Assembly: GCA_051859245.1 (NCBI GenBank)
Contig: JBHYGA010000001.1
Location: forward strand, 1,661,722-1,725,721
Direction: 5' to 3'
Length of the DNA stretch: 64,000 nucleotides
Source of the DNA: Gemmatimonadaceae bacterium
Lineage (GTDB): Bacteria; Gemmatimonadota; Gemmatimonadetes; Gemmatimonadales; Gemmatimonadaceae
Shown here: positions 1 to 64,000 of the stretch, piece by piece
How the letters are laid out: each line of letters begins with the position of its first letter
How positions within the stretch are numbered: the first letter of the stretch is position 1
Translations under genes and position numbers: made by a program
The notes under the pieces: model-generated
The model's database searches: none
What the model was told of the DNA's origin: nothing
The model's input: the letters and a program-made list of their open reading frames with translations, nothing else

Positions 1-1296
1 CGCGAGGTGTACTGGAGCCTTGGCCAGAATCTTGTGGATATGATGGAGATCGCCGAGCGCGAAGAGCGCTGGGACCTGCTCGGCGTGGGTTACGCCATGA
101 AGGCCTGGGGTTGGCATGCCTCCACGGTACTGCATGGCGAAATCATCGTGAAAGAAGCCATCGACCAGACGAAGTTCAGCTTCAACTACGATTCGCAGGA
201 GTTCGTGTACGAGGAGACGCTACGGCTGCTTGATGAGGCCATCGAACTGCTGCAGCGTACGGACGGCGCGGTCGACGCCAGCTACATGGGCCGCACGGAC
301 TTCATGTACCAGGGTGATCGCACCAAATGGCTGAAGTTCGCCTACGGCCTGAAGGCGCTCACACTAAACCATTATTCGAACAAGGCGAGCTACAAGCCCG
401 CCGATGTCATCGCCGCCGTCAACAGCTCGTTCGCCAGCAACGCTGACGATGCGCTCGTGGCGTATCCGGCAACGCAGCCCAGCGTGGACCGCAACTTCTG
501 GGGCGCCAGTCGCGGCAACTTGAACAACTACCGCCAGACGCGGTTCGTGCTCGGGTTGCTTGACGGAACCGTCTTCGCTGGTGCGCCGGATCCGCGTTTA
601 TCGCGCATGCTCTCTCCGTCACCGGATGGACAGTATCGCGGATTGGATCCCAACGTGTTGGGCATGGGCGGCCTCATTGCGGCGCAGCAGCCAAACAACT
701 TCCATGGATACGTCGGCACCGCCGGTGCCGGTCAACCGGGCCGCTATCTGTTTTCGGATAAGGCACGCATTCCGATCATCACCTATTCACAACTTCAGTT
801 TGTGAAGGCGGAAGCGGCGTACAAGCTGGGTGACAAGGCGACCGCACGTGCCGCGTACATCAACGGCGTGTCATCGCACATTGACTTTGTGAATGCGCGC
901 AATGCCGAAGATGGACAGTCGCCAACGCAAATCACTGCGGCTGAGAAAGCCGCGTTTCTTGCGAATCCCGCTGTTGTTCCAGCCTCACCGAACGACTTGA
1001 CGCTCACGCATATCATGTCGCAGAAGTACATCGCGCAGTTTGCGTGGGGGCACATGGAGCTGTGGATGGACATGCGCCGGTACAACTACACCGATATCGA
1101 TCCCGCCAGCGGACGTCAGGTGTTCCCTGGTTTCGCACCACCGATCAATCTGTTTCCTGACAACGGCGGCAGGGTTGTTCAGCGTTTGCGTCCTCGGTTC
1201 AACTCGGAATATGTCTGGAATATCCCGGGCCTTGAAGCGATTGGCGGCACCGCCGCCGACTACCACACCAAGCCGCTCTGGATCACTCAACCGTAA
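1..1296 (+). CDS. SusD/RagB family outer-membrane nutrient-binding lipoprotein (5'-truncated by window edge)
   Basis: Frame is open from position 1. It carries SusD-like motifs (YDSQEFVY, KWLKFAYGLKA, YSQLQFVKAEA, IMSQKYIA, ELWMDMRRY) and ends in LWITQP. Confidence 0.85.
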   Translation, partial: REVYWSLGQNLVDMMEIAEREERWDLLGVGYAMKAWGWHASTVLHGEIIVKEAIDQTKFSFNYDSQEFVYEETLRLLDEAIELLQRTDGAVDASYMGRTDFMYQGDRTKWLKFAYGLKALTLNHYSNKASYKPADVIAAVNSSFASNADDALVAYPATQPSVDRNFWGASRGNLNNYRQTRFVLGLLDGTVFAGAPDPRLSRMLSPSPDGQYRGLDPNVLGMGGLIAAQQPNNFHGYVGTAGAGQPGRYLFSDKARIPIITYSQLQFVKAEAAYKLGDKATARAAYINGVSSHIDFVNARNAEDGQSPTQITAAEKAAFLANPAVVPASPNDLTLTHIMSQKYIAQFAWGHMELWMDMRRYNYTDIDPASGRQVFPGFAPPINLFPDNGGRVVQRLRPRFNSEYVWNIPGLEAIGGTAADYHTKPLWITQP

Positions 1297-1302
1297 CCAG
1301 CG

Positions 1303-2076
1303 ATGAACATATTCCGATCGATTGCGGTGCTTCTGTGCGCCGTCTCGCTTGCCGCGTGCGAGAAAAACGCGGTGCAAGACATTACGGGTTCGTTGCCTGA
1401 GTCGCGGATCAAGTTCTTCAACTTTGGCGTAAACGCGCCTTCGGTGAACTTCTACGCAGACGAGACCAAGGTCACGGGCATCAACTCCCTGACAGGCGCC
1501 GAGTCTACGCTAGGCGTGGCCTCCGGCGGCGTAGCCAGCGGTGGCTTCTACTCCGCCATGGATCCCGGCCAGTACTCGTTCTCGGCGCGTATTTCAGCGG
1601 CCGTCGACAAAAATTTGCCGATCACGGCGGCGCAGAGCACGCTCGAGACTGGCAAGGCGTACTCGTTCTACGTCAGCGGTATCTACAATACCACGACCAA
1701 ATCGGCAGAAAGCTTTGTCGTTGAGGACAACTTTCCGGATGCCTTCGACTACACAACAGCGTACGTGCGCTTTGTGAACGCGATTTCAAACGCGAATCCG
1801 ATGACGTTGTATGGCACGAACACTTCACCTGTTCAGCCTGAGATCGCCATTGGCGGGGCGGTTGCGTACAAGTCGGCCGGCGCATTCGTGCCGGTGCCTC
1901 CTGGGGTCTACAACCTCGCAACTCGTTACCCGAACACCACAACCAACGCCATTGCGCGCACAGGCGTGTCGTTCGTAGCGGGACGCGTGTACACAATCGG
2001 TGCCCGTGGCGACATCACCGTCACGTCCACCACGTTGGCAACACGTCCGCAGCTCGACCTCACCGCCAATCGTTAA
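1303..2076 (+). CDS. DUF4397-like lipoprotein associated with a SusC/D locus
   Basis: Lipobox LAAC. Two repeats of the IKFFN/VRFVNA...SF..GR.YT beta-sandwich pattern. Lies directly after SusD. Confidence 0.7.
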   Translation: MNIFRSIAVLLCAVSLAACEKNAVQDITGSLPESRIKFFNFGVNAPSVNFYADETKVTGINSLTGAESTLGVASGGVASGGFYSAMDPGQYSFSARISAAVDKNLPITAAQSTLETGKAYSFYVSGIYNTTTKSAESFVVEDNFPDAFDYTTAYVRFVNAISNANPMTLYGTNTSPVQPEIAIGGAVAYKSAGAFVPVPPGVYNLATRYPNTTTNAIARTGVSFVAGRVYTIGARGDITVTSTTLATRPQLDLTANR

Positions 2077-2102
2077 CTGGCGTCACGGACGCGTACGAGT
2101 TG

Positions 2103-2134
2103 AGAAGCCCCCGGCCAGTGCCGGGGGCTTCTTT
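2103..2134 (+). terminator. Intrinsic terminator hairpin after the SusD-DUF4397 genes
   Basis: AGAAGCCCCCGGC-CAGT-GCCGGGGGCTTCT is a perfect 13-bp stem followed by TT, between convergent genes. Confidence 0.8.
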
Positions 2135-2200
2135 GTGTGCATTCACGCAGAACACGCAAACATCAATGCCGCGTATCGCGTTCAAAGATTGAGCGTTTAG

Positions 2201-3601
2201 TTATCGCGTCCAGAAAATGACGCTTCCGCAGCCCGCCAGCGGCGGCACGAACTGGGGAGGCGCCTGCGATTCGCGATACACCTCCAATCCAATGATCTGT
2301 TCCGGACGCACCAGCAGGTCGATATCAGCCGGAGTCAATCCCTGCATCAGCGAGCCGTTCAGATACACGAAGGGAACGCAGCGCTCCTCCGTTAGTCCAC
2401 GCATCGTGAGCGTTTGTTCGGCGCCGTAGCCCTCGAGAAATAGTCCCGGTACCACCGGAAACAGTTCCGACGTGACGAGCGCTCGCCGACGCGCGATGTC
2501 TTCAGCCGTCAGAAACTGCCCGAGGCCTGAGCGACTGCGCGCCTTGAACTCTTCGATGCGACTGAAGCGATCGTAGTTGGCAATTACCTTCAGCGTGTCA
2601 ATCACCGACTGATAGGTCTGCATGGCCACCCGTACCGAAGGCGAGCCCTCAGCCACATTCACGGTTCGTCGTTCCGGGTAGTAGCCAACCGCGCGCACCT
2701 CGAGCGTTCGTGTGCCGAGCGGCGCGTCTGCAATCGCGAACTCGCCGCTCGCGTTAGCGCGAGCCGTAGGTCCGTTCACAATGGTGACCTGTGCGCCAGG
2801 CAGTGGCTGTCCTGAGGTGGAGCTGACCGTAGTACCACGAAGGGGCCCGCTCCCTGCACCCACGCTCAGTTCCTGCAGGAGAAATCCAGCGACTGGAACT
2901 TCCACTTCCACATACGCCGTGCTGTCGCGCGCGCGCTTGGCGAAGAGCAACATTGAGCCTGGTGAGGGCACGCCACACAACGCGTACCAGCCGTTGTCAC
3001 TGCTCGTCGTTTCGCGCCGTATCGTGCGCCGACTCATGCCGCCCTTGTTGAACGAAAGCTCGACCCATTCGCCAGCAACCTGTGCGCCGCCCAGCGGGTT
3101 TCCGCTTCGGGCATCGCGGACAACACCCGTGACAACCGCCGTTCCACTCTGCACGCCGCGCGTTGCACAGATGGTGCGACGAAGTGTCGCCGTGGACGGG
3201 ATCGACAGTTCCGTCTCCAGCGTGGATTGTCCAGTCACGCGCACGTCACGCGCAATCGGAGACAGCCCAAGCGAATCCAGCATGCCGTGAAAAAATCCGA
3301 GTGTGTAGCGACCGCTGGGTACGCGCTCAAACGTGTAGGCGCCAGCGGTGTCAGACAACACCGTCGCGCTGAAATCGGACTCGGTGTCCGCAGAGACCAG
3401 TTGTACCAGTGCACCAGCAAGCGGCCGCCCGCCAACGCTGTCGAAGACCGATCCGCGCACCGTGGTTGCGCGCGTCACCGGCGCTGATGCCGGACCGGGT
3501 GCTATGGCATCAGTACCGCGCGGCCCACCGGCCAACGGGAACGTGGCGGCAGCGAACAGCGGCAGAACGACCGCGAAAAGAACGAAACGGGTGATGACCA
3601 A
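2201..3601 (-). CDS. Secreted protein with carboxypeptidase-regulatory-like (prealbumin-fold) repeats and a C-terminal TonB-plug-like domain
   Basis: Signal peptide and three VRG.V.D...G.PL.GA.V-type repeats. The C-terminus GQFLTAEDI...VPGL...C.PFVYLNG...IIGLEVY...GCGSVIFWTR resembles a plug domain. Start codon uncertain. Confidence 0.7.
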   Translation of the reverse strand: MVITRFVLFAVVLPLFAAATFPLAGGPRGTDAIAPGPASAPVTRATTVRGSVFDSVGGRPLAGALVQLVSADTESDFSATVLSDTAGAYTFERVPSGRYTLGFFHGMLDSLGLSPIARDVRVTGQSTLETELSIPSTATLRRTICATRGVQSGTAVVTGVVRDARSGNPLGGAQVAGEWVELSFNKGGMSRRTIRRETTSSDNGWYALCGVPSPGSMLLFAKRARDSTAYVEVEVPVAGFLLQELSVGAGSGPLRGTTVSSTSGQPLPGAQVTIVNGPTARANASGEFAIADAPLGTRTLEVRAVGYYPERRTVNVAEGSPSVRVAMQTYQSVIDTLKVIANYDRFSRIEEFKARSRSGLGQFLTAEDIARRRALVTSELFPVVPGLFLEGYGAEQTLTMRGLTEERCVPFVYLNGSLMQGLTPADIDLLVRPEQIIGLEVYRESQAPPQFVPPLAGCGSVIFWTR

Positions 3602-3803
3602 CCGTCAAATCCGGACGAAGGTGAGAGGGCGCGACCAACGCCGAAGCTATACCCCGCGCCCCGGCGAGGGATCGCTGGTTTTTGTGCCTCTGGCAGTATG
3701 GCGCGACACGCTGCCGTGCGCCATGATGTGGGCAGCGCGTCGATGGTCAAAGGCACCCTCTCGGTTGCGACGCGTTGCACATGTCCTCCAGCCAAGCCCG
3801 CAT

Positions 3804-4178
3804 ATGCTTCGCACACCAGGACGACTCGCCCGAATCGCCGCCGTGGCGCTCACCACCGTGTTCACCGGATGTATTGGACTGGTGAACCATGCCACGCCCA
3901 TCGTTCCTCCCACGCGTGACGCGCTGGATGTACCCATTCAGTTTGTCACCGAAGACATGCCCGTCGAGGCCACCGCCTACGATACACTGCCGGGAACGGG
4001 CTGCCGAAATCCGCTCCTTGATCCGCGTGACGGCACACCGCTGCGTCTGGGCAGCTCGATCTCAGGCGTCGGTGAATACGAAGTGCCCAGTGGGCGCTAT
4101 GGCGTGAACGCCCACGAACGCCTGCGCGTGGACTGCAATACCGGTCGTTCCCTCGGCATTGTCAGCATTCGTGGCTGA
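3804..4178 (+). CDS. Small hypothetical lipoprotein
   Basis: In-frame ATG within ORF 3348..4178 gives MLRTPGRLARIAAVALTTVFTGC (lipobox). Two further Cys are present, and the stop overlaps the next gene. Confidence 0.6.
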   Translation: MLRTPGRLARIAAVALTTVFTGCIGLVNHATPIVPPTRDALDVPIQFVTEDMPVEATAYDTLPGTGCRNPLLDPRDGTPLRLGSSISGVGEYEVPSGRYGVNAHERLRVDCNTGRSLGIVSIRG

Positions 4179-5103
4179 GCAACGCCCCGTCGCCGTTGCG
4201 GCGGCCCTGCTGTTCACGCTCTCTCCGTTCTGGACGGGCGCGAGTACGCTGTGCGCGCAAACGGCAGCACCGCCGACGCCACAACAGCAATCGCCCATGG
4301 TGGAGACCACGCGTGCGCACGAGCGGCTGACGCAGCGCGACGTGCCGGGCGATCTCCGAAGTATTCCCGGTCCCGGTGGCCGGGCAATGTCGCTCTGGAT
4401 TCCACAAGACTATGCGCGGCGCAACGGCGACGACCTCGTGATTCATTTTCACGGCGCGGCGTGGTTGCCCGTGCAAGCGGCATCACAACTCGCGAATGCA
4501 CCCGTTGTTGCGGTGGTGAATCTCGGTGCGGGCTCGTCGGCGTACGACCGCGCGTTCAACAACGCCACCAGCTTCGACTCGTTGCTGCAGGCCGTTCGCA
4601 CACAGCTTCCAAACATATGGACTCCACGTCGCGTATCGCTCACCGCGTTTTCGGCCGGACACGGTGCAGTACGTGCAATTCTGAGTACGGCGGCGAACGC
4701 AGAACGCGTGCACAACGTGCTGCTCCTTGATGGTATGCACACGTCCTACGTACCCGAGGGACGCGTTCTGCATGAGGGCGGGGCACTCGACACGATCAAT
4801 CTGCTCGCGCTCGAGCGCTTTGCGCATGCTGCAATCCGCGCGGACACGCGCATGATCATCACCCACTCGGAAGTTTTCCCCGGGAGCTACGCGAGTACCA
4901 CCGAAACGGCAGACTGGTTGGTGCACCGCCTCGGATTGCGTCGCACGCCTACGCTGAGCTGGGGGCCACGGGGCATGCAGCAACTGAGCGAGGTCAACGC
5001 GAGCGGGTTTACGCTACTCGGATTCGCCGGCAACAGCGCGCCCGATCATATCGATCACTTCCACGCCATGCCTGAACTACTCGCACGGCTGCTTGCCAAA
5101 TGA
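4171..5103 (+). CDS. Secreted hypothetical protein, alpha/beta-hydrolase-like
   Basis: Signal peptide, VIHFHG, nucleophile-elbow-like AFSAG, LLLDG and C-terminal DHIDH. GTG start overlaps the upstream stop region. Confidence 0.55.
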   Translation: MAEQRPVAVAAALLFTLSPFWTGASTLCAQTAAPPTPQQQSPMVETTRAHERLTQRDVPGDLRSIPGPGGRAMSLWIPQDYARRNGDDLVIHFHGAAWLPVQAASQLANAPVVAVVNLGAGSSAYDRAFNNATSFDSLLQAVRTQLPNIWTPRRVSLTAFSAGHGAVRAILSTAANAERVHNVLLLDGMHTSYVPEGRVLHEGGALDTINLLALERFAHAAIRADTRMIITHSEVFPGSYASTTETADWLVHRLGLRRTPTLSWGPRGMQQLSEVNASGFTLLGFAGNSAPDHIDHFHAMPELLARLLAK

Positions 5104-6289
5104 TGAGCAAAACGACCCGCACGCTCGCCCCGTGACGACCAGCGCGTGGTGGCACGACGTAGAAACCGATACCAATCCGGTCACGCAGCAACTCGCTCGC
5201 ATTCGCGCGCCGCTCGAGCACGATACATCAACAGACGTGTGCGTGATTGGACTCGGTGGTTCCGGACTCGCGGCGGTACTTGAAGCACGACTGCTCGGCG
5301 CACGCGTACTCGGCATTGACGCGTCGCGCATTGCCGGCGCGGCCGCTGGTCGCAATGGTGGACTGCTGCTTGGTGGCATGGCCCCGTTTCATCATGACGT
5401 AGTGACTGCTATTGGCGCGTCGCACGCCACGGCTCTCTATCGGCACACACTCGCAGAGCTTGAGCGCATGCACGCGGTTTCGCCGGAACACTGCTGGTGG
5501 CCCGGCTCGCTGCGCATCGCGCAAGACGACGAGGAACTCGCCGATTGCGAGCGCCAGCTCGCGCGCATGCAGGCCGACCACCTGCCAGTTGAGTGGTACC
5601 GAGGCGCAGAGGGCGAGGGGTTGCTCTTTCCCAGAGATGGCGCGTGTCATCCGGTACGACGCGTGCTCGCACTCGCGCACTTCGCAGAATACGAAGGCGC
5701 GCAACTCGCCGAGCACACGCCTGTGGCGCACATCGAACCGGGAACGGTGCACCTCACCAACGGCGCGCGCGTATTTGCGCAGCACATCCTGGTGTGTTCC
5801 GATGGCGCGCTCGCATCACTCGTTCCCTCGATTGCGCCACGCACGCGTTCGGTCCGACTGCAAATGCTGGCCACTGCGCCAACGCGCGATGTGCACATTC
5901 CACGGCCTGTGTACGCACGGTATGGATACGACTACTGGCAGCAGCTTGCCGAGGGGCGCATTCTCTTTGGCGGCGGCCGTGATCAGTTCGAAGACGCAGA
6001 ATACACCGCGAGCGATGAACCAACCGAACAACTACAGCGTTGGCTGGAAACGCGGTTGCGCGAGGCCACCGGAACGCGTGCACAGATCACGCATCGATGG
6101 GCCGCAACGGTGAGCTACTCGCATGACGACCTGCCAATTGCCGAACAAACCGCCCCGGGCATCTGGGCGGCCGGCTCGTACAGCGGCACGGGCAACGTGG
6201 TGGGCGCCCTGTGCGCGCGCGGGATCGCTCGGCGCGCACTCGGGCATGCAGATCGGTTTCTCGACGCGCTCGACGCGTGTCGCGCGTAA
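5093..6289 (+). CDS. FAD-dependent oxidoreductase, DAO/PuuB-like family
   Basis: DVCVIGLGGSG Rossmann motif, GAAAGRNGG, YWQQL.EGRILFGG and C-terminal YSGTG. Confidence 0.85.
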   Translation: MPNDEQNDPHARPVTTSAWWHDVETDTNPVTQQLARIRAPLEHDTSTDVCVIGLGGSGLAAVLEARLLGARVLGIDASRIAGAAAGRNGGLLLGGMAPFHHDVVTAIGASHATALYRHTLAELERMHAVSPEHCWWPGSLRIAQDDEELADCERQLARMQADHLPVEWYRGAEGEGLLFPRDGACHPVRRVLALAHFAEYEGAQLAEHTPVAHIEPGTVHLTNGARVFAQHILVCSDGALASLVPSIAPRTRSVRLQMLATAPTRDVHIPRPVYARYGYDYWQQLAEGRILFGGGRDQFEDAEYTASDEPTEQLQRWLETRLREATGTRAQITHRWAATVSYSHDDLPIAEQTAPGIWAAGSYSGTGNVVGALCARGIARRALGHADRFLDALDACRA

Positions 6290-6341
6290 CGCGTACGCCA
6301 CACGCGCAACGCTCCAGGCGCGTCACGCGAGTGGCGTGCTG

Positions 6342-8983
<2,642 letters not shown>

Positions 8984-10109
8984 GCTTGGCCTTTCGCGCC
9001 GGCTCACGGCTATGGTGAAAAGAGAGTGTCGCGGTGGTCGTATCGGCGAGTGAACGGAACGTGAGTCCGGCCGCGACTTCACGGCTCAGATCAAATCGCG
9101 CAAAGCCTTCATAGCCCGGGGTTGGCGGACGCCACACCGGCATTTCCTGATACGGGCGAATTCCTTGCGTGGCGAGAAACTCGCGTGGAATCCACGTCCA
9201 TGTGAGCGGCGTGGTCGTTGCGCCCGCGATACCGTACAAGAACTCCGCCATGGAACGACCGTTCTCCGGACCCACACCCATGAACGTGCCGTACGTTTTC
9301 GCTTCGCACAGACGCACCGCCCATTCGCACAGGTCGCGCACGTCAATCACCTGAATGCGATCGTTGTTCGGGTCACCCGGCGCGAGAATCTCCCCACCTC
9401 GCTCAATACGCACCGGCCAGTACGTGAAACGATCGGTGTCATCGCCCGGGCCGACAATCAACCCCGGGCGAACAATCGTACTGCGATTCCCAAACGCCGC
9501 GCGCACTTCCGCTTCGGCCAACGATTTGGCGAGTCCGTATGGAAACGGCTGACCCTCGCGCCAGTTCGGTGTATTGCTCTTGTTCAACAGCGGTGCATCC
9601 ACCGTGCCCGGCACTTTGCTCAAGTCCGAAAACACGGAGCGTGTTGAGATGAAGAGATACTGATCGGCCGCGTCTTTGAGCAAACCGGCCGAATCCTTCA
9701 CCCACATCGGGGCATCGGCGCGCGACGCGGAGTTATCAATCACCGCGTCCCACTTGCGACCAGCGAGTGATTTCAGATCACCCGTGGCGCGATCGCCGGT
9801 GAGTTCTTCAACACCTGGAAACACGCCGGGTGCGGAACGACCGCGATTGAAGATCGTGACTTCGTGCCCGCGTGCCACGGCGTAGCGCACCTGGTGCGGT
9901 CCGATAAAGCCTGTGCCGCCAAGAATCAGCAGCTTGATGCGACGAGGTGCCGCAGACGTTGTCTGGAGCCGCGAGAACATCGGCGAGCTGGTCGCTGCCT
10001 GCAGCGCGCCCGGTGCGCCGAGCGACAACGCCGCAGCACCACCGGCGAGACCGAGATTGGTAAGAAAGTCGCGACGAGTATGCATGAGATTTTCCTGAGG
10101 ACGAATGGA

Positions 10110-11597
10110 TTACGGAGTAGTCGCGGCAGGGCGGGGAAACGGACCGTCGCGCATCGCGGCCTGATAGGCAAAGGTCGCGAGCACGACAGACGCCTGCTTG
10201 AGCGCCTCAAGTGGTACGCGCTCGAACGTGTCCATGTTGGTGTGGTGGGCCCGAACATCGTACTCGGTATAGTCCTGAATCGTGTTGAACGCCGGCAAGC
10301 CGAGCGCGCTGAACGCGAGGTGATCCGTGTTCGTGATTTTTTCGATGATGTTGCGACGCGTACCAATGTCACGTAGCGGAGCCAGCCAGCCGTCAAAAAT
10401 ATTCTTCGCGGCTTCATTGCCTTCGGAGTACCAGCCGTAAATCGGACCGGTGCCTGGATCGTTGTTCAGATACACGGAGAATTTCGCGCGAGCCGCAGCA
10501 TTCGCGTCTCCGGCAAGATGACGTTGCGCGTACGCGCGTGCGCCAAGCAGTCCGAGTTCTTCCGCGCCCCAGAGAGCAGCTCGAATGGTTCGGCGTGGGC
10601 GCACACCACTGGCCTTGAGAATCCGCATCGCCTCAATCAATTCGGCAACGGCGTCGGCGTTATCGGTGGCGCCGGTGGCCGAGTGCCACGAATCGATGTG
10701 CGCACCGAGCAATACGACTTCATCCCCAATCAACGGATCCGTTCCGGGAATCTCCGCGATCACGTTGTAGCTGCTGGTGTCGGCCGTGTGATATTTGCTC
10801 TGCACGTTCACGCGCAGCGTGATGTCACTGCCGGCCTGCAGTCCGCGCACCAGCATGTTGTACTGCTCCGATGATACGATGAGCGATGGCACCGAGTTCT
10901 CGGCTGTGCTGGTGCGACTGCCAAGCACAAACATGGTGCCTTCGTTGCCTTCGGTGGGACGCAACACTGCGGCGGCACCTGCGCTGTGCAGCAACGACTG
11001 CAGCGCGTTGCGCGCCAATGGACCAGCGGCATTTTGCGGACGCGGTGCGCCAATCGGTACGGGCGCGTCGTGTTCGGTTGGCTGCAGACGATCCTTGGTG
11101 ATGAAAAACTCCTGCGGCTTGGTGGCCAGTACGATCTTGCCACGAAGTGATGACGCAATCGCACGCACCGCATCAGCGTTCGCCAGATCACCAATGTAGA
11201 CCGGCCTTCCCGTGATCTCGCCACTGGTTGACGGAGTCCAACCTTCTGCGTAGCCAATCAGCGGCATGTAGCGCGGCGCGATCAGCTCGAACGTTTGCTT
11301 CTCCAGCGTCCAGCCTTTACCAAACGGAAACGGCTCAAGATGCACGTTGCTCAGACCGAACTCGCGCAGCTTACCCGCTGCCCAGTCCGCGGCCTGCTTG
11401 TCGGCGGGACTGCCTGCCAAACGAGGTCCGATCACATTGGTGAGATGATTGAACAGCTCCGCGGCGCGCGAGCGATTCAGTCCTTCGTCGCGAATGCGAG
11501 TGAGCGTCGCGGCGTCTTGCGAACGCAGCGAGTGGACAGGGCTGGCCAGCGCGACCAGCAGCGCGGCGCGGGCGAGATTCAAGTGCGTGGATCGCAT
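10110..11597 (-). CDS. Secreted M28 family metallopeptidase (carboxypeptidase Q-like)
   Basis: Signal peptide from ATG 11597. GPRLAGS, GAHIDSW, GATDNA, WGAEELGLLG, TDH and HHTNMD. Confidence 0.88.
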   Translation of the reverse strand: MRSTHLNLARAALLVALASPVHSLRSQDAATLTRIRDEGLNRSRAAELFNHLTNVIGPRLAGSPADKQAADWAAGKLREFGLSNVHLEPFPFGKGWTLEKQTFELIAPRYMPLIGYAEGWTPSTSGEITGRPVYIGDLANADAVRAIASSLRGKIVLATKPQEFFITKDRLQPTEHDAPVPIGAPRPQNAAGPLARNALQSLLHSAGAAAVLRPTEGNEGTMFVLGSRTSTAENSVPSLIVSSEQYNMLVRGLQAGSDITLRVNVQSKYHTADTSSYNVIAEIPGTDPLIGDEVVLLGAHIDSWHSATGATDNADAVAELIEAMRILKASGVRPRRTIRAALWGAEELGLLGARAYAQRHLAGDANAAARAKFSVYLNNDPGTGPIYGWYSEGNEAAKNIFDGWLAPLRDIGTRRNIIEKITNTDHLAFSALGLPAFNTIQDYTEYDVRAHHTNMDTFERVPLEALKQASVVLATFAYQAAMRDGPFPRPAATTP

Positions 11598-11726
11598 TGG
11601 GACGGTCGCGGTGGGAAGGCTCGGCAGCGCGTCGCCGAGCGAAATGCGGGATTGGAGCGCGGTCAAATGACCGGCCTTCGTCTGTCGAACATACCCCAGC
11701 GCCCCCAGCGGGGATAGATTTCAGGG

Positions 11727-14234
11727 ATGCCCCGAGTTCTCGAACTACTTGCGCCGGCCGGCTCGCTTGACGCCGTCCGTGCTGCCGTCGCCAATGGCGC
11801 AGATGCCGTGTATCTCGGGGCCTCCCGATTCAACGCGCGCGATGATGGTGCGCAGCTCTCGATCGAGGAGCTGAAGAAAGCCTGCGCCATTGCACATCAG
11901 CGTGGCACGCGGGTCTACCTCACGTTCAACGTGCTGCTCAAAACGCACGAGTTGCACGAGGCGCTGCAGTATCTGGGCGAGTGCCTTGACGCCGGTATTG
12001 ACGCGGCCATCGTACAAGACCTCGGTGCGGTGCGGCTCATGCGCGAAGTGTATCCGCAACTCGAGGTGCACGGCTCCACGCAAATGACCGTGCATGATCC
12101 GAGCGGCGCACGTGTGATGGAGCAGCTTGGCGTGGAACGTGTGGTGCTCGCGCGCGAGAACACGCTGGCGGATATCCGCGCGATTCGTGATGCCGTGCCC
12201 GCGCTCGGACTGGAAACGTTTGTCCACGGTGCGCTGTGCATTTCGTACTCGGGCCAGTGTTTCATGTCGGGCATGATTTCGGAGCGATCCGCGAATCGCG
12301 GATCGTGTGCCCAGTCATGCCGCAAAGACTATGTGCTCACCGACGAGGCCAATGGCGCCGAGCTGGATCGTGGATACCTGATCTCGGCCAAGGATCTGGC
12401 GGCCCACGATCACCTTGCGGGCATTGCGGACGCTGGTGTGGGCTGCCTGAAAGTGGAAGGTCGCAAGAAGAAGCCCGAATACGTGGCCACGGTCACGCAG
12501 AGTTATCGCACGTGGCTGAATCGTCTCGCCCGAGGTGAGTTTGCACCGCCGCCAAGCGACGAGATTGAGCCGCTCGTACAAATTTTTTCGCGCGGCAACA
12601 CCGGCGGCATGTACGGCGGTCGAGCGGGGCGCGACTACATCACGCGTACGCAACCCGACAATCGCGGCGTCACACTCGGCGTGGTGATTTCGCGAGACGG
12701 CTACGACGTCACCGTTGACGTGCGCTCGCCAATCGCTGACGGTGACGGTCTCGGCTTTGAAGCACCGGTTGATGGTTCGTCGGCCAGCATTGGCTGCACG
12801 GTGAGCGAGGTTCGCACCCTCTACGTGCGCCAAGGCGTGCATCGGCAGACCTTCACCGCACGCGTTCGTGTCGACGCGGGCTGGCGTGTGGTTCGCACCA
12901 GCGACGCGACACTGCTCGCGGAGGCGCGGGAATCGTTTGCGGCCGTCACCGTGCCAGATCGCACGGGTCTCGTTCGCCTCGATATTCGGGCGTTTGGACA
13001 GCCTGGGGCGCCGCTCAAGCTCGTGGTAACCGACGGCACAAACACGGTGACCGTTCGCAGCGACATTCCGCTCGCGCTCGCCAGCAAGCGATCACTTGAT
13101 GTCGCGCAGTTGCGCGAACAACTCGGCCGACTCGGCGAAACACCGTTCGTGCTTGGTGCACTGCAAACAGACGGATTGCAGGACGGATGTTTTCTGCCTG
13201 TCAGCGCGCTGAATCATTTGCGTCAGGAAGCCGTGGCGCAGCTGCTAGAAGCGCGTACATGGGATCAGTCGAGCTCGCAGGCGGAGCGAGATACCGAACT
13301 ACACACCGCGATTGCCTCCGTACATCGTGCCCCGCTCGGCAGCGGTGGTGTACCGCGGCACGCGGATACGGACAACCCGTTCCGCCTCATTGCGACTGTC
13401 TTCACGCTTGAGCAAGCCCGTGAAGCCGCGCACGCCGGCGCCACCGAGATTGTCCTCGACCTCTTTTTGCGTCACCCAACGCCGCCGGTTACGCGCGTTC
13501 GTGCACTGCACGAGGAGCTCACGGCGCGCGGGATCGTGATGCGGTTGCGCACGCCAACGATCGTGCGCCCGGATGATCGCAAGCGTCTCGACAAGTGGCT
13601 GGCACTCGAGCTCCCGGTGTTAACCGGACATCTCGGTTTGATCGCTGAACTGTCGGCACGCGGCGTTGATGTTGTTGGCGACTATGCACTCAATGTGTTT
13701 AATCCACACACGGCCGACATCATGTTCGGTCTGGGTGCGAAAAGACTCACCACGAGCGTTGAACTCACCACAGAAGAAATCGGCGCGCTCACGGCCCCGT
13801 GGGAAGGTGCTGGTTTTGACGTGCTCGTGTGGGGCCGTCCGGAAGGCATGACGATCGAACACTGCGTGCTGTCCGCCGCATTTGATCGCGAACCCACCAC
13901 GTGTCGTGATTTGTGCGTGCAGAAACACACGAACGTCACGCTTACAGACCCCACGGGCTATGCGTTTCCGGTGGCCACCGATAGCGACTGTCGAAATCGA
14001 CTGCTGCATTCTCGTCCGATTGATGCGTCCGAGTTTGTGCCCACGCTCTGGGAACAGGGTGTGCGAGGCTTTCAGCTCGTGTTCAACATGCCCGGCGATC
14101 CGGTCGCGGACGTCATTGCGGCGTATCGCAGCGTGCTTGATGCACAGTCGAGCGGCGATACACCCGATCTGTCGCTGCCGCGATCACTTGTCCGCAATGC
14201 GTTCACGCGCGGACATTTTGCACGGGCTGTCTAA
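11727..14234 (+). CDS. U32 peptidase-family Fe-S hydroxylase with DUF3656 (RlhA-like, putative 23S rRNA ho5C2501 synthase)
   Basis: ELLAPAG, GADAVYLG, HGSTQM, ETFVHGALCISYSGQC, NRGSCAQSCR and LKVEGR. LREQLGRLGETPF marks DUF3656, followed by a second degenerate U32 domain. Confidence 0.85.
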   Translation: MPRVLELLAPAGSLDAVRAAVANGADAVYLGASRFNARDDGAQLSIEELKKACAIAHQRGTRVYLTFNVLLKTHELHEALQYLGECLDAGIDAAIVQDLGAVRLMREVYPQLEVHGSTQMTVHDPSGARVMEQLGVERVVLARENTLADIRAIRDAVPALGLETFVHGALCISYSGQCFMSGMISERSANRGSCAQSCRKDYVLTDEANGAELDRGYLISAKDLAAHDHLAGIADAGVGCLKVEGRKKKPEYVATVTQSYRTWLNRLARGEFAPPPSDEIEPLVQIFSRGNTGGMYGGRAGRDYITRTQPDNRGVTLGVVISRDGYDVTVDVRSPIADGDGLGFEAPVDGSSASIGCTVSEVRTLYVRQGVHRQTFTARVRVDAGWRVVRTSDATLLAEARESFAAVTVPDRTGLVRLDIRAFGQPGAPLKLVVTDGTNTVTVRSDIPLALASKRSLDVAQLREQLGRLGETPFVLGALQTDGLQDGCFLPVSALNHLRQEAVAQLLEARTWDQSSSQAERDTELHTAIASVHRAPLGSGGVPRHADTDNPFRLIATVFTLEQAREAAHAGATEIVLDLFLRHPTPPVTRVRALHEELTARGIVMRLRTPTIVRPDDRKRLDKWLALELPVLTGHLGLIAELSARGVDVVGDYALNVFNPHTADIMFGLGAKRLTTSVELTTEEIGALTAPWEGAGFDVLVWGRPEGMTIEHCVLSAAFDREPTTCRDLCVQKHTNVTLTDPTGYAFPVATDSDCRNRLLHSRPIDASEFVPTLWEQGVRGFQLVFNMPGDPVADVIAAYRSVLDAQSSGDTPDLSLPRSLVRNAFTRGHFARAV

Positions 14235-14282
14235 CGCGGGCGCCCCGGCTCGGCGTGCCTGAACCCACCTTCGAACCGCACC

Positions 14283-15461
14283 ATGCTGCACGCATTCGCT
14301 CGCACCCGGTACGCCATTGTTGTTGCCACGCTCGCTCTTGCAGCCTGTGACGGGAAGCAACCGGAATCGGCACCCAGTTCCGTGCGAACAGATTCAGCGG
14401 GTGTGAATATCGTGACCGGGCCGGCGGCTGATCAGCCAGTGGACTTCACGATGCGCGAGGTGTTCCGCATCGGTGGCAATGATTCCGGTCCAGGCAGTTT
14501 CTTTGCCGCGCACCCTTCGTTGGTTGGTACGGATGACGCAGGCCGTATCTACGTGCTGGATACGAGACAGCATCGCGTTGAGGTGTTCGATAGCGCAGGG
14601 AATCACGTGCGCATGATCGGACAGCGCGGCGGCGGCCCGGGCGAGATTCAGGACGCCTCGCAGCTGTACGTGCTCCCGAACGGGTCGATTGGCGTATCGG
14701 ACTATGGCAAGCGTGCCGTTGTCCGTTGGGCGTCTGACGGTTCGGTGTTGCCGGAGTTCGCACTGAGCTTCTTTCCCTCGGATCCTTTGCTGTTTTCCGG
14801 TGACACCCTCGTCTACGTGCACGAGGACTTCAATGAGCAGGAACGTGCGCAGGTGCTGCGTATTGCCAACCCGCGTGACACCGTGAGCATGACCGCGCTC
14901 ACGCGCGCGACCACCGGCATGATCATGTTCAGCTGCATTGGCCTCAACGTGCCACCAATGTTCTCATCGAGTGTGGTATGGTCTGGCAATGCCGATCGCC
15001 TCGCGTCCACACGACAAGCACCGTACGTGATCGATGTGTTTGAGCGTGGACGATTGGTGCGCAGCGTTCGTCGTCCGATCCCCACGCAAGCGCCAACCGT
15101 AAACGATGTGAATCGACTGCATCCCGAGGGCATGAAGATCGGGTTCAACGGCGGTGAGTGCGTTGTGCCGGCGGCAGAGCTGTTCGCCAAACAGGGCGTG
15201 GCGGAGCAGCTTCCTCTGGTCGAGACATTGAAGTTTGATCGGCAGGGGCGTTTGTGGGTGCAGCGCTTTGGCATTCGTGACGAGCCGCGTAACGTCGACA
15301 TCTTCGATCGCGACGGTGGCTACCTGGGCACGCTCGTAGGCAAACCAGCGCCGTTGGGATTTGTGGGCGATGACATCGCGCTCTTTCCGGAGGTGGACGA
15401 ACTCTCGGGCGTCGCGCGAATCGTGGCGTATCGACTTTCGCCAATACGCGCGCCGAATTGA
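14283..15461 (+). CDS. 6-bladed beta-propeller lipoprotein (NHL/TolB-like)
   Basis: Lipobox LAAC. GRIYVLD...VEVFDSAG...IGQRGGGPGE and DIFDRDGGYLG repeats. Confidence 0.75.
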   Translation: MLHAFARTRYAIVVATLALAACDGKQPESAPSSVRTDSAGVNIVTGPAADQPVDFTMREVFRIGGNDSGPGSFFAAHPSLVGTDDAGRIYVLDTRQHRVEVFDSAGNHVRMIGQRGGGPGEIQDASQLYVLPNGSIGVSDYGKRAVVRWASDGSVLPEFALSFFPSDPLLFSGDTLVYVHEDFNEQERAQVLRIANPRDTVSMTALTRATTGMIMFSCIGLNVPPMFSSSVVWSGNADRLASTRQAPYVIDVFERGRLVRSVRRPIPTQAPTVNDVNRLHPEGMKIGFNGGECVVPAAELFAKQGVAEQLPLVETLKFDRQGRLWVQRFGIRDEPRNVDIFDRDGGYLGTLVGKPAPLGFVGDDIALFPEVDELSGVARIVAYRLSPIRAPN

Positions 15462-15467
15462 TGTCGC

Positions 15468-17252
15468 ATGCCGACTGACGTACCGCTAGCATGCGGTATG
15501 CCGGTACCGCAACGCACGCACCTAAGCAGCCCTGCACTCGAAGTCGCGCGCCAAATGCTTGAGCGTCGCTTCGGGTACCCGGATTTTCGCAAGCCGCAGA
15601 AGCCCGCCATCCAGGCGATTCTCGACGGGCGCGACACGCTGGTGGTATTGCCAACCGGTGGCGGCAAGTCGTTGTGTTATCAGGTGCCGGCGCTGGTGCG
15701 AGGCGGACTCACAGTGGTCGTCTCTCCGCTGATCTCGCTCATGAAAGATCAGGTTGATGCGCTGGAGAAACGAGGCGTCGCCGCCGCGTTCATCAACAGT
15801 ACGCTTGGTGCAAGCGCCGTTGCCGATCGCCTCACGCGCGCACAGCGCGGCGAACTCACGCTGCTGTACCTCGCGCCGGAGCGCATCGAGGCCGGTCGTA
15901 CGGTCGATCGTTTGCGCGATATTGGCGTAGCGTTGCTGGCCGTCGACGAAGCCCATTGCATCAGCGAATGGGGACACGACTTTCGACCGAGTTATCGGCG
16001 CATCGGTCGCATTCGCCATGAGTTGGGCAACCCGCAAACTGTGGCGCTCACCGCCACCGCGACGCCCTCCGTCCGCGATGACATTGTGCGGCAGCTGCAG
16101 CTGCGCGATGCCGTCGTCGTGGTGGGTGGATTTGATCGCACCAACCTGTCATACAGCGTGTTGCCCACACGCTCGCAAGATGACAAGGACAAAGCCACCG
16201 TCGCGGCCATTCGCGAACACGCGGGCGCCGCCATCGTGTATGCGCCCACGCGCAAAGCCGTGGAGCGCGTTACGCATGTGCTCACACGTGCTCGGGTTGG
16301 CGCGGTGGCGTATCACGCTGGACTTGATGAAACACATCGTCGCCGCGCGCAGGACGCCTTCATGGGTGAAGGCACCCGCGTGATCGTTGCAACCAGCGCA
16401 TTTGGCATGGGCATCGACAAACCCGATGTCCGACTGGTGGTGCATCACGCGATGCCTGGCTCGCTCGAAGCGTATTACCAGGAAGCAGGTCGCGCCGGCC
16501 GAGACGGCAAAGATTCCGTGTGCATTCTGTTGCACGCGTATCCGGATCGTTTCACGCACGAACACTTCATTGAATCGGCGCACGCACCGCGGGCCGCCGT
16601 TGAACGTGTGTGGCGAACGCTGCGAGACCTCGCCGACCGCGATGGGTTCGCCGCACTTTCGTTGGAAGCGCTGCAGTCGCGCGTTCCGAAAGGCGTGAAC
16701 GAACGACACGTGGCGGCTTCGGTGCGCGTGCTCGCGCAGCAGGGCTGTCTTGTGGTTGAATCGCCCGCGCTCAATCGGGTGGTCGTGCGACTGATCGCGA
16801 CACCGGAGCGCATCGCCACGGAGCTGGATGGCGATCGATCCTTTGATCGAGAAGTGCTTCGATCGCTGTGGAGAGCCGTTGGGCCGCGCATTCAGGACGG
16901 CGCGTCCATCGACCTCGACGGCTTGCCACCAGGGCTTGGCGGATCCGTCGGTGTGATGCCGGTATTGGAACGCTTGCAGTCCGAACAGTTCGTCACCTTC
17001 ACACGGTGCGGCGGGGGATTCCGGCTCACCGGTGAAGCCATCGTCGAAAATCGTCTCCCCGTGGACTGGGACCAGCTGGCCACCCGTCGCGCTACTGATA
17101 TGGATCGGCTCGACGCGATGCAGCAGTACGCGCAGACACGTGCTTGCCGCCGGGCGTTTGTGCTCCGATACTTCGGCGACCCCGATGTGCGTTCCCAATG
17201 CGGCGCGTGTGATCGATGCGTCAACTTGCTTCTCCCGTCACGCACCAGATGA
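15468..17252 (+). CDS. recQ: RecQ family ATP-dependent DNA helicase
   Basis: PTGGGKSLCYQ, DEAHCISEWGHDFRP, ALTATAT, AFGMGIDKPDVR, YYQEAGRAGRDG and C-terminal CRR..YF...CGACDRC. Start codon uncertain. Confidence 0.93.
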   Translation: MPTDVPLACGMPVPQRTHLSSPALEVARQMLERRFGYPDFRKPQKPAIQAILDGRDTLVVLPTGGGKSLCYQVPALVRGGLTVVVSPLISLMKDQVDALEKRGVAAAFINSTLGASAVADRLTRAQRGELTLLYLAPERIEAGRTVDRLRDIGVALLAVDEAHCISEWGHDFRPSYRRIGRIRHELGNPQTVALTATATPSVRDDIVRQLQLRDAVVVVGGFDRTNLSYSVLPTRSQDDKDKATVAAIREHAGAAIVYAPTRKAVERVTHVLTRARVGAVAYHAGLDETHRRRAQDAFMGEGTRVIVATSAFGMGIDKPDVRLVVHHAMPGSLEAYYQEAGRAGRDGKDSVCILLHAYPDRFTHEHFIESAHAPRAAVERVWRTLRDLADRDGFAALSLEALQSRVPKGVNERHVAASVRVLAQQGCLVVESPALNRVVVRLIATPERIATELDGDRSFDREVLRSLWRAVGPRIQDGASIDLDGLPPGLGGSVGVMPVLERLQSEQFVTFTRCGGGFRLTGEAIVENRLPVDWDQLATRRATDMDRLDAMQQYAQTRACRRAFVLRYFGDPDVRSQCGACDRCVNLLLPSRTR

Positions 17253-19039
17253 TCCTGCGGCCAATCGCACAAAAAGTTGTGAGCGCAACGCGTAGCCTGA
17301 TCGGTGCTGCCGCGCTGCTCGCAATCGCCAGCTCGTGCAACACACGCGATCCGGAAAGCGCCGATATCATTCTGCTCAACGGTCACGTGTACACCATGAC
17401 GTGGCCAGACCCCGATGTGAATGGGGTACCGGATGATCGCGCACCGTTCAGCGACGGCAAGTGGCGCCCAGACGCTACCGCCATCGCGATTCGCGGCGAC
17501 CGCATCATGTGGGTGGGTCGCGACGATGGTGCGCTGTCGTGGCGCGGCGCCGCAACGCGACTCATCGACCTGCAGGGCGCGACGGTGCTGCCCGGGCTTC
17601 ATGATTCACACGGCCACGTGGGCGAACTCGGCGCCGCGCTCGCGAAAGTCAATTTGATTGGCGTCCGCACGCCGGCTGAGGCGGTGGCACGCGTGCGCGC
17701 GGTGGCCGATACCGCGCCGCCGGGCACGTGGATCCTGGGGCAGGGATGGGACGAGGGCGCGTGGGCCGACCGATATCCTCCCGCCGGCATGCTCACGCGC
17801 GCTTTCCCGGAACATCTCGTGTATTTGCGCAGCTTGCACGGGTTCGCCGGATGGGCCAACGACTCCGTGCTGGCGCGCGCCGGCATCACGGATTCCACAC
17901 CAGACCCAGTCGGTGGAATTATTCAGCGTTCGCGTGAAGGGGTTGCGAGCGGCATCGTACTCAATCGTGCGGTGGCGTTGATTGACGCGGTCGTTCCGCC
18001 GCTCACTGTCAATCAAGCGGCATCGAACATCACGCGCGCGCTCGATTCGCTGGCCCGGGCCGGCTACACCATGGTACACGATGCTGGTGTCGATGCGCTG
18101 CATCTGCAGGCGTACCAGGAACTCGCGAGCGCCGATGCGCTTCCGATTCGAGTGTACGCCATGCTTTCCGCGCGTGACACTGCACTCGCGCGGCTCTGGA
18201 CCGGTCGCGGACCAGACACGTCAACGGCGCAGAAGCTGACCATTCGCAGCGTCAAGGCGTACTACGATGGCGCGCTTGGATCGCGTGGCGCGCGGTTGCT
18301 CGACGACTACGCAGATCAGCCCGGACATCGCGGTGTCAGCGGATCGGCCTACGCGTTCGACACGACCGTGGTCGCGGCGCTCATGCGCGCCGGATTTCAG
18401 GCGTCAATACACGCCATCGGCGACGCCGGCAATCGGGAAACCATCGACTTTCTTGAACGCATCACGCAAAACGCGTCAAGTACACGATCACTTCGGCATC
18501 GTGTTGAACACGCACAAGTGCTCACGCCAACCGATGCGCGGCGGATGAATGAGTTGCAACTCATTGCCTCCATGCAACCACCGCACGCCGTAGAAGACAT
18601 GTCGTTCGCCGAAAAGCGACTCGGCCGCACCCGCGTACTCGGCGCATACGCATGGCGCACGCTGCGTCGCGCTGGCGCACGGCTTACGTTCGGCAGCGAC
18701 TTTCCGGGTTCAGGCATCTCCCCATGGTATGGGTTTTATGCTGCCACAACGAGACAGGATACCGCCGCAAAATCCGACGCCACGATCGTTCCTGCCGAAC
18801 GGCTGAGCGTCGAAGAGACGATTCGCGGGTATAGTATCTGGGCCGCGTACGCCACCTTCAACGAACGATCGTCGGGCAGCATTGTAGCCGGTCGGTGGGC
18901 GGATCTGACCATCCTGAATCGCGACCCGTTTTTGTCGCCGCCCGGTCGAGAGTGGCTCGACAGTGGCGCGCAGTACACCATCGTGGGTGGAAAAATTGTG
19001 TTTGCAGCAACCGCTGCGCCATCCGCGCCCGCTCGCTAG
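17249..19039 (+). CDS. Amidohydrolase family 3 (YtcJ-like) lipoprotein
   Basis: ATGA overlap with the recQ stop. [34 protein letters not shown] and FGSDFP. Confidence 0.88.
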
Positions 19040-19049
19040 GTTCCGGCCC

Positions 19050-20267
19050 ATGGATGACTCCCTTTACTTCTCAGATTCTCACCTTGCCGTGCGCGAGATG
19101 GTTCGCGCCTTCGCGCAAGAACAGGTAGCGCCGGTCGCGGCGCGTCACGACGCTGATTCCACGTTCCCGTGGGAGAATGTCAAACGCATGGGCGAGCTTG
19201 GCTTGCTCGGCATCCCATGGGCCGAAGAACTCGGTGGTGCCGGATTTGATACTATCGCGTTCATGATTGCGATTGAAGAATTGGCGCGCGTGGATGCGTC
19301 ACACAGCATCACGATCTCCGCGCACACCACACTCGGAACCTCGCCGATTGTCTACTTCGGCACACCGGAACAGCAGCAGAAATACGTCCCGCTACTGGCC
19401 AGCGGCAAAGTGCTCGGCGGTTTTGGCCTCACGGAAGAATCAGCCGGTAGTGATGCAGGTGGCACACGCACCACGGCCGTGAAAAAGAACGGGCACTATG
19501 TGCTCAACGGATCAAAGCGATTCATCACGCACGCCGGCGTGGGTGAAATCTTTGTGGTCACCGCCGTCACGGATCCCGAGAAGGGATCCAAAGGCATCTC
19601 GTCGTTCATTCTCACGAAGGACACCTGCGATCTCGACGCCTGCCGCACCCTCGGGATGGGGCACGACGAGACGCTGCCGAAAATGTCCGGTTTCACCTCG
19701 GGCAAGAAGGAAGACAAGCTTGGCTGGCGCGCGTCGGACACACGCGAGCTGTTGTTTGACAACGTGGAAGTGCCGGCGGAAAATCTGCTGGGCACTGAAG
19801 GGCTGGGCTTCATCAACTTCATGAAGACGCTCGACGCCGGCCGCATCGGTATTGCCGCGCTCTCCATTGGCATCGCGCAGGGCGCGCTGGATCAGGCGCT
19901 GCAGTATGCGTCCGTGCGCAAGCAGTTTGGCCAGCCGATCGCGTCGTTTCAGGGCATTCAGTTTCAGCTGTCCGATATGGCCACGGAGCTCGAGGCCGGC
20001 CGTCATCTCGTGTACCACGCGGCCTGGCTCTCGCAGAACGGCAAGCCGTTCGGCAAAGAGGCAGCCATGGCCAAGTTGTTCTGCTCCGAGCTCGCCATGC
20101 GCGCGACCATCAAGGCCGTGCAGGTCCACGGTGGCTACGGCTACACCAAGGATTATCCGGTGGAGCGCTACATGCGTGACGCCAAGATTGGCGAAATCGG
20201 AGAAGGCACCAGCGAAATTCAGCGCATTGTCATTGCGCGACACCTGCTCAAGGAACTGGCGGGCTGA
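19050..20267 (+). CDS. Acyl-CoA dehydrogenase (short/branched-chain type)
   Basis: [45 protein letters not shown] and [10 protein letters not shown]. Confidence 0.93.
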
Positions 20268-20274
20268 CGCTGCG

Positions 20275-20727
20275 TACCATACCTTACATGGTCCATCGGC
20301 TCGGTCATGGTGACCGGGCCGATGTGCTATCGGTCCCGAAGGCTCGCGCGACTCGCGGGCCCTCGTTGTTTCGACGGGAGTCGTTCGAGCCAGCGCGCAG
20401 CAAACGTCACCGTCGCACACCCCACAGCGCGTCCAGTGCAAGCATTGCGATCGCACGTTGTCACGTTCCTCACCGGTCCTCGTCGCCCCTGGCGCGCTGC
20501 ACAAGCGTCTGCCGCGGGAGAGTACGTCGCGCGTCCTTCGGGATCGCGTGGCCGCTCCGAGTGCCCGGTCGTGACCTGCGTGGACGATCGCGCGCCGTTG
20601 GCGGAGAGACCAAGTGCGTTCTCAGGCGTGGCGTATTCGGCGCCCCTGAACAGTACCTCGCCCTTTGCCCAACGTCAGGTTCGGGCGTGCGCGGAGTCGC
20701 CGCGCCCCCGACCGACGTGGACCCTCG
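20275..20727 (+). promoter_or_regulatory. Long structured 5' leader of rne/rng
   Basis: 460-bp intergenic stretch with several hairpins, including a 14-bp stem at 20294-20324, a stem at 20341-20391 and a cUUCGg tetraloop at 20534-20543. No convincing ORF. Confidence 0.55.
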
Positions 20728-22275
20728 ATGAAACGCGAGATTCTTGTCAACGCGAACCCACGGGAAACCCGGGTCGCAATCCTCGAGGACGACCTCCTCG
20801 TTGAACTGCTGGTCGACCGGCCCGATGCTCGGCGCATGGTTGGCGATGTCTACCTTGGCAAGGTCGAGGCGGTGCTCCCTGGTATTCAGGCCGCCTTCGT
20901 AAACATTGGAACGGATAAGGCCGCGTTTCTTCACGCGTCCGACATTGTCGTCCCCGACGATGACGCCGATCCGGACGATGACGATGAAGAAGATGACGCG
21001 CCCAGCGGTGGACGTCGTCCCAAAAAAGAACTGCCCCCGATTCAGGACGTGCTGAAGCGGGGACAAGACATCATCGTCCAGGTCTCCAAGGAACCGATCA
21101 GTACCAAGGGGCCGCGCGTTACCGCGCAGGTTTCGCTTGCCGGTCGCTTTCTCGTGTACATGCCATTCGCGAGCCGAGTCGGCGTGAGCCGGAAGATCAG
21201 TGAACGCAGTGAGCGGCAGCGGTTGCGGCAAATGCTCACGGAAATGTTGCCCGCCGATTCGGGCGGCGTCATTGTGCGCACGGTCAGTGAAGACGCTACG
21301 CCGGAAGTGTTTGAGCGCGAGTTGAACTCGCTCATTCAGGCGTGGAAACGCATCAAGCGCAAGAATCAGTTCTTGCGCGCGCCGGCGCTGATTCACCGTG
21401 AAACGAACGTCACGCGCGGCCTCGTGCGCGATGTCTTCTCGAGCAAGGTTGACGCCCTGACCGTCGACTCGCGTCAGGTGTTCAACGAGATCGTGGAGTA
21501 CCTCGGCGGTATCGCGCCCGATCTGGTGGATCGCGTGCGCATGTACGAAGAGCCGGTGCCGTTGTTCGACAAGTTCGACGTTGAAAAAGAGATTCGGGAT
21601 CTCTTCAAGCGGCGTTGTGATCTGCCAAGCGGTGGCTATCTCATTATCGAACAAACCGAAGCGCTCGTTTCCATTGACGTGAACTCGGGTCGCTACACGG
21701 GCAAGAAGGATCCCGAAAAAACGATCTACCGCACCAACAGCGAATCGGCCAAGGAAATCGCGCGTCAGCTCCGTCTGCGTGATGTGGGCGGCATCATTGT
21801 GTGCGACTTCATCGACATGGAGACGCAGGCAAATCGGGATCGTGTGTTGCAGGAATTGCGCACGCATCTCGGACGCGACCGCGCACGCACCAAAGCGTTT
21901 GCCGTGAGCGAGCTCGGCTTGATTGAAATGACACGTCAGCGCGTGCGTCAAAGTCACTGGCAGAGCATGACGGAGTCGTGCCCCACGTGCGCCGGCACCG
22001 GACGCGTGTTCACGCCCGAAACGATTGTGCGGCGGCTGGAGCGAGCGGTCACCCGAATGGGCGCCGAAGGCCGTAAGGAAGCCATGCTGCTGCGGATGCA
22101 TCCGGATATTGCGCTCCACGTGCTGGAAGAGGAGCGCGACCTGCTCAAGCGCCTGGAAAAGGTGGCCGGTTTCTCAGTAGAAATGCGGGACGACCCGCTG
22201 CTCAAGCCCGACGAGTACCGTCTGGTCGTCAAGGGCGCGGAGCGTGATGTGACCCAGCAGTACGCGTTGGCTTAG
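20728..22275 (+). CDS. rne: Ribonuclease E/G family endoribonuclease (catalytic domain only, RNase G length)
   Basis: S1 domain GDVYLGKV..V.PGIQAAFV, KEPISTKGPRVT, IDVNSG, RLRDVGGIIVCDFIDM and Zn-link CPTCAGTG. Confidence 0.93.
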   Translation: MKREILVNANPRETRVAILEDDLLVELLVDRPDARRMVGDVYLGKVEAVLPGIQAAFVNIGTDKAAFLHASDIVVPDDDADPDDDDEEDDAPSGGRRPKKELPPIQDVLKRGQDIIVQVSKEPISTKGPRVTAQVSLAGRFLVYMPFASRVGVSRKISERSERQRLRQMLTEMLPADSGGVIVRTVSEDATPEVFERELNSLIQAWKRIKRKNQFLRAPALIHRETNVTRGLVRDVFSSKVDALTVDSRQVFNEIVEYLGGIAPDLVDRVRMYEEPVPLFDKFDVEKEIRDLFKRRCDLPSGGYLIIEQTEALVSIDVNSGRYTGKKDPEKTIYRTNSESAKEIARQLRLRDVGGIIVCDFIDMETQANRDRVLQELRTHLGRDRARTKAFAVSELGLIEMTRQRVRQSHWQSMTESCPTCAGTGRVFTPETIVRRLERAVTRMGAEGRKEAMLLRMHPDIALHVLEEERDLLKRLEKVAGFSVEMRDDPLLKPDEYRLVVKGAERDVTQQYALA

Positions 22276-22318
22276 GTGACGCGCGTGGCCGCCTTAGGCC
22301 ACAAGCAGTTAGGCCACG

Positions 22319-22347
22319 TTGACAGGCGCCAGAAGTCGGGATAAGTT
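22319..22347 (+). promoter_or_regulatory. sigma70 promoter of rplU-rpmA
   Basis: TTGACA-N17-TAAGTT. Confidence 0.8.
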
Positions 22348-22447
22348 TCTGGGCTTGATATGGGCGCCGTCCGACTTTGCTCGGCGCCCCCTTACAGGGG
22401 TGCCTCGGCTTCGGGGCGCGATGCCCTCACGACAGTCTTTGAGTCCT

Positions 22448-22765
22448 ATGAGCTACGCGATTATCCGCACCGGCGGCAAGCAGTTCCGGGCAGAGCCGGG
22501 CAAGACCCTTCGTATTCCGTCGCTCATGGGCGACGCTGGTTCGACGGTTGAGTTCAACGAAGTGCTGCTCGGTTCCGACGGCACCTCCACGCGCACGGGC
22601 GTTCCCACGCTTGCTGGCGCGTCGGTCACGGCGCAGATCGTCAAGCATGGCAAAGACGAAAAGATCGTCGTGTTCAAGTTCAAGCGTCGCAAGAACTACG
22701 CGCGCAAGCAGGGACACCGTCAGAAGTTCACCGAAGTCCGTATTACGGACATCGTTCTCGGATAA
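22448..22765 (+). CDS. rplU: 50S ribosomal protein L21
   Basis: [14 protein letters not shown]...[19 protein letters not shown]. Confidence 0.98.
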
Positions 22766-22809
22766 CCGTTGCAGCGTTCGCGCCTGACGCGAATGCTCTG
22801 GAGATAGTC

Positions 22810-23115
22810 ATGGCTCATAAGAAAGGCGTAGGCTCGTCACGCAACGGTCGCGATTCAAATCCGCAGTACCGTGGCATCAAGAAGTACGGTGGTGAGTTCG
22901 TCACCGCCGGCAACATCATCGTGCGCCAGTGCGGCACCAAGTGGCACCCGGGTCGCAACGTTGGTCTCGGCACCGACTACACGATCTACTCGCTCGTCGA
23001 CGGCGTCGTGCAGTTCGAGCACAAGAACAAGAAGCGCCAGAAGGTGTCGGTCATTCCGGTCGAGTACATCGAGATCGAAGTGGACGAAGTACCCGCTGAG
23101 CCTGCAAACGCGTAA
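22810..23115 (+). CDS. rpmA: 50S ribosomal protein L27
   Basis: [16 protein letters not shown]...[15 protein letters not shown], with a GGAG RBS. Confidence 0.98.
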
Positions 23116-23137
23116 TCGCGCCGCAGTCGAGCGCACT

Positions 23138-23179
23138 GAACGGCCCCTGATCTTCGAGATCGGGGGCCGTTCGTTTTTT
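23138..23179 (+). terminator. Intrinsic terminator after rpmA
   Basis: GAACGGCCCCTGATCT/AGATCGGGGGCCGTTC stem followed by GTTTTTT. Confidence 0.9.
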
Positions 23180-23208
23180 GCGGTGCGCTCGTCTACATTC
23201 ACGCGGGC

Positions 23209-23233
23209 GTAACCTCGCGGTGACGCGTCCGTA
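23209..23233 (+). promoter_or_regulatory. Putative ECF-sigma promoter for the 23269 gene
   Basis: GTAAC-N16-CGTA, with the same architecture as the motif before the ECF sigma gene. Confidence 0.5.
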
Positions 23234-23268
23234 CGGCTCGGTACCCCCTTCACATGGAGCATCACCGT

Positions 23269-23688
23269 ATGGCTATCTGGGACAAACTCAAAGACGGCAT
23301 CGACAAAGCCAGCAAAGTTGCGCAAGACGCGGTCGACGAGGGCAAGACGCGCCTGGACGCCCGCAAAGCCCGGCAGGCCGCCGATCAGGCGGCGGAATCG
23401 CTCGGTTACGCGGTGTACCGCGCCTGGCAGAACGCCCGTTCGCTCGATGAGCAGAGCCTGGAACGGCTCGCCCGGGCACTCCGCGATCACGAACAGGAAG
23501 CCGTGCGGCTCGAAGCGGCCTCAACGGAGGCCGCCGAGTGGCGTCGGCGCACGGGCGCGGCGGAGCCGCCGAGCGGGCCGGCCACGGGTGCCGCGTCGTC
23601 AGCCGCGGGACAAGCCGCCCCGGACGCGTCCTCGACCGCATCCGCTGAGGGACCGGCCTCGGGCCCCGTCAATCCCTCGGCTGGCTGA
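23269..23688 (+). CDS. Hypothetical helical protein with Ala/Pro/Ser-rich tail
   Basis: GGAG RBS, amphipathic MAIWDKLKDGIDKASKVAQD...LGYAVY and host-like codon usage. Confidence 0.7.
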   Translation: MAIWDKLKDGIDKASKVAQDAVDEGKTRLDARKARQAADQAAESLGYAVYRAWQNARSLDEQSLERLARALRDHEQEAVRLEAASTEAAEWRRRTGAAEPPSGPATGAASSAAGQAAPDASSTASAEGPASGPVNPSAG

Positions 23689-23702
23689 CGTGAGGATTTG
23701 CC

Positions 23703-23730
23703 TTAACACACGAATCGGCGTCACGTCTAC
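23703..23730 (+). promoter_or_regulatory. Putative autoregulatory ECF promoter
   Basis: TTAAC-N16-CGTCTAC immediately upstream of the ECF sigma start. Confidence 0.5.
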
Positions 23731-23742
23731 CACCACGTGCAG

Positions 23743-24297
23743 ATGACCGAGGCGGACCGAACGAAGGACGCGGCGGTGGACCAGGAGCTCATTGAGCGCT
23801 GGCGCGCCGGCGATGAGCGGGCGGCGACAGCGATTGTTGAGCGACACTCAACCGCGCTGGCCCGCTTCGCGCTCAGTCTCGGCGTTCGTGATGATCTGAA
23901 CGAGTTGGTGCAAGACACGTTTGTGCGTGCGTTTTCTGCGCTCGATTCGTTTCGTGCGGACAGTGCGCTTCGCACGTGGTTGTTTACGATTGAACGACGA
24001 TTGGTGCTGGATCGACGACGAGCAGCAAGGCGACGTCCGGACGCAGTAGAAGTGATGCCGGAAGACGCGGCGACAGAGTTTCACGCGTTGGACAGCATGG
24101 TGGCGAGTGAAACAGAAGACCGGGTGCGGGCCGCACTCACACGATTATCACCAATGCAGCGGGATGTGTTCACGCTGCGGGTGCAGGAAGGCAGAGCGTA
24201 CAAGGACATTGCGGATATTCTCGGGACTACCGAAGGCGCAGCCCGAGTGCATTATCACAACGCGCTTCGCGCGGTGAAGGAGTGGATTCATGACTGA
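23743..24297 (+). CDS. ECF (sigma70 group 4) RNA polymerase sigma factor
   Basis: Region 2 (ELVQDTFVRAF...FR.DS.LRTWLFTI) and region 4 (LSPMQRDVFTLR..EG..YKDIADILG). Start may be the GTG at 23737. Confidence 0.93.
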   Translation: MTEADRTKDAAVDQELIERWRAGDERAATAIVERHSTALARFALSLGVRDDLNELVQDTFVRAFSALDSFRADSALRTWLFTIERRLVLDRRRAARRRPDAVEVMPEDAATEFHALDSMVASETEDRVRAALTRLSPMQRDVFTLRVQEGRAYKDIADILGTTEGAARVHYHNALRAVKEWIHD

Positions 24298-24994
24298 TTG
24301 CACCAACAACGACCTGCAGGATCTGTTGCCCGAGTTTGCGGCTGGCGAGTTGCCAGCGCGCGAACGCGAGCTGGTCGACGTGCATCTGGTGTCGTGCGCT
24401 GCCTGCCGCGAAGAAGTCGAGGTGCTCGTGGCGGTGCTCAACGCACGTCCACTGCCGCCGATCATCGATGTGGCCTCCATTGTGGCGGCATTGCCCAAGC
24501 CACCAGTGCTCGCGGCCTCGTCGCGCGAAGAGCCAGCGACGCCAACACTTCGGGTGGTCACTGGCGGGCAGACTGGTCGCGCGCCGTCCATGCAGAAGGC
24601 GCGCGCCACACGTTCCGTGTTTGGTTCATCGTTCATGAAGTTCGCGGCTACGCTCACACTGGTTGCCGTTGGCGGTCTTTCCGTGGTGATGTCGGGCCGT
24701 GGCCCAATGTCGGTGTCGGACGCAGAGGTCGCTTCGGCGCCGATGTTCAGCGGTGACTCCACGGTGGTTGCCACACTTCCCGAGCCGTATTCAGCTGATC
24801 GTGTACCGGTAAAGGCGGTGGTGTCGGTTGCGCCATCCGTGTTGCCGATTCAGGAGTTGTCGGACTACTCCGATGATGAACTTGCGCTGTTGCTTGAACG
24901 GCTCGAGGCGTGGGACGGAGCACCGCCGGTTGAACCGGACAACGTGCCGCCGGCCACTATACAGAGTGACACCGCGATTCAGGAGGGATCATGA
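24290..24994 (+). CDS. Zinc-binding (zf-HC2/ZAS) transmembrane anti-sigma factor
   Basis: HLVSCAAC (HxxxCxxC), one TM segment (FAATLTLVAVGGLSVVM) and overlap with the sigma gene stop. Confidence 0.88.
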   Translation: MTDCTNNDLQDLLPEFAAGELPARERELVDVHLVSCAACREEVEVLVAVLNARPLPPIIDVASIVAALPKPPVLAASSREEPATPTLRVVTGGQTGRAPSMQKARATRSVFGSSFMKFAATLTLVAVGGLSVVMSGRGPMSVSDAEVASAPMFSGDSTVVATLPEPYSADRVPVKAVVSVAPSVLPIQELSDYSDDELALLLERLEAWDGAPPVEPDNVPPATIQSDTAIQEGS

Positions 24995-25587
24995 TCGCAC
25001 AGACATATGCAGGGTTTCGCCGGCACATTGGTGCCGCGCTCGCGGCTGCCGCGCTCGTCGTGTGTGTGCCGATCATGCAGGCAAGCGCACAATCGGGACC
25101 GCCGCAGGCGCGGCAGGGTCGCAGTGGACAGCCGCGCGGCGATCGCGAGATGGAGCAGCAAGTGCAGCGTCGTATTGGCGCCATGCTCAAGGAACGTCTC
25201 TCGCTCACTGACGATCAGCTGGTCAAGCTCGAAGCGGTCACCATGAAGCTTGAGCGCGACCGTCGAGCGGTGCGCGGGGAAGAGTTCCGCTTGCGCAGCG
25301 CGATGCGTCGTCATCTGCTGGCGGGAGATGCCGCATCCAATGATTCGGTCGCACCGTTGCTAGATCGGTTGCCCGCACTGGAACGTCGCAAGATCGATCT
25401 GATGGAGTTGGAGCAGCGTGAGTTGGCGCAGTTCCTCTCGCCAGTGCAGCGCGCGCGATTCATGGCGCTGCAGGAAGAGATCCGTCGCAACATGGACGAG
25501 ATCCGCGAGAAGCGCACGCCGGGAACGCCTTCACGATCCGGCGATCGGCCGCCACACAGCGCGCCGCCCACAAGCGGTCGTCCGTAG
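24991..25587 (+). CDS. Periplasmic Spy/CpxP-family (LTxxQ) protein
   Basis: Signal peptide, two LTxxQ-like motifs (LSLTDDQ, LSPVQ), helical Met/Arg-rich body and ATGA coupling to the anti-sigma gene. Confidence 0.7.
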   Translation: MIAQTYAGFRRHIGAALAAAALVVCVPIMQASAQSGPPQARQGRSGQPRGDREMEQQVQRRIGAMLKERLSLTDDQLVKLEAVTMKLERDRRAVRGEEFRLRSAMRRHLLAGDAASNDSVAPLLDRLPALERRKIDLMELEQRELAQFLSPVQRARFMALQEEIRRNMDEIREKRTPGTPSRSGDRPPHSAPPTSGRP

Positions 25588-25602
25588 GCGGAGTTCCGAG
25601 GG

Positions 25603-25628
25603 CAGAAGCCGGCGCGAGTCGGCTTCTG
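25603..25628 (+). terminator. Hairpin closing the ECF operon (no clear U-tract)
   Basis: CAGAAGCCGGC-GCGA-GTCGGCTTCTG, with a GNRA loop. Confidence 0.5.
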
Positions 25629-25677
25629 GTGCGTCTGCACCATTGATCCCGAGTGCCTCACGCGTCTACTATTCCGC

Positions 25678-26118
25678 ATGCGACGTTCTCGCGCGGCGAA
25701 GATGCTTGGTCTGCTGCTAGCCTTGTGGTCGGTTCTGCTGACAGGCGAACCGATCTGGCTACACGACTGCCCAACCATGCCGTCGTCCGCTGTTTCAGCC
25801 GAGCCGAGCGAAGGCATCGCTGGTGCAGCGGTCTCGCCGGAGTCACACGCGCACCACGAACACGCCGCCGCAAACGCGCCGAACGCGGACGAGTCATCGC
25901 ATCACTCCGACAGTTCGCCGCACGAGTGCAACTGTGTTGGCGTGTGTGCGTCCGCCAGTGTTATCGCCGCGCCAGTGCTCGCGATCGTGCGCGTGCCAGC
26001 GCCCGCCGAAGTCATTTCGGCCACAACGCAGTATCCGAAGCACACCTCGGTAGACGCCCGGCCCGCGCCATCGTCGCGCCTGCCGTGGCCAACGGCACCG
26101 CCAGTCCTGTTCGCCTGA
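25678..26118 (+). CDS. DUF2946/CruR-CutF-like exported His/Cys-rich leader protein, putative ribosome-arrest regulator
   Basis: Signal/TM segment, HDCP, HAHHEH, HH, HECNCVGVC and C-terminal RLPWPTAPP four residues before the stop. Lies upstream of a TonB-dependent receptor. Confidence 0.65.
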   Translation: MRRSRAAKMLGLLLALWSVLLTGEPIWLHDCPTMPSSAVSAEPSEGIAGAAVSPESHAHHEHAAANAPNADESSHHSDSSPHECNCVGVCASASVIAAPVLAIVRVPAPAEVISATTQYPKHTSVDARPAPSSRLPWPTAPPVLFA

Positions 26119-26293
26119 TCGCGTGAATGCCGCGTGCCGCTGTCGCACAAACGACGGCGCACATCGCATTTGCACGCAAACTCTCACGCGCACCACGCCA
26201 GCCACGAGGGCTGTCGTGCAGATGTGCGTCGGCGAACTGTGAAGAGCGGGGCACTGCGTACACACGCATGCCCGCTCGGAGAACACTACACCC

Positions 26294-28666
26294 ATGTTGA
26301 AATTCTTCTGCAGCCGCTTTGCGGTTGCTGTCTCGTGCGCGCTTGTGTTGTTCGCGAGCAGCACGACGTCGCTGTCAGCCCAGGCACAAACCACCAGTGT
26401 GAGCGGCCGCGTCCTGGCCTCCGAAAACGGGTCGCCCCTTGAAGGGGTGCTGCTCGACATTCCGGGCACACGGCTTGGGACCATGTCAGGTGCCAATGGT
26501 GCGTGGCGCATCGACGGCGTCACGATTGGACGCGTGCGCATTCGCGCTCGGCGGCTCGGACTTGATACGCTCACGCGTGTGGTGGAGCTGCGAGCCGAAG
26601 GCAACGCGCTGATCGAGCTTCGTATGTCGAGCGCCACGTCGGTCGTGGCGCCCGTTGTGGTGAGCGCCACGCGCGAGGCGCAGCGTCGTGTTGAGAACTC
26701 GGCGACGATTGATGTGATTGGTGGCGCTGAGCTTCGGCTGGCGCGTGCCTCACATCCGGCGCAGGTCATGAAACGCATTCCGGGCGTATACGTCTCGCAG
26801 CTCTCGGGCGAAGGGCACTCGATGGCGATCCGGCAGCCGATCACCACCAAACCGATGTACCTGTATCTCGAAGACGGTGTGCCAACGCGCGCCACCGGCT
26901 TCTTCAATCACAACGCGATGTATGAGGTCAACCTGCCGCAGGCTGGTGGAGTGGAAGTGCTCAAAGGACCTGGCACGGCGCTCTACGGCAGCGATGCGAT
27001 TGGCGGGGTGGTGAACGCGCTCACGCGTGAAGCGCCACCAGTGCCGAGCGCCGATCTGAGCATGGAAGGCGGACGGTACGGCTTTCAGCGCGTGCTCTTT
27101 TCCGGTGGCAGCACGCGCGGCAATCACGGAATTCGCGTTGATGCCAACTTCACGCAACTGACCGGCTGGCGAGAGAACGCGCCGTATGATCGGCAGAGCG
27201 CCACACTGCGCTGGGACGCCCGACTGCGCGACGGTTTGTCCGTGCGTACGGTGGTCACCACGTCCATGATTGATCAAAACGACGTGCTGGCACAGTCGGG
27301 TGAGCAGTTTCTTGCGCGCGACCCGATCAATCGTTCACCACTCGCCTTTCGCAAAGTGGAAGCGCTGCGTTGGAGTTCAGCTATTGAGAAAGTGAACGCG
27401 CGCAGCAGCTGGAGCATCACGCCGTTCGCACGCCGCAACGTGCTTGAACTGTTGCCGTCGTGGCAGCTCACCTTCAACCCCCAGGTCTGGGATACGCGGA
27501 ACACCTCGTACGGCGTCCTGGCACGTGCACGACGTGACTTTGCACCACTGAACTCCCGCGTGATTGTTGGCGCCGATATCGATGTCAGCCCGGGCAGCTT
27601 TACCGCCGATCAAGCGGTGCTGCAAACGCAGGGAACAGGTGCCGCGCGCATCTTTGAATCGTACACGCTTGGCGTTCGCCAGTACGACTACGATGTCACC
27701 TTCCGTCAGGCGTCGCCGTACCTGCACACGGAGTTCTCGCCCTTCACACGCGTTCGCGTTGATGCCGGTTTGCGATACGACGTAGTGGCCTACGATTACA
27801 CCACCAACATTGCGGCGCGCGACACAGGACGCTTTCGCATTCCTGGTGACCAGACGCGCGACTATCAGCGATTCAGCCCCAAGATTGGCGTCACCGCAGA
27901 TGTCGCGCCGTGGCTCAACGTGTACGGAGCGTATCGCACCGGTTTCCGTGCGCCATCACACTCACAGCTCTTCCAGCAGAACGATGCGGCCAGCACGGTG
28001 GATCTCAAGCCGGTCACCGTGGAAAGCGCAGAAGTTGGACTGCGCGGTGAAGCAGGCGGCAAACTTGCGTGGTCACTCGCCGCGTACGATATGCGGTTGC
28101 AGAATGACATCATCACATTCGTGACCGCGACCAATACGCGCATTGCCACCAACGCCGGTTCCACCAGTCATCGTGGTATCGAAGGCAGTCTCGGCGCGCG
28201 TGTGCTGCCGCGTGTTCGTCTCGACCTCAGCGCAGCCGTTGCGGATCACCGCTACACCGACTGGACGCCGCAAGCGGCGCGTCCGGCCAGCGGCAACACG
28301 CCCGCTGTGGCAGAGGTCTCATACAGCGGCGCGCGAATTGAACAGGCCCCGCGCGTGCTTGGCAACGCGCTGCTGACACTCACACCAAAACTCATGCGTG
28401 GCGGACGATTGGCGGCGGAATGGTCACACACCGGTCGGTATCCGATGGATCCGTCGGGCGCAGTAGAGTACCGCGGACACGACCTGATCACGCTGCATGC
28501 AAACACATACATTCGCGGCGGTGTTGAGTTGTTTGCACGCGCGGTGAACGTGGCCGACAAAACGTACGCCGAGCTCGCCGCGTACGATCGGTTCGCGGGA
28601 CAACAGATCACTCCGGGCACGCCGCGTTCAATCTTTGTTGGCATGCGTTACGCATGGGAGCGCTAA
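26294..28666 (+). CDS. TonB-dependent receptor, probably metal (copper) uptake
   Basis: Signal peptide, N-terminal CarboxypepD_reg-like domain, VVVSATR TonB box region, VEVLKGPGTALYGSDAIGGVVN plug and barrel end PGTPRSIFVGMRYAW. The plug carries GEGHSM. Confidence 0.92.
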   Translation: MLKFFCSRFAVAVSCALVLFASSTTSLSAQAQTTSVSGRVLASENGSPLEGVLLDIPGTRLGTMSGANGAWRIDGVTIGRVRIRARRLGLDTLTRVVELRAEGNALIELRMSSATSVVAPVVVSATREAQRRVENSATIDVIGGAELRLARASHPAQVMKRIPGVYVSQLSGEGHSMAIRQPITTKPMYLYLEDGVPTRATGFFNHNAMYEVNLPQAGGVEVLKGPGTALYGSDAIGGVVNALTREAPPVPSADLSMEGGRYGFQRVLFSGGSTRGNHGIRVDANFTQLTGWRENAPYDRQSATLRWDARLRDGLSVRTVVTTSMIDQNDVLAQSGEQFLARDPINRSPLAFRKVEALRWSSAIEKVNARSSWSITPFARRNVLELLPSWQLTFNPQVWDTRNTSYGVLARARRDFAPLNSRVIVGADIDVSPGSFTADQAVLQTQGTGAARIFESYTLGVRQYDYDVTFRQASPYLHTEFSPFTRVRVDAGLRYDVVAYDYTTNIAARDTGRFRIPGDQTRDYQRFSPKIGVTADVAPWLNVYGAYRTGFRAPSHSQLFQQNDAASTVDLKPVTVESAEVGLRGEAGGKLAWSLAAYDMRLQNDIITFVTATNTRIATNAGSTSHRGIEGSLGARVLPRVRLDLSAAVADHRYTDWTPQAARPASGNTPAVAEVSYSGARIEQAPRVLGNALLTLTPKLMRGGRLAAEWSHTGRYPMDPSGAVEYRGHDLITLHANTYIRGGVELFARAVNVADKTYAELAAYDRFAGQQITPGTPRSIFVGMRYAWER

Positions 28667-28668
28667 CA

Positions 28669-29991
28669 ATGACGTTGAACATTACGCGTACCACATCGCG
28701 TCACGTGTACCACACGTGCACGGCGTTGGCGATTGTGCTGCTGGCCGCGTGTAGCACGCCAGAAGTTAATGCCACATCCATCGCGTTTGGCGATGCAGAA
28801 CGCCCGGGCCTTGGATCGCCGCGTGGCACCGCGCCAATGTTCGCGGTCACCCCCGATGGCCGAGAGGCCATCGCGTGGGTGTCTGCACCGGATGGCGGCA
28901 CCGACGGTCGATTGTATGTGCAAATCGGTAGCGCTTCGCCGGTCGAGCTGCGCGATAGTCTGGGTCCCATCGAGGGTCACGGTGAGGCCCCACCAAAACT
29001 CGTGATCGGTCCCGATGGGGTGGCGCACGCGATTTACGTAGTGTCGCGTCTCGAAGAGGGCCGCCGCTTTCCCGCGAGCGCGCTGCGTTACGTGCGATCA
29101 ACCGGCCGTGACGATGCGTGGACCTCTCCCATCACGGTCAGCGACGACGGGGATTTCGGTTCGCACAACTTTCACGCACTCTCGGTGGCCCCCGACGGCC
29201 GCGTGATCGTCTCGTGGCTGGACGGTCGCCATGGTCAGTCGGCCGCCTATGTGGCCGTCTCCTCTGACTCCGGCCGCACCTTCGCTGCGAACGTGCGCGC
29301 CGACACCACGGCCGCGTGCCCGTGCTGCCGAACCGCCGTCGCCGCGGCCACGGACGGTACGCTGTACATGGCCTGGCGCAGTATCCTGCCCGGTGGCATT
29401 CGCGACATTGTCATGGCCCGGTCGCAGGACGCTGGCGCCACCTGGAGCGAGCCAGTTCCCGTCCACGCCGACAACTGGCAGTTCGATGGCTGCCCCCACG
29501 CGGGACCGAGCGTTCGCGTCGATGCGGAAGGCCGAGTGCACGTGGCCTGGTGGACCGGACGTGAGGGTGCCGCTGGTGTGCAGTACGCCATCTCGACGGA
29601 CCAGGCCCGGACGTTTGGCCCACCCGTCGCGCTGGGGATGGCGAACTTCTCTCGACCGGCGCATGTTCAATTGGCACTGGGCGGAGCCGACACGGTGGTC
29701 GCGGTTTGGGACGACGGCACTGTGGAGACGCCGCAGGTGGTACTTCGACGTTCCGTCGATGGTGGAAAGACGTTCGCGCCCGCCATCATCTTGAGCGACA
29801 CGTCCAAAGCTGCCACTTTCCCAGTCGTCGGCGTTACCGGACGCGGAATCACCGTCGCCTGGTCCGAACAACCGCTTGCCAGCCTGGCTGCCGAGGAGAA
29901 AGCAAAGCCCAATATGCGCGATCCGAAAGCAGTCATGGGACTCAAATCGATCGGCGACATGCAGGTTGTCATTCGTCGGGAACGCCGATGA
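28669..29991 (+). CDS. BNR/Asp-box (sialidase-like) beta-propeller lipoprotein with CPCC and GCPH motifs
   Basis: Lipobox LAAC and Asp-boxes SSDSGRTF, SQDAGATW, STDQARTF, SVDGGKTF. GGGAG RBS before ATG 28669. Confidence 0.82.
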   Translation: MTLNITRTTSRHVYHTCTALAIVLLAACSTPEVNATSIAFGDAERPGLGSPRGTAPMFAVTPDGREAIAWVSAPDGGTDGRLYVQIGSASPVELRDSLGPIEGHGEAPPKLVIGPDGVAHAIYVVSRLEEGRRFPASALRYVRSTGRDDAWTSPITVSDDGDFGSHNFHALSVAPDGRVIVSWLDGRHGQSAAYVAVSSDSGRTFAANVRADTTAACPCCRTAVAAATDGTLYMAWRSILPGGIRDIVMARSQDAGATWSEPVPVHADNWQFDGCPHAGPSVRVDAEGRVHVAWWTGREGAAGVQYAISTDQARTFGPPVALGMANFSRPAHVQLALGGADTVVAVWDDGTVETPQVVLRRSVDGGKTFAPAIILSDTSKAATFPVVGVTGRGITVAWSEQPLASLAAEEKAKPNMRDPKAVMGLKSIGDMQVVIRRERR

Positions 29992-30662
29992 CACAGCGAT
30001 CGCACCACGTGCGCGCTGCCGTGCTGGCGGCACTCGCGATGTCGGCGCTTGTCGCGTGCGATCGCTCGCGCGCCAGCGATGGCGCCACCGCGTCTCCGCG
30101 AAGCGGACCGGTGAGTGTCGGCGCCACCGCGCCCGCCTATACAATTCAAACACTCGCCGGTGATTCGCTCAACGTGGGGCCGAGTGACCATCTGGTGTTG
30201 CTCAACGTGTGGGCCACGTGGTGCGCGTCATGCAAGGAAGAGTTTGCGTTTATGGACACGCTGCTCGCCAAGCATGGCCGCAAGGGCCTGCGCGTTGTTG
30301 CGGTCAGTGTTGACGTTGGAAGCAGCGAACCGGTTCAGCAGGTCGCGTCGCAGTACAACGTGACATTTGAAGTGGCGCACGATCCCGAAGGCACGATCGA
30401 GCGACGTTTTCCTGCGATGGGTGTGCCGGCGAGTTATCTCATCGATCGTGATGGCAAGTTGTTGTGGAAGCATGTGGGTGTACTTCCGCCCTCTGTAGAC
30501 GCGGTCATCGGAGACGCTCTGGAAGCCGCGCCAACGGAAGCGCCTGCTGAAGAGGAGCACGACCATCCGGTTGAGGAAGTACTGGAGGGACCGGGTGGCG
30601 AGGTGTACGGCGCTGTCAAGCCAGCGGCACGCGCGGGCGCGCTGGGCAAGCGCGTCGGCTAG
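29988..30662 (+). CDS. TlpA/ResA-like thiol-disulfide oxidoreductase lipoprotein
   Basis: ATGA overlap, lipobox LVAC, LLNVWATWCASC and GVPASYLIDRDG. Confidence 0.9.
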   Translation: MTQRSHHVRAAVLAALAMSALVACDRSRASDGATASPRSGPVSVGATAPAYTIQTLAGDSLNVGPSDHLVLLNVWATWCASCKEEFAFMDTLLAKHGRKGLRVVAVSVDVGSSEPVQQVASQYNVTFEVAHDPEGTIERRFPAMGVPASYLIDRDGKLLWKHVGVLPPSVDAVIGDALEAAPTEAPAEEEHDHPVEEVLEGPGGEVYGAVKPAARAGALGKRVG

Positions 30663-30723
30663 CGTATCTTGGCGTGTGCGGGGCTGGTGCCGCCGCAACA
30701 TCTGACTAGGTTGTGAGCAGTAC

Positions 30724-30807
30724 ACCCGGGTGGCGGAACTGGTAGACGCAGGGGACTCAAAATCCCCCATCCCTTGGGATATGGGGGTTCGATTCCCCCC
30801 TCGGGTA
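30724..30807 (+). tRNA. tRNA-Leu(CAA)
   Basis: Acceptor ACCCGGG/CTCGGGT, D-arm TGGCGGAACTGGTAGACGC, anticodon arm GGGGA-CTCAAAA-TCCCC, long variable arm and GGTTCGATTCC. CCA not encoded in register. Confidence 0.95.
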
Positions 30808-30813
30808 TCCAAC

Positions 30814-30857
30814 ACAAACGCCGCGCAAGCTCAGAGCTCGCGCGGCGTTTGTTCTTG
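30814..30857. terminator. Probable bidirectional terminator between tRNA-Leu and ilvE
   Basis: ACAAACGCCGCG/CGCGGCGTTTGT inverted repeat, T-rich on both strands. Confidence 0.75.
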
Positions 30858-30878
30858 CGTCCCTGTTGGCGCGTGGAC

Positions 30879-31811
30879 TCAGCGATCGCGCACGTGCGTG
30901 AGCCAGCCGTATGTATCAGGTACGCGACCGTGCACAATATCGAGAAACTGCGCCTGCAGCTGCTTGGTAATGGGTCCGGGCTTTCCACCGCCAATGCGGA
31001 TGCGATCGATGCTGCGGATTGGCGTGACTTCCGACGCCGTGCCGGTCAGGAACACTTCGTCTGCGCCGTACAACATTTCGCGCGCGATTGGCTGTTCGCG
31101 TACGGTAAAGCCGGCATCAATCGCGAGTCGCTGAATGCTCGCGCGCGTGATGCCGCCAAGGATGGTTCCGTCGAGCGGCGAGGTGTAGAGCACACCATCG
31201 AGCACCGCGAACACATTTTGGCCGGAGCCTTCACTCACCGTGCCATTGGGACTGAGTGCGATGCCTTCCTGAAAGCCGTTGGCCAGCGCTTCCATCTTGA
31301 TCAACTGTCCGCTCAGATAGTTGCCCGCAATTTTCGCCATCGCCGGAATGGTGTTCGGCGCCACGCGATTCCAGCTTGAGATGCACGCGTCTACACCATT
31401 GGCGAGCGCTTCATCGCCGAGGTATGCGCCCCACGCCCAGCACGGAAGAAAAACGTGGATCGGGCTTTCGAGTGGCACCATACCCGCCGCGCCGTAGCCG
31501 CGTACAACCATCGGACGGATGTAGCACGCGTCCATCTCATTGCGACGCACGAGCTCGCGTGTTGCGGCGATGAGGTCGTCAATGGAATAGTCAAGCTCCA
31601 TGCGATAGATGCGCACCGAGTGCACCAGTCGCTGCAGATGTTCACGCAAACGAAAGACGGCCGGTCCTTGCGGCGTCGAGTATGCACGAATGCCCTCAAA
31701 CGCGGCGGAACCAAACTGCATGGAGTGACTCAGCACATGCATCGTCGCGTCGGCCCACGGAATGAACTCACCGTCGCGCCAGATCCACTGTGTTGCCGTC
31801 AACTTGCTCAT
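30879..31811 (-). CDS. ilvE: Branched-chain amino acid aminotransferase
   Basis: AFEGIRAY, FRLREHLQRL, YIRP, AKIAGNY, SEGSGQNVF, ILGGITR and EVFLTGTASEVTP. Confidence 0.95.
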   Translation of the reverse strand: MSKLTATQWIWRDGEFIPWADATMHVLSHSMQFGSAAFEGIRAYSTPQGPAVFRLREHLQRLVHSVRIYRMELDYSIDDLIAATRELVRRNEMDACYIRPMVVRGYGAAGMVPLESPIHVFLPCWAWGAYLGDEALANGVDACISSWNRVAPNTIPAMAKIAGNYLSGQLIKMEALANGFQEGIALSPNGTVSEGSGQNVFAVLDGVLYTSPLDGTILGGITRASIQRLAIDAGFTVREQPIAREMLYGADEVFLTGTASEVTPIRSIDRIRIGGGKPGPITKQLQAQFLDIVHGRVPDTYGWLTHVRDR

Positions 31812-31896
31812 GTCATTCTCGTAGTAGGGAGCGAAGATAAAATCAGTTGTTCACACGTTCGATGCGTGCCGTCGCGTGCGCGACGTCGCGCGGCGG

Positions 31897-32685
31897 CTAC
31901 AACAGCGAACGCGCCGCGCCACCATCGGCACAGATTGCCTGACCGGTAATAAAACCCGCCTGGCGCGAGGCGAGAAACACAATCAACGATGCCACCTCTT
32001 CTGGAGTGCCCACGCGATGGGCCGGCGTTTCGTCCACCCAACGCGCGAACACTTGATCGCGAGTCGCACCGGTGCGCTGCATGGTGGCCTCCGCGAGTTC
32101 ATCGAGCCGCTCGGTGGCCGTGTAACCGGGAAGCACGGTGTTCACCGTGACCCCGTCCGGCGCGACTTCTTCCGCGAGCGTGCGGTAATAGCCGGTGACT
32201 GCCGCTCGTAGACTGTTCGACAACACGAGCGATGGCACCGGCTGCTTGACCGCGAACGACGTGATGCCAACCACTCGGCCCCACCGTCGTTCGCGCATGC
32301 CAGGCACGAACGCTCGCGTGAGTTCTACCGCGCTCCGTAGCAACAATTCTGCGGCACCTTGCCACGCGCTCCAATCGTGGCCCAGAGACGGTCCCGTTTT
32401 TGGACCGCCAGTGTTGGTGATCAACACATCCGCTCGACCGTGCGTGCGCATCACGGTGTCCGCCACCTTCGCCGTACCATCGACCGTCGCGAGATCCGCT
32501 TGTACGGTGGATACCGCCGCGCCACGCGCGCGCAATTGGACAGCGGCACGTTCAAGTGAGTCGCCGTTGCGCGAGACGAGCACCAGCGCCGCCCCCTCAT
32601 CCGCCAGCAACTCGGACGCGGCAAATGCAATGCCACGACTGGCACCACACACCACCGCAACGCGATCCTGTAAATCGAAATTCAT
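31897..32685 (-). CDS. Short-chain dehydrogenase/reductase
   Basis: VCGASRGIA, NTGGP, LSNSLR, VNTVLPG and ITGQAICADGG. Confidence 0.9.
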   Translation of the reverse strand: MNFDLQDRVAVVCGASRGIAFAASELLADEGAALVLVSRNGDSLERAAVQLRARGAAVSTVQADLATVDGTAKVADTVMRTHGRADVLITNTGGPKTGPSLGHDWSAWQGAAELLLRSAVELTRAFVPGMRERRWGRVVGITSFAVKQPVPSLVLSNSLRAAVTGYYRTLAEEVAPDGVTVNTVLPGYTATERLDELAEATMQRTGATRDQVFARWVDETPAHRVGTPEEVASLIVFLASRQAGFITGQAICADGGAARSLL

Positions 32686-32688
32686 GAT

Positions 32689-33072
32689 CTACTTCGACGC
32701 GCGCAGATAGGCGTCGCTGCCATCAAGCCAATCGGCACGCGGCGGATTGAACACATCAAGATCGAGCGTGTCTTCCAGCGCTTCAGCGCGATGGCGAACG
32801 CCACCGGGAATTACCAGCACTTCGCCCTCACGCACGTCAGTAAAAACATCGCCCGGTGCGTCCGCGTGCGCACCAATCCAGAAGCGCAGGCAACCAGACA
32901 GGATGTACGTGAACTGTTCATTGTGATGATCGTGCGCCGGAACGATCGCGCCCTTTTTCAGCAGTACATGCGCCATCATCTGGCGCTCCGTGCTGATCAG
33001 GCGTCGCGAGATCAATGGGTTCAGCGTCTCGAGCGGCGTGGAATCCCACGCGTATTTGGTGACGTCAGACAT
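32689..33072 (-). CDS. Cupin domain protein
   Basis: VPAHDHHNEQ and IPGGVRH metal-binding cupin motifs. ATG at 33072. Confidence 0.88.
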   Translation of the reverse strand: MSDVTKYAWDSTPLETLNPLISRRLISTERQMMAHVLLKKGAIVPAHDHHNEQFTYILSGCLRFWIGAHADAPGDVFTDVREGEVLVIPGGVRHRAEALEDTLDLDVFNPPRADWLDGSDAYLRASK

Positions 33073-33177
33073 GGAGAGAGCGGCGAAAAGTGGGAAAACC
33101 GTCGGGGAACCGCGACCAATACAATGCAAGGCTACCGTGCTGCACGGGGTTCGGCCAATTGAGATTGACACACCCAC

Positions 33178-33206
33178 TTGGAGTCGCCCGCCCGTATCAC
33201 TAAGTT
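33178..33206 (+). promoter_or_regulatory. sigma70 promoter of tRNA-Asn
   Basis: TTGGAG-N17-TAAGTT. Confidence 0.6.
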
Positions 33207-33261
33207 CACACTTCGCGATGGGGTCGCTGTGCTGCAGGATCCGGCACCGTCCATCGTGCAA

Positions 33262-33333
33262 TGGGGTGTAGCTCAATGGCAGAGCGCTCGACTGTTAATC
33301 GAGTGGTTGAAGGTTCGAGTCCTTCCGCCCCAG
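33262..33333 (+). tRNA. tRNA-Asn(GTT)
   Basis: Acceptor TGGGGTG/CGCCCCA with discriminator G, TAGCTCAATGGCAGAGC, anticodon arm CTCGA-CTGTTAA-TCGAG and GGTTCGAGTCC. CCA not encoded. Confidence 0.95.
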
Positions 33334-33336
33334 TAC

Positions 33337-33373
33337 ACCCGGGTCGTGCCAAGCACGATCCGGGTTTCTCTTT
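33337..33373 (+). terminator. Intrinsic terminator after tRNA-Asn
   Basis: ACCCGGGTCGTGC-CAA-GCACGATCCGGGT followed by TTCTCTTT. Confidence 0.8.
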
Positions 33374-33391
33374 CCGCTGACTGATCCCGCC

Positions 33392-34891
33392 ATGACCACG
33401 ATGCTTTCGCTGCATGTCAGCCACGCCGCCGTGACGGCGGTTGATTCGCCGTTGCTCGCCGTATTTCTCACCGCACCGGCGAGTGGTGCGATCACCATGC
33501 CCGAATCGCTGCGCTCGCTCGACGAGGCCATGCAGGGCGCACTCTCGCGTACGCTGGCCCGCCGCGACTTTCGCGGCGCTCGTGACGAAACATGCTTTCT
33601 CGCGGGTCCCGAGCGTGGCGTCGAACGCGTGCTCCTGGTCGGGTTGGGCAAGGCGGTAGCCAGCCGTACCGCGTGGCGACGCGCGGGTGCTGTCGCCGCG
33701 CGAGCCGCCGTCAAGCTCGGTACCGGTGCCATGCACGCGCACGCCGCTGACGCGTCCCCCGAACAGATCGAAGGACTCGTGGCCGGTCTCGCGCTTGGCG
33801 CGTGGAGCTACCCTGATCTCCGGACGCCGGCGCCCGAAGCAGAGCGCCGCGCGCCGCTCGCCAACGCCACCGTGATCACGCGTGACGACAGCGCCTGTCG
33901 CGAGGCCTTCGCAACGGGTGAAGCCATCGCGGCTGGACAGGCGATTGCGCGCCGACTCGGCATGATGCCCGGCAATGTTTGCACGCCGGAAACGTTCGTC
34001 GAAACAGCACGTGGCATTGCGGAACGTCACGGCAATGTGGCGGTCACGGTGCTCGGCCCGCGTGAAATGGAGCAGGAGGGCATGGGCGCGTTTCTCTGCA
34101 TCGCGCAGGGCACGCCGCAGGAACCGCGTCTTGTCGCCATGGAGTATCGTGGCGGCTCCGAGAACGACGCGCCGATCGTCCTGGTGGGCAAGGGCCTGTG
34201 CTTTGACACCGGCGGTATTTCGATCAAACCCGCTCCGGACATGGAGTGGATGAAGTACGACATGTGCGGTGCAGGCGGTGTCATGGGCGCCATGGAAACG
34301 ATTGCGCGCCTGAAGCCCAAGGTGAACGTCGTTGGCGTGATTGGCTCGACCACGAACATGCCGTCTGGGACTGCTGTGAAACCGGGCGATGTGGTGCGCG
34401 CCTCGAATGGCAAAACGATCGAGGTGATCAATACCGACGCCGAAGGCCGCATGGTCTTGGCCGATTTGCTCGTGTTCGTGAAGCGCTACAAGCCTGCGGT
34501 CGTATTGGACGCGGCGACGCTCACCGGCGCCATCGTCTTTGCGTTGGGTCATAATGCCGTGGGTTTGTTCGGCCCGGATGCGGCCCTCGTTGAAGAAGTA
34601 CGAGCCGCTGGCGAGAAGGGCGGGGAACCCGGATGGCCTTTGCCGGTATGGGACGAGTACCGCGAGCAGATCAAGTCCGATGTGGCGGATCTGCGAAACA
34701 CGGGCGGTCGACCCGCGGGTTCAATCACCGCGGCCCTTTTTCTTCAGGAGTTTGTTGATGGCTATCCGTGGGTACATCTCGATGTGGCCGGCACGGCCTA
34801 TTCGCAGACGGATCTCGGATGGCTTCCCAAGGGGCCGACGGGCACGCCGGTCGGAACGTTCGTGGAGTTCGTGCGCCAGCGCGCACGCTGA
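33392..34891 (+). CDS. pepA: Leucyl aminopeptidase (M17)
   Basis: VGKGLCFDTGGISIKP, MKYDMCGA, NTDAEGR, ATLTGA and HLDVAG. Confidence 0.95.
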   Translation: MTTMLSLHVSHAAVTAVDSPLLAVFLTAPASGAITMPESLRSLDEAMQGALSRTLARRDFRGARDETCFLAGPERGVERVLLVGLGKAVASRTAWRRAGAVAARAAVKLGTGAMHAHAADASPEQIEGLVAGLALGAWSYPDLRTPAPEAERRAPLANATVITRDDSACREAFATGEAIAAGQAIARRLGMMPGNVCTPETFVETARGIAERHGNVAVTVLGPREMEQEGMGAFLCIAQGTPQEPRLVAMEYRGGSENDAPIVLVGKGLCFDTGGISIKPAPDMEWMKYDMCGAGGVMGAMETIARLKPKVNVVGVIGSTTNMPSGTAVKPGDVVRASNGKTIEVINTDAEGRMVLADLLVFVKRYKPAVVLDAATLTGAIVFALGHNAVGLFGPDAALVEEVRAAGEKGGEPGWPLPVWDEYREQIKSDVADLRNTGGRPAGSITAALFLQEFVDGYPWVHLDVAGTAYSQTDLGWLPKGPTGTPVGTFVEFVRQRAR

Positions 34892-34908
34892 CGCATGATC
34901 TGTTCCGC

Positions 34909-36882
34909 GTGAGGCAGTTTCCGCGCGAGCTGTTTGCGCTGCTGCTGGTCGTACTGATCGTTTCGATCGGTGCGCCGCAGCGTGCGCAGGCACAGGTCGA
35001 CACGCTACGTCGCGATACCGCGCGCGTTGTCGTGGTGGATACGCCGCCCGTCGTCATGGACTCCGCCACGCGCGATTCCTTACGGGCCGACTCATTGCGC
35101 GCCGAGGTGATTCGCAAGCGTGCCGAGCGCGCGGCTGACACAGTGAAAGCGCCAATCGCGCAGTATCCAACCGGACCCGATACCGAAGTACTGCGCCCGA
35201 GACGGTGGACGCGCGACGAGTTGCTCGCGACCGGTGCCATCAACGTGGCCGATCTGCTTGAAGACGTGCCTGGTCTTACCACGTATCGCACCTCGTGGTT
35301 TCCCGGGGTGCACGCCGCCGCCTTTCAAGGTGATTTCCGACGGCTGCGAATATTCATGGACGGGCTCGAACTCGATGCGCCCGATCCGCGTAACAATGGC
35401 GTGCTCGATCTTACGGAAATCTCGCTCGCGTCGCTTGACGAAGTGGTTGTCGAACGTGCGGCAGGTGAAGTGCGAGTGTGGCTCACCACGTGGACCGTGC
35501 GAAGCGTTACACCGTACACGCGCACCGATATTTTTACAGGCGATCTGAATACCAACGGATTTCGCGGACTCTTCGGTCGCCGCTTTATGAACGGTGCGCT
35601 GTTTCAGCTCACCATGCAACAAGGCGAAACCGCGCGGCAACGTGGTAACCTGTTTTCAGGTGGCGCTCGCGGTCTCACGGGTGACGGTGACCTTCGTCAG
35701 CTCACCGCACGCGTTGGCTGGTCACGTGGCCTGCTCAGCATTGACGGTTACATCGCGAACACCAGTCGCACACGCGATTCAACCGAGGGCGACGACGAGC
35801 TGTTCACGATTCCGGAGTACGACGGGTCGCGCACCGATTCGTACATTCGCTTGGGATATGGGTCCACAACACGTGGTTGGTCGGCGCAAGCGTTGTTGGG
35901 CAATATTCGCAGCACACCGCGCGTCCCGGAAACCACCACCGAAGAACCAGAGTTCGGCGAACCGGAAGACGAAGAAGAAGAGCCCGAAGAGCCCGTTCCT
36001 GATTCGTCGCGCAGCATTACGCAACGCGTCCTGCACGGCGGGTACGCGTGGGATCGGACACGCGTGGGCGCGTTCGCACGCTGGCGCACGATTGATGGCA
36101 ACACGGATCTTTCGCCGGGCTTCGTGGCCAGCACGGACCGTGGATGGCTCACCGCGTCGCTGCGCGGAGAGCGCATCGGCCTCGATTCAAGTCGTCGCGT
36201 TGACGCGAATCTGCGACTGCGCTTGCGCCCGTGGTTCACCACCACGTTAGCGCACTCCGACCTCGCGCCCGACGATAGCACCGGTCGACTCGGCGAACAG
36301 ACATCGCGAGCCGAGGCGGCGATCCGTCTGCGTGGTCGCTGGCTGAGCGCCGGCTTCATACGTCACGCTTTTGACGAGGGCACGCGCAATGTGATCATTC
36401 CGCGTCTTCTCACGCCGTATGACACCGCGGTTACGGCACAGCTGCTCGGCTTTACCGGAAACGGCATCACGTTTGGTGCCCAGGCACCGATCTACAAGGA
36501 TCTGCGACTGGAACTGCACGGCACTCGCTGGGCGCAGGATCGCGAGTATCGACCGAGAACGCAGGTACGGGCGTCGCTCATTGTGCAGAGCGAATGGCGA
36601 AGCAGATTTCCGGCGGGACATTTCAGCATCAATGCGCGTCTGATACATGAGTATCGCAGCGCGGTCTCATTTCTCGAACCGTCGCAGCAGGGCACCGCCG
36701 ATCTGTTCCGCATTGGCGAGCCGTACAACCTCGGCATGGCGTTGCTTGAAATCCGGATTCTGCGCGCCACGCTCTTCTATCAGTTTCGCAACGTGTACGG
36801 CACATTGTATCAGCAGGTACCTGGGGTTCTCATGCCACCGCCGTTTCAGACGTACGGCGTGCGCTGGGAATGGTTTAACTGA
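34909..36882 (+). CDS. Outer-membrane protein with TonB-type plug and beta-barrel (putative porin/TBDR-like)
   Basis: Signal peptide from GTG 34909. Plug pattern TRDELLATGA..VADLLEDVPGL...IFMDGLEL and aromatic C-terminus YGVRWEWFN. Start codon uncertain. Confidence 0.7.
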   Translation: MRQFPRELFALLLVVLIVSIGAPQRAQAQVDTLRRDTARVVVVDTPPVVMDSATRDSLRADSLRAEVIRKRAERAADTVKAPIAQYPTGPDTEVLRPRRWTRDELLATGAINVADLLEDVPGLTTYRTSWFPGVHAAAFQGDFRRLRIFMDGLELDAPDPRNNGVLDLTEISLASLDEVVVERAAGEVRVWLTTWTVRSVTPYTRTDIFTGDLNTNGFRGLFGRRFMNGALFQLTMQQGETARQRGNLFSGGARGLTGDGDLRQLTARVGWSRGLLSIDGYIANTSRTRDSTEGDDELFTIPEYDGSRTDSYIRLGYGSTTRGWSAQALLGNIRSTPRVPETTTEEPEFGEPEDEEEEPEEPVPDSSRSITQRVLHGGYAWDRTRVGAFARWRTIDGNTDLSPGFVASTDRGWLTASLRGERIGLDSSRRVDANLRLRLRPWFTTTLAHSDLAPDDSTGRLGEQTSRAEAAIRLRGRWLSAGFIRHAFDEGTRNVIIPRLLTPYDTAVTAQLLGFTGNGITFGAQAPIYKDLRLELHGTRWAQDREYRPRTQVRASLIVQSEWRSRFPAGHFSINARLIHEYRSAVSFLEPSQQGTADLFRIGEPYNLGMALLEIRILRATLFYQFRNVYGTLYQQVPGVLMPPPFQTYGVRWEWFN

Positions 36883-36938
36883 TCCAACGCTGGCCACTCC
36901 GTTCCGTCCATGTTCACACCGCACCCGACATCGCACTC

Positions 36939-37817
36939 ATGAGCGTCCGCAGTATGACCGGATTCGGTCAAGCCGACGGTCCAGTCGGAAACGTGCGCGT
37001 GTCGGTGGAAGTGCGAACGGTGAACCATCGGTTTTTTTCGCCCAGCATCAAGCTGCCCAGCGCCTTCGGTAAGTGGGAAGCCGATGTGCGCGAAACCATG
37101 CGCGTTCGTGTGGCGCGCGGCCATGTCACGCTGAGCGTGCGTTTTGAACGCAGTGAAGCGAACGCGGCTGGCATCGACGAGGCGCGGTTCGCCACCGTGG
37201 TGCAAGAGCTGCGAACCTTACGCGAACGGTACGATCTGGACGGGGACGTTGATCTGGCCGCCGTGCTTCGGATGCCCGAGGTGATCTCCTCCACTCGCGA
37301 TGAAGATCCCACTGGAACGGCCCCGGAACTGGTGGCAGTCGTTGAAGCGGCACTCGCGCAACTTGATGCGGCCCGCGCGGAAGAAGGCCATCGCCTCACC
37401 GAAGTGCTGCTGGCCCGTTTGGGAGACGTCGAAGCCGCGGTGGCGCGTATCGCCGCCCGGGCACCCGAGCGCCTCATCGCGCAGCGCGATCGGCTTCGCG
37501 CCTCGGTGCGAGAGCTGGCGGACGGCGTGGCGGTGGACCCGCAGCGTCTCGCACAGGAAGTGGCGATCATGGCCGACAAGCTGGATGTCTCCGAAGAGAT
37601 CGATCGCTTCAAGAGCCACATTACGGCCTTTCGCAGCTCGCTCACGGAGCCCGGAGGGGAGCCGGTGGGCAAGCGGCTCGGCTTCCTGTTGCAGGAGCTG
37701 TTGCGGGAAGCCAATACCACCGGGAGCAAGGCCGCCGACGCCGCAATCCTTCAGGATGTGATCGGCATCAAGGAAGAGCTCGAACGCATCCGCGAGCAAG
37801 TCGAGAATCTCGAATGA
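36939..37817 (+). CDS. yicC: YicC/YloC family endoribonuclease
   Basis: SMTGFG, RTVNHRF, DVSEEIDR, GKRLGFLLQELLREANTTGSK and EQVENLE. Confidence 0.95.
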   Translation: MSVRSMTGFGQADGPVGNVRVSVEVRTVNHRFFSPSIKLPSAFGKWEADVRETMRVRVARGHVTLSVRFERSEANAAGIDEARFATVVQELRTLRERYDLDGDVDLAAVLRMPEVISSTRDEDPTGTAPELVAVVEAALAQLDAARAEEGHRLTEVLLARLGDVEAAVARIAARAPERLIAQRDRLRASVRELADGVAVDPQRLAQEVAIMADKLDVSEEIDRFKSHITAFRSSLTEPGGEPVGKRLGFLLQELLREANTTGSKAADAAILQDVIGIKEELERIREQVENLE

Positions 37818-38461
37818 GGCCGTTTCCGGTCATTTTGTCCGCCCCGTCTGGTGCGGGAAAAACGACAATCGCGAAAAAGCTGCTGGAGCGGCGGAGCGAT
37901 TTGGGTTATTCTGTATCCTGTACCACGCGCGACCGCAGGCCGGGCGAGCTCGACGGCAGGGACTACAACTTCCTGACCGTCGATCAGTTTCTGGCCGAAC
38001 GAGACGCTGGCGGATTTGCCGAGTGGGCGGAGGTTCACGGGCATTTCTACGGCACGTTGCGACGGGAAGTGCAACGCGTGCTCGACTCCGGTCGGCACTG
38101 TCTCATGGACATCGATGTGCAGGGCGCGCGCCAGTTCTCGGCGGCGTTTCCCGACACCGTGCTGGTGTTCATTCTTCCGCCGTCAGGTGAAGTGCTGCTG
38201 CGTCGTCTTAACGGGCGAGGCAGTGAAAATCGGGAACGACTGCTGGTGCGTCTACATAATGCGCTGGCAGAAATCGGCGACGTGGCGCGGTATCACTACG
38301 TGGTCGTAAATGATGATCTTGAGCTGGCGATTGAACGAGTAAGTTCGGTGATTGATGCGGAGGCCGTGCGACACGACCGCGTGCATGCGCTGGAAGAACA
38401 AGTGGGCGCGCTCATCGCGCAGCTTGAGCAGGAAATAAACGGTATTCAACGAGGCGAGTAG
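37814..38461 (+). CDS. gmk: Guanylate kinase
   Basis: SAPSGAGKTT, SVSCTTR..RPGE.DG.DY and EWAEVHG..YGT. Confidence 0.97.
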   Translation: MRPFPVILSAPSGAGKTTIAKKLLERRSDLGYSVSCTTRDRRPGELDGRDYNFLTVDQFLAERDAGGFAEWAEVHGHFYGTLRREVQRVLDSGRHCLMDIDVQGARQFSAAFPDTVLVFILPPSGEVLLRRLNGRGSENRERLLVRLHNALAEIGDVARYHYVVVNDDLELAIERVSSVIDAEAVRHDRVHALEEQVGALIAQLEQEINGIQRGE

Positions 38462-38463
38462 CC

Positions 38464-38673
38464 ATGCAGGTCTTCACTCCGGATGAAGTGTCGCGCAACG
38501 CGGCCAACAAGTACCTGAGCGTGCTCATCGCTGCAAAGTTTGCACGCGTACTCAATGAGTTTCCGCGCGAACGCACGTCAAAGGAAAAGAAGCTCACCAC
38601 GCGTGCACTTGAAGAGCTGGCCGAAGGCACCATTGAGTATCGCGTGATGCCGAGGAAGCGCCCCGGCGGCTGA
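38464..38673 (+). CDS. rpoZ: RNA polymerase omega subunit
   Basis: NKYLSVLIAAKFAR...KLTTRALEEL, located between gmk and coaBC. Confidence 0.9.
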   Translation: MQVFTPDEVSRNAANKYLSVLIAAKFARVLNEFPRERTSKEKKLTTRALEELAEGTIEYRVMPRKRPGG

Positions 38674-38697
38674 GTATCGGCTGCGCATTTGTGTGCG

Positions 38698-38743
38698 GCG
38701 CGCCGCGCTTCGGCTTCGTGCTGGAGCGCGGCGCGCTTTCCTT
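38698..38743 (+). terminator. Strong hairpin (terminator/attenuator) between rpoZ and coaBC
   Basis: GCGCGCCGCGCTTCGGC/GCTGGAGCGCGGCGCGC followed by TTTCCTT. Confidence 0.6.
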
Positions 38744-38767
38744 CCGCCCTGACTCATCTCGCCTACC

Positions 38768-39979
38768 GTGCGCCCCTTCGATCAACAACGCATTCTGCTC
38801 GGCGTCACCGGCGGTATCGCGTCGTACAAGTCCGCCTGGATTGCGCGCTTGCTCACGCAGGCTGGCGCTGAGGTCGATGTTGTGATGACGCGCGCCGCCA
38901 CGGAGTTCGTCGGGGCCGTCACTTTTGAAGCACTCACGGGGCGGCGCGTGCACACGGCACTGATAGAGCCCGGACACGCGCTCGATCACATCAAGTTGGC
39001 GCGCGCCGCAAACGTTGTGCTGGTAGCACCGGCAACCGCCGACTTTCTGGCGCGCGCGGTGCACGGACACGCCGACGATTTGCTGAGCGCTTGTCTGCTC
39101 GCCACAACGGCTCCTGTGGTGCTCGCTCCCGCCATGAACGATCACATGTGGGCGCATCCCGCCGTGCAACAGAACGTGCAGGCCGCACGCGCGCTGGGTT
39201 ACGACGTGATTGATCCGGACACCGGTGCATTGGCCGCTGGCGAAGGCAGCGGTCCGGGGCGCATGCCCGAGCCGGAAACACTCGTCGCTCATCTCGGTCG
39301 CGTGCTCGGAATGCGCGAAGCATCCTCACTGCGTGGAAAGCACGTGGTGGTAACGGCGGGTCCAACGCGGGAGCCGGTCGATCCGGTGCGTTTCCTGTCC
39401 AACCGTTCCTCTGGACTAATGGGCGTGGAAATTGCGGGTGCCGCCTGGCGACGTGGCGCTGATGTGACGCTTATCGCCGGTCCGCTTGAAGTACCGTTGC
39501 CCGTTGGCGTGCAGGTGGTGAATGTCGAAACCACCGCGCAAATGCGCGACGCCGTACGCGATGCGATTACCAACGCAGATCTGCTCGTGATGGCCGCCGC
39601 GCCGGCTGATTTTACCGTGAGCGAGCCCGCCGATCGCAAACTGAAAAAGCGCGAACGACCGGACACGCTCGCGCTGGTTTCAACAGACGACATTCTGCTC
39701 GCCACGCGCGACGTTCGCCCGACGGGTGCGGTGATCATTGGTTTTGCGCTCGAGACGGGCAATGCCGTGGCGGAAGGCACGCGCAAGCTGCACGAGAAGG
39801 GACTCGACATGGTGGTGGTCAATGATGCCACGGAGCCGGGTGCTGGTTTTGCCACACCGACGAATCGCGTGACGCTCGTGGATCGTGATGGCCGCGTGGA
39901 AGCGTTGTCGCTGCTGCCAAAGCGTGAAGTGGCCGAGATTATTCTCGACCGTGCCGAGGAGCGTGTGCGTGGACGCTAA
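38768..39979 (+). CDS. coaBC: Bifunctional phosphopantothenoylcysteine decarboxylase/ligase
   Basis: LGVTGGIASYK, APAMN, TAGPTREPVDPVRFLSNRSSG and IGFALET. Confidence 0.96.
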   Translation: MRPFDQQRILLGVTGGIASYKSAWIARLLTQAGAEVDVVMTRAATEFVGAVTFEALTGRRVHTALIEPGHALDHIKLARAANVVLVAPATADFLARAVHGHADDLLSACLLATTAPVVLAPAMNDHMWAHPAVQQNVQAARALGYDVIDPDTGALAAGEGSGPGRMPEPETLVAHLGRVLGMREASSLRGKHVVVTAGPTREPVDPVRFLSNRSSGLMGVEIAGAAWRRGADVTLIAGPLEVPLPVGVQVVNVETTAQMRDAVRDAITNADLLVMAAAPADFTVSEPADRKLKKRERPDTLALVSTDDILLATRDVRPTGAVIIGFALETGNAVAEGTRKLHEKGLDMVVVNDATEPGAGFATPTNRVTLVDRDGRVEALSLLPKREVAEIILDRAEERVRGR

Positions 39980-41057
39980 GGAACGGTTGCGTTTGTATCT
40001 TGAACAGCGTCGCGAACTGGGCGAGTACGATCTGGTACTCGACAAGCTGCCGGTCGCCGATGTGCTCGCTTTGCTGGGAGCGCGTGATGCGTCGACTGCG
40101 TCGAAGACAAGCAGGTCACACGCCACGCCGGATGTGAAACCGCGCGCCACAGAAGTGCGCGAAACACCATCCGTTGCTGCGCCGGCCGAAGCGGTCGCAC
40201 CACCGCCGCCGCCACAACCGCGCTTTGACGAACGCGCGGCGTCGTCCGATTGGCGAGCGGCGCTGAAAGCGTCGGGTGTGACGGGCGCGCCCGGAACGAG
40301 TGCGCCCGTGCCCAACCCGCCCGCGATCAAAGCGGCCGCGATCAAACCGGCCGACGTCAACGTGGCGAACGCCGATGCAGTCGCAGCGGAAACGCCACGG
40401 GATATTGCTCCACCGGCGTGGCTCACGGCACTCGACGTACCGCTTGGACTCAGCGTGATCGCGGCGTCGCGCGCGATGGCCAACGCGCCGCAATCACTCG
40501 CGGACGTCGCGGAAACGGTTGCGCATTGTACCGCGTGTGTGTTGCACACGACGGCGATCAAGTCGGTGCCGGGCGAAGGCAATCCGAACGCGAACTTCAT
40601 GTGCGTTGGAGAAGGCCCTGGTCAGCAGGAAGACGAAACGGGGAAACCGTTTGTTGGTCCGGCCGGTCAGCTGCTCACAAAAATTCTCGGCGCCATTTCG
40701 CTGTCGCGTGATGACGTATTCATTGCCAACGTGGTCAAGCATCGTCCACCGGGCAACCGGGATCCGCTTCCGGTCGAGGTCAAGGCCTGCAGACCATTCC
40801 TCGAGCAGCAGCTGGCACTCGTTCGCCCGCGCGTGATCCTTGCGCTCGGCACCTTCGCGGCTCAAACGTTGCTGGAGACCACGCAACCACTGGGCTCGCT
40901 GCGCGGACAGATTCATCGTTATCACGGCATTCCCTTGATCGTTACGTATCACCCGGCCGCTCTGCTTCGCAACGAAGCGTGGAAGCGTCCCACCTGGCAG
41001 GATGTCCAGTTGGCGCGTCGAATTCATGACGCGTCACTTGCGGCGGACCCGTCGTGA
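39969..41057 (+). CDS. Family 4 uracil-DNA glycosylase with long N-terminal low-complexity linker
   Basis: CTAC, VGEGPG..ED..G.PFVG.AG.LL, NVVKHRPPGNR and TYHPAALLR. GTG start at 39969. Confidence 0.92.
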   Translation: MDAKERLRLYLEQRRELGEYDLVLDKLPVADVLALLGARDASTASKTSRSHATPDVKPRATEVRETPSVAAPAEAVAPPPPPQPRFDERAASSDWRAALKASGVTGAPGTSAPVPNPPAIKAAAIKPADVNVANADAVAAETPRDIAPPAWLTALDVPLGLSVIAASRAMANAPQSLADVAETVAHCTACVLHTTAIKSVPGEGNPNANFMCVGEGPGQQEDETGKPFVGPAGQLLTKILGAISLSRDDVFIANVVKHRPPGNRDPLPVEVKACRPFLEQQLALVRPRVILALGTFAAQTLLETTQPLGSLRGQIHRYHGIPLIVTYHPAALLRNEAWKRPTWQDVQLARRIHDASLAADPS

Positions 41058-42538
41058 CATCGCTCAGCGTACCGTCAAACGCGCCACTCGCACTGGCGCG
41101 TGATCCGTACAAGGACCGGCGTCCACCCTGGTCAGAAGACGCAGAGCGCGCTGTGCTCGGCGCGATGTTGCTCGACTCCGACGCCGTGATGCGTGCGGCC
41201 GAGCACGTGGATGATTCGATGTTCTATCGTGAAGGCCATCGTCGCGTGTTTCGCGCCGCCATGACGCTCACGGAACGCGGCGCCGTTGTCGACACCCTCA
41301 CGCTGGCCGATGAGCTTGAGCGTCGCGGCGAGCTCGAACAAAGCGGCGGACGCGAATACCTGTCGTTCCTTGTGGACGCGGTACCAACCGTGGCCAACGT
41401 GGAGTTTCACGCGCGCATTGTGCGCGAGAAAGCCACGCTGCGGCGCTTGATCGAAACAAGCACCGAGATTGTGCAGGAAGCATTCGAGGGCCGTCAACCG
41501 GCGCACGATCTGCTCGACATGGCGGAGCAGCGCATTTTTGCGCTCGGCCAAACGCGCGACAAGGCGGGATTTGCGCGCGTGAAGGAGCTGTTGTGGCCCG
41601 CCATGGAGAAGCTCGAGCTGCTTGCGCAGCGCGAGAGCGCGATCACCGGTGTGCCGTCGGGCTTTACCGATCTCGACCAGATGCTCTCCGGCTTTCAGCC
41701 GGCCGATCTGGTGATCATTGCCGCCCGTCCTTCCATGGGCAAAACGGCGTTCGTGCTGAACATCGCGCAACACGCTGCTATCACCAGCAAGAAATCGGTT
41801 GCGTTCTTTTCGCTGGAAATGAGTAAAGAATCACTGGTGCAGCGTTTGCTCGCCAGCGAAGCACTCATCGACGCGCAGGCGCTCCGAAAGGGCGGACGCG
41901 CGTTGGATGAGTCGATGCCTCGACTGGCGCAGGCGGCCGGCATCTTGAGTCACGCGCCGATTTTCATTGACGACACGCCTGGACTGGGCATGCTCGAAAT
42001 GCGATCCAAGGCGCGCCGACTCAAAGCGGAAAGCAACCTCGACCTGATCATCGTTGACTACCTGCAGCTCATGTCCGGCCCGGCTGGCTCTGAAAATCGC
42101 CAGCAGGAAGTCTCGCAGATTTCACGAGGGCTCAAAGCGCTCGCGAAGGAGCTTGGCGTGCCGGTGTTGGCGCTGTCGCAGCTCTCGCGTGCGCCTGAGC
42201 AGCGAACAGGTGACGACAAAGGACGGCCGCTGCTGTCCGACCTTCGCGAGTCTGGCGCAATCGAACAGGACGCCGATGTCATTCTCTTCATCTTCCGTCA
42301 GGAAGTGTACGCCGAGCGTGATGAAACGGGACGTCTCAAGGATCCGGGGCTCGAGGGCAAGGCCGAAATCATCATCGGCAAGCAGCGTAACGGTCCGATT
42401 GGCAGCGTTCGATTGTACTTCCACAAGCACTACACGCGATTTGACAACTACAGTGCGCGACAGGAACCCAGCGGACCTCCCAAGAGCTACAATAGCGGCC
42501 CTCGCCTCGTTACGAGTGGCGATGAGCCGCCGTATTGA
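41054..42538 (+). CDS. dnaB: Replicative DNA helicase
   Basis: AARPSMGKT, FFSLEM, IVDYLQLM, LSQLSR, DLRESGAIEQDAD and KQRNGP. No intein. Confidence 0.97.
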   Translation: MTSLSVPSNAPLALARDPYKDRRPPWSEDAERAVLGAMLLDSDAVMRAAEHVDDSMFYREGHRRVFRAAMTLTERGAVVDTLTLADELERRGELEQSGGREYLSFLVDAVPTVANVEFHARIVREKATLRRLIETSTEIVQEAFEGRQPAHDLLDMAEQRIFALGQTRDKAGFARVKELLWPAMEKLELLAQRESAITGVPSGFTDLDQMLSGFQPADLVIIAARPSMGKTAFVLNIAQHAAITSKKSVAFFSLEMSKESLVQRLLASEALIDAQALRKGGRALDESMPRLAQAAGILSHAPIFIDDTPGLGMLEMRSKARRLKAESNLDLIIVDYLQLMSGPAGSENRQQEVSQISRGLKALAKELGVPVLALSQLSRAPEQRTGDDKGRPLLSDLRESGAIEQDADVILFIFRQEVYAERDETGRLKDPGLEGKAEIIIGKQRNGPIGSVRLYFHKHYTRFDNYSARQEPSGPPKSYNSGPRLVTSGDEPPY

Positions 42539-42589
42539 TCGCATGGCTGGTCTTCACGCGCGCGTGTGGTGCGTGAGCGGCGGGGTCGC

Positions 42590-43993
42590 ATGATGGCGCG
42601 AACAAAGTCGGTATATCGGTGCACCGAATGCGGCGCGGATCACTCGCGCTGGGCCGGCCGGTGTGATTCGTGTGGGGCGTGGAACACGCTCAGCGAAGAG
42701 CCCATCGCGCAGGCTGTTGGCAGCCGTCGCTCGCGCGAGCTGGCGCAATCGCATGCCACGGCCGCGAGCATTCGTCTTGATCACGTCACCGGCAGTGAAG
42801 CCACGCGCTGGCGCACCGGGCTCGACGAGTTCGACTTTGTGCTTGGTGGCGGACTCGTACCGGGTGCGATGGTACTCGTGGGCGGTGAGCCCGGCATTGG
42901 CAAGAGCACGCTGTTGCTGCAAGTGGTCGCGCGTCTTGAGGCCGCCGGGCAACGCACCTTGTATGTGTCTGGTGAAGAATCACCGCTTCAGGTGAAGCTG
43001 CGTGCCGAACGACTGGGCGAACAGGCTGGCGGCGTGTCGCTGGTTACCGAAACGCTGCTCGAAACCATTCTGGCCACCGCCAGCGCGCCCGATCCCAACG
43101 ATCCGCGCCCGTTATCGGTACTGGTGGTGGATTCCATTCAGACTGTGCACACCGACGCACTGGAAGGTGCGCCGGGCAACGTGGGGCAGGTACGCGAATG
43201 CGCGTCGCGGCTCATGCGCTTTGCCAAGGAGCGTGGGGTCGCGGTGTTTGTGATTGGTCACGTGACCAAGGGCGGCGGCATTGCCGGTCCCAAGACACTC
43301 GAGCACATCGTGGACACGGTGCTGTACTTCGAGGGTGAGGGTTCACTCGATCATCGCATTCTGCGCGCGACCAAGAATCGTTTTGGCAGCGTCGACGAAA
43401 TCGGCGTGTTCAAAATGGCCGCCACTGGCTTGCTGCCGGTCTCCAATCCGTCCGCGCTGTTTCTCGGCGACCGACAGGATGTGTCCAGTGGCAGCGCGGT
43501 GTGTGCCTTGATGGAAGGCACACGACCAGTGCTGGTGGAAGTGCAGGCACTGGCCGCTCGCGCCGGATTTGGTACGCCACAGCGCGTAGCCAACGGAATT
43601 GACGGACGGCGACTGGCATTGTTGCTCGCCGTACTCGACAAGCGCGGCGGTTTTTCATGCGCGGATCTCGATGTGTTCTGCAATGTGGTGGGTGGGATGC
43701 GCGTGCAGGAGCCGGCCGTTGATCTCGCCGTGGCGTGTGCGATTGCGAGCAGCGTGACCGATCGCCCCTTGCCAGCGCACGCGGTATTCCTGGGTGAACT
43801 CGGACTCGGCGGCGAAGTGCGTGCGGTCACGCAAGTGGAACGTCGGCTTGCCGAGGCCACCAAGCTTGGCATGACCGACGCGTATCTCTCGGAGCGCGCC
43901 GTACCGCGACGTATTCCGCCGGGCATGAAAGTGCACGGTGTGCGAACCCTCGCTGATGTGTTGATGCAAACCATCGGACCGCGCAAGCAATGA
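42590..43993 (+). CDS. radA: DNA repair protein RadA/Sms
   Basis: C4 zinc finger CTECG...CDSCG, GEPGIGKST, KNRFG and a Lon-like C-terminus. Confidence 0.97.
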   Translation: MMARTKSVYRCTECGADHSRWAGRCDSCGAWNTLSEEPIAQAVGSRRSRELAQSHATAASIRLDHVTGSEATRWRTGLDEFDFVLGGGLVPGAMVLVGGEPGIGKSTLLLQVVARLEAAGQRTLYVSGEESPLQVKLRAERLGEQAGGVSLVTETLLETILATASAPDPNDPRPLSVLVVDSIQTVHTDALEGAPGNVGQVRECASRLMRFAKERGVAVFVIGHVTKGGGIAGPKTLEHIVDTVLYFEGEGSLDHRILRATKNRFGSVDEIGVFKMAATGLLPVSNPSALFLGDRQDVSSGSAVCALMEGTRPVLVEVQALAARAGFGTPQRVANGIDGRRLALLLAVLDKRGGFSCADLDVFCNVVGGMRVQEPAVDLAVACAIASSVTDRPLPAHAVFLGELGLGGEVRAVTQVERRLAEATKLGMTDAYLSERAVPRRIPPGMKVHGVRTLADVLMQTIGPRKQ

Positions 43994-44790
43994 CGGACAC
44001 ATCGAAGGATCAGGAAGGCACGCTCGCCGCACCACGTCGCGTGATTCCGCCACCGGTGATCATGTCACGCGGCGAAGCGGCATCACCGGCGTCGATGGAC
44101 ACCTCACGCGACGTGGGCGTCGTGATTGTGGCCGGTGGCTCCGGCTCGCGCGTGGGTGGCGACGAGCTCAAGCAGTTTCGCTGGATTGCCGGACGTCCGG
44201 CGCTCCTGCACAGCGTGCAAACCTTTATGGCGCGACCTGATGTGGCATCGGTTGTCGTCGTGTTGCCAAAGGCGTACGCGGCTGATCCGCCGCCGTGGTT
44301 GTTTCAGTGCGACGTGGATCGATTGCTGGTGTCGGTTGGCGGGCGCGAACGCCACGAGTCGGTGTACAACGGGCTTGAAGATTTGCCGGAGCACGTGCGC
44401 ATCGTGGTGGTGCACGACGCCGCGCGCCCGCTCGTCACCGATGACACAATCGAGCGTGTGGTGACTGCGGCACGAGCGGGTACCGGCGCTGTCGCCGCGT
44501 TGCCCGTGGTCGACACACTCAAGCGCGTTGATGCATCCGGGCGTATCACGGAGACCGTAAGCCGCGAGCAGCTATGGCGCGCACAAACACCGCAGGCGTT
44601 TCCGCGCGATATGCTTGAGCGCGCGCATCACGCGGCGCGCACCGAACGTGTCGGCGCGACAGACGATGCCGGATTGTGCGAGCGCATCGGTGAACCGGTG
44701 ATCGTTGTGCGTGGCTCGGAACGCGCACTCAAGATTACGGAAGAAGCAGATTTTGCACGCGCTGAAGCGCTCAGTCTGCTCACGGAGTAA
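43990..44790 (+). CDS. ispD: 2-C-methyl-D-erythritol 4-phosphate cytidylyltransferase
   Basis: AGGSGSR, KQF, VHDAARP, AQTPQAF, TDD and KIT. The true start may be further downstream. Confidence 0.93.
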   Translation: MTDTSKDQEGTLAAPRRVIPPPVIMSRGEAASPASMDTSRDVGVVIVAGGSGSRVGGDELKQFRWIAGRPALLHSVQTFMARPDVASVVVVLPKAYAADPPPWLFQCDVDRLLVSVGGRERHESVYNGLEDLPEHVRIVVVHDAARPLVTDDTIERVVTAARAGTGAVAALPVVDTLKRVDASGRITETVSREQLWRAQTPQAFPRDMLERAHHAARTERVGATDDAGLCERIGEPVIVVRGSERALKITEEADFARAEALSLLTE

Positions 44791-44796
44791 ACGCGC

Positions 44797-45468
44797 ATGA
44801 AGCACGGCGCGCTCACGGTTCCGTTCTGGTCACCCGCAGAAATCCAGGGAGCGATGCGCGAGATTATCGCGCATCTCGCGGAGCGACGCGTGCTCGCGTA
44901 TCCCACAGAAACGGTGTACGGCTTTGGCACTGCCGTGGATCACGAATCTGTGGAAGCACTGGTACGCATGAAGCGACGACCCGCGTCAAAGCCGTTTCTG
45001 TTGTTGATTGCCGGCAGCGACATGCTCGATCGTTTGGGACTGGTACTGACGCCCTCGGCGGCCAATCTGGCCGCGCGTTTCTGGCCGGGTCCGCTCACCC
45101 TCGTGTTGCCAGGCGGCGATCATCGCGTGCCCGCACGCCTGCGCGGCCCGGAAGGTGGCGTTGCGGTCCGATGGACGCCGCACGAGGGGCTGCAAGCGTT
45201 GTTGCGCGCGTACGGCGAGCCCATCACGTCAACAAGCGCGAACCGGCCAGGCGTGGCACCAGCCAGTGCACCGGGCGAAATTGTGGCGCAGTGGCCGGAC
45301 GAGATTCATCGCGGGCTCCTGATGGTGCTCGATGGCGGTCGTTTGCCGGAGTCACCGCCGTCAACCGTTGTTGACTGCACTGGGCGGCGACCGCGTGTTA
45401 TCCGGCCAGGCGTGTTATCAGCGAACACGCTCCGCGAGTGCGTGTCGGATCTCGTGGGCAACGTCTAG
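44797..45468 (+). CDS. tsaC: L-threonylcarbamoyladenylate synthase (Sua5/YrdC family)
   Basis: YPTETVYG, K.RP..KP, WPGPLT, STSAN and PSTVVD. Confidence 0.92.
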   Translation: MKHGALTVPFWSPAEIQGAMREIIAHLAERRVLAYPTETVYGFGTAVDHESVEALVRMKRRPASKPFLLLIAGSDMLDRLGLVLTPSAANLAARFWPGPLTLVLPGGDHRVPARLRGPEGGVAVRWTPHEGLQALLRAYGEPITSTSANRPGVAPASAPGEIVAQWPDEIHRGLLMVLDGGRLPESPPSTVVDCTGRRPRVIRPGVLSANTLRECVSDLVGNV

Positions 45469-45494
45469 TTCGATCTCTCACACGCGAGTTGCGC

Positions 45495-45965
45495 ATGCAT
45501 GTGTTGTTTGTCTGCACGGGAAATACGTGTCGCAGTCCGCTAGCCGAAGCAATTGCGCGGCACGCGATTGCGGAGCGTGGCATCACGAACATCACGGTGA
45601 GTAGCGCCGGTGTGGCCACGTGGGATGGCGCGGCGGCGTCTGACGGATCGTTGTTGGTCGCGATGGAGCACGGTCTCGACCTGTCCGCACATCGCGCGCG
45701 TCAGCTGACGGCAGAAATCATCGAGTCCAGCGATCTCATTCTGGCCATGGGCGAATCGCATCTGGCGCGGGCCGCTGAGATGGGCGGTGCGACGCGTGCG
45801 CAGTTGCTCACAAGCTTCGCCACGAAGGGCAGGAGCGATGCGTCAGTCGGTGATCCGTTCGGCGGCGACCTTGGCGTGTATCGCGATACGTACGAAGAGT
45901 TGCACACGCTCGTGCACGCGACACTTGATCGGATTGTGAACGATCAGGAACCGTTCTCACGATAA
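45495..45965 (+). CDS. Low-molecular-weight protein phosphatase, YwlE-type (arginine) signature
   Basis: VCTGNTCRS P-loop and DPFGG general-acid loop. Confidence 0.88.
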   Translation: MHVLFVCTGNTCRSPLAEAIARHAIAERGITNITVSSAGVATWDGAAASDGSLLVAMEHGLDLSAHRARQLTAEIIESSDLILAMGESHLARAAEMGGATRAQLLTSFATKGRSDASVGDPFGGDLGVYRDTYEELHTLVHATLDRIVNDQEPFSR

Positions 45966-45986
45966 TCGATCGTTGAGCGATTACGG

Positions 45987-46877
45987 ATGCCTGAGTCCGT
46001 CGTGACTACGCCTGCCGTGCCATCGCAGCTTGTGCTGCTCGGGCATCCCGTGTCGCACTCCATGTCGCCGCGCTTTCAGCAGCGGGCGCTTGATGTGGCG
46101 GGGATCAATGTGCGGTACACCGCGCGCGACACGCCGCCAGAGCAACTGGCGAGCGTGCTGCGAGAACTCGCTGAGGTTCGCGCGGCAGGGAACGTCACGA
46201 TTCCGCACAAGGAAGCGATGGTGTCGTTGTGCACGCATCTCACACCGATGGCGCAGCGAGTGGGTGCGGTCAACACGTTCTGGCATACAGAGCGTGGTGA
46301 GTTGGTTGGCCACAACACGGATGTCGCGGGCGTTGCGGCCGCCGTTCTTGCGTTGCTGCAAGTGATGGACCGCACTGATGACCGAGAAGTCCGAATCGGG
46401 CGTGTGGCGGTGGTCGGCGCCGGCGGTGCCGCTGCGAGCGCTTTGGTGGCGCTTGTGACGTTGCACGAGTTTCTTTTCACGGGCGAGTACTCACCCAGCA
46501 TCAGCATTGCTTCGCGCACCCAATCCCGCGCGCAACGGCTGGTCGAGCAATTGAAGATCCCCGCGCACATCGCCGCGAGTAGTGACGAAGCCGTGCGCGA
46601 CGCGGACCTCGTTATCAACGCGTCGCCCGTTGGCATGCTGGACAGTGAGATGCCGGTGCGCCCTGAATCGCTCGCGTCGCACGCCGCCGTGCTCGATCTT
46701 GTGTACAAGGCTGGTGAGACGACCTGGGTGCAGGCCTGTCGTGCACGTGGGCATCGCGCTGAAGACGGCCTGCGCATGTTGGTGGAGCAGGGCGCAGAGG
46801 CGTTCCGCTGCTGGTTCGGCGTGGAGCCGGACGTCTCCGCCATGTGGAGCGTGCTTGAACCGAGACCGTTCGCGTAA
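45987..46877 (+). CDS. aroE: Shikimate dehydrogenase
   Basis: HSMSP, NVTIPHK, AVNT, NTD, GAGGAA and GLRMLVEQG. Confidence 0.93.
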   Translation: MPESVVTTPAVPSQLVLLGHPVSHSMSPRFQQRALDVAGINVRYTARDTPPEQLASVLRELAEVRAAGNVTIPHKEAMVSLCTHLTPMAQRVGAVNTFWHTERGELVGHNTDVAGVAAAVLALLQVMDRTDDREVRIGRVAVVGAGGAAASALVALVTLHEFLFTGEYSPSISIASRTQSRAQRLVEQLKIPAHIAASSDEAVRDADLVINASPVGMLDSEMPVRPESLASHAAVLDLVYKAGETTWVQACRARGHRAEDGLRMLVEQGAEAFRCWFGVEPDVSAMWSVLEPRPFA

Positions 46878-47710
46878 TGCGCACGATCGAGCGGCGTGTT
46901 CGAACGCTGGCCCGGGGTATGGCGGAACTGTTGCTGCCCCGCGCCTGTGCGGTGTGCAGAGCGCTGCTCGATGCGCGTGTGACCGGACTGGTCTGCCAAA
47001 CCTGCTGGGCGCGATGCGAAAATTTTCCGGAGCCGGTGTGCGCGCGCTGCGGCCATCCGAGACAGTCGCTGCCCGGCGTACGGGTTTCGGCGGTTCGTGA
47101 TGCACCGCACACGGACGACGGCTTCGCCAAGTGCCGATGGTGCCCTCGACTTCCCCCGACGGTTCGCGCGCTGCGTTCGGCCGCCCGCCTCGATAGCGGC
47201 ACGGCCGGCGCCATTGTGCATGCGCTCAAGTACGGACGTTGGAGCGGCGTGGCCGACGAAATGGGGACCCGCATGGCGCGACTGTCGTTTCCACCCGACG
47301 TGGTTGCCGAACGCGTGGCACTCGTTCCGATCCCCCTGGCGAGCAGCCGGGAGCGCGAACGTGGCTTCAATCAAAGCCTGGCGCTCGCTCAGGCGGTCAG
47401 TCGCCATTGGGACATTCCGGTGTGGCCTGATATCCTTCAGCGTTCCCGTGAAACGCGCTCGCAAACGCGGTTGACACCCTCAGAGCGCGCGAGCAACGTT
47501 TCCGGGGCATTTGTTGCACCGCAGGGCACGCACGAACGGCTGCGGGGGGCACATCTCGTGCTCATCGACGACGTGATCACGACCGCCGCCACGCTCAACG
47601 CGGCCGCACGGGCACTTACGCTGGGCGGCGCTCGCATTCTCAGCTATCTCACATTCGGCCGCGCACCCGATGCGGGTGATCGGTCGGTCCACGCTTCGGA
47701 TACGGACTGA
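46877..47710 (+). CDS. ComF family protein (double zinc ribbon + PRTase)
   Basis: Four CxxC motifs, RERGFNQ and LVLIDDVITT. Confidence 0.9.
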   Translation: MRTIERRVRTLARGMAELLLPRACAVCRALLDARVTGLVCQTCWARCENFPEPVCARCGHPRQSLPGVRVSAVRDAPHTDDGFAKCRWCPRLPPTVRALRSAARLDSGTAGAIVHALKYGRWSGVADEMGTRMARLSFPPDVVAERVALVPIPLASSRERERGFNQSLALAQAVSRHWDIPVWPDILQRSRETRSQTRLTPSERASNVSGAFVAPQGTHERLRGAHLVLIDDVITTAATLNAAARALTLGGARILSYLTFGRAPDAGDRSVHASDTD

Positions 47711-47715
47711 ATTCC

Positions 47716-48729
47716 ATGGCCATTCGCGTTGGCATTAACGGCTTCGGCCGCATTGGGCGACAAGTACTGCGTGCTGCCAAGCAGCAGGGTGTTGCCGATC
47801 TCGACTTCGTCGCGATCAACGACCTCACCGACACCAACACGCTCGCGCATCTGTTCAAGTACGACTCGGTGCACGGCACATACGACGGACAGGTGACGGC
47901 CGATGCGGACAGCATCACCGTGGACGGTGATCGCATTCGCATTCTGGCCGAACGCGAGCCAGGAAAGCTGCCGTGGAAGGACCTGGGCGTCGATATCGTA
48001 CTCGAAGCCACGGGCCGCTTCACCAAAGCCGCAGACGCACGCAAGCACATGGAGGCCGGCGCGAAGAAGGTGATCATCTCGGCGCCCGCTACGGACGAAG
48101 ACATCACCATCGTGATGGGTGTGAACAGCGAAAAATACGACAACGCGTCGCACCACATTATCTCGAACGCGTCGTGCACCACCAACTGCCTGGTGCCGAT
48201 GGTCAAGGTCGTGCGTGACAACTTCGGTTTTGTGCACGGCAGCATGGTCACCATTCACAGCTACACCAACGATCAGAGCATTCTCGATCTACCGCACAAG
48301 GATTTGCGTCGCGCGCGCGCGGCGGCCGTGTCAATGATTCCAACAACGACCGGTGCGGCGAAGGCCACGTCACTCGTGATTCCGGAAGTGAAGGGATTGA
48401 TCGACGGCATGAGCGTGCGTGTTCCAACGCCTGACGTATCGCTCACCGACCTGACGTGCGTTGTTGAACGCAAGGTCACCAAGGAAGAAGTGAACGCGGC
48501 CTTCAAGTCGGCATCGGAATCCGGCGCACTCGAAGGGGTGCTCGGCTACAGCGAAGTGCCACTTGTTTCGATTGACTACGTGGGCAATCCGAACTCGTGC
48601 ACGCTCGACGCACTCAGCACCACCGTCATCAACGGCACACTGGTCAAGCTCTCCGGTTGGTATGACAACGAGTGGGGCTACAGCAGCCGCTGTGTTGATC
48701 TCCTGCGCTACGTCGGCGCTCGCCTTTAA
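47716..48729 (+). CDS. gap: Type I glyceraldehyde-3-phosphate dehydrogenase
   Basis: INGFGRIGR, SNASCTTNCL and WYDNEWGY. Confidence 0.98.
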   Translation: MAIRVGINGFGRIGRQVLRAAKQQGVADLDFVAINDLTDTNTLAHLFKYDSVHGTYDGQVTADADSITVDGDRIRILAEREPGKLPWKDLGVDIVLEATGRFTKAADARKHMEAGAKKVIISAPATDEDITIVMGVNSEKYDNASHHIISNASCTTNCLVPMVKVVRDNFGFVHGSMVTIHSYTNDQSILDLPHKDLRRARAAAVSMIPTTTGAAKATSLVIPEVKGLIDGMSVRVPTPDVSLTDLTCVVERKVTKEEVNAAFKSASESGALEGVLGYSEVPLVSIDYVGNPNSCTLDALSTTVINGTLVKLSGWYDNEWGYSSRCVDLLRYVGARL

Positions 48730-48740
48730 TCCGTACAGAC

Positions 48741-49940
48741 ATGTCAGCGCGCACGGTTCGCCATCTGACTGACGCCGAGGTGCGCGGTCAGCGCGTCCTC
48801 GTGCGCGTCGATTTTAATGTTCCACTTGATGAACAGGGGCACGTGGCCGACGCCACGCGCATTCTGGCTGCCAAGCCCACGATCGCGTATTTGCTCGATC
48901 GTGGGGCGAAGGTGGTGCTGCTCTCGCACTTTGGTCGACCCAAGGGTGCGCCAAACGCGAAGTATTCGCTACAGTCTGTCGTTGCGCGCCTCACCAGTGC
49001 GCTAGCGCCGCATGCGGTGTCCTTCTTCGGCGAAACCGTTGGGCCGGCCGCCGTTGCAGCGACGAAAGCGCTCGCCAACGGAAGCGTGCTGTTGCTGGAG
49101 AACACACGCTTTCATGCGGGCGAAGAAGCGAACAGTGACGCCTTCGCGCGTCAGCTCGCCGAACTGGGCGATGTGTATGTGAATGATGCGTTCGGCGCCG
49201 CGCATCGCGCGCATGCCAGTACTGCCGGCGTGACGCAATATGTGCGCCCTGCGGTTGCCGGCCTGCTTATGGAACGTGAGCTCGCATTTCTTGGCGACGC
49301 GCTCGACAAGCCCGACCATCCGTTTGTTGCGGTGCTCGGCGGCGCCAAGATCTCTGGCAAGATCGATGTGATCGAAGCGCTGTTGCCGAAGGTCGATCGC
49401 TTGCTTATTGGCGGCGCGATGGCGTGCACGTTCTTCAAGGCGATGGGACTCGAAACGGGCGCGTCGCTCGTGGAAGCGGATCGTGTTGACATGGCGCGCG
49501 ATCTGATTGCACGCGCCGGCGCCAAGCTGCGATTGCCAACCGACGCGATGGTCTCCACCTCAATGGACGACGCCACCCGCGCCCATGCGGTGTCACGCGA
49601 CGGGATTACAACGACCGAGGCCATGTTTGACATTGGCCCCGATTCGATCAAAGTGTTCTCCGCGGACGTGGAGAATGCGCGCACCGTGCTGTGGAACGGC
49701 CCCATGGGTGTCTTTGAAAAGCCGCCCTTTGACAAGGGAACGCGTGCGATCGCGGACGCGATGGCGCGTGCCACCGACCGAGGCGCCGTCACGATCGTTG
49801 GCGGTGGTGATTCAGCCGCCGCGATTGCCGAGGCCGGACTTGAATCGAAACTCACGCACATCTCCACCGGAGGCGGTGCGTCACTCGAGTTTCTCGAAGG
49901 CAAAACGCTCCCCGGAGTGGCTGCACTTGATCAGGAGTAG
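48741..49940 (+). CDS. pgk: Phosphoglycerate kinase
   Basis: RVDFNVP, LLENTRF, NDAFGAAHR, WNGPMGVFE and STGGGASLE. Confidence 0.98.
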   Translation: MSARTVRHLTDAEVRGQRVLVRVDFNVPLDEQGHVADATRILAAKPTIAYLLDRGAKVVLLSHFGRPKGAPNAKYSLQSVVARLTSALAPHAVSFFGETVGPAAVAATKALANGSVLLLENTRFHAGEEANSDAFARQLAELGDVYVNDAFGAAHRAHASTAGVTQYVRPAVAGLLMERELAFLGDALDKPDHPFVAVLGGAKISGKIDVIEALLPKVDRLLIGGAMACTFFKAMGLETGASLVEADRVDMARDLIARAGAKLRLPTDAMVSTSMDDATRAHAVSRDGITTTEAMFDIGPDSIKVFSADVENARTVLWNGPMGVFEKPPFDKGTRAIADAMARATDRGAVTIVGGGDSAAAIAEAGLESKLTHISTGGGASLEFLEGKTLPGVAALDQE

Positions 49941-49943
49941 TTG

Positions 49944-50708
49944 ATGTTGCGCACACCGATTTTCGCCGCGAACTGGAAACTGAATCATGGCCCCAGCGAC
50001 GCGCGTGCGTTCATGCAGCGATTCATCTCGCAGACCCCGCGTCAATCTGATCGTACGTTGCTGTTCTTTCCGCCCGCACTCTCCATTGCCGCCGTGATCG
50101 ACGCCACGCGCGAACGTCCCGACGTGCTCGTGGGCGTGCAAAACGTGCACGCCGAATCACACGGGGCGTTTACGGGCGAGAACTCGGTCGCCATGGCGCG
50201 TGACGCGGGCGCACGCGCGGTGCTGGTTGGCCACTCGGAGCGACGCCACGTGTTTGGCGAGAGCGACGAAGCCACGAGCAAGAAAGTGCGATTGGCCGTT
50301 GACGCGCACCTTGTTCCCATGTTGTGCGTTGGCGAGAAGCTCGAGGAGCGCGAAGCGGGCGCCACGGAAACGGTGGTGTTGCGGCAGCTGGTCGCCGGCC
50401 TCGCGTTGCTCACGGACGCTGAGGTCGCCGGCATCATGTTGGCGTACGAACCGGTGTGGGCGATTGGAACGGGCCGCACCGCGACGCCGCAGGATGCATC
50501 GGCTATTCACGCCGTGCTTCGGACAGCGCTGCGTGCGCGCATTGGCGACAAGGCGGCGCAGGTCCCCATCTGCTACGGCGGGTCCGTGAACCGCGGCAAC
50601 GCCGAATCACTGCTGTCCTCGCCCGATGTGGATGGCCTGCTCGTGGGCGGCGCCAGTCTCGACGCCGACGGCTGGAGCGCCATCACGCGCTCGGCGATCG
50701 GCCGCTGA
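49944..50708 (+). CDS. tpiA: Triosephosphate isomerase
   Basis: ANWK, GHSERR, AYEPVWAIGTG, YGGSV and LVGGASL. Confidence 0.98.
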   Translation: MLRTPIFAANWKLNHGPSDARAFMQRFISQTPRQSDRTLLFFPPALSIAAVIDATRERPDVLVGVQNVHAESHGAFTGENSVAMARDAGARAVLVGHSERRHVFGESDEATSKKVRLAVDAHLVPMLCVGEKLEEREAGATETVVLRQLVAGLALLTDAEVAGIMLAYEPVWAIGTGRTATPQDASAIHAVLRTALRARIGDKAAQVPICYGGSVNRGNAESLLSSPDVDGLLVGGASLDADGWSAITRSAIGR

Positions 50709-50868
50709 ACGCGACGCGCGCGTGGCGCATTCAACCAGTTGCAATAACTTGGCTTGGCCCTTGCGCTGCAGGGGCTAAACCGACGAACTTTCAAGGCTAA
50801 CGCTGCTTCTTTCGGCGCGCCGGGTCGTCTCTCGACCTCGCTCTGACTCGCATCTGAATTCCCGCGAC

Positions 50869-51285
50869 ATGTACACGCTGCTCCTTTCGATTCTCATCCT
50901 CGACGCCCTTCTTCTCGGCGTTGTGATCCTGCTGCAGTCCGGCAAGGGCGGCGGACTTGCTGCCAGTTTCGGCGGTGCGAGCTCGTCGTCGGATTCGCTC
51001 ATCGGCACGCGCCAGGCCGGCAACCTGCTCACCAAGCTCTCCTGGTGGTGCGGTGGCCTGTTTCTGTTCCTCGCGTTCGTGCTGCAGCTCATGTCAGCGC
51101 GTTCAGCGGTCCCCACGTCGGTGCTTGATCGTCTCTCGGCACCCGTAACCGAACCGGCCACCGTGCCGCCCAGCGGCTCCGCGCCGGCGCTGCCGTTGGA
51201 TGCGCCCGCAACGACGCCGCCCGCAACGACGCCGCCAGCAACGCCGCCAGCGACGCCGCCGGCCACCACGCCTCCTTCTAACTGA
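50869..51285 (+). CDS. secG: Preprotein translocase subunit SecG
   Basis: [14 protein letters not shown]...LTKLSW, two TM helices and position after tpiA. Confidence 0.93.
51205..51276 (+). repeat. Tandem 12-15 bp coding repeat (PPAT/PPATT x5) in the SecG tail
   Basis: CCCGCAACGACGCCG occurs twice exactly, followed by degenerate copies. Confidence 0.8.
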
Positions 51286-51299
51286 CGGCGCGGCAGACG

Positions 51300-52415
51300 G
51301 TGGGCACACTTCCGCCGGAAGGGTTCCTCCTCCTCGAGGACGGGACCCTTTTTGCAGGCCGCCTCGTCGGCCCCGCTGGACCAACTGTCGCTGAAGTCGT
51401 GTTCACCACGAACATGACAGGCTATCAGGAAGTCTTCAGCGATCCGTCGTACAATGCGCAGATCGTCGTGATGACGGCGCCAATGATCGGCAACTATGGC
51501 GTCAACGCCGAAGACGGCGAGTCGTCGCAGCCCCAGATCGCGGGCGCCATTGTGCGCGAACTGTCGCGCACGTATTCAAACTGGCGGGCCACGGGATCAC
51601 TCACCGATTGGTTGGGTGAGGCCAACGTGCCAGTGCTCACCGATGTGGACACGCGTCGTCTGGCCATGCATTTGCGCGAAGGCGGCGTGATGCGCGGCGT
51701 GATCGCTGCGGGCACGACACCGAATGCCGAGGCACTCGCGGCACTGGGCGGATGCCCGTCCATGGTGGGACTGGATCTCGCATCCGTCGTGTCTACGCGG
51801 GAATCGTACGCGTGGGGCAGTGCGCAGCATCCGTATCACGTGGTCGCGTACGATTTCGGGGTCAAGCGAAACATCCTGCGCTTGTTCGATGCGCACGGCG
51901 TGCGAGTGACCGTGGTGCCGAGCAATACGCCGTCTGCTGATGTGCTCGCCATGAATCCTGACGGCGTCTTTTTGTCAAACGGCCCGGGTGATCCGGAGGC
52001 CGTCACATACGCGCCGCCGGCTATTCGTGAGCTCGCCGCGCAGGGCACGCCGATGTTCGGTATCTGCCTGGGTCACCAGCTGCTCGGTCTGTCGTTCGGC
52101 GGCCACACCACCAAGATGCCCTTTGGGCATCGCGGCGGAAATCAGCCGGTGAAGGACCTCATGTCGGGCAAGGTGCTGATCACCTCGCAGAACCACGGCT
52201 TTGCGGTGGCCGGTTCTGAGGCGGAGGGCATCACAGGTGCACCGTCACTTGAGGTGACACACGTCAACCTCAATGATGGCACCGTCGAAGGGCTGCGGCA
52301 TCGCGAATTGCCGATCTTCGGGGTGCAATACCATCCGGAAGCGGCCCCGGGACCGCACGATGCTGTTCCGCACTTCAATGAGTTTCTTGAGGCGTTGAAG
52401 TCGGCTCGCGTGTGA
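51300..52415 (+). CDS. carA: Carbamoyl-phosphate synthase small subunit
   Basis: [42 protein letters not shown] and QYHPEA. Confidence 0.97.
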
Positions 52416-52443
52416 TCGCCCCAACTGCTTGTGCCCCAAGAGC

Positions 52444-52472
52444 TTGACTGTAGCGAGCTGAGGCCATAGGTT
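52444..52472 (+). promoter_or_regulatory. sigma70 promoter of the HU/IHF gene
   Basis: TTGACT-N17-TAGGTT. Confidence 0.75.
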
Positions 52473-52558
52473 CGCTTCTCCCGGGCGTGACGTGCTTTTT
52501 CTGACGCTCGCCCCCCGCGCTGAGATTCCGCTTGGCGCGCTGCCCTCTGGAAGAGCTC

Positions 52559-52942
52559 ATGACGAAAGCCGATCTGGTGGAAAACGTCACGGCGCGAATC
52601 GCGCGGACCGCTGGTCCGACGATTTCGAAGAAAGACTGCGCCCGTGTCGTTGACGCCTTTCTCGATGCCATCAAGGACGCGCTCGCCGAGCAAAAGAACA
52701 TCGAGGTGCGCGGTTTTGGCACCTTCAAGATCCGGCAGCGCAAAACGCGCATGGCGCGCAATCCGCGCACCGGTTCGCCAGTTGAGGTGTCTGCCCGCCC
52801 GGTTCCCGTCTTCAAGCCCTCAAAAGAGCTGCGTACGCTCGTGGCCGATGCCGACGAAGCGCTTGAGCTCGCCGAAAAGGCCGCCGCAGAAGCGGCCCAG
52901 CTTCGCATTGGCGGCCCGCGAAGCGATCTGGATCCGCGCTGA
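52559..52942 (+). CDS. HU/IHF family DNA-binding protein
   Basis: MTKADLV, IEVRGFGTF, ARNPRTG and PVFKPSKEL. Confidence 0.95.
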   Translation: MTKADLVENVTARIARTAGPTISKKDCARVVDAFLDAIKDALAEQKNIEVRGFGTFKIRQRKTRMARNPRTGSPVEVSARPVPVFKPSKELRTLVADADEALELAEKAAAEAAQLRIGGPRSDLDPR

Positions 52943-52969
52943 TTCCTGGGTGCTTTGGCGCGGCTCGCA

Positions 52970-53000
52970 CGGCCCTGACAGCGATTGTCGGGGCCGTTTT
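52970..53000 (+). terminator. Intrinsic terminator after HU/IHF
   Basis: CGGCCCTGACA-GCGAT-TGTCGGGGCCG followed by TTTT. Confidence 0.8.
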
Positions 53001-53046
53001 GCGTTGTCGAACCATTTCGCGATGGAACGACTAGTATCTTGAAGCC

Positions 53047-53289
53047 ATGCCTGTCCCCGTACTCGTTTTCGCCTCCTACGCCGACGCGTTCGGTGCCCGC
53101 ACGGTCTCGGTGCCCGTGGAGGCGCCGTGTACCGTCGCTGATGTGGTCGACGCCATGCGCACACTCAAGGGCGGGGAACGGCTTCCCAGCAAGCCGGTCG
53201 TGGCCGTAAACCAGAGTTACGCCCGATTTGATGCACCGGTGCGCGTGGGCGACGAAGTCGCGCTGATTCCACCCGTGGCGGGTGGGTAG
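53047..53289 (+). CDS. moaD: Molybdopterin synthase sulfur carrier
   Basis: Ubiquitin-like, with VAVNQ and GDEVALIPPVAGG C-terminus. Confidence 0.95.
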   Translation: MPVPVLVFASYADAFGARTVSVPVEAPCTVADVVDAMRTLKGGERLPSKPVVAVNQSYARFDAPVRVGDEVALIPPVAGG

Positions 53290-53291
53290 TC

Positions 53292-53741
53292 GTGACCGCG
53301 CCGTGGGTGGAGATCACCACCGAGCCGATCGACCTGCACACGCTGGTCGCGGCTGTTCAGCATAGTGGCGTGGGCGCCATTTCCACGTTCCTGGGCACGG
53401 TACGCGACGTCAACGATGGCCAATCGGTCACCGGGATCGACTACGAAGCCTATCAACCGATGGCCGAACGCGAGATGCAGTTGATCGCCAATGAAGTCAT
53501 CGCGCGGTGGCCCGGTCTGCGTGTGGCGATTGTCCACCGCGTTGGCACGTTGCAAGTGGGCGAGGTGAGCGTAGCGATTGCGTGCGCGCATGCACGTCGC
53601 GCGCCCTCCGCGGATGCAATGCGTGAAGCCATTGAAGCGCTCAAGGTGCGCGTGCCGATCTGGAAACGCGAGCATTATGTGAATGGCGATTGGACGTGGG
53701 TGGACCCCACGCGTCCTGCGGTGGCATCGGAGACCGCATGA
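53292..53741 (+). CDS. moaE: Molybdopterin synthase catalytic subunit
   Basis: GAISTFLGTVR, YEAY, HRVG.L.VGE and LK..VPIWKRE. Confidence 0.95.
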   Translation: MTAPWVEITTEPIDLHTLVAAVQHSGVGAISTFLGTVRDVNDGQSVTGIDYEAYQPMAEREMQLIANEVIARWPGLRVAIVHRVGTLQVGEVSVAIACAHARRAPSADAMREAIEALKVRVPIWKREHYVNGDWTWVDPTRPAVASETA

Positions 53742-54748
53742 GCGACACACCAGACGCGCCGGTGGCGCCAGTCACCCTGCGTGATCAGTTCGGCCGTGGA
53801 ATCGAGTACTTGCGCATTTCGGTCACCGATCGCTGCAACTTTCGCTGCGTGTACTGCATGCCGCTCGAAGGGCTGCCGTGGCTGCCCAAGCACGACATCC
53901 TGCGCTACGAAGAGATCGTCGAAGTGGTGCGACAGCTCGCACCGCTCGGATTGCGTCGACTGCGGCTGACCGGCGGTGAACCCACGATTCGTCCGCAGCT
54001 CACGTCGCTCGTGCGCATGCTGCGCGCGGTGCCGGGAATTGAAGACATCGCGCTTTCAACCAATGGCGTGAAGCTGCCCGAACTGGCCGAGCCACTGGCG
54101 CAGGCCGGACTTGATCGCGTGAACATCAGCGCCGATTCGCTCCGTGCCGATCGTGTGCTGGCCATCGCGCGACGTGATCTGGGATTTGACGTGATCACTG
54201 CCGCGCAGGCTGCCACCAGGGCTGGACTCGCACCGATCAAGATCAATGTCGTTGTGATGCGTGGAATCAATGACGACGAAGTGCGCGACTTCGCGGCGCT
54301 CACCCGCGACAATCCGTGGCACGTGCGATTCATTGAGCTGATGCCCGTGGGTGATCTGCGCGAGCTTACGTGGGATCACGTCGTGCCCACAACGGAGATC
54401 CTGCAGCGCATCTCCGATCTGGGCGTGCTGAGTGATGACGCCGGCCCAACACGCGGCAACGGACCCGCTCGATACTATCGTTTGCCTTCCGCAGCTGGCA
54501 CGATTGGCGTGATTACGCCCATGACGCACACCTACTGCGAATCGTGCAACCGCGTGCGGCTTACCGCTGATGGCCGGTTGCGCACGTGTCTCTTCGGCGA
54601 TCATGAAGTGTCACTGCGCGAGGCAATCCGCAGCGGCGCACCGCTTGAGCCACTCTTTCGCAAGGCGCTCGCCGAGAAGCCCTTGCGTCACGAACTGCTG
54701 CAAATGCAGGTGGGTGGGCTTCGCGCGCTGAGCCAGGTTGGCGGCTAG
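53738..54748 (+). CDS. moaA: GTP 3',8-cyclase (radical SAM)
   Basis: YLRISVTDRCNFRCVYC, LTGGEP, CESCNRVRLT...C and C-terminal GG. ATGA overlap. Confidence 0.96.
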   Translation: MSDTPDAPVAPVTLRDQFGRGIEYLRISVTDRCNFRCVYCMPLEGLPWLPKHDILRYEEIVEVVRQLAPLGLRRLRLTGGEPTIRPQLTSLVRMLRAVPGIEDIALSTNGVKLPELAEPLAQAGLDRVNISADSLRADRVLAIARRDLGFDVITAAQAATRAGLAPIKINVVVMRGINDDEVRDFAALTRDNPWHVRFIELMPVGDLRELTWDHVVPTTEILQRISDLGVLSDDAGPTRGNGPARYYRLPSAAGTIGVITPMTHTYCESCNRVRLTADGRLRTCLFGDHEVSLREAIRSGAPLEPLFRKALAEKPLRHELLQMQVGGLRALSQVGG

Positions 54749-54877
54749 TCACGCTGTCATCCGTTCGCGCCGCGCGTACACGCTACCGCGGCGAGGCCGC
54801 GCCGCAGCACCGCGTAGGACCGAACGGTCCGAGCTTCGACGCGCACAAATCTGAACGGCCACAAGCGTGCTGTGCAA

Positions 54878-54906
54878 TTGCTGCACTCGGTGTACGTCCC
54901 TAAGTT
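54878..54906 (+). promoter_or_regulatory. sigma70 promoter of mdh-sdhCAB
   Basis: TTGCTG-N17-TAAGTT. Confidence 0.6.
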
Positions 54907-54955
54907 GGACAGGATAGGGCCTAAGGCAACAACACCGTTTCCACTCACGGACTAA

Positions 54956-55891
<936 letters not shown>

Positions 55892-55957
55892 TCTGATATA
55901 GCGCTCACCGGCCCGGGCCCCGCACGAGCGGGCCCACCCGGGCCCACCACTCGATAA

Positions 55958-56650
55958 ATGGCTTATCTCGCTCGATTCTGGGATAGCACGATCGGCAAGA
56001 AGATCGTGATGGCAGTAACGGGTATCATCGGCGTTGGTTTTGTGCTCGGCCACATGTCGGGCAACTTCCTGATGTTCAAGGGCGCCGAGGCAATGCATGA
56101 GTACGCACTCCTTCTGCGTACGAGCATGCCGTTGTTGTATGTGGTGCGTGCGGTGCTGGTGCTGGCCGTCATTCTGCACGCATTGGCAGCCTACCAACTC
56201 ACGATGCGGTCACGCGCGGCGCGTCCGGAAGGCTATGCGATGGTCAAGCCGCAGGTGACCACGTTTGCGGCGCGCACGATTCGCTGGGGCGGCGTGCTGC
56301 TGCTCGTGTTCATCGTCTTTCACATTGCGCAGATCACGCTGGGCTGGGTGGCGGTGCCGAATTTTGTGCACCTTGATCCCTACAACAACTTGCGCAATGG
56401 CCTGAGCAATCCGCTCATCGCCGGCTTCTACATTCTCGCGATGGCAGCGCTCGGCCTGCATCTGTTCCACGGCACATGGGCCGTGGTGCGCACGCTTGGT
56501 GTTGCGCGTCCGTCGCAGCATCCGCTCAAGCGCCGAGCGGCCCTGTTGATCGCTGTGGTTGTGGCGGTTGGATTCGCCGTGATCCCGATCGCCGTGCTGG
56601 CTGGCGCTTTTCCCGAAGCACCCTCCCCAGTGATGACGGAGGGACACTGA
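55958..56650 (+). CDS. sdhC: Succinate dehydrogenase/fumarate reductase cytochrome b subunit
   Basis: [13 protein letters not shown], four heme-ligating His in 5 TM helices and position upstream of sdhA. Confidence 0.92.
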
Positions 56651-56651
56651 G

Positions 56652-58567
<1,916 letters not shown>

Positions 58568-58568
<1 letters not shown>

Positions 58569-59341
58569 TGCGACTGACACTGCACGTGTGGCGACAGAGC
58601 GGTGCAAACACGGCTGGCAACATCGAGATCTATCCGGTGGATGGAATCGAAGCCGATATGTCGTTCCTCGAGATGCTCGATGTGCTCAACGAGAAGCTCG
58701 CCAACGAGGGCAAAGAGCCCATCGAGTTTGCGCACGATTGCCGCGAGGGGATTTGCGGCTCGTGTGCGCTGATGATCAACGGTACGGCGCATGGTCCGTG
58801 GAAAGGTGCGACCACGTGTCAGTTGCACATGCGCGCCTTTAAGGACGGCGATCAGATCTGGGTTGAGCCGTGGCGCGCGAAAGCGTTTCCAATGATCAAG
58901 GATCTGGTGGTCGATCGCAGTGCGTTCGATCGCATCATTCAGGCCGGCGGATATGTGTCGGTCAACACCGGTGGCGCGCGTGACGCCAACGAGATTCTGA
59001 TCGGCAAGGAAGTGGTGGACGAGTCAATGGACGCGGCGGCGTGCATTGGCTGCGGCGCGTGTGTGGCCGCGTGTCCAAATGCCTCGGCGTCGTTGTTCAC
59101 GGGCGCCAAGATTACGCATCTGGGCCTTTTGCCGCAGGGGCAGCCAGAACGTGATCGCCGCGCCATTGCGATGGTCGAGCAAATGGATATTGAAGGCTTC
59201 GGTCACTGCACGCTCACCGGAGAGTGTCAGGAAGCCTGTCCGAAAGAGATTTCGATTGACGTGATCAAGCGCATGAATCGCGACTATGCGGTGGCAGCGG
59301 CACGATACGTTGAGCCAAAGGAGACAGCTGGCGCGGGGTGA
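58568..59341 (+). CDS. sdhB: Succinate dehydrogenase/fumarate reductase iron-sulfur subunit
   Basis: [20 protein letters not shown] and [17 protein letters not shown] overlap. Confidence 0.96.
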
Positions 59342-59572
59342 CCCAATCAAAGATTTTTTCTTGGGTGTCTGCAGAGTAGTTCGATTTGGTGGCGCCGAGC
59401 GCGTGAGTCAGAATTGAGGGGCGGTGCCGTTGCACCGATTCACTCTTTCGCTCCCGGAGAAGTCATGCGTGCTCGTCTCCCATATCGGACGCCTCGCCAG
59501 CTTTACCTGCGCCCTGTAAGGCGCGTTCAGCATCCCGCTCATGTGCATCACGAACGGATCGAAGAGTACCAC

Positions 59573-59950
59573 ATGACCGTTGCGAATCTGGCGCATGAAA
59601 TGGTGACCGTGCCGCGCGTCAAGTCTGGTACCGCGCTGTACGATCTCACGACCTCGGCCATCAGCGCCACGCTGGACCAGATCGCGGACGGGCTGACGGC
59701 CGCCAGCCGCGAACTGGAGCTGCTGCTAGAATCGCTGTCGGCCGAAACACGCCGAGAGAACGTGTATGCCATTGCCATGCTTTCGCGGGCGCATGACGAC
59801 TGTTGTAAGGAGCTGGCCGAAGCGGGAGATGCGCTGCGCACCGGAACGGCCGTGCACGTGCGTGTCCGACTCGCGCGTTTGTTCGCGGCGGTTGGTCGCG
59901 CGGAACAGGCGCACTTCTACCTGCGCAGTGCGCTCACAACGGCTGCGTAA
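59573..59950 (+). CDS. Hypothetical helical protein
   Basis: The 3' part of ORF 59414..59950 has host-like codon usage. Start codon uncertain (59465 or 59573). Confidence 0.5.
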   Translation: MTVANLAHEMVTVPRVKSGTALYDLTTSAISATLDQIADGLTAASRELELLLESLSAETRRENVYAIAMLSRAHDDCCKELAEAGDALRTGTAVHVRVRLARLFAAVGRAEQAHFYLRSALTTAA

Positions 59951-59953
59951 CGC

Positions 59954-60862
59954 TCAGTCCGCGAATGTTTGCTGGGTGATGGCGTCAATCAGCCTGGAGC
60001 CGGCGCTATCGATCTTGCGGTCAAGCGCTACGGCGTAGTACATGATGCGGGCGCCTTCCACGGCGCCAACCTCGCGCAGGCCGTAGCGCGTTCTCGCCTC
60101 CGCGGCCATCGCCGAAGGCAACGCCATCAGCCCGAGCCCTGATCGGCACAGCTCTTTGAGCAGCGCGCTGTCGTCCACTTCGGCCACGATGCGTGGGCGC
60201 AGCCCTTCCACCGTGAGCCATGCCTCGAGCGCGTGTCGCAGCACCGTGCCCTCAGGCGGCATCAACATCGGGGCGCCCTGAAGTGACTGGGGAAAACCGC
60301 GGCCGTGTACACGTGCGAGCTCTGGGCTGGCAAACAAGGCGACGTCGGACGCACCAAGCGCGTGCGCCCGACCGGTCATGCGGCCGGTCGCGGGGGCATC
60401 GAGCAAGACCACGTCGAGCGCGTGGTCATCCAGCAAGGCGAGCAACGATTCGGGGGTACCCTCACGCACCACCAGCTTGGGCGCTTCAGTCAGCTGCAGT
60501 GCAGGCAGCAAAAAGCGATGCACCAGCAGTTTCGGAATTCCGTCGGTAACACCGACCCGAAGCGAGGGTGAACGTCCGGTGGGCAACCCGGAGAACGCGT
60601 CATGCACTTCGCGCTCAAGCGAGAATACCTCCTCCGCGAAACGAAACAGCAGATGGCCGGCCTCGGTGAGCTGCCGATCACGTCCCTCGCCCTCAAAGAG
60701 GGTCGCTCCGATCGTGCGTTCGAACTGCCGCAGCTGCGAGCTCACTGTGGGCTGCGTCAGATTGAGAATGCGCGAGGCGGCGGAAATACTGCCGACGCGC
60801 GCAACAGTCCAGAAGTACCGCAGGTGGTTGTAGTTGACGGAGCTGAACACGTGTGCAGTCAC
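59954..60862 (-). CDS. LysR family transcriptional regulator, NhaR-like
   Basis: NYNHLRYFWTVAR.GSI..AS..L.LTQPTVSSQL HTH, LRVGVTDGIPKLLV and EVDDSALLK. Confidence 0.88.
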   Translation of the reverse strand: MTAHVFSSVNYNHLRYFWTVARVGSISAASRILNLTQPTVSSQLRQFERTIGATLFEGEGRDRQLTEAGHLLFRFAEEVFSLEREVHDAFSGLPTGRSPSLRVGVTDGIPKLLVHRFLLPALQLTEAPKLVVREGTPESLLALLDDHALDVVLLDAPATGRMTGRAHALGASDVALFASPELARVHGRGFPQSLQGAPMLMPPEGTVLRHALEAWLTVEGLRPRIVAEVDDSALLKELCRSGLGLMALPSAMAAEARTRYGLREVGAVEGARIMYYAVALDRKIDSAGSRLIDAITQQTFAD

Positions 60863-60950
60863 GCAGTCATGGTGGCGTCTGACAAGATTGGCGGACCCGG
60901 AACTCTCTCGTCACAAGCTATACCGAGCGAAGCGGACCCGCGATATGCTC

Positions 60951-62060
60951 CTACGCGCGCCACGGCGCCGCCGCCGGCTTTGCAATCAGGTAGCCTTGCA
61001 CGAACTTCGCACCGTGCTCGCGCACCCAATCCAACTCGCCCTGCGTCTCGATCCCCTCGGCGAGCGCGTCAATGCCCAATGACGTGGCCACGTCGAGCAG
61101 ATTTGCGGCAATGCGCGCTTTGTACGGATCCTCGTCCACGCCACGCACGAGCTCCATGTCAAGCTTGAGGACGTCGGGACGCAGCAGATGAATCAGGTTG
61201 AGCGACGAGTAACCCGATCCCACGTCGTCGAGCGCAATACGGAAGCCGGCGCCGCGATAGTAGTCAAGAATGCGACGCAGGTGCGCGGGATCGTGCGCAC
61301 GTTCCGTTTCCACGATCTCAAAGACCACATTGCTTCGTTCAATGCCTGCGGTGTCAATCGCGGCGACGGTGCTGCGCAGGCAGGAGGCAGGATCATAAAT
61401 CGCGGTTGGCGCGAAGTTGACGAACAGCTTGCCCTGGAGCGCATGCGACGCGGCGTTGGCGATTGCAGAGCGTCGTGCCGCGAGATCCAGCTGAAACATC
61501 AGGCCAGCGCCGCGAGCCGTGTCGAACAAGTGAGACGGCGATACGAGCGACCCGTCTGCTGCGACTCCGCGTAGCAGGGCCTCGTGTCCGTACACCAACG
61601 CCGGATCGCCCGCGTGCACAATGGGTTGAAAGTACGAAGTAATGCGGCGCTCCTGCATCATCGCGAGCAGCCAACCACTGCGCACGCGGACCACGAGGCG
61701 CGAGAGTGGTTCAACCCGCGCCAGATCGCTGGGCGAAGGCGCAACATCGGGTGCGCAGAGCAGCGCGCGCGTGTCTTCGCGTTCGATCGTGGACAATCCC
61801 GATTCGATTGCCGCCGCGACGGCCTCGCGTTCGCTTTCGCAGAAACGAAATTTGAGGCCATCCGCAACGGTTCCCTGAATCTCGATATGCAGTCCGCGAA
61901 GGATCGCGCGCGCCTTGCCCGCGACATGCGGGGCGGGAAACCAGCAATACATATCGCCCGACATGGAAGCGTCGGTCGGCAGCTGTTCGCAGCGTCCGCA
62001 CGGTCGTGGCACAGCGGCGCCAACGTCGGTCGAATGAATGGGGAGTGCAGAAGCGGTCAC
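60951..62060 (-). CDS. Stand-alone EAL-domain c-di-GMP phosphodiesterase with N-terminal CxxC domain
   Basis: FQPIV, EALLR, FVNF, FEIVE, LDDVGSGYSSL, LKLD, AEGIE and QGY are all intact. Start codon uncertain (GTG 62060 chosen). Confidence 0.85.
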   Translation of the reverse strand: MTASALPIHSTDVGAAVPRPCGRCEQLPTDASMSGDMYCWFPAPHVAGKARAILRGLHIEIQGTVADGLKFRFCESEREAVAAAIESGLSTIEREDTRALLCAPDVAPSPSDLARVEPLSRLVVRVRSGWLLAMMQERRITSYFQPIVHAGDPALVYGHEALLRGVAADGSLVSPSHLFDTARGAGLMFQLDLAARRSAIANAASHALQGKLFVNFAPTAIYDPASCLRSTVAAIDTAGIERSNVVFEIVETERAHDPAHLRRILDYYRGAGFRIALDDVGSGYSSLNLIHLLRPDVLKLDMELVRGVDEDPYKARIAANLLDVATSLGIDALAEGIETQGELDWVREHGAKFVQGYLIAKPAAAPWRA

Positions 62061-62191
62061 GGAACGGTTACTGAAGGCGACGAAGGCACGTATCTGTGCA
62101 GACGTTTCACTCCGCGGCCCGTCACGACCGCAACGCGTCTGCCGAGCCAAAGTCTCGGCAGCGCGTCGCGAATCTTGCGTACTTTGACGCG

Positions 62192-62761
62192 CTAGAGCCG
62201 CGGCAGGGTTACGCCCACCTGGCCCTGATACTTGCCCTTCTTGTCTCCATAGCTCACATCGGGCGGCTCGTCGCCTTCGAAGAAGCACACCTGCGCGATG
62301 CCCTCGTTGGCGTAGATCTTCGCGGGCAGGGGCGTGGTGTTCGAAATTTCGAGCGTCACGTACCCTTCCCACTCCGGCTCGAACGGCGTCACGTTGGTAA
62401 TAATGCCGCAGCGTGCATACGTGCTTTTTCCGACGGTGAGCGTGAGCACGTTCCGCGGAATGCGGAAATACTCCACGCTGCGTGAGAGCGCGAACGAGTT
62501 GGGCGGCACGATGCACACATCACCCTCGTACTCCACGAACGACTTGGGGTCGAACGCCTTGGGATCAACAATGCTGCTCAGCACATTGGTGAAGATGCGG
62601 AATTCATGGCTTACGCGCATATCGTAGCCATACGAACTCACGCCGTAGGAGATCACCGACGGCGCGCCCTCCACATGGCGGACCTGGCGTTCAGCGAATG
62701 GCTCGATCATACCATGTTCGCGGGCCATTTTCGTGATCCAGCGGTCGTTCTTGAGCCCCAT
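62192..62761 (-). CDS. dcd: dCTP deaminase
   Basis: [37 protein letters not shown] and YQGQ. Confidence 0.96.
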
Positions 62762-62940
62762 CGGAGTTCGGAGACAGAAGGTGAGAAGAAAAAGGCGAGG
62801 CCTCGGACGTTGGCGGCCAAGTTACCCACAGGCACCGAGCGCCGCCAACCGCACTTCCACCTGATTCGCTGAGGCCGCAAAATAGGACCAGCTGGTCCGG
62901 CTCAGCAGCCCTGCAATTGCCTGTCAGTAATGGAGTTGCA

Positions 62941-62969
62941 TTGAGTGCTGATGGTCCGGTTGCTAGCTT
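62941..62969 (+). promoter_or_regulatory. sigma70 promoter of the nuo operon
   Basis: TTGAGT-N17-TAGCTT. Confidence 0.65.
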
Positions 62970-62983
62970 CCGATATTCGAGTC

Positions 62984-63001
62984 ATGTGAAATGTTTCACG
63001 A
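62984..63001. promoter_or_regulatory. Rex-type operator upstream of nuoA
   Basis: ATGTGAA-ATGT-TTCACGA matches TTGTGAA-N4-TTCACAA at 12 of 14 positions. Confidence 0.7.
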
Positions 63002-63019
63002 AGTGATCCCACACTTGGC

Positions 63020-63424
63020 ATGCTGCGCGAATATCTCCCGGTTCTCCTGCTCCTCGGCTTCGCGGCCGTCAACGCGGTCATCATCATTGGCCTCGGGGAG
63101 TACTTCACGCGCATCAAGCCCTCGGCGATCAAGCAGCAGCCGTACGAGTCGGGCATGTCGCCGCTCGGTGATGCCCGCGATCGCTTCTCGGTCAAGTTCT
63201 ATCTCGTCGCCATGCTGTTCATCGTGTTCGATATCGAAACGGTGTTCATGATTCCATGGGGCGTGCATTACCAACAACTCTCATGCGCGGTGCCGCTCGT
63301 CGACAAAGTCTGTCCGAGCGGACAACTGTCGTTTTTCGGATTGGGTGAAATGCTGGTGTTTGCAGCGATTCTGCTCGTTGGCTACGTGTATGTGTGGAAG
63401 AAGGGTGGCCTCACATGGGACTGA
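63020..63424 (+). CDS. nuoA: NADH-quinone oxidoreductase subunit A
   Basis: [26 protein letters not shown] and WKKGGLTWD. Confidence 0.95.
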
Positions 63425-64000
63425 TCACCACGGTAAACGACAGTGGGGCAACGCCCGTGCGCGTGCCTGCACCCTCGGGCGATGCGTCGCAGGACAGTTG
63501 GGTGACATCGCGGCTCGATTTTCTGGTCAACTGGGCGCGCAGCTCCTCCATGTGGCCCATGCCGTTCGGCACGGCATGCTGCGCGATTGAGTTTATGGCC
63601 ACCGCCGCGAGTCGCTATGATCTCGCGCGCTTCGGCATGGAGCGCTTGAGCTTCTCGCCGCGCCAGGCGGATGTACTGATCTGCGCGGGACGCGTACCGT
63701 TCAAGCTCGCGCCCGTGCTGCGTCGCATTTATCAGCAGATGCCGCAACCCAAGTGGGTGATTTCCATGGGCGCCTGTGCGAGCACGGGTGGCATGTTCGA
63801 CAACTACGCTGTGGTGCAGGGGATCGACACGATTATCCCCGTGGACGTGTACGTGCCTGGCTGTCCGCCGCGCCCCGAAGCGCTGATGTATGCGATCATG
63901 ATGCTGCACAAGAAAGTGCAGACGGAGCGCATGAGCGATACATCGTTGCGTCGCGAAATCGAGCCGAACACCGAGAGTCTGCTCTACATTCCGCCGTCCA
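63415..64000 (+). CDS. nuoB: NADH-quinone oxidoreductase subunit B (3'-truncated by window edge)
   Basis: Translated by hand from ATG 63415: [37 protein letters not shown] and [14 protein letters not shown]. Absent from the ORF track because it has no stop in the window. Confidence 0.95.

Follow-up and report, generated by a model that had tools for sequence, protein, structure and literature searches.

The window analysed here, a 64,000-nt stretch of the genome of a Gemmatimonadaceae bacterium, carries a small Cys/His-rich ORF followed by genes for a TonB-dependent receptor, a BNR-repeat protein and a TlpA-like protein. The preliminary description of this DNA had placed the ORF directly upstream of a TonB receptor operon, and we do find the receptor ATG 175 nt downstream of it. 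The features are as follows.

25643..25672, + strand: putative promoter, with a -35-like TTGATC (25643-25648), an 18-nt spacer and a -10-like TACTAT (25667-25672)
25678..26118, + strand: leader ORF of 146 aa (ATG 25678, TGA 26116-26118), of an unnamed Cys/His-rich family
25690..25743, + strand: hydrophobic helix at residues 5-22, after an MRRSR n-region (AlphaFold2 pLDDT 85-92)
25762..25773, + strand: H29-D-C31-P32, directly after the helix (C31 invariant; family consensus LHxCPMH)
25846..25863, + strand: His cluster H57/H59/H60/H62 (H57 and H60 kept in at least 90% of sequences)
25927..25947, + strand: C84-N-C86-V-G-V-C90, preceded by H82-E (C84 and C86 invariant; C90 in at least 90% of sequences)
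25948..26076, + strand: spacer, residues 91-133, kept in length and variable in sequence
25960..26240, + strand: C>G region, a candidate Rho-loading (rut-like) region over the ORF's 3' part and two thirds of the intergenic sequence
26077..26103, + strand: R134-L-P-W-P-T139-A-P141-P142, the presumed pause or arrest site (P136, P141 and P142 invariant)
26104..26118, + strand: VLFA tail and TGA stop (tail of 2-7 residues in 83/89 family members)
26119..26293, + strand: intergenic region of 175 nt, strongly structured
26294..28666, + strand: TonB-dependent receptor with CarboxypepD_reg, Plug and beta-barrel domains (domain search)
28654..29991, + strand: BNR-repeat beta-propeller protein whose N-terminus (..LLAAC) is lipoprotein-like; translation could also start at 28669, 3 nt past the receptor stop
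29988..30662, + strand: TlpA/ResA-like thioredoxin-fold lipoprotein (AhpC-TSA 2.3e-15, ResA 7.1e-23, TlpA 1.1e-14); its likely start, ATG 29988 from the ORF translation, gives a 4-nt overlap with the BNR stop
30724-30807: tRNA-Leu, following the TlpA-like gene

Every residue feature that the preliminary description had read in the 146-aa ORF is found where it had been placed. The ORF holds four Cys in total, a further His pair (H75 and H76) C-terminal to the His cluster, and a low-complexity 48-residue stretch (residues 91-138). In the database gene call (P0001) the protein has 138 aa and starts at M9. Counted from the upstream ATG, a Cys lies at position 30-34 (31 in most of the loci shown), and this constant position together with the family alignment supports the longer, 146-aa start (ATG 25678) as the preferred one. 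The helix at residues 5-22, whose W17 is kept in at least 90% of the sequences of an 80-sequence family alignment, is a predicted signal peptide or N-in signal anchor. Beyond this helix the AlphaFold2 model built with the same alignment (mean pLDDT 65, pTM 0.28) has no fold, and the spacer is without secondary structure (block-mean pLDDT 59-76). Several overlapping ORFs of similar length lie at the leader locus, on both strands.

An exhaustive protein search identified 94 family representatives at E<=1e-3; a word-index protein search returned only the protein itself and one 62%-identical relative. In the 80 aligned sequences C31, C84, C86, P136, P141 and P142 are invariant, and the codons for invariant motif residues vary synonymously. 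The leader ORF is a real, conserved gene. The overlapping ORFs of similar length on both strands would be in keeping with a chance open frame in GC-rich DNA, but this explanation is refuted by the conservation data, as hundreds of homologs, invariant residues, synonymous codon variation and an unchanging position relative to the receptor leave it a negligible probability.

The family is found well beyond the immediate relatives of the window. The single protein has a match in 62/201 genomes of the same GTDB family and the family profile has one in 143/301 sampled genomes of Gemmatimonadota; the named records among the relatives are Gemmatimonadales, and several copies per genome are frequent. 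What had been described as a lineage-specific version is thus phylum-wide instead, and it coexists with canonical RAPP ORFs, which occur in the same phylum and, in two cases, in the same genome as the new family. A limited literature search found no paper that treats Gemmatimonadota together with CutF, CruR, DUF2946 or CopL. One in-frame TGA appeared in many of the profile matches from other families of the phylum. A selenocysteine reading of these was rejected because the stops lie upstream of the start codons or are absent and the ORFs are intact: at the 20 TGA-type loci that were fetched, 18 of the 19 ORFs found had no stop or had it 5' of the start codon. Among these 20 loci, L106 is listed with a TAG and L109 gave no ORF with the pattern used.

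The Cys motif, the distance from it to the C-terminal diproline and the ending itself are all conserved. The family motif is CxCxx(x)C(C); the leader in the window has CxCxxxC (C84/C86/C90) and no CxxC. From the first Cys of the motif to the first Pro of PP there are 52-57 residues in 88/90 of the sequences listed (usually 54-55, and 57 in the window, with P0030 and P0060 as the exceptions). In the family mode the last Cys lies 48-49 residues before the first Pro with 45-46 intervening residues; the window has 48 intervening residues, 2-3 above this mode. Canonical CxxC/RAPP ORFs of the same phylum (n=15) have 46-49 residues from the last Cys to the first Pro. In CruR, a copper-responsive leader of Bordetella pertussis, this distance is 48 (C93 to P141), again with 45 intervening residues; in the CruR family the Cys-motif-to-PP spacing is kept within 1-2 residues, as it is here, and a spacer change of 5 residues strongly reduced the copper response (Roy et al. 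2022, PMC9426467). The longer spacer in the window is in this light a point against copper sensing by the leader.

The pattern xxPxxx[AGP]PP occurs in 89/95 sequences, at most 22 residues from the C-terminus, with the consensus family ending x[LR]P[FYW]x[TN][AG]PP. The residue before PP is solely A, G or P (QPPP variants exist), and PP lies 1-9 residues from the stop in 86/89 members. The conservation that the preliminary description had asked for is there: members across the family share an LP(W/F)xx[AG]PP ending, a Cys motif and a spacer of conserved length. Its view of the ending as a mutated RAPP in which Arg had been replaced by Thr does not fit the family, given that the position of the RAPP Arg is occupied by T in 45 members, N in 36 and other residues in 8, and by R or K in 0/89.

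APP, GPP and PPP are listed as strong stalling triplets, and Thr at X(-2), two residues before PP, is among the attenuators of diprolyl stalls (PMC5811046). With Arg absent and an attenuating Thr at X(-2), the pause at TAPP may be weak or require a special context. The L135-P142 codons in the window are CTG CCG TGG CCA ACG GCA CCG CCA; across the family, A/T-ending codons are used in 30/49 cases at X and 31/49 at the first Pro of [AG]PP against about 16% for the same residues elsewhere in the same ORFs (149/895; 100/634), although the Fisher p-values for this enrichment are overstated because related genomes are not independent. At the second Pro (10/49) and the LP Pro (4/49), A/T-ending codons are at background.

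A promoter-like element abuts the leader ATG. Read from the sequence, the -10-like TACTAT ends 5 nt ahead of the ATG. A consensus promoter scan gave 0 promoters above threshold, the TTGATC/TACTAT pair lying below it. Among family loci, TAnnnT is present within -20 to -4 of the predicted ATG in 23/32, as compared with 0-1/32 in five equally sized control windows further upstream. A -10-like element so near the ATG suggests a leaderless or near-leaderless mRNA.

We examined the genes that follow the leader in relatives. The leader ORF is present in 30/30 loci fetched from the same GTDB family (L004-L033, where L004 is the window), and a Plug-domain receptor comes directly after it in 22/29 relatives, or 24/29 with L019 and L032, which were resolved on longer stretches. 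In L014 a PCuAC gene is directly downstream of the leader. The receptor is followed by CopC-CopD and DUF1775/YcnI in L051 and by CopC-CopD in L053. In L035 the order is leader, AhpC/TSA, SCO1, PCuAC, CtaG, a second leader and the receptor, and in L040 it is leader, CcmH-like, SCO1, PCuAC, leader and receptor. As in the window, the receptor is followed by BNR in L034, L037, L041 and L045, and then by AhpC/TSA where the stretch is long enough; L050 has AhpC/TSA and no BNR match, and in L049 a BNR gene lies ahead of a receptor. The 20 longer stretches examined hold no efflux or oxidase genes. Outside the phylum, a Deltaproteobacteria MAG encodes a receptor of 40% identity with a CxxC...RAPP ORF (DUF2946 E=2.2e-4) ahead of it, and upstream of two proteobacterial receptor relatives lies a Cys-rich protein that matches DUF326 weakly. 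The families TBDT, PCuAC, Sco, CopC, YcnI and AhpC_TSA that neighbour cruR homologs (PMC9426467) are the same as those found here. The family's downstream gene sets are copper acquisition and delivery genes, and it is from these neighbouring genes that we infer the metal.

The window's own operon lacks an unambiguous copper protein, TlpA-like proteins act on thiols generally, and the His-rich stretch would suit zinc too. A leader of the same type could thus sense zinc, nickel, cobalt or the redox/thiol state in place of copper, and CutF-like clusters include probable Ni/Co sensors (PMC9973294). We regard this as quite improbable, since members of the family, both paralogs and orthologs, stand first in Sco1/PCuAC/CtaG and CopCD/YcnI sets, four-Cys sites favour Cu(I), and none of the 20 longer stretches has a Zn, Ni or Co transport family downstream.

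The same conservation raises the question of whether the ORF encodes a working protein, namely a small copper-binding chaperone or relay between the receptor and Sco/PCuAC/CopC-type partners whose C-terminus is a contact or sorting signal. Invariant Cys, conserved His ligands, the predicted export helix and the constant association with copper-handling proteins are all compatible with this, and the low pLDDT would be understandable for a disordered peptide of the kind that folds when it binds metal. But a spacer kept in length and not in sequence is unusual for a contact surface, and a working protein would not account for the restriction to A, G or P before an invariant PP so close to the stop, nor for rare codons exactly at the X and first-Pro positions. 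The ORF is also always the first gene, with the promoter-like element at its ATG and a long intergenic region behind it, and its look-alikes CruR and CutF were undetectable as proteins in vivo (PMC9426467, PMC9973294). We therefore consider a working protein rather unlikely and, with moderate confidence, propose that the leader ORF encodes a copper sensor that acts in cis as a leader peptide, with ribosomes pausing at a polyproline-type [AG]PP.

CruR (Bp2923), one of these look-alikes, is the prototype of DUF2946 (PF11162). It has 145 aa against 146 aa here, and both have an N-terminal export signal, an upstream Cys that is semi-conserved or invariant, a Cys motif about 48-51 residues before an xAPP at residues 139-142, and a long intergenic region with a TBDT downstream (PMC9426467). 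The tail after PP is 3 residues in CruR and 4 in the leader. The leader ORF thus shares with the CruR family the export helix, the first-gene position, the TBDT/copper neighbours and the long intergenic region, and it has neither the CXXC nor the RAPP that define DUF2946/CruR members: the Cys motif is CxCxxxC where CruR has CXXC, and R-A-P-P is replaced by T/N-A/G-P-P with a conserved LP[FYW] upstream. In CruR the double change R139A+A140S abolishes function (PMC9426467). The operons also differ in that the leader's lacks a PepSY_TM gene and has BNR and TlpA genes instead, and whereas the CruR arrest is EF-P independent, an Arg-less [AG]PP stall would be expected to be EF-P sensitive.

The DUF2946-type layout that the preliminary description had recognized stands in part: the length, PP position and Cys-PP distance match CruR, but membership of DUF2946 fails. 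The HMM comparison it had called for gives 14.3 bits (E=0.072) against a gathering cut-off of 23.7, although the match spans profile positions 3-117 of 117. Across the family, 18/80 members reach E<=0.01 (best 7.8e-5), and a DUF2946 search of the window's own genome has no match at the leader ORF. With hhalign, the 80-sequence family and 16 CxxC/RAPP ORFs of the phylum align over only 21 N-terminal columns at a probability of 12.9%, so the resemblance to CruR could be convergent. In the ESM Atlas, the two closest clusters (0.97, 0.96) hold hypothetical proteins of Gemmatimonadota, and the third is one labelled 'DUF2946 domain-containing' (0.95). The best-scoring curated model is NCBIfam CopL_fam (NF033807), at 22.4 bits and E=1.4e-4 over residues 26-123 and below its cut-off of 40 bits; 28/80 members have E<=0.01 (best 1.5e-5), and the match excludes the C-terminal motif. 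CopL of Xanthomonas/Stenotrophomonas is likewise a small Cys/His-rich protein encoded upstream of copper genes and is reported to lack activity in trans (PMC9973294); unlike the leader, it precedes copper-resistance (copAB) genes.

The second look-alike is CutF of Rhodobacter capsulatus (Öztürk et al. 2021 and 2023). The leader ORF falls within the operational definition of CutF-like proteins (Öztürk et al. 2023; PMC9973294), based on its 146 aa, PP 4 residues from the end, helix at 5-22, receptor 175 nt downstream and Cys/His content. Both are small exported proteins with four Cys, a CxxxC (C86-C90 here) and an Arg-less proline ending, PPP in CutF and [TN][AG]PP in the leader family. TonB-like and PCuAC proteins are among the most frequent neighbours in the CutF-like set, whose main phyla are Pseudomonadota, Actinomycetota and Bacteroidota (PMC9973294); the part of the supplement text available has no Gemmatimonad* entry. 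Given that this published set already contains Arg-less proline endings, the suggestion that the window holds an undescribed arrest motif holds for the exact consensus only.

The RAPP-type arrest peptides ApdA, ApdP, ApcA and SecM (RAPP/RGPP/RAGP; PMC10951233, PMC12992588) also resemble the leader. They are small secretory or membrane proteins whose genes precede a regulated gene, their C-termini carry x-[AG]-P-P shortly before the stop, and Ala and Gly can replace each other at the second motif position, as in the leader family. In ApcA, ApdA and ApdP, however, none of the 19 other residues is reported to replace the Arg (PMC12992588), and the window has T139 at this position. These peptides regulate protein-localisation genes and are not known to sense metals.

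Two kinds of output can be considered for a paused ribosome. In CutF copper induces the stall, a short stem-loop hides the RBS and the downstream gene is a detoxifying oxidase (PMC9973294; bioRxiv 10.1101/2025.02.05.636593). A ribosome paused on the same leader might likewise melt a structure that hides the receptor RBS and so control translation initiation. The intergenic region is indeed strongly structured, as 26040-26330 folds with an MFE of -127.4 kcal/mol (z = -2.74; 0/200 shuffles fold as well), with a hairpin at 26244-26277 followed by GGAG at 26278-26281, 12 nt before the receptor ATG. The GGAG itself is predicted to be mostly paired (unpaired probability 0.17), and in the MFE structure the last ORF codons (26109-26115) pair with 26231-26237, closing a large multibranch domain. 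Against this, about 175-190 nt separate the stall site from the receptor RBS, and forcing the footprint 26086-26118 to be unpaired leaves the GGAG (0.17 to 0.16) and the AUG (0.47 to 0.46) unchanged. Direct anti-SD pairing of the stall codons with the receptor RBS was rejected, since the best duplex between the leader 3' end and the RBS (-13.4 kcal/mol) is no better than shuffles (mean -16.8; 86% of 500 as good). The leader thus differs from CutF in its long intergenic region, in the lack of support for RBS unmasking and in the uptake/delivery genes downstream, and we judge a CutF-type output unlikely. Because the downstream genes here serve uptake and delivery, the sign of control is probably opposite to that of CutF.

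Since RBS unmasking is unsupported at this locus, attenuation of transcription is the probable output. The + strand of the intergenic region has no intrinsic terminator with a U-tract, the hairpin at 26244-26277 having no U run, and Rfam has nothing above threshold in the leader or intergenic region (one miRNA model scores 22.2 vs 73 bits). Intergenic lengths in relatives are roughly 53-230 nt, an underestimate because they were measured to the first possible start codon; three same-genus intergenic regions align poorly, are too few for covariation and give no conserved RNA element. The C>G region is suggestive of Rho. C exceeds G by 8.5% over its 281 nt, with a peak of +16.7% in a 78-nt window, and equally skewed windows make up 4.4% (281 nt) and 2.0% (78 nt) of the whole 64 kb on both strands. 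In the 30 loci, C minus G averages +17.3% in the last 75 nt of the leader and is positive in 30/30, a bias that is partly forced by Pro and Ala codons, and it averages +8 to +10% over the 300 nt after the leader. The genome that the window comes from encodes Rho (658.6 bits) and EF-P (215 bits).

The following model draws these observations together; in it, the binding of copper, the pause, action in cis, dependence on Rho and the sign of control are all inferred. The leader would be the first cistron of a copper-supply operon consisting of leader, TonB-dependent receptor, BNR lipoprotein and TlpA-like thiol reductase, and its product a short peptide, exported or membrane-anchored, with a regulatory task. 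The mRNA would probably start at or beside the leader ATG, and the N-terminal helix would direct the growing peptide to the Sec translocon. A candidate Cu-binding site made up of C31, the His cluster and CxCxxxC would leave the ribosome or translocon as the ribosome reaches [AG]PP, about 50 residues later, and pauses there. The conserved LP[FYW] and the rare codons at X and the first Pro probably strengthen this pause. Given that the Arg reported as irreplaceable in RAPP types is absent, a polyproline-type, EF-P-sensitive pause as in CutF seems more likely than the RAPP-type kind that blocks the peptidyl-transferase centre. How long the pause lasts would depend on the metal state of the nascent chain, and this duration would set expression of the receptor operon. 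For the output a CruR-type arrangement appears most likely, in which the ribosome held 4 codons before the stop covers the start of the C-rich region and excludes Rho, and its release allows Rho termination in the 175-nt intergenic region. Because all downstream gene sets are for copper acquisition or delivery, the operon is expected to be ON under copper scarcity and OFF when copper is abundant.

To our knowledge, work on leader peptides that sense metals has so far been confined to two proteobacterial cases, CruR and CutF, and these differ in stall motif, EF-P dependence, need for a signal peptide and sign of control. The leader family adds a third, sharply defined consensus, present in roughly half of the genomes sampled from a phylum that has been little studied, and probably represents a new, Arg-less branch within an established type of metal switch, one that Pfam and NCBIfam currently miss. 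A bolder and, in our view, doubtful extension is that LP[FYW]x[TN][AG]PP marks a third, Arg-independent class of arrest, in which the LP-aromatic element and rare codons would replace the Arg and the hold would be tuned by the metal state of a Cys4/His site that lies some 50 residues off, just beyond the tunnel or translocon; such switches would be phylum-wide in Gemmatimonadota, carried on leaderless mRNAs and gating copper import and delivery operons. Beside the canonical RAPP versions, the family provides a comparison set for what the RAPP Arg contributes, for why the Cys-to-PP distance is fixed at about 48 residues, and for how copper import is tied to copper delivery to cytochrome oxidase (Sco1/PCuAC/TlpA). 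It also points to a probable role in copper uptake for the module of receptor, BNR lipoprotein and TlpA.

We confirm the 146-residue open reading frame that the preliminary description proposed as a metal-sensing leader peptide, and every residue stated for it matches our reading of the sequence. The N-terminus, MRRSRAAK, runs into a hydrophobic stretch; beyond it are H29-D-C31-P, histidines at H57/59/60/62 and H75/76, the cysteine motif H82-E-C84-N-C86-V-G-V-C90, a 48-residue spacer rich in Ala, Pro, Val and Ser, and the C-terminus R134-L-P-W-P-T139-A-P141-P142-V-L-F-A, followed by the stop codon. The placement upstream of a TonB receptor operon also holds, with receptor, BNR and TlpA/ResA-like genes 175 nt on. 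The features of this region are as follows.

23737-25587: ECF sigma factor, zf-HC2 anti-sigma factor and LTXXQ/CpxP-like periplasmic protein, directly 5' of the leader
25678-26118, + strand: leader ORF, 146 aa, ATG at 25678, stop at 26116-26118 (sequence reading)
26294-28666, + strand: TonB-dependent receptor with CarboxypepD_reg, Plug and barrel domains, starting 175 nt 3' of the leader ORF
28654-30662 (BNR/TlpA pair): BNR-repeat lipoprotein-like gene, gapless behind the receptor (domain matches)
From 29988 (likely start), overlapping the BNR stop: TlpA/ResA-like thioredoxin gene (domain matches)
3' of the TlpA/ResA-like gene: tRNA-Leu, closing the unit

A hairpin at about 25603-25630 lies between the LTXXQ/CpxP-like gene and the putative promoter of the leader. 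An LTXXQ gene is also directly 5' of the leader in a named Gemmatimonas sp. record (L054, 2501-3124).

A word-index search yielded nothing beyond the window's own protein (138 aa, called from M9) and a single 62%-identical relative. With an exhaustive HMMER search at E<=1e-3 we recovered 94 representatives; almost all have 120-190 aa, and their matches extend to a few residues short of the C-terminus. The motif was surveyed in 95 sequences, made up of 93 representatives, P0002 and the window's ORF. In 89 of them xxPxxx[AGP]PP occurs at most 22 residues from the C-terminus; the six that lack it (P0037, P0046, P0060, P0063, P0072 and P0094) are truncated sequences except for one, a repeat protein of 755 aa. 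P0030, counted among the 89, shows an aberrant Cys-to-PP spacing and its motif is probably a chance match. The C-terminal consensus of the 89 sequences is [LR]-P-[FYW(P)]-x-[TN]-[AG]-P-P. For alignment we used 80 sequences, excluding 15 for a missing motif or long extensions (P0030, 32, 36, 37, 46, 54, 60, 63, 67, 72, 75, 81, 82, 92 and 94). Six residues are invariant in this alignment (C31, C84, C86, P136, P141 and P142) and W17, H57, H60 and C90 are conserved in at least 90%. Counted from the first Cys of the CxC, the first Pro of the PP comes at a distance of 52-57 in 88 of 90 rows; 54-55 is the usual value, and the window has 57. Thus, the three elements whose conservation had been proposed as a check, the C-terminal motif (in the form LP(W/F)xx[AG]PP), the Cys motif and the spacer length, are kept across the family (80-95 sequences). 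All four Pro codons occur at the invariant prolines, and therefore the constraint is on the peptide level. AlphaFold2 with the 80-sequence alignment predicts an N-terminal helix at 5-22 and otherwise no fold (mean pLDDT 65, pTM 0.28), a model that would better fit a nascent-chain sensor than a stable domain.

The family is widespread in the phylum. Searching with the single protein matched 62 of 201 genomes of the same GTDB family at E<=0.01 (counting G134, a genome flagged unpublished), and the family profile matched 143 of 301 genomes sampled phylum-wide at E<=1e-5 (counting the unpublished G247), often 2-5 times each and in 9 of the 12 sampled families. The named records with close receptor relatives are Gemmatimonas, Gemmatimonadaceae or Gemmatimonadales, and the ESM Atlas clusters nearest to the leader are Gemmatimonadota; on these grounds we regard the source as a Gemmatimonas-like bacterium of that phylum. 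Two other families of the phylum (f6 and f7; L091-L110) contain variants with the motif CDCLGxCLTCxG and the ending RPF[AG]QPPPA, a PPP ending like that of CutF, the Rhodobacter capsulatus leader. Selenocysteine was considered for these variants and rejected, as the flagged in-frame TGA sits 5' of the start codon.

The closest described counterpart is CruR of Bordetella pertussis, the DUF2946 (PF11162) prototype, which is reported as a 145-aa protein with CXXC at 90-93 and, after 45 intervening residues, RAPP at 139-142 plus three residues; at the reported locus the intergenic region measures 162 nt, there is a C>G bubble, and a TBDT follows (PMC9426467). The window's ORF copies this layout nearly residue for residue, but without the CXXC and without the Arg. 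Its DUF2946 score is 14.3 bits, under the Pfam cut-off of 23.7. Among the 80 aligned family members, 18 match DUF2946 and 28 match NCBIfam CopL_fam at E<=0.01, none near the 40-bit cut-off of the latter. The ORF satisfies the operational definition of "CutF-like proteins" given in PMC9973294, and CutF itself is described as Arg-less (PPP), with CxxxC, four Cys and an EF-P-sensitive, copper-induced stall (bioRxiv 10.1101/2025.02.05.636593). Canonical DUF2946 ORFs also occur in the phylum: PF11162 is matched at E<=1e-3 in 22 of 301 genomes, above the cut-off in 9, and two genomes (G024 and G185) carry both the Arg-less and the CxxC...RAPP types. In 15 CxxC + RAPP ORFs extracted from the phylum, the last Cys lies 46-49 from the first Pro. 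One subgroup of the canonical ORFs (L070-L090) has the conserved ending HLSPHRSRAPPLPISL.

The preliminary description read the ORF as a candidate arrest leader and labelled it a RAPP variant. As a proposal, the reading is right in kind; the label does not hold. At the position of the RAPP Arg the family has T (45), N (36) or one of I/H/D/S/L/Q (8 together), with R or K in 0 of 89 members, followed by G (52), A (36) or P (1). A profile-profile comparison between the Arg-less family and the canonical set aligned the N-terminal signal alone (probability 12.9%), and common ancestry is therefore not demonstrated; the equal Cys-to-PP spacing of the two types could be a shared physical constraint. 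On sequence grounds, the leader is not a RAPP variant: it belongs to a distinct Arg-less family, spread through the phylum and with its own consensus, of predicted CruR/CutF-like leader peptides.

Systematic mutagenesis of ApcA, ApdA and ApdP is reported to show that the Arg of RAP is irreplaceable while Ala to Gly is tolerated (PMC12992588), and by analogy a RAPP-type block at T/N-[AG]-P-P is therefore unlikely. The strong diprolyl stalling triplets described include APP, GPP and PPP, with modulation by residues up to position -5 and an attenuating effect of Thr at X(-2), the second residue ahead of the PP (PMC5811046). The residue before PP in the family is A, G or P only (n = 89), with QPPP variants in other families of the phylum. 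We also examined codon usage in 49 distinct family loci. Codons ending in A/T, uncommon in these GC-rich ORFs, account for 30/49 at the X position and 31/49 at the first Pro (~62%). For identical residues at other positions of these ORFs the figures are 149/895 and 100/634 (~16%); p-values for this difference are overstated since related genomes are not independent. The second Pro (10/49) and the LP Pro (4/49) are at background, 16 canonical RAPP ORFs display a weaker version of the tendency (6, 7 and 3 of 16), and the XPP codons of the window (26095-26103) are GCA-CCG-CCA. This signal supports a translational role.

In 23 of 32 loci (window 25643-25677; L005-L033, L052, L053, L057 and L068) a -10-like TAnnnT hexamer begins 10-17 nt 5' of the leader ATG, most often at -13. 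Control windows placed farther 5' contain it in 0-1 of 32 loci, and no Shine-Dalgarno sequence is evident 5' of the ATG. The mRNAs of family leaders are probably leaderless or nearly so.

How a pause would be read out was assessed at the window locus. Folding, duplex and accessibility predictions give no support there for unmasking of the ribosome binding site as in CutF: region 26040-26330 is predicted to fold at -127.4 kcal/mol (z = -2.74), the best duplex between stall region and receptor RBS is no better than shuffles, and predicted GGAG and AUG accessibility is unchanged when the ribosome footprint is blocked. We found neither a U-tract terminator nor an Rfam family at this locus. In CruR, arrest at RAPP is reported to prevent Rho-dependent termination until relieved by copper (PMC9426467). 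A C>G stretch spans about 25960 to 26240 in the window, equalled in 4.4% of 281-nt and 2.0% of 78-nt windows of this DNA. Across 30 loci, C minus G peaks at +17.3% over the 3'-terminal 75 nt of the leader (positive in 30/30) and is sustained at +8 to +10% for ~300 nt. Rho and EF-P are both encoded in the genome. By analogy with CruR, we favor pause-controlled Rho termination, in which the operon would be ON at low copper.

Thirty loci were retrieved from the same GTDB family, L004 (the window's own) and those of 29 relatives, and each contains the leader ORF. With frames picked per locus, a Plug-domain receptor is directly 3' of it in 22 of the 29 relatives, or 24 when longer stretches of L019 and L032 are read, the copper chaperone PCuAC follows it in one (L014), and the other four gave no assignment. 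When 15 loci were instead selected by receptor, the leader was found in 3 of 3 Gemmatimonadales loci with enough upstream DNA (endings LPWPTAPP, LPFAQAPP and LPFAHAPP). Among ten receptor-selected loci of other phyla, one Deltaproteobacteria MAG has an upstream CxxC...RAPP ORF (DUF2946 E=2.2e-4; receptor 40% identical), in two the receptor is preceded by a Cys-rich protein that matches DUF326 weakly, in one by a Cys/His-rich ORF lacking PP, and no comparable upstream ORF was seen in six. The two Cys-rich small proteins, from proteobacterial MAGs (L066 3244-3660 and L067 3260-3691), contain many CxxxC pairs and lie 5' of receptor relatives (62% identical over 140 matched residues in L066; 42% in L067); they resemble copper storage proteins.

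Gene order was surveyed in 20 longer stretches. The window's arrangement, receptor, BNR and AhpC/TSA, recurs in L034, L037, L041 and L045 where the stretch is long enough; L050 has an AhpC/TSA-bearing ORF behind the receptor without a BNR match, and L049 has a BNR gene 5' of a receptor. A BNR beta-propeller lipoprotein thus recurs immediately 3' of receptors of this type, often with a TlpA-like thioredoxin next in line. In L051 the receptor is followed by CopC-CopD and DUF1775/YcnI, and in L053 by CopC-CopD. No efflux pump or multicopper oxidase was found in the 20 stretches. The same neighbor families are reported for cruR homologs (Roy et al., PMC9426467). The genomic context of the leader family points to copper supply. 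L035 reads leader, AhpC/TSA, SCO1, PCuAC, CtaG, second leader, receptor, and L040 reads leader, CcmH-like, SCO1, PCuAC, leader, receptor, with a third paralog on the opposite strand. These loci hold two or three family paralogs, each at the head of its own unit, an arrangement suggesting that copper import and the delivery of copper to cytochrome oxidase are each controlled by a leader of their own.
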